Translations under genes and position numbers: made by a program | Shown here: positions 1-64,000 of the stretch, piece after piece | How positions within the stretch are numbered: position 1 is the stretch's first letter | Layout: each line of letters starts with the position of its first letter | NCBI GenBank assembly: GCA_050273025.1 | Contig: CP158635.1 | Span: forward strand, 10,106,001 to 10,170,000 | Direction of reading: 5' to 3' | Source: Cenococcum geophilum | Lineage: Eukaryota | DNA length: 64,000 nucleotides | Notes under the pieces: model-generated | Database searches by the model: none | What the model saw: the letters and a program-made list of their open reading frames with translations, nothing else | What the model was told of the DNA's origin: nothing

Positions 1-250
1 AAATGCATGTCGAAGATGGAAAGGGTGCTTGGAAGATTTTTGGACGCTGGTAGTCATCTAAGAAATCCGGAGAGGTAAGCATCAGCCCTAAGGCGTGCCC
101 TTATCTTGGTTACAGCCGCCTTGGTTTCGGTGGGCCGCCTGTGACGTCCGGGGGTGGCGCGAGTGTGGCCGTGATTACTATTTGCAAGGATCCGATACGC
201 TCGCCACCTAGGTAACCAATCGCTTAACGTCTGTCAGCTAGGGCTGCAGC

Positions 251-398
251 TACAAGGGCGACCTGAGCGGGCCACTCGCCCTCCCTGCAAGTTCTGGTGG
301 CATTATAGCCGTACACTTACTATTTCCCCAGGATATTACTATAATGTCATCAAAACTTGCAGGGAGGGCGAGTGGCCCGCTCAGGTTGCCCCCTTGTA
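251..398. mobile_element. Tc1/mariner-type MITE (TA-flanked, almost entirely inverted repeat)
   Basis: Left end TA-CAAGGGCGACCTGAGCGGGCCACTCGCCCTCCCTGCAAGTT. Right end is its reverse complement (AACTTGCAGGGAGGGCGAGTGGCCCGCTCAGGTTGCCCCCTTG-TA). Degenerate pairing continues inward. Confidence 0.8.
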
Positions 399-940
399 GT
401 AATCCTCAATAGAATAACTTTACCAAAATTAGGTAAATTCCAGCTGCCTTATGATTATTAAACCCATTTCGCTAGTGAGTTTACAATCTAAAATTTCATA
501 TCTTGGGCTAATAAGAAGAGTTAGCAAAAGAGATTATAGATTGTAGAAGGGAAATATTGTGAAGGGATTTAGAGGGTATATTGTTTGCGTTTCTATATTA
601 TCTTAGATTCCAAAGAAATAATATCCTACGACAATTCAGATTTCGAGTGATACATGCATATAGAACAATGATATAAAAAGACTTGATAAAAGGGAAATGT
701 AACTGGGCAAAGGAAAATGGTCATAAAAAGTTAGGAACTGCTGAGATGCAGTGATGATCGCGGACACATATCCTGACCTATCCTCGAACTCAAGCCTAGG
801 AAAGTGCTGTAGCTCGCGATCAGGCAAATATCAAAACCTCAGGTCCACCGAAGAAACCAGACAAAGCACAATACTCCCGACTAAAGCAAGTGCAGAGGTT
901 ACTTTTTCACGGGATCCACTCCCCAAATGGTATATGCTCC

Positions 941-2785
941 TCAAACCTCGGAACCTGCCAGCGGCGTTGCTGATGATGTATCTTCCACCATGGCAGTTGG
1001 CATTTCCATCGACATTTTTTCGGGGTTCATCATCCTTCGGCTGTATTTGCTCCTAGCTCGTAGCGTCGGCCCCCATTTGAACAGAACCCAGGGGATAGGC
1101 AGCAACGCAATTGAGATAAAGCCGAAGGTGCTCAGAGCCCAAGCGCCGGTCAGGTTAGTGAACACTAGGAATCATATCAGCATTATATCCTAGGCTGGGA
1201 GAAATCGGGATGAGAAAGGGGAAAGGAGGGGGATCTTACTTTGGAGAATCACGAGAGGAAGCACGCCAGCTAATAAGAGACGTATGGTCGCTGCTATAGT
1301 GAGGGCCGAGAGGGTTCCGGCTGGCGGGTACGCATCAAAGAGATACGCGACGAATGATATCTAGTGCCAAAAACATGAAATTAGGACTTTAAAACTTCAA
1401 GAAAACAGCATCTCGGATTGAATAAACTCACAGCCAAAGACAGACTGCCCCACACATAGAGCATCGTACCAAGTACAGGGCTAGGCCAGCGGATGGTTGG
1501 TTTGGCTGTCCAGCCAACCCAGAAGAGGGACGTGGTGATGAAGATACCGCCGAGCATTGCCGGGATAAGGCGATATTCGATAGCTAATGTTGCTCTCCTA
1601 TCCTTGGGAGTTCGGCGGTAAATTACCTGCTCAATGAGTATAGTCGTGATAGCTGCAAGAATCGATCCTACAACGGCAGCAATGAAAGCGAGCCCTGCTT
1701 GCTGGCCAGTGAATCCATAGACTGACTCGAGAACTACTGGAACGGTGATGAACCACTGAAAGACGACAGCGAAATTGAAACCGAGGTAGAGTGTGATGAG
1801 TATTACGACCGGTTCGGTGAGTAGCATGTCAATAGGGTTGAGAACAGTAATCTTGATCATCTGTGCAAGGGTCACTCCACTCTCGGCCGGCGGCTGATTA
1901 GGAGGAGCAAGGCCACGGCGCCTGTTTCTCCGTCTGGGAATTTCTCTTCCGTAAGTCTCAGGTATGCCAACGCCAAACATAAACACGACGAGGGTTATCA
2001 TCAATGTGACCCATTGTGTCCATCGCCATCCTTTCGCGGCAACAACAAAACCGCCAACTATAGGTCCTGCAAGAATAATAATAATTAGCATCTAGATAAA
2101 ATTTAGCCGGAACAAAAGCCATACCAACGGCCGCTCCCATGTACGAAGCCAACCCCAAAATAGAATAGTATGTGTTCGTCGTTTCGGCAGACCAGATATC
2201 AGCAAATGTGCCTTCGATGAGAACGAGGCAAGGACCACCAAAGAAACCAGCAAAGAACCGACAGACGGCAAGGCTTCCGAAATTTGTGGAGAGTCCAGCA
2301 CCTAGCGTAAAAAGAGCGAATAGGAAGAGGCTGGTTAGATATATTATCGAGCGACCAACCCGTTCGGCAACATGTGGTGTATAGATTGGCGCGAAGTGAA
2401 TTCCAAAGAGATATAAGGACATCCCAAGAATTGCGACAGAAGTCGAGAGGTTGAACTTTGTGGCCACCTCAGAGATTCCGGCAGTATACGATGTCAGTCC
2501 GAAAGCCCTGGAATGCTTGTCAGATTAAGTCCGTAATAAGAGGCTGGTATATACGCGCACAACAAACGCAAATGCCCACGACACGGCTGAGGCGTAAACC
2601 CGCCGGTATAATGGCCAGTTCATTGGATTGTCTGGATCAGTCGGAGAGAGCTGATGAGATAGTATGGTGGAAGTAGACAGGTGGTTGGGTATCTTTCCTT
2701 CCATCATGCCGTGCATCTGAGTGCTGGAAGTGATAGTTTCTCTCATTGAGTCCGCCATAGTAGGCATATGGCCGTCGTGTTCCAT
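941..2785 (-). CDS. MFS drug:H+ antiporter (DHA1 family), about 5 exons
   Basis: ORF pieces 2525-2785 (DPDNPMNWP), 1958-2467 (ERVGR motif A, RFFAGFFG), 1381-2091 (GPIVGGF..GWRW, PETY, EYRLIPAM) and 941-1165 (PWVLFKWGPTLRARSKY) join via short introns. Confidence 0.9.
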
Positions 2786-3971
2786 TATGCTGCGATCGAT
2801 GACGGTTGAGATATAATGATGAATAGAAACTGCTTGGGGCTAGGGTTGAAGAGTAGATAAATGGAAATTGTGTGTTGACTTATTGATAGCGACAGGAGAT
2901 TCGGAGTCTTATATACTAGAACTACACCCTAATGTAAACAGCACAGCTGCAGATCACTAAGAAGTGACAAATATGGTTCAAGAACAGCCTCTGATGATGA
3001 TGCGCCTCAATTCTAGCGCCCGCTGCATAGACTCGGTGCTAAAAGAATGCCGAATTACCTGCTTCGACAGCGATACAATTGCAGTTAGCCAATTAGAGCG
3101 AGGGCACATTTACAGTTTCTCGCAAAAAGCCTCTTCAGGGCCTGAATGATAGGTGGCATTGTATTGGATGATTCCATATCACCCTGGTGGTAAGACCTGC
3201 AGCTGCCCAGGAAATGGTTAAGGAATCCTCGAACAGTGCACACGGAATATCCAATGCTACATGGAGACTGCCAATGTTTCCAAACTAAGATGATAATCTT
3301 TGGGTGGGCTGAGTATGAAACGTGGAATATTTGGAGACCCTGGTTGATGATGGAATCAAAATGTACCCTAATTGGAGTGGCTAGGCCAGAAACGTTCGTC
3401 ACGGGAGTCAGCGGAGCCTCAGGTGCGAATCAGCAAACGGTGCAGCACAAGTTTGTAATTAGAGTAAGACGTAACAGATCCAGCAGGCAGGCTATAGTTG
3501 CTTGCAGCTATTTAAAATAATTGTCGATCTTTGGAAGCATGAAGCCGACACGGGTTGACGCGTGCATTCCGTTGGCTTCAGCTCCGTGCATCACCCAGCC
3601 GTCGGAGGGTAATTGCAAGATATGTCGACCAGTGGGTTCTAGACCATTAGCATACCTCAATTGCAGTTGTTCTCTTCACAGAAGCGCAATGAGCGGAATC
3701 ATAGTAGGTGGAAAGTTGGGATCGCAGCTAGGGAAGACCAAAGCTCGAGAGATCAGCCATCACAACAGCACAGAAGGTTGGGCCTGCGTTACCGATAGTG
3801 AAATAGCGCGGTTTAGAGTGTCAAGTCGCGCCAAGCAACGGGACAATCAAAACAAGGCTAGTGCCCGGCAACGAAAACGCATCACCAAACACCGCACCGC
3901 GCCCTTACACCAAATCTGTTTACCCATGCGTTATCCGAGCCCTCTCCCACAGCAATAACACCACCTGAACC

Positions 3972-6900
3972 ATGGAGGAACAGGCGGCTACCCTCCTTGC
4001 GACATTGAAAAAACCCTCCACAGCCGTCGATACCAAAATTGTTCTGTTCAACAACCTGAAGTCCAACATCAAGCACCTTAGAGTTCCTGAGGCCTCACAG
4101 GCTCCTATCTTCGAATGCATTAGGCTTGCAATCAGTGCTTCAACCTCCGCATCATTGGTCTCTACAGGCTTTTCAACCATTGGCCACCTTGTCAAGCGTT
4201 TGGTCCTACAGAATCAGACGACTATCCTCACCTCGCAGACCAACCGTCTCCTGCCCATTCTCCTTGATCGACTTGGCGACGCTAGGGAAAGCCACCGCAA
4301 TGCTGCCTCTCAAATTCTGGCCGACCTTTGGCCATTTGCTCACAATGAGGTGGAGGCTCTAATCAAGGATAATGCTATGAAGGGTACAAATGCGCGAGCA
4401 AAGGAAGTGTCAATGCAGTGGTTGGTGAATGTAATTAATAATTCGTCACAATTCATGTTGATGAGTTGAGCATGAGATTTGACACTTCTACAGATGAACA
4501 AGAGCGAGGGATTGCAATTCCGCAGCTTTGTTCCATTGATTGTCGCCAATCTGGAAGATTCCGATGGCGTCGTTAGAGAAACTGCAAAATCTGCGGTTGT
4601 GGAACTATTTCGGTATGTCTTAGCTTATAGTTTGTGCATATTGAGACAGGTGCTAACTTATTCTACAGCTCAGCACCAGAGCATGCAAAGGCCGACCTAA
4701 AGAAGCAGCTAGTCAATCATAATGTCAGAAAAACGATCGCATCGTACATAGTATCACAACTGAGCTGCTCGGCACCTCCAGAAACTGATATGAAAACTTC
4801 GACGACTTCCATTGCAACTACCTCGGCAGACTCTGTCAACCCGGATATGGGGTTCGCTGATAGCATGATGTCTGAAGCTCCTCCTCCCACAGAAGTTGTG
4901 CCAATGGATCCGATATATCTTCATACGCAGAGAGAGCTAGACGAGATATTCCGGGAGATGACACCACATTTTGAAGGGAGAGAGACAGAGCAGAATTGGC
5001 TAGCCCGTGATAAAAGTACTCTGAAACTAAGGCGGATCACCAAGGGCAATGCTCCTTCGGAGTTCCATGGCGCATTCATCTCTGGTGTTAAATCATTGCT
5101 GGATGGAATCCTGAAAGTAGCAAACTCTCTCCGTACGACGATGTCGACGAATGGGTGTCAATTGATTCAAGAACTTGCTAGAACCTTGGGATCTGCTATG
5201 GATCCGTGGACCGAAATCCTTCTGCAGAATTTTATCAAGATGTGTGCAGCAACGAAGAATATTGCAGCTCAGAACGGTAATACTACGGTGGACACGATAT
5301 TCTCTAATGTTTCATACAACAGCCGACTTTTGCAACACGTTTCTTTTGCATCTCAGGATAAAAATGTGCAACCTCGAATATTCTCCTCAGGGTGGCTCAA
5401 GACTCTTATTAAGAAACATAGATCGCACATTGAACACTCTGGAGGTCTGGAGCTTGTGGAAAAGACCCTTAAAAAAGGACTAGCTGATGCTAATCCCAAA
5501 GTCCGGGAAGGCTCAAGGGCGGCTTACTGGATGTTCGCTCAAGCCTGGCCCCAACGGGGCGAAGCGTACGTTTGCATAACGGATGTTTGTATAAATGCTA
5601 ATTAAGTTTCAGAATTATGGCCACTCTCGACCCGAAGTCCAAAGGACTCCTTGAAAAAGACTCTAATAATCCTAATGCTTCCTTGGCTTCATCCCAAATC
5701 AGCAGTGTGGGATCCATTTCAAAATCTGTAGGATCAGCTGGCCCTGCAGCAGCCCGATCTGCTTTGAAAGAGAAGATTGCAGAGCAGAAGAGAGCGAAAA
5801 TGGCTGCTGCTAGGAATCTACCGGAACGGCCCAGTTCGGCCCTGGCAACCTTTTCACCAGTAAAATCGCAATCCACAATATCGCTTAACACACGAATGCA
5901 ACCTCCTACATCTGGCACATCACACGCACCGCGACCACCCTCAGCAATGTCCACCGCAACGTCAGCGAGATCTGCTTTAGCGTCATCAAATGCGAATGGA
6001 TCTAGTTCCCTAATGTCAGCGCCCCTAAGGCCACCTCGCAGACCTGAACTAGCACGGCCTGCGACGGCTGATCCGTACGCGAGCAGGCGTAAAGCGAAGA
6101 ATGCTACACCTTCGATGACTCCAGAGAAAACCCCCGCTAGAGACACCGTTAAGAAATCGGTACCTCCAAAGAGCACTGTTCGATCCCGCACTGCTCCAGG
6201 ACAGAGCCCGAACGTAAGCCCCATTAGAAGCAAGTCTAGATTAGACCAAATGACGACCCACCGCAAAACACCTAGCTCGGAAAGTACACGAATTCCTACC
6301 CCAGCAGGTAGTCCTTCCAAGAACGAGGACTTGACTATGGTTATGCCTCTTGGAAAGCTGCCAAACCATAATGAACCAGGCCTGATGCCATTAAGGAGAA
6401 GGCCAGTAATTGATAAGACAGTTTCGGTCGACAGTGGAGTTGCCAATGTTACGGAGGATGATGGATTCACGATAGTTATACCAAACATGCAGCTGCCACA
6501 GCCATCCACACAACCGACGCAATGCAGCCCACCGAAATCTATATCTAGTCGACTAGATTTTGGAAGTCCTCGTACTATAGGGATCTCGGCGAATGGCATT
6601 TCTCTTGAAGCTACACATAGTCCTCGACTTAGATCACCAGACCATGCACTAGCGCAAGGCGGTGATGCTAGCGTAGTTCAGCCAGATGAAGTCCAGGTAT
6701 ACGAGGACCCGTTCGTTGGCGAGGAGCCTGATACCCTACCCACAGATTCTGAGAAACCAGTGTTGGAAGAGCTACCTCTCAATGAGAAGAACCTGGAGCG
6801 TCGACTAAGCGATGCTAGTGTCAGTAGTAACACTATTGTAGGTGACAGTGTAGCACGAACAGAAGAGCACTCAAGAAGCCATCGCAAAGCCACCGGCACT

Positions 6901-7773
6901 GGCAGCATCATAGCAGCCGATAGCAACGACGCCCCACCAATGCAAGACCGGACCGAAGTCCTCCGAAACCGCCGACTCCTTGCCAGTGGTATTGACCGCA
7001 TCCGCGCCAAGACACTCGATGCCCACGGTTTCCGCCGCCTACAAGACCTCGTCAAGGGCAACCAAGACATCTGGGGCACCGACGGCGAGCGGTTCGGCGA
7101 GCTCCTCCTCGCGCTCCTGGACTACCTCGAAGCACCCAACGAAGCCCTCAAAGTCCCCGCAGGCAAAGCACCGAACCTGAAAGTCCAAGTCCTGGCTACA
7201 ATCCGCGCGATGCTAGCACTCTACCGCAAAGAGACCGCTGTGTACTATTCCCGCGCTCTGTGCGCCATCCTTCAGACGAAATCGCACTACGACTGCACGT
7301 CGCACATCACGACGGACCTCGAGAACACGGCCGACGAGATTGTGCGCTACGGCCAAACGAGCGACTGTCTCAACGCGGTCCTCGACCTCGTCGAGTCCTC
7401 CGCGCCCGCCTTCGCCTCCTCCACCCCCACCACCCCGTCTCCGCCGCCCGCTGACGCCTCCGCCCCAGCCCCTGCGCCCGTCCCCAACCGCACCACGACG
7501 ATGAGCCTGCACGTGCTCGCGCAGCTGCTGCAGGTCGCGGCGACGAAAAACGCCGCCATTACGTCGGTGCAGACGCAGCGGCTCGGGCGTCTCGCGGTGA
7601 GGTTCCTCGACGATACGGATCCGGATGTGCGGAAGGCTGACCTGGATTTTTGCATCGCGCTGCATGAGCGCATCGGCGGCGAGAAGGATGTATTCTGGAA
7701 GGCGGTGGCGGGCGCGCGGGAGCAGCATCTGAATCTCATCACGTATTTCCTTGCGCGGAGGGGCAAGGCGTGA
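3972..7773 (+). CDS. STU1: CLASP-family microtubule-associated protein Stu1, about 4 exons
   Basis: N-terminal HEAT/TOG-like repeats; CLASP_N region (FEGRETEQNW..R..LRRITKGNAP, SLRTTMSTNGCQL); S/P/R-rich middle; C-terminal helical domain ending NLITYFL. Introns near 4431-4493, 4613-4673 and 5566-5612. Confidence 0.93.
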
Positions 7774-8665
7774 GAGAGGTGCTGGTTGCGGGAGCTGAGG
7801 GTTGGGGATTCGCTCGACTTTTTTGGGGGGTCTTTTACTGTTCTTGGGAGAGAGGACAGTGTTTTGTGAGGGATTTCTCCTCTGGTGTTTTGGGGTAGGC
7901 TTTGGGTGAGTGGGGTTTTGGAAGGTTTTTTTGCTGTTTCTTTTGGGATTCAAAAAGGGGTGTCTTCGACTTAGTCTTTGTAATTGTATAGCCTGGGTAG
8001 TGGATTTGATAGTTAATATGGCCTTTTTGTTCAGGGGTGCGGTGTTTACGTTGTGATGATGAGAGAGCAAAGGGATGAAGTGGAGGAGGGAGGCAGGGTA
8101 AGAGCGGAAGGTGAGTTGGTCTCTTTTGATTCAAGGGCGAGTCATGCGAATTTCTCCTAAAGACAAAAAGAGACGGGACCGTGCTGACGGAGTTTTTTTA
8201 CGTGCTAAAGAATGAATTCTAGGAAAATACCGTAGCAAGAGACAGGAAAGTAGAGTTGAAGGAACGAATCAGGTGTCACCAATATCCAGTCTGTGACTAT
8301 GAAAAGCCACACAGCTGACATCTTTGTCTAACATGTTCAAACATAAGAAATTACGAGATGCTAACATCCCGCTGGATCGAACATTACTCTAAGCAGAAAA
8401 ACCGTCCCAAGATTTGTTCAGCCATCGAACTCTAACTTACGACCTTATGGCCAGTTCCATTTTATCTTCCTAACACCAAAGCCTTCTCTAGACGCCTTTA
8501 TACGGGACAATGACGGCGTTTACAGTTCTTCTGTCAATCTCCTTGTAAACCGATTTGAGGTTTATTGGATGGGTCCTTAAGTGCATTGTCATGAGGTAAC
8601 AGTGTAGATGAGGGCGTTTGGTATGCGTGGAATAGTTAAGTAGCGTGTTCTGTGTCAAGAACTCA

Positions 8666-9269
8666 TTAATAAATTCCATCGACGACGGGAGGGGGTCGGT
8701 AGTTATTACTTGGTCCAGGGGTTCGAGGCACCGACGTGGATTCGGATTTCACTAGATTGACTGAAGTGGCTGATAAACCAGTGGCTGTGTTCTGATCTTG
8801 TTGTGGTCCGGTAGGACTTTGGAGCGTAAGATCACGAGCTGGTGATGGGATTGGAGGATCCCGGGTTGCGGCAAACTCATCGGAAGTGGTATGGGATGGT
8901 GGAGGTAGAGATGGAAGTATGTGAACCGGGAACTCATCTGAATACAATGAGAAGTGCTCTGGTAGACATGGGGAATGGTAATTTACTGTCAATTGAGATA
9001 GTATTTTCGGTTCCGTCCAAGCCAAGTGCATGTGATGGAGATTGAATACTTCTCCTATATTGAAGGTATGCGAGCACAAAGGAGCCCAACGCGATAAAAA
9101 TTCCTATGATACTGATTGTAATATTCTGAAGCGAGGACTGGTCGGTGTTAGTTAGGTTGAGACTTGGGTTTGGGCTTGTTCCATTGGCACGGCGAAGAAG
9201 AGAATGGGAAACCATGGCAGATGGAATTTGAGGGGGAATAAGTGATGGAAGGAAGTAAAGTGGCGCCAT
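8666..9269 (-). CDS. Small single-pass membrane protein, array paralog A (184 aa; exons 9269-8987 and 8937-8666)
   Basis: MAPLYF...QSSLQNITISIIGIFIALGSFVLAYLQYRR. A 49-nt phase-1 intron (GTAAAT...CAG) joins ORF 8934-9350 to ORF 8666-9079 (LPSLPPPSHTTSDEFAATRDPPIPS). Homologous to three nearby copies. Confidence 0.75.
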
Positions 9270-9801
9270 GTTCGTTCGGTTGAATTCTGGATCCAGAGAA
9301 GAGAAGGAAAATGTCGAGATATTGTCGAGATATATATCTGTAGGTATCAAAGCGAAAGTAACATGACGTGCCGACGGGGCTGTTTCACTTGATCCCTACA
9401 GGCTGGCGCAAATAATTTCTGAGGATCGACGACGCAGCTCCCACCTGAAAGGTTGCCCCTGGCTGTAGAGCCCGTACCTGCGCCAGCCCACGCTAAGAGG
9501 CCGTATCACTCAACGCCCACACATTTATTTGTCGTGTCTAACGTCTTGCCCTACCTGCCAGTCTGCAACTCGCTCGTACGGCCTTTACCGGCGACATGCT
9601 ATCACATCCCTATCGTACTCCTCGCCCCAGCGTGCGGCCAATGTCCTATGCCCTCTAGAGCAAGCCACGAAGCCGTCCAGCGCCCTAGCGCGGCCTTCCT
9701 GTGCACAGCCAAAACGCGCGAACTAGCCGTGCCTCCGTTGCTGCACTCGATATGGAGAGCAGCCAGTCACGGGCGTCCGTCGGCGGTGAATGTCGCGAGT
9801 C

Positions 9802-10111
9802 TACACCATCTCGTCAGTAAGGCCGTGTGCACCTGGGTGGGGTTTGTGGGTTCGGTTAAGGCACCAAGGCAGAAGTTATTAATTAGGCCTGCACCATTAA
9901 AACACAACCCAAATTAACTAAAAAAAGTCGTGAATATAATAGCGAAGACCTTACTTTAGCGCTATTAAATAGATAATAATAAAAAAGGTCTTTGTTGTGG
10001 ATATGTTGATGGCAATTCAAATTTGGTGGGTGTGGCAAGACCGCACTCACAAACTGCACCCCGGTGTGTAGACGTGGCTGCGCTAACCACCGGAATTGAC
10101 GAGATGGTGTA
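9802..10111. mobile_element. TA-flanked MITE with CACCA termini (Tc1/mariner-like)
   Basis: TIR TA-CACCATCTCGTCA ... TGACGAGATGGTG-TA with AT-rich interior. The right end recurs inverted at 19327-19372. Confidence 0.7.
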
Positions 10112-10691
10112 GAGAGAAACATCAGTTAGTTCTCTCGATCGAGGATCACGTGAAGTCCACATTTCCCACCTTCCCCTCGCCAAACGTAAAGTTGCCGAAA
10201 GCGTACCTGCACAGCACTCCCATTCGGCGTACTAGGGCTGGAGCAAATGGAGCCAGCCACACGAAAGCATCCAACCTGCTTTTGTGATCACTTCTGCTCC
10301 CCTCTAATGCAACGATACAAGAATCAATAGCTGTTAGATAAGAATAGGAATACATTAAGCAGCTTCTAAAATAACCGTCATCCAACCCAACCGAACTCAA
10401 CTCCAAGCAAAAAGAACCGTCACCATATTTGTTTGACCACCAAACTTCAGCGCATAACGCCGCTATTAGCCCCATTGTATCCTACCAACGTTTGCCTCCA
10501 ACACCTTAATTCAGGAAGACCACATCCTTTATTGTACTTGCTTAAGCGCCATATTCACCAAAGGGGCTCGTTAGGCGGGTCGTCTAGTGCAACATCAAGC
10601 GGCAATCTTGTAGGTGAGGGTGTTTGGTATGTGTGAGATGACTGGTAAGAAGGTGGTTGTGTAGACAGCCCTGTACTCGGAGGTCAATAAG

Positions 10692-11284
10692 TTATGCTAC
10701 GATGGAGGGGAAAGATATGTCCTTACCGAGTGGAGTTGCTGGCGAAGGTGAGCGCAGTTCGAGCTCTACGCAATCGGCTGAAGCTGTAGATGAAGGAGCA
10801 GCAATTCCACCATGGCCCTGAAGTGGATGGCTGGAAGGTTTAGGTGCGTGAGCACGTGTCTGGGATGAGATTGGAGAGTCCCCGGATACGGCAAGGCTAT
10901 CGGAAGTGGTACGGGCTGGAGGTGGAGGCGACAGTGCTTCGAACACAAATGGATCTGTACATGTTCAGAAATACTCGAGCGGAGATAGATAAGCATCAAT
11001 AGGCCTACCATCGAATGGTGCAGCATCTTGGTCTTCGTGGACATTAGGTACTCCTGATCTAGAGGCAACAGCTCTTCGGTATTGGAGATAGGCAACTATA
11101 AGGGTAGCTAAGGCAATACAGGTTGCTAAGACGCCAAATGTAATATTCTGGATTGAGGACTGGTTCACTTGATGAAGGTGGAATATAGAAATCGGGGCGC
11201 TATAAACCGTGCGGTACTTAAAGTGGTGGAGGGCTGCTAGAGAAAAAGACTCCCGAAAGGGAAAGATACTGGTATTGGTGCCAT
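10692..11284 (-). pseudogene. Array paralog B, probably frameshifted near the 5' end (intron 11008-10955)
   Basis: QSSIQNITFGVLATCIALATLIVAYLQYRR; 54-nt phase-1 intron; exon 2 reads DPFVFEALSPPPPARTTSDSLAVSGDSPISS. The MAP.. ATG at 11284 hits TAG at 11239-11237 unless one base is added in the T run at 11243-11247. Confidence 0.65.
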
Positions 11285-12516
11285 GCCAATAGTAAAATAT
11301 GAATATGGAGAGAGCGATCAGGGTGTTGAAGGAATGAATGAAAAATCAAATTTAATGAGTCTTGCGAGCCTTTAATAAAATCCTTCGATGAGCCACTTGG
11401 GCAAGAAACAGGGATCGCCGAACATACGCTGACAAGACTACGATCTTTTGTGGGCTGCAGTATGCTCAGAGCTGCAGTCTGTGGTGGTAAATCGTCCGAT
11501 GACAGGGCAGGTACCCTTCCGGGGATTAGGCGAGCACGGCAGTGAGGGTAATTGTGTTTCGGCTTGAGAAATCTAACCGAATTATTAGAATGGGGGGTGG
11601 TGAGCACGATAGTGTAGGCCTTCCTCCTATAAGATGAGGTTAAACGCCTAAGAAATGTTATGCACGATTCGTCTTCATCTAGGCTAACGCTTTGCGTCGC
11701 TAGCGGCATGCAGCATGGAAACTTTATGACGATACAAGGGGGCTGCATGTGCACACTGCTTATTCTTTTTGCCACCCCCAACTGCCCTGAATACTACTCC
11801 ATTGCCTCATCTGTGGCACGGGTAACCTCGACAAACAGCTGTAGCCGGATTCCATGGCATTCCACCAATCCTGTCAGCTCTTGTTTACATCGTTGATTCA
11901 ACCTACTTTGTGGAGCGCTTCGCAAATTACTACTATCTTGCTCAACCCCAGCATCAGTAGGAGTACGAGAGGTCAAACTTAAAACTCTCTGCCGAGGATC
12001 AAAGCGCTGCTGTAAAATAGTCTTGTCAGTTCATTAAATCTGCCTTTCACGGCCCCAAACGACAAACACGCTTCTGGTGGTAGCCATGCACTCGCCCAAC
12101 TCCCCAGACTGGCTAGCCTGCCCAGCGCCAGCAGAAGGAGGATGATGTGCGTTGATGCGTTTCCTTCTGTAGGCCGCGCAGAGGCAGGGGTTCGCTCCCA
12201 ATTGCCCTTTATGATTTGCTGCACGTCGACTTAGGGTGATCATTCACACCAACACACGCAACTACACACATATCAGTGGCTGTTCTGGCTGTTCTTACCC
12301 ACATCGCTGCCAGGCCACGGGCTTGATATACCCTCCCAGGCCCGCTCGCTGCCACTGTGTAATGTCGTCCTGTGCCTCGAGCTGTTGACGGCTTCCAATC
12401 TCCTCTCGTCCCTTCGTCCCTGCGTCGTCCAGGCCTCAACTGCCCAAGCTCCAAGCAACCGTCAAATTTCTCTCCCGCGCGCGACATCCGCCACCGCCGG
12501 TCAGCACCGCCCACCC

Positions 12517-12646
12517 TAACCCTCTCACTCCAACCCTCTTACTCCAACCCTCTTACTCCAACCCTCTTACTCCAACCCTCTTACTCCAACTCTCTTACTC
12601 CAACCCTCTTACTCCAACCCTCCTACTCCAACCCTCTTGCTTCAAC
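12517..12646 (+). repeat. 14-bp minisatellite (ACTCCAACCCTCTT) x about 9
   Basis: Direct tandem copies visible with few substitutions. Confidence 0.9.
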
Positions 12647-13471
12647 GGGTCTTCATCTACCTAAACCAGCAGTACCCCGGTCGGGTAGCCAATTAATTCT
12701 CCAACGCATCTCAAATCTGCCTTGCCGAAAACTATGATGTGCGCCGGGCTCGTCGCCTTGAACTTACCACTCCCTGCTGGTTCGGCTCCGCGCCAATACA
12801 AGTCCCACCCAACGCGCTGTCAGATCACTAAAGAAATCCTTCGAGCCTAGCATTCCTTCGCTTCTCCGATTAGTCTATTTTCCTCGCATAAAGCAAATCG
12901 TATTTTCAGCCTCAGCCTACATAAGGTCGTTCCCAGCCTTACAACCTTTGATTTTAGCCTTGTATGTTCAGAACTATATGTGTGGGAAGATAGCTCATAC
13001 TCATTTCTTTTCGAGTTAGAATACAGAAAAATAATCACGTCTCGGTCCTAACCTTGCTGTTCCAAACACTACGAGGTCTCAAAGTAGCCCCCGCACAAGT
13101 AGATCCAATCCAGATGTTCGACGTAGAGCAGACAACTCGGTCACTCTAAGGACTAGCTGTATAGCATCGACTGTACAAAAGCACCGCTAGATCTATCCAA
13201 ACCTAGCACCCATTTTATCATATCATACCAGCACCAATACTCTCCTCGAATACCACCCTAAAATGAAGACAGTAGTCATTATACTCATTCAAGAATCCTG
13301 TCCGCCAGTATTGTCTTCATTAAAGCAAGAAGTATTTATGTGTGGAGTGTCGTGAAATTAATTCAAGGCAGTGGGTGGCAAAGTTGGTGGAGACAATGTA
13401 AGTTCCATCTGTACTCTAACGGTTGTAGTGGTGTATAGAGAAGCATCGTTTCTATCATGTTCCTGTGTTAG

Positions 13472-14218
13472 TTAGAAAGGGGCTTCAGATGGACGTCTAG
13501 AGTTATCAGAGGTGATTGGAGGGTTCTCGACCTCGACAGACGCATAGACAGTCAGGGCTTCCATCAGTATTGAATATTGAACGTTCAATATCAATATCAA
13601 TACGACATGTTCAATACTGAAAGATATTGAATATCGAAAGAGAATATATAAAAGTATATAAAATAGCTAGTTTTATGGCTTCTGCTATAATAAGTATTAG
13701 AAATATATACTCTGTTATAAGGAGTAGGGTATAATAAGGTGTATAAAGGCTATAGGACAATATAAGGTGGCTATTGTGGATGTAAGGTATCCGTTTTAGG
13801 CGTACGTTTATGCTAAGGCCTTGATTATGCACGGTTCGCAGCCTATATTTGTATGGGGGCTTGGCAAAAATTCAATATTCAATATCAATATCAATACGGC
13901 CTAATACTGATATTGAATATTGATGGAAGTCCTGTCGGCAGTCGTTAGAGGTGGTGGAGGTGCATGAAGAGGAACTATATTCTCGTCTTGATGCGTAAGG
14001 CCCATTTTTCTGCACTGAAGATACGCGACGACGAACGAGGCCAGGGCGAGACAGACGGTCAATATACCCAGAGTCCGGTCCCGGATTGAAGGCGGGTTGG
14101 CATGGGTTGAGTTAACTAAGGATCTGATGCCAAGTTTATGGGAACAGCAGAAAGCATAGCGGCAGACAAAATTTGAGGTTGGAGAAGACAGATACGCCTC
14201 GGACAAGACAGGTGCCAT
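13472..14218 (-). pseudogene. Array paralog C, intronless, interrupted by a MITE
   Basis: MAPVLS...PPSIRDRTLGILTVCLALASFVVAYLQCRK...PLHAPPPPLTTAD. Removing element 13553-13934 plus one TSD restores ASVEVENPPITSDNSRRPSEAPF*, matching the tails of A and B. Confidence 0.75.
13553..13934. mobile_element. hAT-like MITE inserted in paralog C
   Basis: TIR CAGG(G/A)CTTCCATCA(G/A)TATT(G/C)AATAT; subterminal TCAATA/TATTGA arrays; degenerate 8-bp TSD TAGACAGT / TCGGCAGT; AT-rich RIP-like interior. Confidence 0.8.
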
Positions 14219-14709
14219 TATTTAATGCGTTGAATTGTAAACGCAAAGCAAGAAGGAGTAGAGTATGAATATTTGAAAGACAAAAATCACGGCTCACTAG
14301 AAACTTATATACTGGAGAGTCCGCTTATCTAGCGGGAAAAAGATCATTAGCATGCTGAATTACACACCGTGCGAGAGGGCACCAAGCAATGGTACCCCGT
14401 TGACAGCGGCTGGATTGACCGAAGCAGACGAAGCAGACAAAGCAGCAGCATTAACTAGCAGGTGTCTCGGTTTCATCCGCAGCCCTTACTCGATAACCGC
14501 ATTGCTCGCTGCGACGACGAGCACGGTATTATTTTTCTTTGGAGCTTAGAAATTTGGCTGCGCAGGGGGACTCGGCAGTCTAGCGTTCGTGTCGGCCGCT
14601 CCTATCAGATGCGGGATCATCGTAATCGCGTCCTAACGGCCGGATTGCTTGCTTTTTCCCTTCCGACCTCTGCAGCCGCCACGAGCATACCCCGTATACT
14701 CTGTGGAGG

Positions 14710-15846
14710 TTATCTCATGAATCAGACGCTCCGCAGAAGATTTGTTCCGTGACATGGGATAACGCATAGACCCTCTTCTGGACCAATTAGAACTGCGCAC
14801 TAATTTCAGCCCCCTGCGCACCCCTGTTACCTAACAAATTCTTCTGCGGAGCGTCTGAGAGCTTATGGGCGTTGCTTTGGTGAGAATTGAATGTTTTAAA
14901 AATTAAATTTTGTGTATTTCTACGAGCGACGTCCTAACCCTAAGAGTTATTATATATTTTATTAATGCAATAGATTCTTTAGGTAATCATATCTATATAT
15001 TTATAAATTATAACCCCCTACTAAGAATACTAGGGGGCGAGATACATCGTCGTAGAACGTAAGTTAATTTTAAATTTGAATATTTATAGATTTTAACTAA
15101 ACCCGACCAATAACCTATATCTAACTTCTTATAAAATAGAGCTATAATATCGCCGTAATATAGAGGCGATAGAGAAGACAAAGGGCTTTTAGCTCGTACT
15201 ATTTTAGAGATAATTAGACATAGAGAAGTATATAAGGTATGGCAGTGAGGCAGTAGGGCAAGATTGCGATTAAAACCGACTAACTACCTATATCTAACTT
15301 CTCGTAGAATAGAGCTACGATATCGCCATAATATAGAGCCGATAGAGAAGAAAAAGGGCTTTTAGCTTATAGTATTTTAGAGATAATTAGACGTAGAGAA
15401 GTATATAAGGTATGGTAGTAAGGCAAGATTGCGACCGACGAGACGAAAATGCGACCGACGAAAATACGACCGACGAAAATACGACCGACGAAAATACGAC
15501 CAACGAAAATGTGACCAACGAAGATACAACTAACTGCCTATATCTAATATTTTATATAATAGATAGAGAAACTAAAGAGCTCCTACCTTATAGTATTTTT
15601 ATAATAACTAGACGTTATAAAAGGGTTAAGATACGCGTTATAGTAGAAGAGTTATCGCCTAACAAGAAACATTGAGTTCTCATATAAAGGGCGCCCATAA
15701 GCTCTCAGACCCTCGGGGAGAAATTCCTCTTAGTGTAATCTAATTGGTCCAGGAGTCCACAGGACTAGGGTAAGGTTCACAAGCGTAGCACTAGTCCTTC
15801 CACGTCGTAGCGCAATTTCTCCCCGGGGGTCTGATTTATGAGATAA
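14710..15846. mobile_element. Non-autonomous DNA transposon with perfect 8-bp TSD and nested inverted repeats
   Basis: TSD TGTGGAGG at 14702-14709 and 15847-15854. TIR TTATCTCAT(G/A)AATCAGAC. Inner IR GTCTGAGAGCTTATGGGCG at about 14853 and 15710. AT-rich core with an ~150-bp tandem duplication and 15-bp GACCGACGAAAATAC repeats. Confidence 0.85.
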
Positions 15847-17253
15847 TGTGGAGGCGCTTTCTTGACGTCGATGTCTGCTTGCCCTGCCGCCAGGCAAGAG
15901 CATGCACTCCGCACGCTAACCACAACCCAGTCCACCATGCCGCCTGAGACAACGTAGGCTCTTTCAACACGCACCAGCCGTAAGGCAACAGAACCCCGCA
16001 ACTGTTGCCTTGGTAAGGGAAAGCCAAGATCCTGATCGGGAATAGTCAAAGAATCACATCTGTCAAGCAAAAACACACAAGTTGACTTTTAATATATTTG
16101 CCGTTGATAAATTCTCTTCCCATTCCGTAGTTGGCCATATCGTATTTCTCCGCCCAAGCGTGAGGCTCTTCTTAATAAAGAGCCAGGAGCGGCGAAGGGT
16201 AAAGTGGCCTCCACAACTTGCCAGCTATCTGTATCTCAAGCCATTCCCGCGGTATTAAGAGTGAATATACGGGTGCGTATATGGGTGCAGTTAATAGTGA
16301 CAACTGGGAAGCATCTGGATCAAAACAGAACAGATGACACGCATCAAAGCTCTACCCTTATTTTACCCAGCATCTGTTTAAATAAAATCAAACCTCTACG
16401 GCTGCGTTAACAACGACGAGATGAAAGGTTTTGTTATACACACTTTTTTTGTGTTAAACAATAATAGATTCCCTTTATTTCCAACAAGCCAGCCTCTCTC
16501 CGGATCCCGGAAGGCTGAAGCTGCTATACACATTGTGAGCTATGCTCAACTTACCAGAATTGCAAGTACCGTCCTAAGGCAGGCGAAACGAAATGGTCTT
16601 CTGTCAGATAGTGGTGAGATAGGTAACATAGCCATAGAGTCCAAAGGTTCGATAATTATGCATTATAATATCGGAAAAGAAAGGTGGTAAGTATAAGTGA
16701 GGCCCGAGTATGGTGGTGGTGAAATAGTTCTGGGGAAGGAGAATGAGTGAATTGGGTTCTTTGATTATGTAGGTGGAGGCTGAAGGTATGGTTTCGAGTG
16801 GAGCATGAAATGAGACGGTTATTGTGACGCTATCCAGGATTTCCAAATTTCATTTGCCCAGTATAAGTACTAAAACTTACAGAATTGGGAAACGGAAACA
16901 TTTATCCCCAAAGCTGTTTAGGCAGAGAACCAATAGATCACGCCGCCAAACCCATTTTAACTGCCAATGCCATCGTCCCTACCCTTACACACACGTGAAG
17001 AAAAAAGTTTCTGTTCCTTATTGGAGGAGACTTGGCGGGTATGAGCGCGACATCCCCATTGAATTGCGATGTGATATCGTGAAATGATTGTGAATGGTCG
17101 ATAGATGACTGTACAGCCACAGTTGGAAAGATGATAAGTAGGGAGTACTGTATTAAGAGGGTTAGCAAGGTATTATCTTTATTCTATGACAAGAATTGGG
17201 TGCAATACTGAGTGGTGGTGTCGTTGTCATCATGAACGACGCAGGTTGAGGCT

Positions 17254-17654
17254 TTAGGGATCAACGGTAGCGGGAGGTAGAGCTGAGTCATTAGAAGTGG
17301 CACTGTTTGGCCGAAATTCATCGAACGGAAGTTCATCTACGCATATTTAGAAATACTCTAGCTGATACTGATAAACGTCGAGATACCATTTGAAGTAATG
17401 ACGGATCTTTCTTGCTCCACAGTGACCGCGGGATGTTCCCTAGAAGCACTTCTCTTGTACTGAAGATATGCAACTACAAGTGTAGCTAGAGCAATGAAAA
17501 TTGCCAAAACTCCGAGTGTGATGTTCTGTATGGAGGACGGGTCGAGACGGTTTACTGTATAGGTCAAGCTGGCTCTAATAGTGCGACGAGTAACATAATT
17601 CGCCATTGGACATGGTGCTTGACAAGCGAGACCAGGCATTTTGACTGGTGGCAT
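17254..17654 (-). CDS. Array paralog D (116 aa; exons 17654-17387 and 17336-17254)
   Basis: DPSSIQNITLGVLAIFIALATLVVAYLQYKR. The 50-nt phase-1 intron's 3' part (GAGTATTTCTAAATATGCGTAG) resembles that of paralog B (GAGTATTTCTGAACATGTACAG). Confidence 0.7.
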
Positions 17655-18364
17655 ATTGGATCATTTAGCGCGCAGAGGCAAAGATAAAATAATTTGAATG
17701 TTAGAACGACGAACAAAATGCACAACCCATTGGGCTTTGTAGGCTATTAATGCTGTCATCTCTTTTGATCTGTTGTCGTTGTTTAATATTGCGCGCCCAC
17801 CGCTGCATCTTAGAGTGTGGGGGCACCGGCGACACGTCTCCCGGTCCCAGGGCACACGGCTTAGCCAATGGGGAGGGGAGGCTGGAATGGAGCGCGACGA
17901 TAGGCGCAGGGTTGCTTCCTTCTGTACGCCTCTACAATAACTCCCCGTCGCCAAGCAGGCCGCTCCCTACCGTCAGCATGCCCATCTGCCATCACGCTGC
18001 CAGCATCACCAGCAGCAGCAGCTAACCTGGGGCCATGCTCTAGCCGTAAAAGCCCATCTAGATTTATTGATGTCTCCGTTCCTTTGCCCTTTTCCTTGCA
18101 GCCACCCCCGTTGCTGGTTGCTTGTTCGCAGGCGCCGTCGCTCTGGCGCCAGCAGCCTGGACGAACCTTAAACGAACCCATGAGCCATCAGCAATCATCG
18201 AGCAAGCAATCATCAGGTCCATCCGAGCTCTCGGACACACCAAGGATGTATGGGGAAGGCCGCATTTTCTCACAAGAACGGGGGAGCACCTAGCGAAGCG
18301 GCACCGCACAAGCAACGTTGGGCTTAGCGGGCGGGTTGTCCGGGAGCTGCGAGGAGACGCGGGC

Positions 18365-18609
18365 CGCGGGTGACAAAAAAGTAAGACTGCGAACGAGTTG
18401 CGGTGTTTCTATGCACGCAGCACCACGGCCTTGAGTTGTAGAAAAGTCTAAAACTTAGAGCATAATATTTCGAAGCATCTAAATATTTTAGCGTCTTTAT
18501 ATTTTTTATAGAGGGCCTTATTAGCGCTGCATATTACCGTAGATTTGGTGCACTTTTATTATTGCTCGCTTGTTGAGTGCTCGTAGTCTCACTTTTTTTG
18601 CCACCCGCG
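18365..18609. mobile_element. MITE with about 30-bp TIRs
   Basis: CGCGGGTGACAAAAAAGTAAGACTGCGA versus reverse complement of TCGTAGTCTCACTTTTTTTGCCACCCGCG; AT-rich interior. Confidence 0.7.
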
Positions 18610-19326
18610 TGCTCGGGCCACTCTTTCCAGATCTTGAGGCTGCGACTGCGCCTCACGACAGAACCTCAGCCCTCTACGATAAGCCTATCACAAGCGATCT
18701 AATAGAACGTCTCGACCTAATCTAGACTTTCCTAGGAATCCCCAAAGCACGCGCACCAAGTTGCACGATGCGCGCGCCCCTACGCGCCCTTACGCACCTA
18801 CGCAGGGGCTTTTGTTATCTTGGCCTGCATGGTCGAGCGAGTAGTTTATTCGCTCCTTCCGCAGCCTGTCATTCATGGGGCTGTGATCCGTGACCAGAGG
18901 CTTTGAGGCTCTGCTCGAAAGCGAGATGGCGCAGCCGTCAACTCAGCTGAGAAGCCCTTGTGGAATTTACCGGGGCGGCGGAGCGATTAGAGCAGATTCT
19001 GATGCGAAACTGCTTTCGGGTGCCGGCAAGGGCTGGGCAGAAACGTGCCGCTCTGTCAATGCTGCTGCCAACCTGCCACTTTTGCAGCAGACAAAGCCGC
19101 CGGGTTTCAAGGCTGAAGCTGAAGTGACGCCGGGCTAAATGGCTTGTAAGCAGAGGCCCCAGAGAGCGAATCAGCAAATCGACGGGGGGCCAAAGCGCTG
19201 AGTCACTTGGAGGCGCTGTAGCAGAGACAACGAGGGGGGAAGGCAGTCGTCATGACCGTTTCTTCACCGGCCTTCCAAGCAGTATACTTTTGGATTTCCC
19301 CTTCCCTGTGGCACTCCAAGCCCACC

Positions 19327-19372
19327 TACACCCACCTGTTAATTCCGGTGGTTAGCGCAGCCACGTCTGCAC
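19327..19372 (-). repeat. Terminal fragment of the CACCA-type MITE family
   Basis: Inverted near-identical match to 10066-10111 (GACGTGGCTGCGCTAACCACCGGAATT). Confidence 0.65.
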
Positions 19373-21376
19373 GGCCTTTTTGTAGGGGAAGTTTTGGTAT
19401 TTTTGCTGTTTAAAGGAAAGTCAATCAATCTCAGTACCCGTTCCGAACGCCTGCCTTGCCCAGGAGACAGGAGGCAAAAATACTTTTCGATAGAGCTCCG
19501 CGACTCTTCATCATCCTTATCATTGCGTGCCTTTGGAACCAGTGCTTAGCAGGAGTGCAACGGATCAAGTTAAAACAACTCGGGCAATGCCAAGAGTGCA
19601 TATCAGGGATAAAAAGCTGCTGTGGCAGGTCTGGTAGTAGGCCTACTCGTCAACCCCTCAGCCTTTCTCCCAGGCCTAACAGCAGATCCAATTCTCCGCC
19701 GCACAAGCAATTCCCGGCCGGACCTATGAACTGATATCTCAGATCGAGTAGCAACATGATTCGTACTTACCGTTAATCAGCAATGCCTCACCAGCAGACA
19801 AACAGGGAGATAGATGGCCACTTCCTGAGTCTCCTCACACCTCAGTCACGTTTGATTTGTTTGCTTCGTATCAACACCAAGAATTCTAGTTGTCGTTCAG
19901 TACTGCATGATTTAATGCAATGCAACCAAGTAGCCTCGCCGACAGAATCAAGAAGCGCTAAACAATTATGCCATTAGAACATTTCTTCCGATCTAGCGCA
20001 TTGTTTTGTATTTATCGCCTGCGCCCAATCTCATGCTCAGCGGGTTCAGTCTCCACCTTCACACGATTGTTGTCAGCCCCTTCAAAATTTCGATATCCGC
20101 TCGACATAACGAACTCGGATAGTGAGGATCATAAGCCTGAGCAACGCGGCGATTTTGAGCTGACAGGCGTCACCCGACTTCAGGGAAATCGACGAGAGGC
20201 TCTTCCAAAGCTGAAGAAAATTTTCAAACGAACTATGGGCATTAGCCTAACAGGTCTATTCGCTGCGCCGAAGTTGATAATCTATCCTCGGAGCCAGCGT
20301 AGAGACGCTATATAAGGCTAGAAGTAGAAATACCTGTGTAAGCTCCTATATCTTCTCCTCTTACTACTTTTGTCTTCCCTCCAATCCACCTTATGGCCTC
20401 TTCTTGGTGGTTTTTTGGCTGTTAAATTGGAAAGAAGGTCACTTTTCCAATTTTGTAGATTAGCATAGTCCAACTTTTGTTGATTACCCCAACAAGACTG
20501 TCCCCTTCCGCCACAGCCTAATACGCATACTCCAAACAATCATTATCAGGCAGGCGAATATGTCCGGCTGCCCTATACAAGATATGCAAGATTCCCTTCG
20601 CCCAGGACATCTACCCCTTTATTTCTGTATAGTATTAATGACTTCGTCCGACTAGAACATCACCCTCGAGAGGACTCTATGCGATGCTTAGGAGAAAGTT
20701 ACTCTTAAAAATATGACCTAGCGATTCAAGTTGATGTTTTCACCTTTTACATAGAGAAAACGCACACTTTCCGTACCACCATCTCCTTTCCTCGTTATCG
20801 TTCCATAGCCGAATCAATACAGGGACAAGGGCATGAGCGATGTGACATCATAATAAGAACAGAGGCCATGGGTTAGCCCATCCATAGCATTGTTTGCTGC
20901 TGAGAATACCAGAGCACCATCTGACTGTAGGAGAGCATTGATCGCTAGGTTTCTCTCGAGTTCAAGCTTCGATTGGTTGGGATGAATCTCGCCTTTTGGA
21001 CTTTTGGTGTACGCCGCTTTAGTCCAGACTGGGTCAAGGCTATGTCACTCGAACATGTAGGTTTGTTCAAAGCGGAGTGTAACGCTCGAAACCTTTCCGT
21101 AGAAATGGTGAGAGATGGGGTATGAAGTCATTCCATTGCTATCAATTAATCATACAACTTTCCAATATTCTCCCTGAGCCATCTCTCACGTATCAGGAGC
21201 GACTCGTCAAGCTTCAGCGGGCTAGGCTGCGTCGATACAATCCGCAGGACTATCACCGAGCCAATCCATCCGAACCCTCTAACGCTCATTTCCCGAACCT
21301 AGATATTAACAACCCCCAAGCTCCCATCCCGCAATGTCAAACTCCACAAGACCCGTCCTCTGCCGCCTCATTCCCT

Positions 21377-22429
21377 TCAACCCCTTCGCGGCCCCTCATC
21401 CGACCCCTCTACCCCCCTAACCTCCTCCACCCCCATCTCATGCACCACCCGCTCATCCCCCCACATCTCCTGCGGTGGCGCCTGATATCGATAAACCACC
21501 CCCGCATCCCCCTCCACACGCTCCTTCTCCGCCCCCAGCTCCACCGGCGCCCTCTCCGCGCTCCTCCCTTTCCTCCACCACCACCACAACACCACAAGCC
21601 CCGCCACCGCCGCTATCCCCCCAACAGTCGCCCCAACCCCGATCCCGGCCTTCGCACCCGTGCTGAGCCCGCTCGCTGCTGCGGAAGCAGGAGAGCTGGT
21701 GGTTGGAGAGGAGGGGGAGGAGGAGGGCGCGGCGGTGCAAGCGGCGGCGTTGTGTGCGTTCAGCGAAACGAGGTAGCTTTGCGCGGGGGTGGGGAGCGCG
21801 GTGTACCATGCCGGCGTCGTGTATTGCGGGCCGAAAGGGGTGTTGTGCAGGAAGCATTGGGCGGCGGGGTCGGTGATGGCGGAGGAGGGGACGCCGGTTG
21901 AGATTATGGCGAGGATGGAATTTGAATCGGCGGACTCGGTTGGGGTGGCTGAGGTGGAGCGGGAGGTGGCGGAGGAGGAGCTGACGACGGGAACGGTGAT
22001 GTTTACGTAGTGGCTTTGCCAGAGGTTGTTGTTGTTTGTGTTGTCGTAGAGGTCGAGGTAGAAGGCCGGGGTGTCGGTGAGGTTGAGGCCGCCGATTGAG
22101 ACGGTCCAGTTGTAGGCTTGCACGTAGGGTGTTAGATCTCCTGTACGAGCGAAGATGGTCAGTGAATCGATCTTCTATCTGGATATATAGAACTAGGCTG
22201 AGAATGGCAGATCTAGGTAGATGTGGCAATTGACCAACTCACCTGGATTCGTGATGACAGCGTAAGTGTTACGAGCACCAGGCGCATCCTGCCATGCGAT
22301 TAGAGACGGTTTCTTAATACTCGCTGACCAGCGTAGCTCTTGCACTGAGCCTAGCTTCCAGACTTGGTTCGCAGAATAGACACCAGACGTGCCCATGGGC
22401 GGTGGGTTAACCCATGGGTTTGTAGACAT
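21377..22429 (-). CDS. Ser/Thr-rich single-pass cell-surface membrane protein (Mid2/Wsc-like architecture)
   Basis: NPPP..G...N.V exon, intron about 22221-22117, S/T-rich stalk, GLSTGAKAGIGVGATVGG TM followed by WWWWRK and a VEL/HEM tail. The 5' start is uncertain: a signal-peptide-like frame upstream is out of phase. Confidence 0.75.
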
Positions 22430-22893
22430 TCTGACAAGACAGAAGAAATAGAAACACTACAGTAGAGAAGAGAAACAAACAGGCTTTCACGCCAAACGGT
22501 GGTTGACATTTCAATGGAAGACAAGAGACCAGGATTATTAAAGAACTTCGCCACCGACGGGGACAGTGGGTTCCTTATCCCATGCTTAGGACCGGGAGAT
22601 GCAAGAACTGTGGTCCTTTGAAGCCTAATTTCCTATCAAGCACTTGTTGGCAAGGCTGAGGCTACATGCAGACAATAGGTCGTTTGGGACGTTGTGCATG
22701 GGTAGTGCGGCCGCTAGGGTGAATGAGGCTACTTGAAGGACTAGAGCCCTTAATAATACTCCAGAATTGCGTGGAGGGAAGTATTTGATCATGGATTCCG
22801 AGCGTTCGTGCATGTCTTTTCGACTCTATCCGGCCGCTTTTCAGCCCTCAAATACCGAAAAAATGGGTCGATGATAATCATACACCGCCTATC

Positions 22894-25800
22894 TATTATT
22901 CACACGCTTGCGGAGAAGAGGATTAATTAATCTGATTGGTGGGTACGGGCTCAAAGGCATCAATTAAGAATGGGTATATTCGCAAGGCCATTTGCAGGGG
23001 ATTGCCCTGCCTTGACTAAACGTGATGCCTATGGACCCGTGCGCAAGCATATCACTACAGTATCTATTTACAAAGCCCAAAATATACAACCAAAGAAAAA
23101 GGTGTAGGTAGGAGGGAAAGCAAGCAAGCAAGGCTTAATTTTATAAATGTTAATAATATTAGTATTACTAAGATATAGGGGTGCTGCTGTAGTGCTTGCT
23201 TAGCTATATAGATATATCCATTTATTATTTACACACTTGCGGAAAAGAGGATTAATTAATTTAATTGGTGGGTATAGGCTTAAAGGCATTAATTAAAAAT
23301 GGGTATATTCGCAAGGCTATTTATAGGGGATTACCCTACCTTAACTAAACGTGATACCTATAGACCTAGAAGCGTAGCGCCCGTACTATATAAGGTAGAG
23401 AAGGGGGAAGAAAAATAAAAAATAAAAAAGGGGGGGAAAGGAGAGATTTAAGTTAATATATTAGAGTGCCAAAATAGGCACTCCTGTACGCTATTGTGCC
23501 TAAATACCTTCGCCTATTATATCTAGAGCGAGTAATAATAAGAACGGTATTAGCGTTCTATATTAGAAGTTTATACTTAGCCAGAATAGGTCTTTTAGGA
23601 ATAATAAATAGTAAAGCTAGAACGCTTATAAGGACCACCAGCCTAGTTACTATATTTAGCCGTCCGTAAAACCGTTGTCTTAAGTATATTAAGTAGTACC
23701 TTTCTAAAACAAGTGTCCGTTATAAAGCTTAGAGTAAAAGCCGAGAGCGGCGACTTTATACTTTAGCTTATTCCTAACCGCGTAGCTTATAAAGGCCGAT
23801 CTCTTAAAGTAAAAGAGAGGGGCGTTTCTGGATTAGGGGTTATTTTTAAATAGGTATTTTATAGCTTAAACTACGCATTTAGGTTGCCCTAAAGCGGCAA
23901 TTATAATTAAAACTCCTTAGTAATTAACGTCCGTTTTACTACGCTTTAGACGTAATATTATATAGTCCTCTACTAGCGTTATATTATTTCTAGTACATTT
24001 TATAGTAGAGAAGGCGTGGCTATCTTTCTAAGCCTTAGTATAGGTAATCTTACCTAAATAAAGGAATCCCACAAAGGCTGTAGTAACGGCGGCGTTAAAG
24101 TTAAGATCCTTAACGGATTAGGCATTTAGGGTGACTAATTAGGTAAGAATGTCTTTAGTAATTAGCAATCTTTTAGCCATAGTAGAGGGATTTATAGATA
24201 TTGCACTATTTAAAATCCTCTTAATAATAGGATTATTAAAGACAGAGGTATTATAATTAGCGTTAATATAGTGGGATCAAATTGCGGAGACATAGGCTCT
24301 AACTATAGTAGGCTTAATACGGCTTATTCCTGGACTAGTATTACTAAAGATCTGTTAGGTAATCCATTCTCCCAAGTAGTAGAGGGGCGCTAGGTACTTT
24401 ACCACTCTATAAAGGTCGCAGTAGCCCTCCTAACTCTTAATTACGGGACGGTATAAATCTCTTATTCTATTGGAGAGGTGTAAGAGTATATATATTAGGT
24501 CCCGCCGCGCTTGCGACAAGTTCGCAAGCACTCTCAGTCTTTTTGGCCGTATGGCGACGTGGAGGCGGGCCACGTTACAATTGTGCTTGCGAACTTACTG
24601 GGGCCAGGTGTCGTGGGTTCAATCCCCATCGGTTACTTCGCTCTGGTACAGTCTAACGCGCATCCGTGCGATGAGGCGTTGGTGGAGATTCCGATCGCTT
24701 ATGTTACTGGGGACTAACTAATATGGTGATACTCTTGGCGTTTGATCCCTGTGGAGGCCCGAACGGGCGCACAGAGGAATCCCTGCGAGCGCTCGGGGAC
24801 GAGCGCGTAGAGGAGAGGGCAATTGTAAGAGTATATATATTAGGTCCCGCCGCGCTTGCGACAAGTTCGCAAGCACTCTCAGTCTTTTTAGCCGTATGGC
24901 GACGTGGAGGCGGGCCACGTTACAAGAGGCTGTGCTATAATAGTTGGCCGAAGCATTCTAAGGGGGCTTTTACCTTAATCCAGAAATTAGGTAGGGGGTC
25001 TTTAAGAGGGACCAGGTCTCCTATTTCAGCGTTAGATTAAATATAATAAAGAAGCGTATAGTAATGGTAAATTAGAAGTATCCTAATGCGGGTATAGTAA
25101 TAACACCCTATCGCAATTAAAATAAGATAGAGTATTAGCTAGCCCATTTTCTGTAAAGGAAACCTACTCCGCATAGAGCGTAATATCGTAAGCTGCGGCT
25201 AGTTAGAGGATCTTATAGAGCGGGTAATTACCCAGTCCTTTTACCACCATATTCTAGAATCCTAAGAGTGCTACTATATTATCCGTATAAATATAAACTG
25301 AGCTATACTCCTACCGCGTTGCCTAGAGCTAAAATAAGGTTGTAATCGCTTAGACCTCCTACTTATTAATTAGGGTAAGGCGGTATTCTACATTAAGGTA
25401 GCAGCTTAAAGAATTATCTTAGGGTAGAGATACCGAATAGGGCGGCTATATTATCCCTTAAGAATCCTTAAGGAAGAAGAAGGCCCCGTAACTAAGAATC
25501 CTAGATATATTTAAAAAGAGATAGAATTATTTTTAATCTATATTATTAAAGAAGAGGATACTATTTAAAAGGGTAAGAGTATCCCTTTACTATAATAAGT
25601 CTTAGCAAAGTTTAGCTATTAGCCGTTAGCAAAGATAACTACTTACCTTTATAAAAGTAGAGATAAACTCCTAAATAGAGCGGTTATATAAATGCCTAAG
25701 CCTAATTACTTAGGCGCTCTAAGCGAGTCTACTAGCTAGTTTTTAACTCTAAACTAGCGTTAGGGATCTACTACTTAACGCTTTATTAATCTCCTTAATT

Positions 25801-28080
25801 ATAGTGGCCTATTTTAAAGGAGAAAGACATAGCTTAAACTTTAGAGTATCTATAATATAACCTAGAACTTTAGCCGTAGTACCTTTAATATTCTTTAATT
25901 CGTTTTATAGGATACCTAATTTATTACTTAATTAGTTATATATATTAAGCAATTAAGGGAGGATAGAAGCGTTAAAGAGTATAAAAATAAAGTTATCTAG
26001 ATAGTGCTCTAAGGCGGCGTTTGGGATATATTAAATAAATATCCAGTAGAATCTCTCCGCAAAAAGATTAAATAAAAAGGGTGTAGTTTAAAGGCTAAAT
26101 AAAAGGCAACGTTTAAAATATACTATACCCTTCTAGGAGAACTTTATAAGGCGTTAAGCTTTAATAGAAAATAGAATATTCTAAAAGGCGTCCTTAATGT
26201 CCCTTTTAATAATTATATAACTATAGCCTGTATATATAATATATTAGAGAACCTAATTAACTGTTAAATATTATAGTGTAGCAAATGCTATAGGGATTAA
26301 GTTGTTAATAAATCGGCTAGATAGTAAGAATAAGTTATAAATATGGTGCTATCCCCTATCCGCTTTAGGTATTAAACCTAGCGGTAAGGATATAATAGGA
26401 GACGTTGCTATTATAATCCTACCTATATCTAGATTGGCGCTAATTTTCTCTAAAATTAGGACTATATTTATAGCTGTTAAGGCTTAGTTCTTCTAGAAGA
26501 GGAGCTTAATTTCTAAGTCTACCCTAATCTGGCATCTAAACTTTAAGATACCAATAATATTATATTAGAGGTTACTAGGGTATAGGGATAGATAACGCCC
26601 CCACGCTTAAATAATTAAGGGGGAGGGAGAGTCCTATAGAGGAGAGGAGGGCAGAAAAACTAAAAATAATAGTATAGTATTCGGCCTACCTATACTATAA
26701 GGGTAGAGCACAGTTTTGGTGGAGTATAGGTATAGCTTAATAAAATCCTCTTCCTCCTCTTCTTTTCCTTATTAATACTTTCCTTTAGTAATTACTACTT
26801 ATAATTCCTTGCAGTATATAGGCTACCGTACTTACTATAGGTATATAGGAACTTGTAATCCTTACCTAGGTTACACTTCCCTCTATTAAAGCTATAACAG
26901 GTCCTTAAGATATTAGTACTTATTTACGCGCGTTTTAAGATAAATATAGATTTATAAATACTAAGATTGTAATAGATATCTAGGAAGTTACTAGAGATCT
27001 TCTAGTTAGCTAGCTCTAACTAGTTCTTTTAAATAACTATAGAGTAATACTCTAAGGCTATAGTTATTAAGAGAGTAATTTAGTAGGTAATAGATAGCCA
27101 GATAACTTAATTATAGAAGGTAAGTATTTAGGGAATAAGATCTACCAAAAGATTCTTATATATAATAATCAAAATTATTATATAGTTAAGGAAGCCCTCT
27201 ACCCACACTTTAACGGACGGGTAGTCCTTTATTATCCCTTCTTTTGGTCTTATAAAAAGGACGCTGTTAATAATAAGGATATTATTTTAAGGCTTAGACT
27301 AGAGCTGGTATATCTAGAGGCGAGAGAGGTTATTAGGCAAGAAAGTACCCTAAAATACCTTAAGTATCTCTTTATTTGGGACGCTAGGGAGGAGGGTATT
27401 TAGGATATTAGCTATAGATGGGAGCAACTTACCTAGTTTATTAATTAGGGTTAAGAATAATACTGCTATAGCTAATCTCGCTGTTACTATAGCAAGGCTT
27501 AATATATAGAGTTTAGTCGCCTAATCTTTCTATTCTTTTTAGACGCGTAGCATTTTAGTACAGTCCTCCTATTCCTAAAGAAGTCTTATTTTCTGGTTGG
27601 TTGCCTAGTCCTTAACCTTCTTTACCTAAGCTTTTCTAATCCTTAGGTCCTCCTTATGTAGTTATTAGAGCCGTTCTTTAGCTTTTTTAGCGGCTAAAGT
27701 CTCGCGTTAAGCTGTAGAGAGAGGCGCCATTATAAAAAATAGAGACTATAACGCTGGCGTATCGCCTAAAGGTATAGGGGAAGGTAAAGGAGACTGGTAG
27801 GTAACCTTTAAGGAGTTTAGCTTGTCAAGTATATCGTTATTAGTTGAGTTTTTAAGGTTTTTATAAACGATTTGTAAAGGTTTAGATGAGCGTATAGGTT
27901 ATTAAGTTATTAACAGCAACAATTAATTATTAGAAATTAAGTAAATAAGGCATTAGCTCTTAAATAAGACTAATATAGAAAGTAAGCAAGCAAGGCTCAA
28001 TTATATAAATGTTAATAATGTTAGTGTTACTAAGATGTAGGGGTGCTGCTGCAGTGCTCGCTTAGCTATATAGACATATC
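22894..28080 (-). mobile_element. RIP-inactivated Ngaro/DIRS-class tyrosine-recombinase retrotransposon
   Basis: Split direct repeats A1 (27978-28080) - body - B1 (23222-23365) - A2 (23118-23218) - B2 (22894-23036). Minus-strand relics: gag Zn finger CYSFNRGKC..(~26830-26900); RT KRDIKDAF (~26180-26207), PFLFNLFAE and EHYLDNF (YLDD, ~25990-26010); YR NAAVTTAFVGFL.LGKIT (~24045-24100) and LRLKRSKTD (~23930-23955). TpA-rich with many stops. Confidence 0.88.
24479..24924 (+). mobile_element. TRIM / miniature non-autonomous LTR retroelement (446 bp)
   Basis: 101-bp LTRs TG...CA at 24479-24579 and 24824-24924 differing by one G>A; perfect 5-bp TSD AGAGG; polypurine tract AGAGGAGAGGG just before the 3' LTR; no coding capacity. 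Confidence 0.93.
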
Positions 28081-30317
28081 TAATTAATTGCTAAAGGCTA
28101 AATAGGGCCTAGTTCAGGGGTTCTATAGGGGGGTCCCTCCCCCTTATACAAATAGTCCAGATCCTTATCAATTTAATCGTCATACAAGTTCTAACATTAA
28201 TATACATATACCTCCCTAAAATAGACCTAGATTCTTCTACTTTAGGTTTAAAAATTGCCTGAATTTAAGCTTATAGCCAGTTCTGTAAAATATAAATCAC
28301 ATTAATACCTTAACTCGTCGCGAGCTATCGGTATTTAAGTAAAATACTAGACGCGGGCGTGGGTGTCAGGTGACGAAGTCACCTCGCTTATATATATTGT
28401 TCCGCACAGCCGTGCCTGGCATCTTACCAGTCACTCGCTTACCTTTTACAGGTTTGTGCTGTGGCTGAGTGGTGCGAAGCTTGTCACCTTAGTGGGCGCT
28501 GGCTATACCTGCCGAGGCAGTTTGCAGGCGTTAAGTAGAGATAGCAGCACCTAAATTAGCTCGCGTAGTACCTTTTAGGTTTACATGTAATTTAATTAAT
28601 TAGTTTAGAAGTAGGTAAGTGGTATTATAGGTAGTATGAATAGTGGTGACTTTCCAAACTGAACGGGAATAATCTAAGCTTGTTTGGGTAGGGGTGTATG
28701 CGTATGATTATCATCGACCAAAAAATGCGTCCACGCGAAGCGAACACCGGAACTAGACGATACTATATGCGGTTGATTCGGCTAGGGTATCGAGTTAGTG
28801 GACAAGTAAAAGGCAACTTTCGAGGACGTTTTCAGTATTCTTTGTAAGAGGCATTGCTCTGGAACTCCATAGGCACCAATAAGCGGGTGGGTTTGTTTAG
28901 CGTAATTGATACAATAATATAAGTATATCAAAGTATCAGCCATACCGATGCTCCTTGTAGCCTTCCGAATTCACAGGAAATTATCTGGTCACTGAATTGT
29001 TCCGCAGGATATTCGGGGTTATTTTAGTTGATTGCTGTGGACTCCTAGTCTAACGGCTTGATCTAAGGCTGATTTTCCTGTTTAGTCTAATGTCCCATAT
29101 CCTTGATTGAAGGGCGCGAATAAAGACATGAAAAACGTTACTGTCTTGGTGACATAAAGGCTCTGCAGGCCTAATCTACACTTGTTTTGAAGAATTGCTT
29201 TTAATACGCTAAATACGCTAAACTTGAACCTGAATGACGTAGTTCTTTGAAGCTAGGGAGAAGTAGAAAGGGGTCATATATAGAAAATTAATAGAAGAAC
29301 TGCTGCTCAAAACATTGGTCAGGCTGTCCAAAATGTATTCAATAGCCTACTCGGCACATAGACTGGTCGATTTGCAAATTGGCTAAGCCCAGGAAGGGCG
29401 AGCTAGATACGGGGCCGAAATAATCCACCTTGTGGGTAGTTAGTAGTAATTAAACGACAATTGTTTTAGGTTAAATAAAACTAGAGCCGCGCAAATCTAG
29501 GGGCAGTTATGTGGTGGGTCCGATGGGTCCGTTGGAAGTGCTTATAGCCCAATCTTAAGTGCGTGTTACATGAAAATGGCTGAACAGACCGCGGCTCGGG
29601 CCCAAAAGCTAACGATACGGTCGTTTCTTGGGGATAAAACATTTGAGTACTGTGTCTTGGATATTCAGGGCCCTCGAATACTTGCTGGCTGACCTAGTGG
29701 GGTCAATTTCTCCATTGCTGTCCGAGATTCTCGCTCACAAATACCAGGTCTCGGGATATTGCAGGTAATATTGTAATATCTACGACCTTAGGGAAGTAAT
29801 TTCGTATCGGGTTCGCTAGGGGGGTCTAGTATTGATGTGGTATACGATGAGTTTGGGGGAGCATGAATCCTACCTCTGGAGCAATGTTGGATTGTCGTTA
29901 GGACGTGATGAGGATTCTCTACCGCTTAGCGTAATAAGTCTGGCGTTGGCTAAGCGATGCGGATTTTTTCAAGAGGGTTTGCGAGACTGTAGTGAGAGAA
30001 CCCTGAACTCTTTTACTGGAACAGGAAAGCTGAACGCTTTGAATATGCGCTCAGCTCTCGCAAAGCGTATGCTAAGAGACTTTTATGAAAATAGAGAGAA
30101 AGGGAATTCAGGGGGACAAGGACCCGGGATTGGTTCGAGTGATTAGATATAATCTTCATGGGAATCAATGTTTTGCAATTAGAAGCCATAGAAAAGGGCT
30201 TTGAAAGGGAAAGAAGGCAATGATGCCACACGTACACCTTCATGCCAATAACCCCTATTTAGACCGGAAGTATATATTGTCGGAATCTTAACAACCTCAA
30301 TTATTTCGTTCTCTTCC

Positions 30318-31089
30318 TTAAACTCTGGTCTCCCCCGTTCCACCCTCCTTGTCCCCCGGCCTCTCATCCCTACTGCTCGCCCCCCCTCTCCTCTCCCAAT
30401 CCAGCCAACTCCCTCTATACTCCCCCACCTTCTCATACCCACCTTGCCGCGCCAACTGCGCCGCCGCGGCGCTGCGTACGCCCGACTTGCAATAAAACAC
30501 GACCTCTTTACTCGCCGGCGGTTTAGTGAAGCCGAAGCGGTCCTCGAACTCGTCTGACGGCAGGAAGAGGGCTTTAGGCTGCGAGGAGATAGGGATATTG
30601 ATAGCCGAGGGGATAAAACCCGCCGCATACTCAGCGGGTTCGCGGACGTCTAAGAAAACACACCCGTCAGCACCCCAGCTCTTATAAAGGGCCGGGCCAC
30701 AGAGGGGGCCACACGCAGGAGGGGGGACAGTGAGAGGAGGACGGATGCGGTCAATGGGAACCAGAGCGCACGCAGACATACCAACAAGCACGACCCCCTC
30801 ATCCGGACTCTCCACGATCTTCTTCACCTGCATCCAGCACCGTTAACCCCTCCCCCCCACACCAACACCGCACACTCACATCGTCAAACTCATACACCTT
30901 CGACTTCGGCACCCCGGCCGAATGGCACCGCACCTGCCGCCCCTGCTGCAGCACCCACCTATACCCCACCGCCGCAGCGCGGGGCGCAGGAGCACCGATG
31001 GCTCTCCACGGCGCCGGTATACAGGCGCGCGCAATTGAGGAGGTGGGGGCGCGGAGGGGAAGAACCAGGAGGGCGCGTCTGGATGCCAT
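30318..31089 (-). CDS. Single-domain rhodanese / thiosulfate sulfurtransferase, probably mitochondrial (RDL2-like), 3 exons
   Basis: Arg-rich presequence MASRRALL..; DVREP.EY..G.IP.AINIP; active-site loop FYCKSGVRS; EYRGSWLDW. Confidence 0.9.
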
Positions 31090-31873
31090 TGCCTCGTTTT
31101 CCGAGTCTTCAGGGTGAGGGATGTAGTAGTAATTGTTGGGGAAGCGGAGCTAGGAGCTGTGGAGGTGAGGTTGCGGAGGTAGTTTCGGGAGGTGACAAAA
31201 TCGAAATCGCTCCGATGGTTGCCCACGTCACAGCCTCGCGATTTCACGTGATGGGTGTGGGTGGGGGGCTGAATGTATCGCGGAAGAAATTTGTGTACGA
31301 TGCGGTGGAATGGGCAGGTTACGCAGGTCACGTATATCACGCAAGTCACAGATATAGTGGTTGTAATGGGCAATTTGTTGTTCGGTCTATTGTGCCTCTG
31401 CAGCGCTACGAGAGAGATTATGAGCCGCCTCATCTCCATCCATTGCACAGTCCGAGGGTAATATCTTCAACTCGTGGAGGGTCGTGACGAGGCTGATCGC
31501 GAAAGAGAAGGGAGAGGAGAGGAGTTAATCGTAAGAGAGTCGTGCGAGTATCGGGAAGCTGGACCAGGACCATACCAAACACACAGCAAGCCCACAAACA
31601 TCAAATATAAACGCCAGAGAAACAGAATAAACAAGGCCAAACCAAATAAACAAGTCAAGCAAATTGGTATATTTCTTTTTGCGCCAGGGGATATCATCTC
31701 TCTTGAACGCCCTCGTTTCACAAAAGTGAAGCAGCACTAAAACGGGGAATCACGTAGTTACGTACAGGGTTTGTCCGACAAAGCTTTTATGTTCGCCAGA
31801 GGGTATATTTCTTTTATCATGGGTGGGACCGGAGATGGGTATTCGTTGTCATGATTGAAAATGGAGGAAATCT

Positions 31874-34800
31874 TTAACGAGGAGGCCCAATAGGGGCCGG
31901 GTATCCAGATGCAGAATGAGATGTGCTGGGACGTCCGCTATCAACGGAAGCCCGCGGATCGTACCTGGGAGTAACATCGCCAGGCGCCGCAGAAGTATTT
32001 GAGCCAAAGGGAAATTTGTTCTCGAACCGAGGGGCCGGCAAGGGCCAGCCATTGCTGTGGTGCTCATCGTCAGGCAGGTTGATGCCACTATCGTTCCAAG
32101 GGTTGCGATACCCGCTGCCTTGGGATTCGAGACTAGCAAGCGACGCTTTAGATGCGTTGCTTGAAGCATGTTTAAACAATGAGCTTGGCGAGTTGGATCC
32201 GTTCTTACGGCGTTCGAGTATAGAAGTGAAGGATGACATGCTGCCGGGTTTACGAAGTCTGTCTAAGAAGCCAGACCGTTCGGCCGGGTCATCACCAAAA
32301 TGTGAACGAGTCGGAGAATCCGTGGTATCAACCGGCGGTTCCGCTCTCTGAAGCAATTTGGAATCAAAAAATGGAAGGGACTCTTCGAAGGAGTCCGACT
32401 TCGGGCGCGGAATAGCGCCTCTGATGGTATTAGCATCCAGACCATGCATTACCAATTTGTTTACGAGAAAGTCGATAGCATCCTTCAGCCCACCAGCATT
32501 GTTGCGAGTGAAGCTCAGAACAAGGCCTTCGATCTGGTGGTCTGAACCATCAGGCGACTCCTGGTGTGGCTGCTTTAGATGCACTTCGACAACGTATTGG
32601 TCCTTCATTTTCTCAAGGACATCATTCTGGAACTCCGAGGATCTCATATATTCTCTCAGCTCAGAGGAAGCAGGGAAAGCGATCTCGTGGCTTTCTGGTA
32701 CCATACCCTAGGATAAACGTTAGTGTGCGCTGGGAACTGAATCAGCGGCGATCATTACCAAGAATTCGTCAACCGCCAACGGAACCTGATACTCAGGACC
32801 GGAGACGGTGACGATATCACTAGCCTGCTCCGTGCTAGGGAAGGTTATCTTGCAGTTGAACTTTTTCTCAAGCTCATCGATTTTATCCATGCGAGCAATA
32901 AGCTCACGATGGTAGAGCCGATTGATTGGAACATGTTCAGAGACAAACTCAGCGTCAGCCTTCTCAACCATGTCCATAATCTCTTGCTTGACCAAATCTA
33001 AGTTTTGGGCATTGCGGGCAGGAGTACGACAAATGACATTGTCGACCTTTATATCATCTTCTTCCTTGCCTAGCCCACCACGATCCATCGCGTTTGAGAA
33101 CTTGACGAAAACGGAGTACTTCTTCATGATCCGCTGGATGTGTTGGCCACCGATGCCAATAATACGCTTATGGTATTGGTCAGGAACGTGGAAGGAGATG
33201 GCAGCGGGCATTTCCTGCTCAACAAGATCCAATCCGCTTTTAGTCGCATCGTATTGAGCCCCACGGACGACAATGTAAAAATTGTATTCGTTAAACCCGT
33301 CGAAAACAATCTGGACGCTGCTGTGGCTCATGATCTTGTTAATCTTTCCATTCTTCTTACCACTAACAAATTCTTTATGCTCGTTTGCAAGCTCAATCTT
33401 GACACTCATATTGTACTGTGACTTCTTGACGAACGGGATGTTGTTGATCACCATCATGGCCGCTTTCACAGCGTCATCAGATCCATAAATATGGAAGTTG
33501 AGCTTCTCGAAGCTGATTTCTGCACCAGAGTTGATGCAAATATCCGACAACATTGCTCTAACATCGCTTGGAGTTGGTGGCCGTTGAGATGGATCGGGAT
33601 GAGTGATGAACCAAGATGCGCTATAGAACTGGCCAGCCTGGACGAGATTAGTGGGGATTTTAGAACGCGTTGATCATGCCTAACTTACGAGAGCCATCAA
33701 TTCTCGCACGGTCCTTTCGACATTCAAGACGTCAGTGCCTTGGACTCGAACCAGACCGCGCTGCATCCCAAGCGGTGGGAGAAGAATGTAAGAGCCGTTA
33801 TTTTCGATGATCTTACGAACCTTGTCGAGTCGCTCAAGCAGGATGCTGTCAAGCTTAGTATCAGTCACAACAACAGGTTTTACAAAGACTTTGGTGCTCA
33901 TGACGAGATCATGAAGCTTTTGCTTGGCATGCAAAATATCTTCCGGAGTCTTTCCGGTGATGAACACTTGGTCTTCTGGTCTCCTGATGGCGCCTGGAGG
34001 GCAGTAGCCGTATAATCGAGGAAATGGCGGTGGGAAATAAATGGCGGTGCCAGTCGCCGACTCTATTAACTTGATATTCTTTCGTGCTCGTCCACATATC
34101 AAAGTATGCATTGTCAATTCAAGTTTCATGGTATCAACATGCCGATGGAGCTATGATGAAATATTAGGATACCATATCAAACCGTTAGGGTGCACGCAAC
34201 GCTTACAATCTGGTCTATCATGATCAATATTCTAGTCTTTGCGTGCTCCATACTTTCCATATCTCCGTATATCGTACACCTTAATCGTGAATCTAGACTT
34301 GTTTCTAAATTGCCGTTGAAACTCGCGGATTCGATGTCTGGCTGCTTTGGTATAAGCACGAAGATGTCTGCTTTTGTGGTCTTCGAGATGAGGTCTAGTT
34401 GATTAAGGACTGGAGATTTGAGACACGAAGAAGCTGTGTCGAAGATGAGATTTGAGTCAATATCCACCGATGAGGATCTCTTAAAATTTTCATCGTCGTT
34501 AGCATGATCTCTCGTTTGCTAGAGTGTATGGATGGGGTAACCTACCAGTGAAATTGGGGTTTCATTCAATATCTTGGCTCGCATTTGGTTAACAATCTCC
34601 AACTCTCCAGAAAGACAAACGTTGGTGACAAGTGCTCTTAACGGTCCCCGTTGTAAGCCGGGCAGCGGCTTTGGCTCCGACGAGACCACGACAGCCTGTA
34701 TACGCCCATCGCTACTCTCACTCATCTCCCTGCATAGATTCCGTAGGTTCTCGACGTTCTGGGCATGCACGGGAAGCTTGTGGTTTGGAATGCCTTCTGC

Positions 34801-35085
34801 CGTGCCTTCCGGATGGGTCCATCGTGCTTTTGCCCCAGGGCTGGCGTACATTATATCGTCGACATCAGGGCCAGCGAGGTTGGAGGAGAAAGGGACATTG
34901 AAGGACAGGTTGACCTGGGTGCCCGGCGGGATAGCTGGGGGAACAGCAGAGGCACCAGAAGGGCGCTTGATGGGGGTTGTTACTGGCAAATCGTTGTGTG
35001 ATCGGGACATGCCAAAGCCTATCGAGGGCGTCATTTTCTCCCATCCATGGCGGGCAGAACCTGTGAAGTTTGATATTTTGTGCAT
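31874..35085 (-). CDS. Multi-KH-domain RNA-binding protein (fungal Mug60/Bicaudal-C-like), about 5 exons
   Basis: KH GxxG-type motifs HTLICGRARKNIK, HKEFVSGKKNGKINKI and YHKRIIGIGGQHIQRI across ORFs 34519-35085, 34177-34467, 33680-34129, 32720-33553 and 31874-32704. Confidence 0.88.
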
Positions 35086-37190
35086 TGTTTGGAGGTCGCC
35101 CTAGGTGAAGTCGGGCGAAGAAGTTGTTGAGCGGAGGGAGGAAGTCGTTGGTCGTGGGTCGTGGTGCAAGGCTGAAGGTCGACGCAGAAGGCGGATTTGG
35201 CGAGCGAGTTGGAGGTGGGATTTGCCGGGGGCTGCAACCACGGACTAAGGAAGACCAGTGGGAGGGCAGAACCCAGATTTCAAAGCCGCCTGGACGGGGC
35301 AATAACCCGACGTCGTCTTACCGAACACACTGGGGGACGGCTGCGCACACTCTAACCCGCCGTATCAGATGTTCAATATGTATGAGGAATGCGAGGACAC
35401 GATTTGTGTGCTCTGGCCTCTCTCTGGAGTTTTTCTGGATGCTATCGGTGGCAGCTGCAACCGCTTGTTTGGAGGCTGATGGCGGTTGAGGATGCAACTC
35501 TCTGACGAGGAGACCGATCGAAGCAGCATGAGTGGCTGGATGCGCGCTGGGGCTGCGAGACACTTTCAACCGCCACGGCCGGACAGGGAAATGCCTCAGC
35601 TGAGGGCCTTGACGTCGACCTCGAAAGGATATCCCTTGATTCCCTTCACGCCTGAAGAAGATAAAGGGGAGCTTAGCACACGATAGGTGGGGCACAGATC
35701 TGATGATGCAACTACGAAGTCAAAGCCTCAAGGACGAGAGGGTGTGCAACAGGGATAGGCCGGCGCTGGAGGGCATTAGAGAGTCTGGATGGAGACCGAG
35801 GCCGTGAATGATGACTACTCTAAAGTATTCCGGCCACTTTTGACCGCTTTTGACCACTTTGACCGCTTTCACCACTTTCATCACCTCCACTGCTGTTCAC
35901 ACACTGCATGGGCATTCTCTCTGCCCGCATGGCTTCATGTCCACTTCGCTGGAGCGCGAGTGTGACCTCAACGATCTCGGGGTGTGGCCGCCGTTGCATG
36001 CAGGGAAAATGGACTTGGACTTGGGAGCTGAGGTTCAATCCATGTGGAAACTCATTTCGGGGGTTGCAGGGCGGTGCAGCGCAGTAAGCAGTGGGAGGGA
36101 GTGTTGACGTGGGCAGAGGCTGATGGGCATAACCCCTGGAACACGCACTTTCGGGCGTTTTCGATGGTTTTTGCGCCCTGCACAGCTTTGCCCGGCTTAC
36201 ACAGCTCTTCTGCATGCTGAGTGGTCTATTTGGCCCTCCTAAATGCATTTTTGCCTGTGGGTGGGGCGGGCGGAATTCTACCCGATTCTCTGACCCTACT
36301 ATCGAGACGTAGCAATCATCGTATGGCGTGAACGGCTCCCACCCTTGGCCGCTCGTTCCGGAGTACGAGCAGTCAAACCTCCTTAATACGATATGGGGTA
36401 TATAACGATATCCTCTGCATTACGATCTACACCCCTTGATCAAGCCTTTTTGGTGTAATATTACGATAATCTGACTTTTGACAATGTCGTTAAGCACCTA
36501 CCACCAATATCGGTATAACCAGTAGAGAATTTGTATGGGAGAGGGCCCTATTTGGCTCGCGAGGTAGATATCCTAAGCCTTTTTAGGTATTAAGATCCTC
36601 TTTTTCCTACTTATTCAACTAACACGTGACTCTTGATATAACAATACCATTGGTATTACGATACGCTCGCCCGAACAAACGGTATTGTAACTAAAGAGAT
36701 TTGACTGTACTAAGATAGGGGCTTATGTAGAAGCTGTTGAGCCTCTTGTGGACACCAAGCTTGAGCTGCACGCACCAAAACTGCAAAAAAAAACTGCTAC
36801 GATCTGCTGCACAATCACTTTCGTCATCAACGTCACCCGCCTAGTCCTCGTGTCGCCCAAGTCTGGCAGGCTCTGGCATGCTCACTTTCTTGCTTCAATC
36901 CTTGGCCTTGGTTGGCGTACAAAATAATATTGTTTTGGTTTGCTACTGGCTATGACGCGCAACCAGAGAACCCTCTTCGAGCAACCTTCAAATACCCAGA
37001 CACTGCCCTTGACCCTGGGCCACCATCTCCGTGTCCATGTCCACATCAGCCACCAGTCTACTAACCACCAATAGCGGAACAATGCTCTCTATAACCTACA
37101 CACAGAGTAATAAAACAAGAAGCTAGGCCAACCCTCACTGGCATAGTACTACAATGAATACCCAAGGTTCAAGGAATGTGATAGTATTTC

Positions 37191-39791
37191 TCAGTAACGA
37201 TAGCTCACTCTCCTCATTTCCCCACCGTACGGATCCTGTGCGACCTCGATAGGCCTCTCAAGCCCATCGTCAACGAAGCGCCTTTGTTGCGGCACGGGAG
37301 CGTAGGCATATCGGCGATCATCCAGAGGAACATATGGGTCCCCTTGGACACTAACCTCTCGATATCGCTGAACAGGTGGGTCGGCACGCCTTACGTAACC
37401 GGGCTGGACGCTTTCATGACGGGTCGTGATGTATTCGTTTGGTGCCTCTCGCCTCACTACCTCCGGACGAACGCTGAACGATCTTGTCACGTACTCACGT
37501 GGTGGCGCCATTTCCTCATAGTGCACCAGTGGCCGTCTCTCCACGACCTCGCGGATTGGCGCATACTCGGCTTCGGCCGGGCGTAATGAATACTCTCTCT
37601 GTCGGTAAGATCGAGGTTCTACCACCTCAATGTCTGGTTGCTCGACGTATCTCCGTGCTGGTGGCGGAAGCATCCTCTGCAGAGCCTCCTCTTCTTCGTA
37701 TGGGTCAACTACTCGGGCAGGTGCATGTACAGCAGGTTCCCGCGCAATAGCCCGTTCGTAGTACGGCTCAACATCAACACGCCTGCTAGGCGGTGCAACT
37801 GATTCTCTTAACTCCATGGCGGTTGGCGCAGCATAGTATTTATTGCCATACTGGTCAACCACGACTTGTCTTGGAGGAGGCCCCATCGCAACAGGAGTGT
37901 GAGCTCTTGGTAAGTACTGTTCTGTGACATGAACAGGTGATCGTGATCGTTCGCGGGCATACCGAGGTGCTGCTGATGGACGGACTGATCCCTCGCGATA
38001 GATCGGTTGCGGGGCCGGCCGGTCAGCAAATGCATAAGATGCGGCGCGAACATGGCGGTTATCAGAGGGTGGATAGAGTATGGGCTCAGGTACTGTAGGG
38101 GAAAAAGGGCGCCTAGCATATTGGAGACTAGCGACTCGCCTCAAGTCCTGATCATCACGCTCCGGTCTCCGATGCGTCGTGCGTGAAGGCACTCGGACTA
38201 CAGTTGGAGATATTGGTTCCTCAATATGTCTGTACGCCCGTGGTAATGGCTCCTGCTCTCTGTAGTAAACGGGTTGTGCCCGAGTCTCTCTTGCTGAGAC
38301 GATCTCAACGTCATCTGGTAACTGCCGTATCACTCTCTGTCTGCTAGGCTGAGGGTCCGAGAAGCTTGCGAATGGAGGCGGGGAAGTCGGTTCTTCTTTA
38401 ATATAGGGCTCCGGAGATCGTGCAACGCGTTTGTTCCCAGCGCGACCGCGTTTTTCGCTGTTATCGGGATCCCTCCTTCGTTTTCGAGGGTTACGTATGC
38501 TCTGCTGAGGAGCGGCAGGGCTTTGTCTCCTCGAAGTTCTGGGAGATGCATGATCGGCGCGACTGGAACTAGCATGATCATTCGATTTGTTGTCATCAGG
38601 TCTAGGAGATGCATAACCTCGTCTGCTTTCTTGTTGGCCATTTCGACGGCCTTGGTCGATTTTAGGAACCTTTGTGAAAGCAAGCGGAGATACACGAGCT
38701 GGCTGAGGAGCCACGGGCGATCGAATATGATTCCTGATGACTGGTACTGCAGGAGAAGTAGGAGAGGGAGGTCTGTTATAGCCATACCCGTTTACACCAC
38801 CAGATTGTTCTACACCACCGCTCTGTCCCTGCAACCTGTTGTACTCCGTTTGGTGGGACCCTTCTGTTTGTGGACCTGTTGTGAATGCATCTGCGGCCGG
38901 TGGTGGTGAGTATTCAGACTCTTCTCTCTCATCGCGGGATATTTCTGGAGCCGTTGTGTAGAAATGGAGATCGTCAGCTGGTTCATACTGATCCTCGTCT
39001 TGTAGATTCGTGAATGACTGGTTTTCGAGAGTTTTTTTCGAAGCACTAGTTTCGTTGTTTTGAACTCTGCCCTGTGATATTACAGCTCCAGCTGCATCAG
39101 CACCGTCGACATTTTGTGTTTCAACATCCTCCGAAGACGAACTGTTTGCTTGACTAGAGTAATACGAATTCTCATCGAATGAATCACTGCCGTCGCTGTT
39201 GCGATTAGCGCTGGTTTGCAAACCTGAGATTGGTTTTACGAGCTCCAAAGCTTTGGCTAGAAGTTCATCCACATCAAAACGTGCTTCGGTAGCTAAGGCT
39301 AAATCGCTGTCGCGAGATTGGCCCCTCTTGTCAACCTGATCCTTGATTGCACGTTCTATCCGCTGCCGTTTGAGCTGCAATTCGGCTCTCACAAGGTCAT
39401 CGGATTTTGTAAGAAGTACAGGGTCGATGCTGGAAGAGGGTTTCGCTGAAAAGGGTCGCTGCCCATTTGGCAGCTGTGGAACGAAAGGGGCTGTAGGCTG
39501 GTAAAAATATGAGGGAGTATCCGGGTATGAAGGGGTGTGGAGGCTCGAGGCAGCCCCATTGGCAGTTCCGTTAGTCGTAGGTTTGTATGAGGAGGAAGGA
39601 ATATTCTGAACGGGACGCGGTGCAACCTGTTCTAATACGGAGTCAGGGAGTTTGATCCGGGGATGTTTGCCAGCAAACACTTCATCTTGAAGCTGGAAAA
39701 GCTTCTCGTAGAAGTCAGCATAGCGACGAGTCTCAGAGGACATGTCGCTGTTGCCGTTCAGAAGCGGCGCTGCTGCGACCCCCGAGGACAT
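37191..39791 (-). CDS. Conserved hypothetical Pro/Arg/Glu-rich protein
   Basis: Single ~866-aa ORF with N-terminal VFAGKHPRIKLP and IDPVLLTKSDDLVRAELQLKRQRIE segments, then a long low-complexity region. Confidence 0.8.
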   Translation of the reverse strand: MSSGVAAAPLLNGNSDMSSETRRYADFYEKLFQLQDEVFAGKHPRIKLPDSVLEQVAPRPVQNIPSSSYKPTTNGTANGAASSLHTPSYPDTPSYFYQPTAPFVPQLPNGQRPFSAKPSSSIDPVLLTKSDDLVRAELQLKRQRIERAIKDQVDKRGQSRDSDLALATEARFDVDELLAKALELVKPISGLQTSANRNSDGSDSFDENSYYSSQANSSSSEDVETQNVDGADAAGAVISQGRVQNNETSASKKTLENQSFTNLQDEDQYEPADDLHFYTTAPEISRDEREESEYSPPPAADAFTTGPQTEGSHQTEYNRLQGQSGGVEQSGGVNGYGYNRPPSPTSPAVPVIRNHIRSPVAPQPARVSPLAFTKVPKIDQGRRNGQQESRRGYASPRPDDNKSNDHASSSRADHASPRTSRRQSPAAPQQSIRNPRKRRRDPDNSEKRGRAGNKRVARSPEPYIKEEPTSPPPFASFSDPQPSRQRVIRQLPDDVEIVSARETRAQPVYYREQEPLPRAYRHIEEPISPTVVRVPSRTTHRRPERDDQDLRRVASLQYARRPFSPTVPEPILYPPSDNRHVRAASYAFADRPAPQPIYREGSVRPSAAPRYARERSRSPVHVTEQYLPRAHTPVAMGPPPRQVVVDQYGNKYYAAPTAMELRESVAPPSRRVDVEPYYERAIAREPAVHAPARVVDPYEEEEALQRMLPPPARRYVEQPDIEVVEPRSYRQREYSLRPAEAEYAPIREVVERRPLVHYEEMAPPREYVTRSFSVRPEVVRREAPNEYITTRHESVQPGYVRRADPPVQRYREVSVQGDPYVPLDDRRYAYAPVPQQRRFVDDGLERPIEVAQDPYGGEMRRVSYRY

Positions 39792-40208
39792 TGCGCGACA
39801 CGAACTGGTCCTTCGCAATGTCCGTCGTGGCTTTTATTTTTCCTAGAGGCAAGCGCCTCGTCAATCAAAGATTCGATGCTAAATATTACTGCGAGTAAGG
39901 CGCATGATGGCCAGTAAATTGTGGACGACGATGAAAGTGAGCGAGAGGTCGGGTGTTGGAGAAGGACAGGGTCGAGTCGACTGATGAGGTTGAAGCTCTT
40001 TCCCGAGTCGTGCCAAGGCCTTCTAGCCAGGGTTAGCCAAATAGTTCACCTGGGAGTCGAAACCATCTTCACAGTAACAACCAACCAAGACATATCAAAG
40101 GCGCTTAAATCTTTTCGTGGCATGCCTTATTTTTATGCAACTCTAAGGTATCTCGTATTTTGGATTTTTTTCTTTTCGGCTTTGGTGTCTTCTTCTATAG
40201 ACTTCATA

Positions 40209-41208
40209 ATGAGCGACATGACTCAGAAGCCGGTCTTCTTTTTTGATATTGACAACTGCGTATGCAACAACTTCTGCAATATATCCTTCACCTATACTAA
40301 CATGGCATTCAGTTGTATCCTAAGAGTCTGTCCTTCTTGCATGTTTATTTCTGGTTGTATCTTTGCGTTCTGACTCTATTTAGGTACAAGGGTGGCAAAC
40401 CTGATGACAGACCTTATTGGTATGATTTCTCTATCTGCGGTTCCATTCACAGTAATCTCCTCGTATTCCTTTCTAATGTACATGTCTTTTCCACGTCGCA
40501 ACTCCTTTTACGTTCTGGTCTTATATTTCCCAGACAAATACTTCGAAACACACCTATCTCTATCACAAAAAGATGCCAACGAGCTTCATTTCAAGTACCA
40601 CAGGGAGTACGGTCTGGCAATCGAAGGTCTGGTTCGCCACCACAAGGTTGATGCCCTCGAGTACAATCGCAAAGTAGATGATGCGTTGCCGCTCGAAGAT
40701 GTCATCAAACCCAACCCTTCGCTACACAAACTGCTCGAGGATATTGACCGTAGCAAGGTGCGTCTATGGTTATTCACAAATGCATATATTACGCACGGAA
40801 AGAGGGTGATCCGATTATTGGAAGTCGAGGATCTTTTTGAAGGGATCACCTATTGCGATTATGGCGCGGAAGACATCGTGTGCAAGCCGCACACAAACAT
40901 GTTTATGAAGGCCATGCAGGAGGCTGGAGTCCAATCTCCGCAAGGCTGCTATTTCGTAGGCAGGTGCTCCCACAATACAGTGTCTTGCAACGGCATCTGA
41001 AGAGAAGGATGACTTACTGTAACGTCCAGATGATTCCTACAACAATGCAAAGGCTGCACAGGCTCTGGGCTGGACAGCAGTTCATCTCCTAGATCATTCG
41101 GATCCGGATCCAGCCCATCAAGCAAGCCAGTACCAGATAAGAGATCTTGAAGAGTTAAGAGATATATTTCCGCAATTCTTTAAATCACCGGTTGGCGAAT
41201 TGAAGTAG
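40209..41208 (+). CDS. SDT1: HAD-family pyrimidine 5'-nucleotidase (SDT1/PHM8-like), 5 exons
   Basis: FFFDIDNC|LYP motif I split by an intron with a 13-nt micro-exon; YGLAIEGL; WLFTNA; CKP; FV|DDS motif IV. Confidence 0.9.
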
Positions 41209-41617
41209 CAGATGGTAAACTTCGGATTGGTCAGAATATTGAGTGAGACATTATCTTCTGTATATCCTCTCACTTTCACGGCCTATTCTCTCTGGTATCG
41301 AAGCATATAGAACAGGGTGTTTTAGAAATCGTTTTCATGACTTGCATAAACCAGGTAGAGAATTAGAATTAGAATCTGAAGGAATAATATAGGATATGAC
41401 CTGTACGCAACCCTCGGATGGCATGATGTCTTCAGGGATCTACCCTGATTTCTTGCATAGAAGATTCTCTCGCCTCCTTTTCAGACATAGTCCTTGGCGG
41501 GCTCCACTATCGATAAACCCAACTAGCAGCCTTGCACCCGGGCAGCTACCAGCTCCTAACACCACCTACTATACTTCTACATATGAATACGTACTCACCA
41601 CCTCAATCACCCATCTA

Positions 41618-42370
41618 ATGCCCCCGCCCACCCCAAAATACTTCCAACTAGCCATGTCCCCCGCCGCCCCGCCGCCCTCCTCAACCCCCAAGCCCAAACG
41701 AACTCCCCTCCTCCGCCTCGAGCTGCGCGACCTCTCACAACCCGGCGCACAATCCTTCCTCTCCTCCCTCTCCGCCCCCACCGCACTCGAAGAAGCCGTC
41801 GCCGGCGTGCTCTCCTACCTCTACCGCGGCCTGCCCCGGCACTGCATCCCGCCCACGCGCTCCGTGACGCTGGTCCTGCGCTCGATGCCCGGCGTCGCCT
41901 ACACCACCGGCAAGGACCTTGACGACGACCACAAGGAGATCCACTTCTCGACCGACTATATCGCGGGCGTGCCGGAGTCGCGCCGCAGGGCCGAGATGCT
42001 AGGCGTCATCCGTCACGAGATGGTGCACTGCTGGCAGTGGAACGCGTTGGGCACCGCGCCGGGCGGGCTGATTGAGGGCATTGCCGACTGGGTACGTCTA
42101 CGGAGCGGGCTTGTGCCGCCGCATTGGAAGCAGGAGAGTGATGGCGATTGGGACGCTGGGTACCAGCATACGGGGTATTTCCTGGAGTATTTGGAGAAGA
42201 GGTTTGGGGAGGGAAGTGTGAGGCGTGTTAATGAGGCGTTGAGGGAGCAGAAGTATGAGGAGGAGTCGTTTTGGGAAGACTTGTTTAGCGAGAAGGTGGG
42301 GAAGCTGTGGGAGGATTATGGGGAGAGTTTTGGGAAAGAGAAATTAGAAGAGAAGAAGCAAAAGTCGTAA
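41618..42370 (+). CDS. BSP (basic secretory protein) / zincin-like protein
   Basis: GVAYTTG, KEIHFS, HEMVH (HExxH), PGGLIEGIADWVRL, WDAGYQHTGYFLEYLE. Start codon uncertain (41396, 41618 or 41654). Confidence 0.88.
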   Translation: MPPPTPKYFQLAMSPAAPPPSSTPKPKRTPLLRLELRDLSQPGAQSFLSSLSAPTALEEAVAGVLSYLYRGLPRHCIPPTRSVTLVLRSMPGVAYTTGKDLDDDHKEIHFSTDYIAGVPESRRRAEMLGVIRHEMVHCWQWNALGTAPGGLIEGIADWVRLRSGLVPPHWKQESDGDWDAGYQHTGYFLEYLEKRFGEGSVRRVNEALREQKYEEESFWEDLFSEKVGKLWEDYGESFGKEKLEEKKQKS

Positions 42371-43179
42371 GATGGAAATACAAAGATGATGAGGCAAATA
42401 AGGAGCCATAGATCACTTCTACATCCGCTGGTTAGCCTTGAAACGGGATGATGACGAGTAGAGGGTATATCCATGTTTGGAAAGGCCATGCATTGTCGAG
42501 GAGCAACTTTCTAAGGCCCATTTGACACAATCTACCTCCCACCGTACTGAATAGAAGATATATCCCTATCATACCGTTGGTCACCGATACCAGATGATAT
42601 TATCTCCTTAGCTCTGTAGGCATCTACGCCTGAGCTATCGTACCTCCAGCACCAATGAAAGCTGTTGGTAGCTCTCCAAAACCAAACCATAGCTAGGTAT
42701 AGCCAGGGGCAGATCTTCCGAGGACGGATATGCTAAGAAAGAGATACTCGGCTCAAAACGGCAGGTTGTAGGAACCCCATTCCGGGCGTGTTGCAGCAGG
42801 ATCTTATCACAGATTTTCTAGAGACTCTAGTTACAAATTTAGTCAGGGCTAATCTAGATAATTATCAAGACCGCAGGAATGGTATGTCTGTCATATGTCG
42901 AATCCGGTCCAATGGTTGACACAAGTGATTAATATTCCTTTGCAGGGTCCTAACGCTGTTGACCGGGGTCCGATTCTAGGACCAACTCGCTCGGTAAGTG
43001 TGAAGAGAAGGGCTAAAGGCTGATTAAATTGTGGTAAAGGATCATTAGTCACCAATCCTGCAAGACTAGAATGATCGGGTTAGCTCCACGCGCAGACGGG
43101 AAGATTGATCTTGGCGATCAAACAGTATAATTTCATACCTTTTTAAGTGCCAAGCACGACCATTTTAACGTATTTCTAC

Positions 43180-43279
43180 CTATTTTAGGTATAATTCTAT
43201 ACAGAATGGGTATAATTCCGCGCAGTTTGATTGGCACAATCAACACGCACTTACAACAAGACGCAAAGAGGTGGTGTAG
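43180..43279. mobile_element. Partial copy of the MITE at 51860-52015
   Basis: TATTTTAGG.ATAATTCTATACAGAA.GGGTAT...CACTTACAAC.AGA.GC...GAGGTGGTGTA shared with 51918-52015. Confidence 0.75.
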
Positions 43280-43620
43280 TTGCCGTATGCACTGATATTG
43301 ATCAGTGGTTGCGGAAAGGCCCTGCAAAGCTCAGCTAGCTAATTGTGGCTGATCCGAAGCTTCCGGGCTGTCTTCCACAGCTGAGCTGCGGGATTATCCA
43401 CCCCTATATGATTGGGGTACGCAAATCGAGTGTTCATTTTGCATACAGGATTCATTAGGACGCCGGAGGAATGGGATGATCATGAGTCACGATGCTGACA
43501 ATATTACTCAACCGTGCGGCTCTGTCTAATACACTACTGCTCCCTTATTTGTTTGGAGAAGAGCCTTGCTATTAAAGAGGTATTTCTGTCGGAACAAGCA
43601 CCAAGTTCCTTGAGGTCCTG

Positions 43621-43933
43621 CAGTATCCCTTGACCGTTAATTCGCGTCCAACGGTTATCGATAAAAACTAGCCAATCAACCGAGCTGAATCTAACGCTCG
43701 TACTGAGGAATATAAAGCTTTTGATTTTATAGTAATTTAATATACACGCCCAATTTTAGGAGTTAAGTCGCTCGATATGAGGTTGCTAGCACTTGTCCTT
43801 CCTGTAGAACCTTATTTTGGGTTATAGTGTATGTAATTAATTAATGGAATCTATAGGTGTACGCGTTGTTTTGACATGGGTGTTCGTGCACGGACCACTT
43901 ACTCGTGGGACGGTGACGGGTCAAGGGATACCG
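43621..43933. mobile_element. MITE-like inverted-repeat element
   Basis: C(A/G)GTATCCCTTGACC termini in inverted orientation around an AT-rich core. Confidence 0.55.
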
Positions 43934-44250
43934 ATGTTACGGCCGTAGGATCACGGCTTCCAAGCTGAAGAATCCTTTGGATTCTGAAGCGATTGGCTGC
44001 GCCTTGCCCTGCTCAGGGAAATTGCTGTGAGTTATGGTAATACTAGCGCTGAGACTAGCAGATGGAATCGGCTTACTGTATGTGGCATCCATGTGCATTC
44101 TTGTGGAGGCCTTGGAGGGTTTCTCAGGTCGTGAATACCTCGTAAAGACTGCCTTTATAACACTACATGAGGCACTTAATACCCGCAGGATCGGGCCACA
44201 AAAGAACAATTTGCTAGTTTTTTAGATTACATTATTATTATCACGCTAAT

Positions 44251-45303
44251 ATGAATATCAAGAACTTCCACATTATATCTCTCTTCCTCCCTCTCGCCAC
44301 CCTTATCCTTCTTGGTTCAGCCAAAAACCACACCTCCCAGGCTTCCCGGAACCTCGCCACCATCAAAGCCATCTACAACTTGACTGTATTCCCGAACAAC
44401 GTCCCCTTCATCACGCAGGGCTTCTCCGCGATTCCTGCCGGCCTCTTCAATGCCAACGCGACGGGCCGCGTGTCGCCATTAGGCAACTTTAGTGGCTTTG
44501 AGGAGAGCGCAGAGTACTTTTTCGGGCTAGCGCCGACGCCGCAAGCGCCTTTCTATGCGGCGTTCGCAACTGCGGATGTGGTTGAGTTTTCCAGCTGCGG
44601 AGATGTGGCGAGCAGCGTGGTGAGATTTGACGCAAGAGTTCTGAACCAGAGCAGGCCTGACTTCGGGAAACATGTGACGTATCTCAAGGAGGTGAGTTGT
44701 GCCGGGACAGCATCCGGTCTCAAGTTCAATTCCAGCTAGTTTCCTTGCTCATCTGAGTTCGAGGGATAGAGTTGACGCGCGGCGTTACTTTGATCGTATT
44801 TGCTAACATGGTATTGTTGGCGATAGATTGCGTTCTGGAAATTTGACAAAGACGGCGCCGTCCTAGCCTACGACGCCTGGATCCCGAATCTCGCCCTCTT
44901 CGAGCTCTACTTTGGCGGCACGGCGCCTAAAGACTGCCCTTCGGCATATAATCCTGGCTCGCTCTCTATTGCGGTGCCAGTGGACGACAGCATTCTGGGT
45001 CTGTGCGGGTCTATACAACAGCTGTGCACAGGGTCGAACCTCCAGTATAAGGATGTAGCTGAATGTGCGAACGTACTACACACCAAGCGATTTGGCATTG
45101 CGGATGAGCTATGGGGCGATGATGTCGTGTGTCGGTTCGTGCATGTGTTGTTGGCGAGGATCAGACCAGAGGTTCATTGTCCGCACGTTGGACCAACGGG
45201 AGGCGGGAAATGTGTGGATGTGCAGTATGACCAGGTATATTTCGAGGATGATCAGGTGTTGTTCGGAGGGGTTGGAGATAATATCTTTATGTGTGGAAAA
45301 TAA
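44251..45303 (+). CDS. Secreted hypothetical protein with Cys-rich C-terminus (intron 44692-44826)
   Basis: Signal peptide; IYNLTVFPNN, GRVSPLGNF..FEESAEYFFGL, AFWKFD..GAVLAYDAWIPNL, C..IQQLC.G.N.QY....C, WGDDVVCR.VH, HCPHVGPTGGGKC. Confidence 0.85.
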
Positions 45304-45512
45304 TCTCGAACAGGACCGCCTGACTGACTTTCGGAATAAATCAGGAATTGACACCGGTAGATTGAGTAATGGGCAAGAATCTTTGATATGAAATAAAGAC
45401 CCCAAACCGCAACCGTCATCGAGAAAAGACGATTTATAATGATGAAAGTCAAGATGCTGGAGAGATCGTTCATTAGAAACTTCGTAACCTCCTCTTTAAA
45501 ATCTACACCTCT

Positions 45513-46583
45513 TCAAATTGTCCCCGACATACATTTATTGTACCAATCACCGTAGTCCCCCACGTACATTTCTTGCACCAACCTCCATATACGTATTCTA
45601 TTGCGGAGGCCTGCGGGCAAGCCGGGCAGCAATTCCATATTGAGTTTGGGAGCGACTTGAGTGAGTTGGCGGACAAGGCGCTCATAGTCTAATTCCGCCG
45701 GACGTGAGCAGTTCAATAGCTCTTGGTCGAAGTCGTTGCTATCTAGATCAGACAGAAATGGAATGATTTGTCCATTGAGAAGCATTCCTTTCCAGATAGA
45801 GGGAGAGAGAAGCCGGGTGCATTCAGAAGAGTCAATCTTAAGTGGATATAGGTAGTCGAGGACAGATAGGAACAGCTCTGCAGGCAAACTTTCGATTCTC
45901 CTTTGAAATTGCATGCGGAAGGCCGACAAATCCTCCCGAGGCCGTTGCGGAAGAGGCTGAAGACAAGAAATAAGACTCTCGGCCAAGTTAGGAATATCGA
46001 GAGGATCGGCCTCCAGGACATCCTTTTCTTCCTTGGTCAAACACTCCCGGTCATAGTAAATATTGTGAACATAGTACTCTCGAGGTAAGTAATAGTTATG
46101 GGGAGCGTCCAGTTTCTCGGTTATCCCCCAGTCCCAAGTCGATCGCCGGGCCATCAGTACCTCGAAAAGATCAGAGACGGATGTGACTTGTCGTGTGCGA
46201 CTCTTTATCGTGGAATCATTGTTTTTCGACCGGATCCGGATGATTTGCTTTGTGAGTTCCAGGCAGGCTTCGTGTACCGGGAAATTTTGCGACAGGTCCC
46301 AATCGCTGTAGGCATTCACCGAAGCCTCTCCGTGAATAAGTTGGCAGCGCGAACCTTCGGTAATAACAGCTGGCCATTCAAGCACCTGAGCGCCCCGTTT
46401 TGATTCATGTTTGAGAGTCCAGCCGGCGATGGGTGGAAGTCCGTCTGAGGAATCATGCTCGGTCAGGAGCACGACCTTTCCAGCCCATTCTTCGCACGGA
46501 TATCGCCAGAAGGCCGTTCCGCATATCGCGCAGAAGACGTCACTGTACAGCCAGTGTTCTTCGGAAAGGTCCAGCGAAAGCAT
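45513..46583 (-). CDS. Fungal F-box-like protein
   Basis: VFCAICG, FPVHEACL, F-box-like LPAELFLSVLDYL, C-terminal GLRNRIRIW; intronless. Confidence 0.7.
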   Translation of the reverse strand: MLSLDLSEEHWLYSDVFCAICGTAFWRYPCEEWAGKVVLLTEHDSSDGLPPIAGWTLKHESKRGAQVLEWPAVITEGSRCQLIHGEASVNAYSDWDLSQNFPVHEACLELTKQIIRIRSKNNDSTIKSRTRQVTSVSDLFEVLMARRSTWDWGITEKLDAPHNYYLPREYYVHNIYYDRECLTKEEKDVLEADPLDIPNLAESLISCLQPLPQRPREDLSAFRMQFQRRIESLPAELFLSVLDYLYPLKIDSSECTRLLSPSIWKGMLLNGQIIPFLSDLDSNDFDQELLNCSRPAELDYERLVRQLTQVAPKLNMELLPGLPAGLRNRIRIWRLVQEMYVGDYGDWYNKCMSGTI

Positions 46584-47166
46584 GATTTGTGTCAGAGAAA
46601 GATGTATCAACAATTCCAGGCAGAATCTCGTACCTTAAATCAACAGATATTTGAAAGATGACGGAAGAGTAGAAGCCGAAGAGGAGAGCCGATATAATAA
46701 TAGAACGACTCAAGACAAAATTGCACAGCCATGCGCAGGGGCCGATCGCTATTTTACCCTTCGGAAGCGAAAGCCAGCTGCTAGGCTGATAGATAATTAT
46801 ACAACATCAGCGCGAGCGAAACATACGAGCAGCATGTAGGCGCGGTAGGATATGTGCGTATGCTGAGTGCTGAGGTTTCGTAGTGACATGAGTGGCTGGG
46901 GATTATGGCGTTAAACGAGGCGGTAGACTAAATTCTTAGAAAAGCCTAGCGTCATCGCGAGCGTGTAAAGTGGTCATGGTGGTTTTCCTGGACGCGACTC
47001 GCGACTTTTGCTCTAGCCCCAACTACCAATTTCACCCCTCTTTTGCGCAAATCTCCCAGTCCACGACAACTTGCTTCTCAACCCCCTTACCCTTTCTCAA
47101 CCTGTCTCAATAACTCGTAATACATTGTGAGAAAGGAGATATTGAAGAAGACGCAACCCCTTCAGC

Positions 47167-50202
<3,036 letters not shown>

Positions 50203-51213
50203 GGTTCTTGCTAGATTGATGGGTATGGTTGACATTGAAGTTGAACGGTGTTGGGGATCGGACTGGACATGAATGTAATCGATGTGAAGAAATGGGAAGT
50301 GTATGCTGCGCATTCATGAAGTTCTCCGGGCTTTAGTGTGTCGTATGGCTACTGTGGTTCTACTCTTGGGATTAAATAGTTCTAAGATTTGGTTCCCGCG
50401 CATTTGAGATACACTAAACCATTATTAAATTAGGCAAAGAAACTCTGCACTATTCAAACTCAATTTTTAGAGTTCATCAGCCCTATTAAGAGCATTTTTA
50501 GAGCTCATCTGAGACTTATTTCGGATTTCCGGTGGAGTCTCGCAATAAATTTTCAGCCTTCGTGTTTCCATTATCAGCTTGTCATGCTGAAGTGTTCTCA
50601 TTTCGGATGCCCAGCCCATCCCAGCCACAGCCTGCGAACGCCGCACTAAACGTCAACGGCATATCGGTAGGGCTGAAGTACCGACCACAAACACCGTCCA
50701 CTAAATGTGCCAAGATGTATGTGTGCGATACGAGTACGAGTACGAATGCAAAGTACCGTTCTAGGGAAAACAGATTGCAGAACTTACTTCTTGGGGTTAT
50801 CGTACACCTCTACAACACTATACTCTAATCGAACTTTGTCTTACTAGATCTTCGGTATTTCATGGAAAAGCAGAACATGGAGGCGTGTAAATAGCCCACC
50901 CCTAGGCCAACAGATCTTCCTAGCCCCGCCGGGTAGGCCAATATTTTCACTTTCAATCTTCTGCAGCGATAGTCGCCTGAGATAATCGATACATATATTC
51001 AACGGTTGAAAGATATGAATAGATGGGTCCCATCAAAGGGAAAAGGATTGAGAACAGATGTTCGTACCCAGCAAATTTTTCTTCCGAATCATGCAATAGA
51101 TTTTATAAATGGATATTTCATTCAAGGCTTAGCTGCTAAGAATACGTTCAGTTCATCTTGTTCAGTGAGTAACATTAGTGGTGAAGAAGCATGACGTAAT
51201 AGCCACCCAGACG

Positions 51214-51326
51214 ACAAGCTACCCAAACGAGTCGCCCAATCAAAATACACCAAATTAATAGTAGGAGAGTTATAGTTAGTTAAAGTTAGTGTATTTTAAT
51301 TGGGTGGCTCACGTAGGTAGCTGTCT
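51214..51326. repeat. Degenerate inverted repeat (old MITE)
   Basis: GACAAGCTACCC..GAGTCGCCCAATCAAAATACAC versus reverse complement GACAGCTACCTAC..GAGCCACCCAATTAAAATACAC. Confidence 0.6.
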
Positions 51327-51417
51327 TACATGTGCTGGTTTATGACTCATCCCGTGTTTGCTCAAACGATCAATGCCAAATCAGTCATAAAAATAAGTCT
51401 ACAAGCGGCTTAGGATA

Positions 51418-51539
51418 CCTATCCCTTAACCCGCTGGGGTGCAATGCCAAGCTGCACCGTGCACGAACACCGTACAGCTCGGTACGGTGTTCGTGCACGG
51501 TGCAGCTTGGCATTGCACCCCAGCGGGTTAAGGGATAGG
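51418..51539. repeat. Perfect palindrome (58-bp arms, 6-nt loop); piggyBac-like TTAA-CCC...GGG-TTAA core
   Basis: 51418-51475 is the exact reverse complement of 51482-51539; loop AGCTCG; TTAA at 51426-51429 and 51528-51531. Confidence 0.92.
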
Positions 51540-51591
51540 ACGGATTCTATCATCTTCGCCAAATCACTCACAACCTCGGTTGTAAATACAA

Positions 51592-51861
51592 TACAGTCTG
51601 ACAGGCTCCAGTACCCCCCCCTTATATGCGCGCGCAACACACAACAATTTCGCTTCATACGCACTAGAGAATTTCAAGTTTAACTCTTGCAATTAAGCTT
51701 AAAAAATTAAAGGCTTTGCCTTTCTTGCGCGTGCACAGCTCTTTTGGCAAGCGCACAGTATCTACGCTGGATGGTGCGCTTGACTAGTGATTACCGAAAT
51801 TGCTGTGTGTGTTGCGCGCACACAGGGGGGGGACACTGGAGCCTGTAAGATACAGACTGTA
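51592..51861. mobile_element. MITE with about 55-bp TIRs
   Basis: TACAGTCTG..ACAGGCTCCAGT.CCCCCCC..TGCGCGCAACACACA.CAATTTCG matched in inverted form at 51793-51861. Confidence 0.75.
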
Positions 51862-52015
51862 CACCACCTCTTTACATCTCGTTGTAAGTGCCTATTGATC
51901 TTGGTGGCTAAACTATCTATTTTAGGCATAATTCTATACAGAAAGGGTATAAATCCGCGCTGTTTGATAGGCACGATCGGCACGCACTTACAACGAGATG
52001 CGCCGAGGTGGTGTA
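51860..52015. mobile_element. TA-flanked Tc1/mariner-type MITE (CACCA termini)
   Basis: TA-CACCACCTC....CATCTCGTTGTAAGTG ... CACTTACAACGAGATG....GAGGTGGTG-TA; second partial copy at 43180-43279. Confidence 0.82.
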
Positions 52016-52238
52016 GAGATGATTCGGCTGCTCCTTTGCCTCATTCCCCGTATTAACGCGTATCGGAACTTGGCGTTGCCGACGCCATGGCAATCTCCAC
52101 GTAAATAATGCCGCATCTCACTGGGCGCTCCAGGCATCACTTTTTCGCTTTTCGACATGTCAGCTCTTACATCTTTTGGGTGATGGCCGTTGCGCTTGTA
52201 GAACCCCGACTACTATTCAAGTGCAAAAACTTTACGCG

Positions 52239-55200
52239 ATGGCCAGCTTCCGTAAAGGAAAAAAACCGACGCCTTCCGCACCACTAGAAAGCCGTGATGC
52301 ATCTAAAATGGACGCCAAAACTGCAAAGGTGACTAAGAAGGAAAAGGGCGGTGATACGGACGTAAAAAAGAGAGACGATGGCAAAGACAACAAGGAGAAG
52401 GCCAGCTTGAAAAACTTCTTCGTAAGGGGCGCCAATCCATTTGGGAGTGTCGATTCTGTGCTGAAACTTGAGGGTGCAATTAGAGAGTACTCTCCTATGC
52501 AACCCCTCTAGATTGGGTACTCATGGGTGCTTGTCTGATCACTTCGATCGGTGCTGGAATTGTAAGTGCTTCGAGCTACTTCTCGAGGGTGTTGGTGGCG
52601 GCTAATAAAACGGTAATGCATAGGCCATGCCACTCATGAACATCGTTTTTGGTGGGTATACAATCTCCGCCGTGAAATATCTGTGCTAAGCTATTATAGG
52701 GAATCTCGTCGGGCATCTCACTGGGTATTTTATTCCCAATACGACTGTCACAAAGGCCGAATTTCAAGCTGAAGTGAACCGGAACGCGTTAGTTGATCTC
52801 TCTTATCCAGCTCGCCACAAGCAGTTCATACCGATGAATCTTGCTTGCTGTATGCTTTGTGCGAATGCCTAGAAGCCATCACAGTCTTTCCTCTGGCAAG
52901 TATTCTCAAGTCAGATTGTGACCCTGGGAAGCATTCTGTATATTTGATGATGCTCCGGATTCCTTAGAAGGCATTTGGGTGGCCATATCCTATTTTCCTA
53001 TATCATTGAGCCCTAGTTTCATTTACCCAAAGACTCTCTTACAAATACCGGCATACTCAGGTATAGAATGCTAAGTTTATCTTCAGGCTCTACATCGTGT
53101 ACCTTTTTATTGGAAAATTTGTGCTTTCATACATTTCAATGGTATGTAAGGCAATCATTTGAAATGCTTGCTGTACTAGTACTAAACAATCTAGCTTACT
53201 GTTAGGATAAGCGGGCTGCGGATTTCTGCTACGCTCCGTCTAGCTTACCTTCGAGCTCTTTTCGTTCAGCCAGTCGGCACTATCGATACGATATCTCCGG
53301 GAAAGGTCTCTACTCGGATCACAACTTCATCTAACACTATACAACTGGCTATATCTCAACAGTTGGCGATGCTGGTACAAGCCTTTGCATTCACCGGTGG
53401 ATTATATGTCGTGGCCTTCATTTACAACTGGTTACTCACCTTCGTTGCTAGTGCCTCGCTCCCATTTATTCTCATTGCATACGGTGTGATAGTTCCTGTT
53501 TATATCAAGATTCACAAGGAGACCGAGCACGCCCAAGAACAGGCTTCAGCCCTTGCATTTGAGATATTCTCGTCGATTCGAGTGGTCGTGGCTTTTGGGG
53601 CGGAAGAACGACTGTCCGAGCAACACAATGGCTGGTTAATGCGAGCAAAGCGCACAGAGCTGAAGAATGGCCCTCTCATGGGACTCATGATGTCTCCCTC
53701 ATTCTTTGCCATGTATGGTACGTTCGGGCTTACATTCTGGTTTGGGATCCGGCAGTATACAAGAGGTCATATACACAGTATAAATACAATTGTAATGTGG
53801 GTATTTAGTCCTCCCTCCTTAATCATTTGCCTTCTGTATCAATCGAAGTCAATAGGCTAACATTGTTAGCGTTCTCTTCTCTGTTATGATGGCAGTTATG
53901 AGTATTGGTCGACTTACTTCTCCCATTATCGCAATTTCGAAAGCCTCATCAGCAGCAACCGAGTTGTTCACAACAATTGACGCCGAAGTTCCCGATACAA
54001 CAGGCTTCAAGGATCCAGATATCTCTGCGACCGCCGACATTGATCTAGAGGAGGTCTCATTCTTTTACCCAGGTCGACCTGATGTCCAAATCCTAGACCG
54101 CCTCAATTTACACTTCGAAGCTGGCAAGGTGACTGCAATAGTGGGGCCTTCGGGGTCTGGGAAAAGTACCATAGTCGCCCTTCTTGAGCGATGGTACGAT
54201 CTTTCAGGCACACCGTCGAAGACACCTAGCGACGGGGATATAAAACCTTCAGCAGAGGATGATATCCAGCCCGCGGGAAACCAAAGCACTCCCGAAGATG
54301 GGAGTGCGCAAGTCAATGTTGATAAAAAGGAGCAAAATCTTCTAGAGAAATGTAGCGGGGCGGTCAAAGTTGGCGGTGTGGACCTCCGAAAAGTTGATCT
54401 GAAGTGGTGGCGATCCCAAATAGGACTCGTCCAACAAGAGCCTTTTCTATTCAACGACACGATCTACAACAATGTTGCATACGGGCTCTGCGGTACAAAA
54501 TGGCAAGACGCAACTAAAGAAGAAAAAATGGAATTGGTCATAGACGCGTGTAAGGAAGCGTATGCGGACGAATTTATCACGAAATTACCCCTTGTAAGTG
54601 CTCACAACGTTCATCTTTCTTCCACCTATCAAAAGTCTTCCAATTATATCTGACAACATTATTCTTCATACCCGATTCGTTACCCTTTCATCCCAGCCGC
54701 AACTCCGATCTTAACATAACTGACTCGTTCAGGGCTACGACACATTTGTGGGAGAGAGCGGTATCAAAATGTCAGGGGGTCAGCGTCAGCGCATAGCCAT
54801 TGCGCGTAGCATCATCAAGAAGCCGCCAATACTCATTCTAGATGAGGCCACCAGCGCAATTGATGTCCGTACTGAGCGCATTGTACAAGAGGCTCTCGAT
54901 CGCGTCTCGAAAAATAGGACTACTATTGTGATTGCGCATCGCTTGTCTACAATTAAGCGAGCAGATAAGATTATTGTTCTTCGGCAAGGCAAACTTGTGG
55001 AGGAAGGTAGCCACGAGCAGCTTCTCACCAACGAAGGTGGCGTCTACTGTGGCCTTGTTAATGCGCAAGAACTATCAATGTTCAAAGAAGAGGAGCAGGA
55101 CGATGGCATTTCACTCAAGCCGACTAAAACAAACGCCACGGAGCATTCAGAAGTAACCCAATATGGTCCCTCCAGAGTTACCCCCGACGTTGATGAAGAG

Positions 55201-57581
55201 ACTGAATACAAGCATCACGGCATTGTGAGGAGCTTTGGGCGCCTTCTCTATGAGCAAAGGTCGCGGTGGATATCCTATAGCTTGACTGTATTTGGTGCTA
55301 TGGGTGCCGGAGGTAATTCCTTATTTCTATTCTTATTGATCTACGCTTATGACCTGTAGCTGTATATCCACTCCAAGCATATATCTTCGCCAATATCACC
55401 GAAGTTTTCACGTATACTGGACCGAGACTGGTCAGCCGAGGTAATTTCTGGTCCGGGATGTTCGGTATTCAGGCTGTTGGGGTTGGAATTGCATACTTTG
55501 TTCTCGGATGGGCTTCATATACCATTTCCGTCGTAAGTAAATTGCAATCCAAACATGTCCATCGCACTAACTCCCTGCAGGCTGTCTCGACCCACTATCG
55601 GCAGGAATACCTCAATAATTTGGTCCGAAAGCGCATATCCTTCTTTGATGTAGAAGGCCACTCTGCAGGATCTCTTACATCGAGATTAAGCGGTGACCCA
55701 ACTCAACTACAGCAGCTTATGGGTACCGAGATGTCAATGGCTTTGATCTCAGTTTTTAATTTGCTCGGTTCGATCGCAATATCTTTTGCCTTTGGATGGA
55801 AGCTCTCACTTGTTGGCCTGTTCTCGGTACTTCCAATCATCCTAACTGCTGGATATCTTAGAGTCAGTCTCGAAATGAAATTCGAAAAGATGAATGCTGC
55901 CGTATTTGAAGATAGCTCTCAATTTGCTACTGAGGCTGTTGGAGCCTTCCGTACAGTCATGTCACTAATAATGGAGGATACAATCGGCGATCGTTATCAG
56001 AAGTTACTCACGGGTCATGTATCGAAAGCCTTCGGCCAGGCGAAGTTTTCCACGGTAGTATTTGCTGGATCGGACAGCATTGAATTGGCTTGCATGGCCT
56101 TGTGTTTCTGGTGAGTTCTCGCCTGTATACTCAAGGTTTCTTTGAACTAAGTCTCGACCAGGTATGGTGGCACATTGCTTGCATCACGTGAGTATGGTTT
56201 ACTGCAGTTTTTCATCATCTACATGGCCGTGGTTCAGGTTTGTTCTTGTGATCGAATACCTGCTCATATTATACTAACAATTCCGTAGGGTAGTCAAGCA
56301 GCTGGAATGTGGTTCTCATTTGCTCCCAGTAAGAGCATTCTTTAGGCCCAAAATTTTTTTGCAGCCAATACTGAATTAAGTAGACATGGCAGAAGCTACT
56401 GGTGCCGCAAACCGTATCCTCAGTATGCGCCCTTCAAAAACAAAAGAAGAGCGTGACCCAGAGGAGTTCAAGACTTCCAAGGATGGTGTTGGAGTAGAGT
56501 TACGGAACGTCTACTTCACATACAAAAGCCGTGAAGTTCCTGTGATCACTAATTTGAACCTGAAGGTAAGCTGTGTGGTCTAGTATATGGAACATCACTC
56601 ACTCTGCTTGTAGGTCGAGCCGGGCCAGTTTGCTGCTCTCGTCGGTGCTTCTGGTAAGATTCTCCATATGCTAGACATCCCCCACGGCGCCCGTCTGACA
56701 TGTTATTCAACAAAAGGTTGCGGTAAATCTACGATCATCAGTCTTCTTGAAAGGTATTAGTTTTCCCACCGTGGCCCGTGTGCTTTGATGTGTGGCTAAC
56801 TCTGACACAGATTCTATGATCCCGATTCAGGAAGTATTATCTGTGGCGACCAAGACATTTCCAACGTGGACATCAAGAAATACCGTCAAGCCATAAGCCT
56901 TGTTGCGCAAGAGCCGACTCTATATGAAGGTATACCCCTTCCACCGGGGGAGGTTCTGGATATGTTAAACTACTGCTCACTAACCTTTTAAAGGCACCAT
57001 CCGAGAGAACATAGCCCTTTCCGTAGACGTCGCTAGTGCTACTGATCAAGCAGTCGAGCAAGCCTGCACTGATGCCCAAATTCACGAATTCATCGTCTCA
57101 CTGCCGGATGGCTATTCTACCCAGTTGGGACCAAAAGGCATGTCTCTCAGTGGTGGCCAGAAGCAGCGTATTGCCCTAGCCCGCGCGCTTCTACGCCGCC
57201 CGAGACTCTTGTTACTAGACGAAGCTACATCGAGTCTGGATTCGGAATCCGAAAAGCAGGTTCAGGCAGCCATCGAACGGGCGGCTGAAAATGGTGGAAG
57301 GACGATTCTTGCTGTCGCACATGTAAGTTTGTTGCTCGCTCTCTTGAATGCCAACCACGTTACGATGGTTAATTCCTTCATAGCGTCTCGCCACCATTCA
57401 GAAAGCAGACGTTATCTTCGTGCTGGGTGGTGGCAGAGTTCTTGAAAAGGGTGATCATCAGAACTTGCTGAAGAAGAAGGGTGTATACTATCAAATGGTT
57501 AGTAAAGTCTCAAAATATCACCTGTGTCTGTAGTTGGCTAACATATCTGCCCAGTGTCAAGCACAAGCTTTAGACCGGTAG
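52239..57581 (+). CDS. Full-length ABCB (MDR/P-glycoprotein-like) multidrug transporter, many exons
   Basis: TMD-NBD-TMD-NBD. NBD1: [39 protein letters not shown]2: [33 protein letters not shown]. Ends CQAQALDR*. Confidence 0.94.
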
Positions 57582-58728
57582 CATTATTGGAGTATTTACA
57601 TTGAGTGGTATGCAATAAATATATTTTTCGGCTCTCGCACCTCATGGCAAAACCCATCTCAGTCTAGACTTTCGTTTTAATTGGCTTTCTTGTACTATAT
57701 CACCTCTCTTCTTTATAAATGAAATATTCCATCCACAGCATGTATGACGCTCCTTCTCAATCGAATTTATAATCATCAAGTAGGTAAGAGCGTAGTATAG
57801 TGCACCTAGCGAAAATTTGGAAATCGATGGTGTATGTGATGGTTTTGTACCCAGCCCTAGAATAACTAGTTTCCAAGACGTAGGTCATGGCTTAGCAGAG
57901 TCTCTTGGCGCTATAGCAAGGTCTTGTACCACACGCGCCTTATGTTTCGACCGTGCGTTGAAAAGGAGGTTGACGAATACAAAATCACGAGCAGATTTTT
58001 GGCAGTGAAACGACAAAGGCAGGCTACCCTATTGCCTACCACCCTATTACTCGCCCCCCCTTTTGTTGCCTGCACCTACCTCATGTATATATAGTAGATC
58101 AATCCACGGTTCCTGACCTGGTATTTCCGGTCAACAGCATCTACCAGACGCATCAAACGAGGCAGCTGCTGCGACCGTGAGCAGAGTTGGGAATAAGCAA
58201 GCAAGCCAAGCTGAACAGGCTCAGCTTGCTGGCTTGCAATTTTTGATACCATAAGCTTGGTTGCTTGAGAAGGTGTGGCACTGCCTAGCCTACCGTAACG
58301 CCGTGCCTACCTTTAACCCTCGAAAACCCCACGATTGGATCACTCAAACTAAGCCCATCCAGTATAGACAGAGCATGGCATGATCCTAGTGAAAACGGAA
58401 TCAACTTGAATTCAACATCAGTGGAGAGTCTTGAGTCAGAAGTCGATATCCTAAACAATAAACAGCGTCTCTCCTACGGTTGCCCATACCTAGTAGTAAT
58501 TCGACCAAGTATCGACCAAGGAAAAATATCCAATCCAAGTCTATCCAAACGCCCAGTCACCACATAAGCCTTGTGCATCCCAGGTGGTCCCATACGCCAC
58601 GAAAACGAACCATGCAGCCCCGATATCCAGAGGTCTGAAGATAAAATCTTCCGACCAAACGAAACACCGAAATTGAAAAGATAAATTAGCGATATCACCC
58701 ATTTGTACAATCCAGTGGAACCGTATAG

Positions 58729-61306
58729 TCAAAAGCCGCCCTCTTCCTGCTCCCCATCCTTCTGCACATCTAAACCCCTCAGCCTCCTCGCTAGTAATCC
58801 AGCGCCAGGCGCAGCGGGTCCACAAAACGCGTTGCCACCGTATCCGACATCGCCTCTGTTGAGCTTATCATACGTTTCCACGCTCGCACCGCCAAGACTA
58901 CCAGTATCAAGACTAGAAGTATTCCTTTTCACACCAGTCATGGGCGACGTATGACTCTCCAGAGAGGTTGAAGTCGCGGCGGTGTTTGTGCGTGAGCGGA
59001 AAGGGCTCTCAGGATCCAAATCCATCGGGTCTCTGCTCACAGGTCTAGAGTCAACAGCTGCCAGACGAGTAATGCCGAACGGAATGGGGCCTATAGAGGG
59101 CGTCGGGCTTCCATATCCGCCACCGCCCGTGAATTGGTAAGCGGGTGCAGGCAGCGGTGGATGTCCTCCGATCCCATCAACTCGATCGTAAGTGTGGTGG
59201 GCGAGCGAAAATCCAGCACTGCGTCGTCTGAACGCCTTCTCTGCGGTCAATTGTGCCGCAGAGGAGGATGTGGCGTGCTGTGCAGAGGTATCGCGCGTGG
59301 GTTTGTAAGCGCTGTAGCGAGGTTCTGGGAGTTGAATCTCGTTGCGCAGTTTCTCCTTCCCGTCTGGGACTCGATTGGCGAAAACAACTCGAATGCCTTT
59401 GTACAGAAAATACCGCCCCTTGGATGGACAGCAAATATGCAAATGGATTAAATAACGCAATATTGGGCGATCGTTCGGGTCGTCCGAATTACTCAGCGCA
59501 GCTTCCGGTCTATCCGTACCAAAGTTTTTTCGTGAGGATAACGGCATGTCGATGATGGGACCAGCTGAGTAACTGCGTTGGCGTATGAACGTTTTCTGCC
59601 CTGCTTCCATGTCGGAGAGATCGTAAGGGACGAGGAAAAGCTTTACTGCTGTCTTGTTGGGGTTCTTAATAACGATCTGCAGCTGGCCCTGTTGTGGAAT
59701 GCGGTAACTACCACCTGGAGGCGCTTTAGGTGATGTGGATCTTCGCTTCATTTTTTCTCTCTTGCGAAGGTCGGCTTTGGAGTGGAGTTCTGACGCGTCA
59801 TTCCGCGGGCTTGGTTGAAAGTCCAAATCATCATGATCCGAATTTTGGACTGTATGCCGGCGTCGTCGCCGGGCGCCTTCTCCGCTTTCGTCCGGCGGCG
59901 ATAGGGAATTTTCGATATCAATGAGGCCGACATAAGGACTAGGGGAATCATCTGCTATGCGACCATTACCACTATTGTAGCTATAGAAAACCGCAGGAAA
60001 TGGCACGGTCACATGTGGAGGACAACGCAGATTAGCTTTGCATTGCCCTTTCCCAAGAACTCCTATCTGTGCAACAAAGTTCAGGGGCCGTGAGGGGGTA
60101 GTAGACATCCTTCCCCTTAAGATAGATTCTTCGTAGGAACCGACCATAGGTGCATGTTGTAAGGGTGAGGCGTCTGAGGAAATCGAAGGCCTGCGTGGCT
60201 GTAGAAGTGGAGTTTGAGGAGTAGAGTTCGGATGTATTTGGTTGATCGAGGTCAAGGAACGTCGCGGTTGATGTGCCTGGTACGGAAAGATCCCCTCTTT
60301 GCGGAACGAGGATACATAGACTCCTGTGGGTGCTCTAGTAGTAGATCGTTCTATTGGAGAAGACCTAAAAGTTTGAAATGATCTCGGTGAAAAAGTGTGC
60401 CGTCTGTTGTATCTTTCGGGACTCCTTGAAGATTGCCTTGACCTTGGTCTAGACGAGAAATCGAGATCGGTATTGTTCGACTGCTGTACTAATGGGCTTG
60501 TCGGTGGCATTAACACAAACGACGAAGACAGCGACGAATGAGATGTTGCTCTCGACCTGACAACAGGCCGGCTGTTGACTGGATCTCTAAAAGAGAATTG
60601 AGATTCACTCCTGGTTGAGCCAAATGCTGCTGGTTGAAAAGCATGATGCCACGGAGCCACGGGCGATGTGGCCAAAGGAACGATGTTTGTGCCATCTTCA
60701 TATTTAGCATTGTCCTTCTCTTGCCTAAAATCACCAGAGTGTAAAGCCGACTTTGGTCGTTCGATTTCTGATCCAGCAGATGCATTATCATACAGGGGAT
60801 CCGGTGTTGATTTGCGAGAATCCTTGAGTTCTGCTGCTGGTAACAGAGGCGTAGCAGGTCTCTCTCCAATTATTGTCGATGGCTCCCGGGTGTCTTCAGC
60901 ATATTTTCCATTCTACGACACCTCATTAGGATCTGGCTTTCCCGATCTCGGAAAGTCCTCCACAGCCCACCCAACTAGAAAAATATCTATACAATCATTG
61001 GGCAGGAAAATTTTAGGCATAACTTACATTCTGATGCGGAGGCCACGACGGGCTCTTTCCTCTTTTTATTCTCTCAATCAACTCCACCCTGCTCAACATA
61101 GCCGCTCTCCCGTCATTGAGAGTAGTAGCGACCACATCAGAACGAGACATGGTGCCCATAGCATTTTCAGAGTGCAATCTTCCTAGCAGTGCATCTCCAG
61201 AAGCTGGATCGGTATACCGTGGTCGCTGTGACTCCTCGTTATTGGGATTATCAAGCCGAGAAGGCGATTTTCGGAGGCCATCGTAATGATCATGGAATAT
61301 GGGCAT
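58729..61306 (-). CDS. DUF4210 / Atos (FAM214)-like protein (exons 61306-61028 and 60912-58729)
   Basis: IERPKSALHSGDF, VGSYEESILRGRMS, F.AQIGVLG..CPPHV..PFPAVFY, YRIP..GQLQIVIKNPNKTAVKLFLVPYDL, LRYLIHL. The phase-0 intron ends at CCTAAT...TAG. Confidence 0.88.
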
Positions 61307-61986
61307 TATGAAGACCGCGATTCCTGAAAGGTCGCATGAATTCGAGTTTTTCGAGAGAGTGGCGAGCTCCAAATGAGCGGAGGTAGCAGTGGCGAGGTAG
61401 CTCGGCGGGGATGAGGTATACTTTGTATCAAGCCAGCGGTTAGAGCACTGTATGGCACCGACACTTCTGTATGAGTAAGAGTACTGTAAGAGCTGGAAGT
61501 ACACATTACTGTGCTGGCTCCACTTACAGATCAGGAGTTTTGAATTTCAGGCGGGTAGGAGAATTTAGCTGAGACAGGAGGACAGCGTCCCTCGCAAAGA
61601 CTCTCGTAAGGTGCAGGTCCCAATGACGACAAGGGACAAAGGCTGGGCATGTCACGCTGATGGCTGCAGCTTCAGCCGTTTTGTATCTGCTGGCGTGTAG
61701 AGGTCACACGATACGCCAAATGCACTTGTTGCACTTTCTTTATTGCGTGCCCGCTCTCTAGCCCGAATAGACGCGCATAATTGTGCAAGAGTGGCATAAT
61801 ATTGTCGAGCGTGCGCTGGCTCTTTCTCCGTGGCAGCGTCCACCTTGGTCCCTCGCGCCTGGCCATGATGTGACTCCTCCGCACAAGCCTGTGCTGCCGA
61901 TCATGGTCCACCTCAAAGAATTTCACCAACCACCCCGAATGCACGCCGAGAACAACCCACTCCGGCCGCCTCCGCAATTAGCTACA

Positions 61987-62721
61987 ATGGCAACCAAACG
62001 CCCGCGAGACGATGACGAAAGCAAGTCTTCGAAAAAATATAGGAAGGGCTTCTCTGTTGGGCCTGCCAATTTGCCTGATGGCACTCACAAGCGGAAAGGT
62101 GTGATACCACCATAAGCAGCTTTTTTCGGGCCCAGACAACCACCCTGCATGTCAGCGGGAGCTTGCACCGTTTGTTGATTCGGCATTGCCAATACTGATA
62201 AGTTTGCAGTTCAAAAGATAAAGAAGGATCTGATCCACAAAGCGAAGATTAGGAAGGAATATGCGAAGCTCAAAGCGCGAGAGTTACCCGCCGAGCCACA
62301 GCATTCTGTCTATGAGCGATACGATGAAAAACCTGACGCCGACAATGGCACTGCAAAGCCTACTTCAGAACCAACTTTAAAACTTCATCCAGATCGCCAA
62401 GTCCTTCTCGACGGACCGTCTCCCGAACCCGAACAAGCCCCAGAGCGAGCAAATCCCCACAAACCTAGAAAGCGACTACGGCCACAACCATTCAATCATG
62501 AGGCTGAGCTAGCGCAAAAACGGCGAGAGGAGGCGGAAGCACGTCAGAAGGCACGAGAAGAAACCGAGAATGAACGGCAGCGGAGGGTAGCGGAGAGAGA
62601 GCGTTTTCGAAAAGCGATGACGAAGGCTCGAACAGGCGGACGAAACGGTCAGAGGAAGCTGGGACGAGAGAGCAAAGTGTTGCTGGAGAAGGTCAAGAGA
62701 CTGGTCGGAGATGGAGGTTAG
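61987..62721 (+). CDS. rRNA-processing protein FYV7-like (intron about 62099-62209)
   Basis: KGFSVGPANLPDGTHKRK|VQKIKKDLIHKAKIRKEYAK; C-terminal GQRKLGRESKVLLEKVK. Confidence 0.8.
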
Positions 62722-64000
62722 TGCCAACTCTGTGAGGCTCGGGAAAATAGACAAAGCTTGGATATCATGTTGCCATCAGATATGCACAAGGCCATACAGA
62801 ATGGAGGCAACGTGCACACGCAAATTAGCTACTGTTGTAGGTAACTACGTGTATCGCTCACCCAGTGCATAATGATGCGATATTTACGTCTTAGAGCGGA
62901 CCGATTTCCCTCTATGGCCGGCAAATCACTCTCATATCACATTATGTTGATGTGTTCAGGAGATATATTCATATTCTTCTAAATTCTTAAATCTATAAAG
63001 CGCTTCCACAGTACCGCAGATAATTTCTTTTTTCATTCAATCCCGTACTGCTGGGGAGCTTGCGCTAAGGTTATTCTTAGAAGAGAAAATTGTTACCATG
63101 CAAAATTTTTATAAACCACGACAACGTAGAGATTTTGTATAAGAATCCTAAATGTCGCGAAGAAATCCTGAACCTCGGCTTGAAATAAGCTGGTATACTG
63201 CTTAAGCCAGACTCTCAGAATAATAGTGATGGTCAAGCCTGGGTTCATATGGTCAGGACGGAGGCGACGACGGTAACATATTTCACCATTCATATATTTC
63301 AATTTCGTTCACTCTCAGAGCGGGTTCCAAGACCAACTCCTCCATCACAACACATCTCAATCCCCCGAAATCCAAACACCCAGCACTACAGCACACGCAT
63401 TACAAATATTTCCCCGGCTTGTTGCCTGAGTTCATCTTGGCCCGTCTTCCACAGCATGAGTTATTATCCACGCGAAAGGAGTGTCCTCGACCCTTACTCT
63501 ATTTGTCTTCGATGCCATTTGTCTCTCACTTGTCCACGACATACATTCATCCCAGGCATTTCCATCGCTTGGTCAATAATTGATACATTTCGAAAGGAAA
63601 AATACAAGAAGGGGAGCCTATATAACCAATTCGCTCGGACCTTTCCAAGCAACTATTCGTCCTTCAGGACTTGTAGCAACTTTAGACTTTCTAACAAGCC
63701 TCTGGCGCGGCCATACACCAACAGGGAAGGCAATACATCACCTTCGGCCTCGTCAACTGAACCCGCCGCCGGCAGCATTATGAACGCCTCCAGTCGTAGC
63801 GACCCGCTGAGTTACGCAGATGGAGTTCATGCGGTATACCTTCAATGTCCTATCCACAGAAAACCCGTCCGACCCTCCTCAATGCATACAGCGCCCCCAA
63901 TAGATGACTACTTAGGGCTACCTCTGTGCTTATGCAACAACTGCAAAACGAATTCAGATCCAGCAAATATCGGACTGTGCCAACTTAGCAAAGAGCGACC

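Follow-up and report, generated by a model that had tools for sequence, protein, structure and literature searches.

The KCNE/MinK subunits and the yeast Pmp1/Pmp2 proteolipids are signal-anchored membrane proteins with an outside N-terminus and basic residues after the helix, and KCNE subunits also carry glycosylation sequons before it. Fungal Rcr1/Rcr2-type Rsp5 adaptors and the animal transmembrane adaptor LAT are likewise single-pass, N-out proteins, with a disordered cytoplasmic tail. FXYD proteins are described as single-span regulators of the Na+/K+-ATPase (PMC7953255), and het-c and pin-c as allorecognition loci whose defining marks are balancing selection and trans-species polymorphism (PMC2988816). 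Here we describe a real, uncatalogued family of single-pass membrane microproteins, found as an array of four paralogs (A to D) in 64 kb of Cenococcum geophilum DNA (the window, meaning the whole stretch analyzed), and compare it with these systems.

Results

Structure and state of the array

The four paralogous cores that the earlier note had described, all on the minus strand, are the sole matches to a motif scan of the six frames of the window, and they match the family profile with E values of 7e-21 to 6e-13 while every non-member segment scanned gave 0.23 or worse. The MAP/MPP starts attributed to the four copies are present at 9269 (A), 11284 (B), 14218 (C), and 17654 (D), that of B being out of frame as the same note said, and phase-1 introns lie at the homologous position in A, B, and D (49, 54, and 50 nt). 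The family extends beyond the array: two unlinked copies, E and F, occur elsewhere in the genome and both look intact; the number of copies found in 178 Mb of genome is thus six. The weak genome matches L006, L007, L017, and L036-L038 were discarded as family members. In a 45-column tree, the A, C, D/E, and F groups were each joined with their own orthologs, and this quick search did not resolve the joint origin of the groups (SH-aLRT 85). On our best reading, A to D probably go back to old tandem duplications within a family of Pezizomycotina proteins that is not curated.

Paralog D (17254..17654, minus strand; helix core 17540-17451) is intact and encodes 116 aa from the ATG at 17654. Its intron 1 (17337..17386, minus strand, 50 nt) is spliced, and the predicted junction was recovered as the joint 17336/17387 in the RNA assemblies X1, X2, and X4 and in 10 raw X21 reads from 7 start points. 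The one-intron structure first given for D was incomplete, because a second intron (17148..17208, minus strand, 61 nt; joint 17147/17209 in X1, X2, and X4) lies in the 3' UTR; in both D and E the stop codon precedes this intron. D is intact in 3/3 alleles, and its orthologs are L046 and L047.

Paralog B is transcribed as three exons (10137..11624, minus strand, from RNA assemblies). The junction proposed for its intron 1 (10955..11008, minus strand, 54 nt) is present as the joint 10954/11009 in X1, X2, and X4, and here too a second spliced intron had been overlooked (10671..10726, minus strand, 56 nt; joint 10669/10726, cut +1). The helix core (11162-11073, minus strand) is in another frame than the ATG at 11284, whose own frame ends after 15 residues, and upstream of the helix the spliced transcript offers no ATG in the helix frame. 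The frameshift comes from a difference of one base between B and its relatives, close to the start; the homologs P0003 and P0004 are intact, and lesions are found in 3/3 alleles of B. Unless translation begins at a non-AUG codon, B is a pseudogene allele that is still transcribed.

Paralog C (13901..14218, minus strand; helix core about 14095-14006) has no intron 1, and its genomic ORF stops after 105 aa because a 382-bp non-autonomous TIR element (13553..13934, no strand assigned; delimited by its termini and flanks) sits inside the tail motif. The motif that the earlier note had reported as common to the tails of A, B, and C is present, but in C it is split by this element, which the note did not mention: the ORF runs into the insertion, and the second half of the motif is left in a stranded 3' remnant (13472..13543, minus strand) that matches the uninterrupted homologs P0011 (160 aa) and P0012. 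The element has at least 63 genome matches, and its other copies show 8-bp target duplications whereas the duplication at C is degenerate; it is hAT-like, probably a MITE of what we take to be the hAT superfamily. Lesions occur in 2/2 alleles of C, and its core is changed at conserved positions relative to P0011.

Paralog A (8666..9269, minus strand; helix core 9140-9051) would start at the ATG at 9269, with exon 1 to 8987 and exon 2 from 8937, and its product would have 184 aa with intron 1 removed (8938..8986, minus strand, 49 nt, GT..AG, phase 1), 174 aa if a candidate intron 2 (8650..8709, minus strand), at a position homologous to B intron 2, is also removed, and 111 aa if unspliced. In favor of intron 1, a homologous phase-1 intron of 49 nt is present; however, the junction 8937/8987 was absent among the joints listed from the RNA assemblies, which have 16 further joints beyond those listed. 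A gap-free 1580-nt contig in X1, X2, and X4 covers 8221-9800 unspliced across A, although RNA contigs drop rare forms. The spliced form was seen only in the homolog P0002, which reads on in frame past the candidate intron 2, and in relatives this stretch contains an indel or a stop. The splicing of A in this genome is doubtful. The orthologs of A are L044 and L045, and its homologs are P0001 and P0002. A CLASP/STU1 gene with a CLASP_N Pfam match is transcribed towards A from the opposite strand, and its 3' extension contains a spliced intron (8111..8222, plus strand, from splice sites; joint 8108/8221). The interval also holds several small dispersed repeats.

As an array of four genes, then, the locus stands for the intact D and falls short for the null-like B, which is frameshifted, and the truncated C, with the splicing of A in doubt. 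Among 11 DNA-level alleles of A to D, six look intact, three are damaged in the tail but keep the helix, and two are without the helix, although lesions read from metagenome contigs may be assembly errors; rearranged alleles were seen for B (L045) and C (L046). As a small tandem array, the locus clearly illustrates birth-and-death.

Family, topology, and constraint

A family profile, of the kind the earlier note had suggested, found 112 relatives; the eight with an organism name are all Pezizomycotina and all hypothetical proteins. The alignment used below has 106 rows: it omits P0048 and P0068 (repeat proteins), P0115 (the weakest match), and P0006, P0009, P0014, and P0093 (each nearly identical to a retained row or to B in the window), and P0003 was added. 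The claim that the family is unannotated and has no known domain was borne out. None of seven window segments reached a Pfam family cut-off, no Pfam family was matched by more than four of the 106 members at E<=0.01, none of 13 sequences reached a curated NCBIfam cut-off, and a PDB sequence search gave no match (best E 0.21). The JGI label 'YciS (DUF1049)' on P0027 was rejected for want of Pfam support, and the weak match to PetG (cytochrome b6f subunit 5, PF02529), at 18.3 bits against a Pfam cut-off of 23.7 and with E 0.21 in the PDB search, was treated as convergence. In the ESM Atlas, the nearest clusters are ascomycete hypotheticals (0.87-0.90, low recognition), which we take as a lead, and the helix had no usable named match there. 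The literature search listings, which take in few subscription papers, contained no description of this family. Four close homologs are longer, at 197-208 aa, and no fused or longer form of 362-2000 aa was found, which is weak evidence.

The predicted structure has one confident helix (residues 36-76) and nothing else structured. Across the 106 rows, the conserved positions are F (95/106), G (83/106), A (91/106), and Q or H (106/106), a core conservation that is partly built into profile matches by the search. Lys and Arg are more frequent after the helix than before it in 105/106 members, and sequons are enriched before the helix (114 observed vs 69 shuffled) and not after it (21 vs 25). Together these data support the predicted N-out/C-in topology with disordered flanks, the family being mostly signal-anchored by this prediction. 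The NIT sequons on which the topology had first been argued turned out to be weak evidence, since the site abuts the start of the predicted helix and occurs in only 19/106 members. A homodimer prediction for the helix region (0.03 vs a mark of 0.32), with alignment and controls left out, gives no verdict.

The earlier note had proposed a comparison of substitution rates in helix and tail. Between close relatives, the 30-residue core has a pN/pS of 0.49, which does not differ significantly from synonymous sites alone (p=0.06; 15 vs 11 changes), but its pN of 0.075 is below that of the flanks (0.14-0.15, p=0.005) and of non-coding DNA (0.173, p=0.0003). The core ratio between D and E is 0.27, and the STU1 controls (0.11 and 0.19) are under stronger constraint than the family core. 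Any hydrophobic anchor would show some constraint. The tail, with a pN/pS of 0.89, is close to neutral, and N-terminus and tail together, some 70 codons in every 100, change at roughly the rate expected without selection; constraint between close relatives is limited to the helix core. The N-terminal ratios of A and B are near 2, an excess that is not significant (p=0.14 for the two together; three alleles per gene) and equals the non-coding rate.

Tails range from a few residues to >100 across homologs, and the homologs of A and B share a third-exon stretch. With patterns chosen after inspection of the alignment, DxE was found in the tails of 63/106 members (vs 19 shuffled) and [DE]xE[ML] in 32 (vs 5). 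DxE is described as an ER-export code (PMC2172508); it is evident in the spliced tail of A and not conserved across the window paralogs. Among the 106 members there was no enrichment of PPxY/LPxY (2 vs 1.1), YxxPhi (28 vs 25), NPF (1 vs 0.3), juxtamembrane Cys (4 vs 5.4), or tail dileucine.

Discussion

We regard as demonstrated the gene structures, that B and D are transcribed and spliced, that the family exists, that copies carry lesions, and that constraint is limited to the helix core. On this we place a tentative reading, with a probability of roughly 0.4: the family would consist of helix-centered accessory membrane microproteins, tandemly expanded under birth-and-death. The working part would be the helix of some 30 residues, capped by polar positions (S-x-I-Q-x-I-x-F-G ... 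A-Y-L-[QH]-x-R) and striped with small residues at every seventh place. This helix may pack against the membrane domain of a putative partner, at the plasma membrane or within the secretory pathway, and adjust how that partner is trafficked or how active it is, in the manner of FXYD or KCNE subunits. The N-terminus, rich in Ser/Thr and carrying sequons, could serve as a luminal spacer and the tail as a mostly disordered one, possibly with a DxE-type ER-export signal in many members. Copies would be redundant or only conditionally useful, and for this reason the array would gain and lose members. Since conservation is confined to the helix and two of the four copies carry damage, these genes look more like dispensable helper subunits for other membrane proteins than like a new signaling or defense system.

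A doubtful but serious alternative is that the family is functional elsewhere and the array here is largely relaxed, redundant copies drifting to pseudogenes with weak residual constraint on the anchor. The near-neutral flanks, the independent lesions and rearranged alleles of B and C, the altered core of C, and the A intron missing among the listed joints would all fit, whereas the intact alleles of D, the intact E and F, the core less variable than its flanks, its low ratio between D and E, and the splicing kept in B and D speak for retained function. The family could also be one of transmembrane adaptors or scaffolds, as the earlier note had favored, the helix anchoring a disordered tail that docks signaling or ubiquitin-ligase proteins. 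The topology and disorder, the tail motif of A, B, and C, the third-exon stretch, and the acidic-hydrophobic motifs agree with such a role, but a neutral tail with lesions in several alleles and no enrichment of docking motifs disfavors it, as do the tail-length range and the early stops of D and E, and we consider it unlikely.

The same note had likened the array to recognition or defense families. A polymorphic, het-like system acting with HET-domain or NLR effectors would explain a tandem array with rearrangement and loss alleles, the N-terminal ratios of A and B, and a HET-domain gene about 5 kb from E; yet that gene lies near this one unlinked copy only, a non-exhaustive look through the window's long ORFs turned up no HET gene, and the few alleles compared (three per gene) form no divergent classes. 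Positive selection was not found, so a defense role is unsupported, the balancing selection and trans-species polymorphism by which het-c/pin-c are described (PMC2988816) are not seen here, and the search for fused forms adds its weak evidence; this role is quite unlikely. Another possibility concerns the gene upstream of D (21380..22740, minus strand), which encodes a Ser/Thr-rich single-pass membrane protein that is presumably Mid2/Wsc-like and might form a two-gene sensor module with a dedicated family partner. This gene and D were duplicated together to contig C3 (about 76% DNA identity) in the same order and orientation, with a spacer that failed to align, but one segmental duplication explains the pairing, no family member lies within 10 kb on either side of a third and closer copy of the neighbor, on C7, or in the 14 kb examined at its C4 relative, and F has no such neighbor among nearby long ORFs, which makes the module highly improbable. 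That the cores are artefacts, transposon fragments or chance hydrophobic ORFs, is largely refuted: dispersed repeats occur in the interval and hydrophobic helices draw weak profile matches, but transcripts are spliced, intron position and phase are conserved, copy number is low, neither A nor B was found dispersed as DNA copies, the cores show neither element termini nor transposase homology, homologs occur in named fungal genomes, and the element inside C is separate from the family.

On the helix-centered accessory reading, the place to look is the helix, not the tail. Current annotation splits, misses, or calls hypothetical such microproteins, and a profile is now available for this widespread, uncurated ascomycete family. 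A more speculative and rather improbable extension is that these proteins are an unrecognized fungal class of helix-encoded specificity modules, in which the helix of each paralog would choose its own partner in the membrane, be it a transporter, a sensor, or a death effector. As array members are gained, lost, or rearranged, strains of this root-associated fungus would then come to differ in how they control membrane transport or non-self responses.

Among known systems, het-c/pin-c resemble this one as variable loci, one unlinked copy (E) being near a HET-domain gene, but no balancing or positive selection was seen among the few alleles compared here and no HET partner was noticed at the array. 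Rcr1/Rcr2 and LAT share the single pass, outside N-terminus, and disordered tail; they differ in that the family tail is unconstrained and not enriched in PY, tyrosine, or palmitoylation motifs. PetG, also a one-helix accessory subunit, shows a weak likeness at the helix end. KCNE and Pmp1/Pmp2 share the N-out signal anchor and the basic residues after the helix, and KCNE the sequons before it, although the family has no Pfam or PDB sequence match and transporter regulation is an analogy. FXYD proteins are similarly small, with one helix, an outside N-terminus, variable flanks, and a function proposed to reside in the helix and juxtamembrane residues; our family differs in being fungal and in lacking the FXYD motif and a Pfam match, so that a common mode of working is again an analogy. 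Should these microproteins modulate pumps, channels, or sensors, they would represent a fungal counterpart to the FXYD/KCNE-type subunits.

A family of single-helix membrane proteins

The four minus-strand paralogs A-D (8666..17654) lie in the 178-Mb, seven-contig genome of a filamentous ascomycete (window, G000:C1:10106001-10170000); the array and a neighbouring CLASP/STU1 gene, which has a Pfam match to CLASP_N, stand tail to tail. The four cores, as described in an earlier note made from the sequence, were the sole four matches of a six-frame motif scan of the whole window, with B, C and D 32-36% identical to A in the alignment, and the phase-1 GT..AG intron that the note had placed at an equivalent site was confirmed in the sequences of A, B and D. 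Elsewhere in the region, a dispersed repeat occupies 14709-15435 (90% match on contig C4), 23500-28500 is one long AT-rich block whose dinucleotide skew is of RIP type, the self-complementary or nested inverted repeats at 250-399 and 51418-52018 are probably small transposons, and an ORF just upstream of the window (L043:4562-5107) carries what we take to be a Fic/Doc-like motif.

Two further copies are unlinked to the array: E, which shares 69% identity with D and lies on contig C3, and F, on contig C1. None beyond A-F were found in protein searches of the genome, six being a lower bound on copy number, and a genome search returned no dispersed DNA copies of the A or B coding parts. The profile of the six paralogs gave 112 matches (E ≤ 0.001) among 1.84 billion representatives, 105 of which were kept and aligned with the homolog P0003 (106 rows), yielding the core S-x-I-Q-x-I-x-F-G-[VI]-x5-A-x-[AG]-x4-[AG]-Y-L-[QH]-x-R. 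Organism names were available for 7 of 30 proteins looked up and for one further protein: Glonium (2) and Lepidopterella, the nearest, and Clohesyomyces, Massariosphaeria, Cercospora, Vermiconidia and Pseudogymnoascus, genera that we place in the Dothideomycetes and Leotiomycetes. All eight are labelled hypothetical or uncharacterised. No curated family (Pfam, NCBIfam) or solved structure (PDB) matched, and the parts of the literature returned by our search held no description of the family. This is a new, uncurated family and a real finding.

AlphaFold2 predicted a single helix in P0003 (residues 36-76; pLDDT 87-97 at 41-70, the rest of low confidence). Lysine and arginine are more numerous after the helix than before it in 105 of 106 members, sequons are enriched before the helix (114 vs 69 in shuffled sequences) and not after it (21 vs 25), DxE occurs in the tails of 63 members (19 when shuffled), and a crude hydrophobicity rule found signal-peptide-like starts in 7. 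All of these features lie outside the search profile, and they support both real homology and an N-out topology. The note's topology is retained, but the NIT site in its argument is weak evidence for it: that site is present in 19/106 members and abuts the helix, where a sequon is too close to the membrane for use.

Transcription and splicing

Four of 24 listed RNA runs were compared over 7800-19000. Contigs from X1, X2 and X4 (the numbers of the last two are nearly identical, and they may be a single data set) showed 0 differences from the window in A, in B and in as much of D as was listed. A and B were covered at a depth of ~200-260 and D at 40-60, versus 1-3 at 16028-16775, a contrast indicating that the signal is RNA, not DNA. 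Among the three junctions that the note had proposed, 10954/11009 in B and 17336/17387 in D are spliced in the contigs, each gene having a second intron absent from that account. The A junction (8987/8937) is not among the listed joints, and a single gap-free contig covers 8221-9800; this stretch is transcribed from both sides, so a spliced A form could have been collapsed. A spliced A-type junction is present in the homolog P0002. Minus-strand joints enter the stretch at 9800. On the plus strand, the CLASP/STU1 transcript is extended at its 3' end, with an intron spliced out at 8111-8222, and heads towards A; in this region (7773-9800) the two probably overlap on opposite strands, as convergent overlapping transcription. 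Raw reads of X21, mostly 5-10% different from the window, included ten junction reads for D, oriented as for sense RNA, and gave no depth over B.

A has a long leader containing four upstream ATGs, and both donor sites of the minus-strand joints that run into it lie in a ~238-bp dispersed element at 9829-10067 (about 30 copies at least among the matches listed). A 947-nt plus-strand RNA contig (~12590-13597, intron 12962-13019), starting near a short tandem repeat (~12500-12630), is antisense to C's stranded tail and continues into the inserted element. An out-of-frame ATG at 17664, 10 bases upstream of the D start, is kept in D, in E and in the metagenome loci L046 and L047.

Constraint and decay

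Changes were counted in A, B and D, using three alleles per gene, and the counts are small. The core had pN 0.075 and pS 0.154 (ratio 0.49, p=0.06), the N-terminus pN/pS 1.15 and the tail 0.89; non-coding divergence was 0.173, and the STU1 control gave ratios of 0.11 and 0.19. Replacements in the core were less frequent than those in the flanks (p=0.005) and also less frequent than changes in non-coding DNA (p=0.0003). Ratios were high at the N-termini of A and B, without reaching significance (p=0.14).

Part of the array has decayed; D (116 aa) is intact. The ATG of B opens 15 residues; in the metagenome relatives L044 and L045 one extra base near the B start lets the frame read into the helix, as it does in the B homologs P0003 and P0004. 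The window's version recurs in the RNA contigs and the frameshift is therefore not an assembly error, and upstream in the helix frame of B there are near-cognate codons only. A 382-bp element (13553-13934) splits C; it has at least 63 matches in the genome, and four of seven other copies examined have an 8-bp target duplication. In P0011, an uninterrupted C homolog, the tail motif is contiguous. The array is rearranged in the four metagenome loci confirmed among 127 pattern matches (B inverted in L045; C inverted, beside D, in L046). Six of 11 A-D alleles look intact, three have helix-sparing tail lesions and two lose the helix.

Possible function

The conserved, constrained helix, together with its polar caps and its stripe of small residues, would be the working part; the flanks are variable and presumably dispensable. 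Such constraint on the helix points to the anatomy of an accessory subunit rather than a tail adaptor, and we tentatively favor (probability roughly 0.4) a helix-centred accessory subunit that would bind a larger membrane protein after export from the ER, the partner step being the putative one. Relaxed decay of the array in this lineage appears unlikely. The note had suggested adaptor-like proteins with a disordered cytoplasmic tail; an adaptor whose tail does the work is improbable, as docking motifs occur at chance levels and the constraint falls in the helix instead.

Allorecognition seems slightly more doubtful again; a HET-domain gene (PF06985, E 4e-31; L039:2734-4771 on G000:C3) lies ~5 kb upstream of E, the only copy near which one was noticed. 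The upstream neighbour of the array is a gene for a Ser/Thr-rich single-pass membrane protein with no Pfam family above cut-off and three close copies (window 21380-22740, G000:C3:19557542-19558256 and G000:C7:14181703-14182500, the C3 and C7 matches containing stops or introns). One co-duplication speaks for a module formed with this gene, but a neighbour copy exists with no family member nearby, and we consider such a module very improbable. Returning to the accessory subunit, this is a family of putative function and familiar architecture: by sequence a member of none of them, it may act like the FXYD, KCNE and Pmp1-type subunits.
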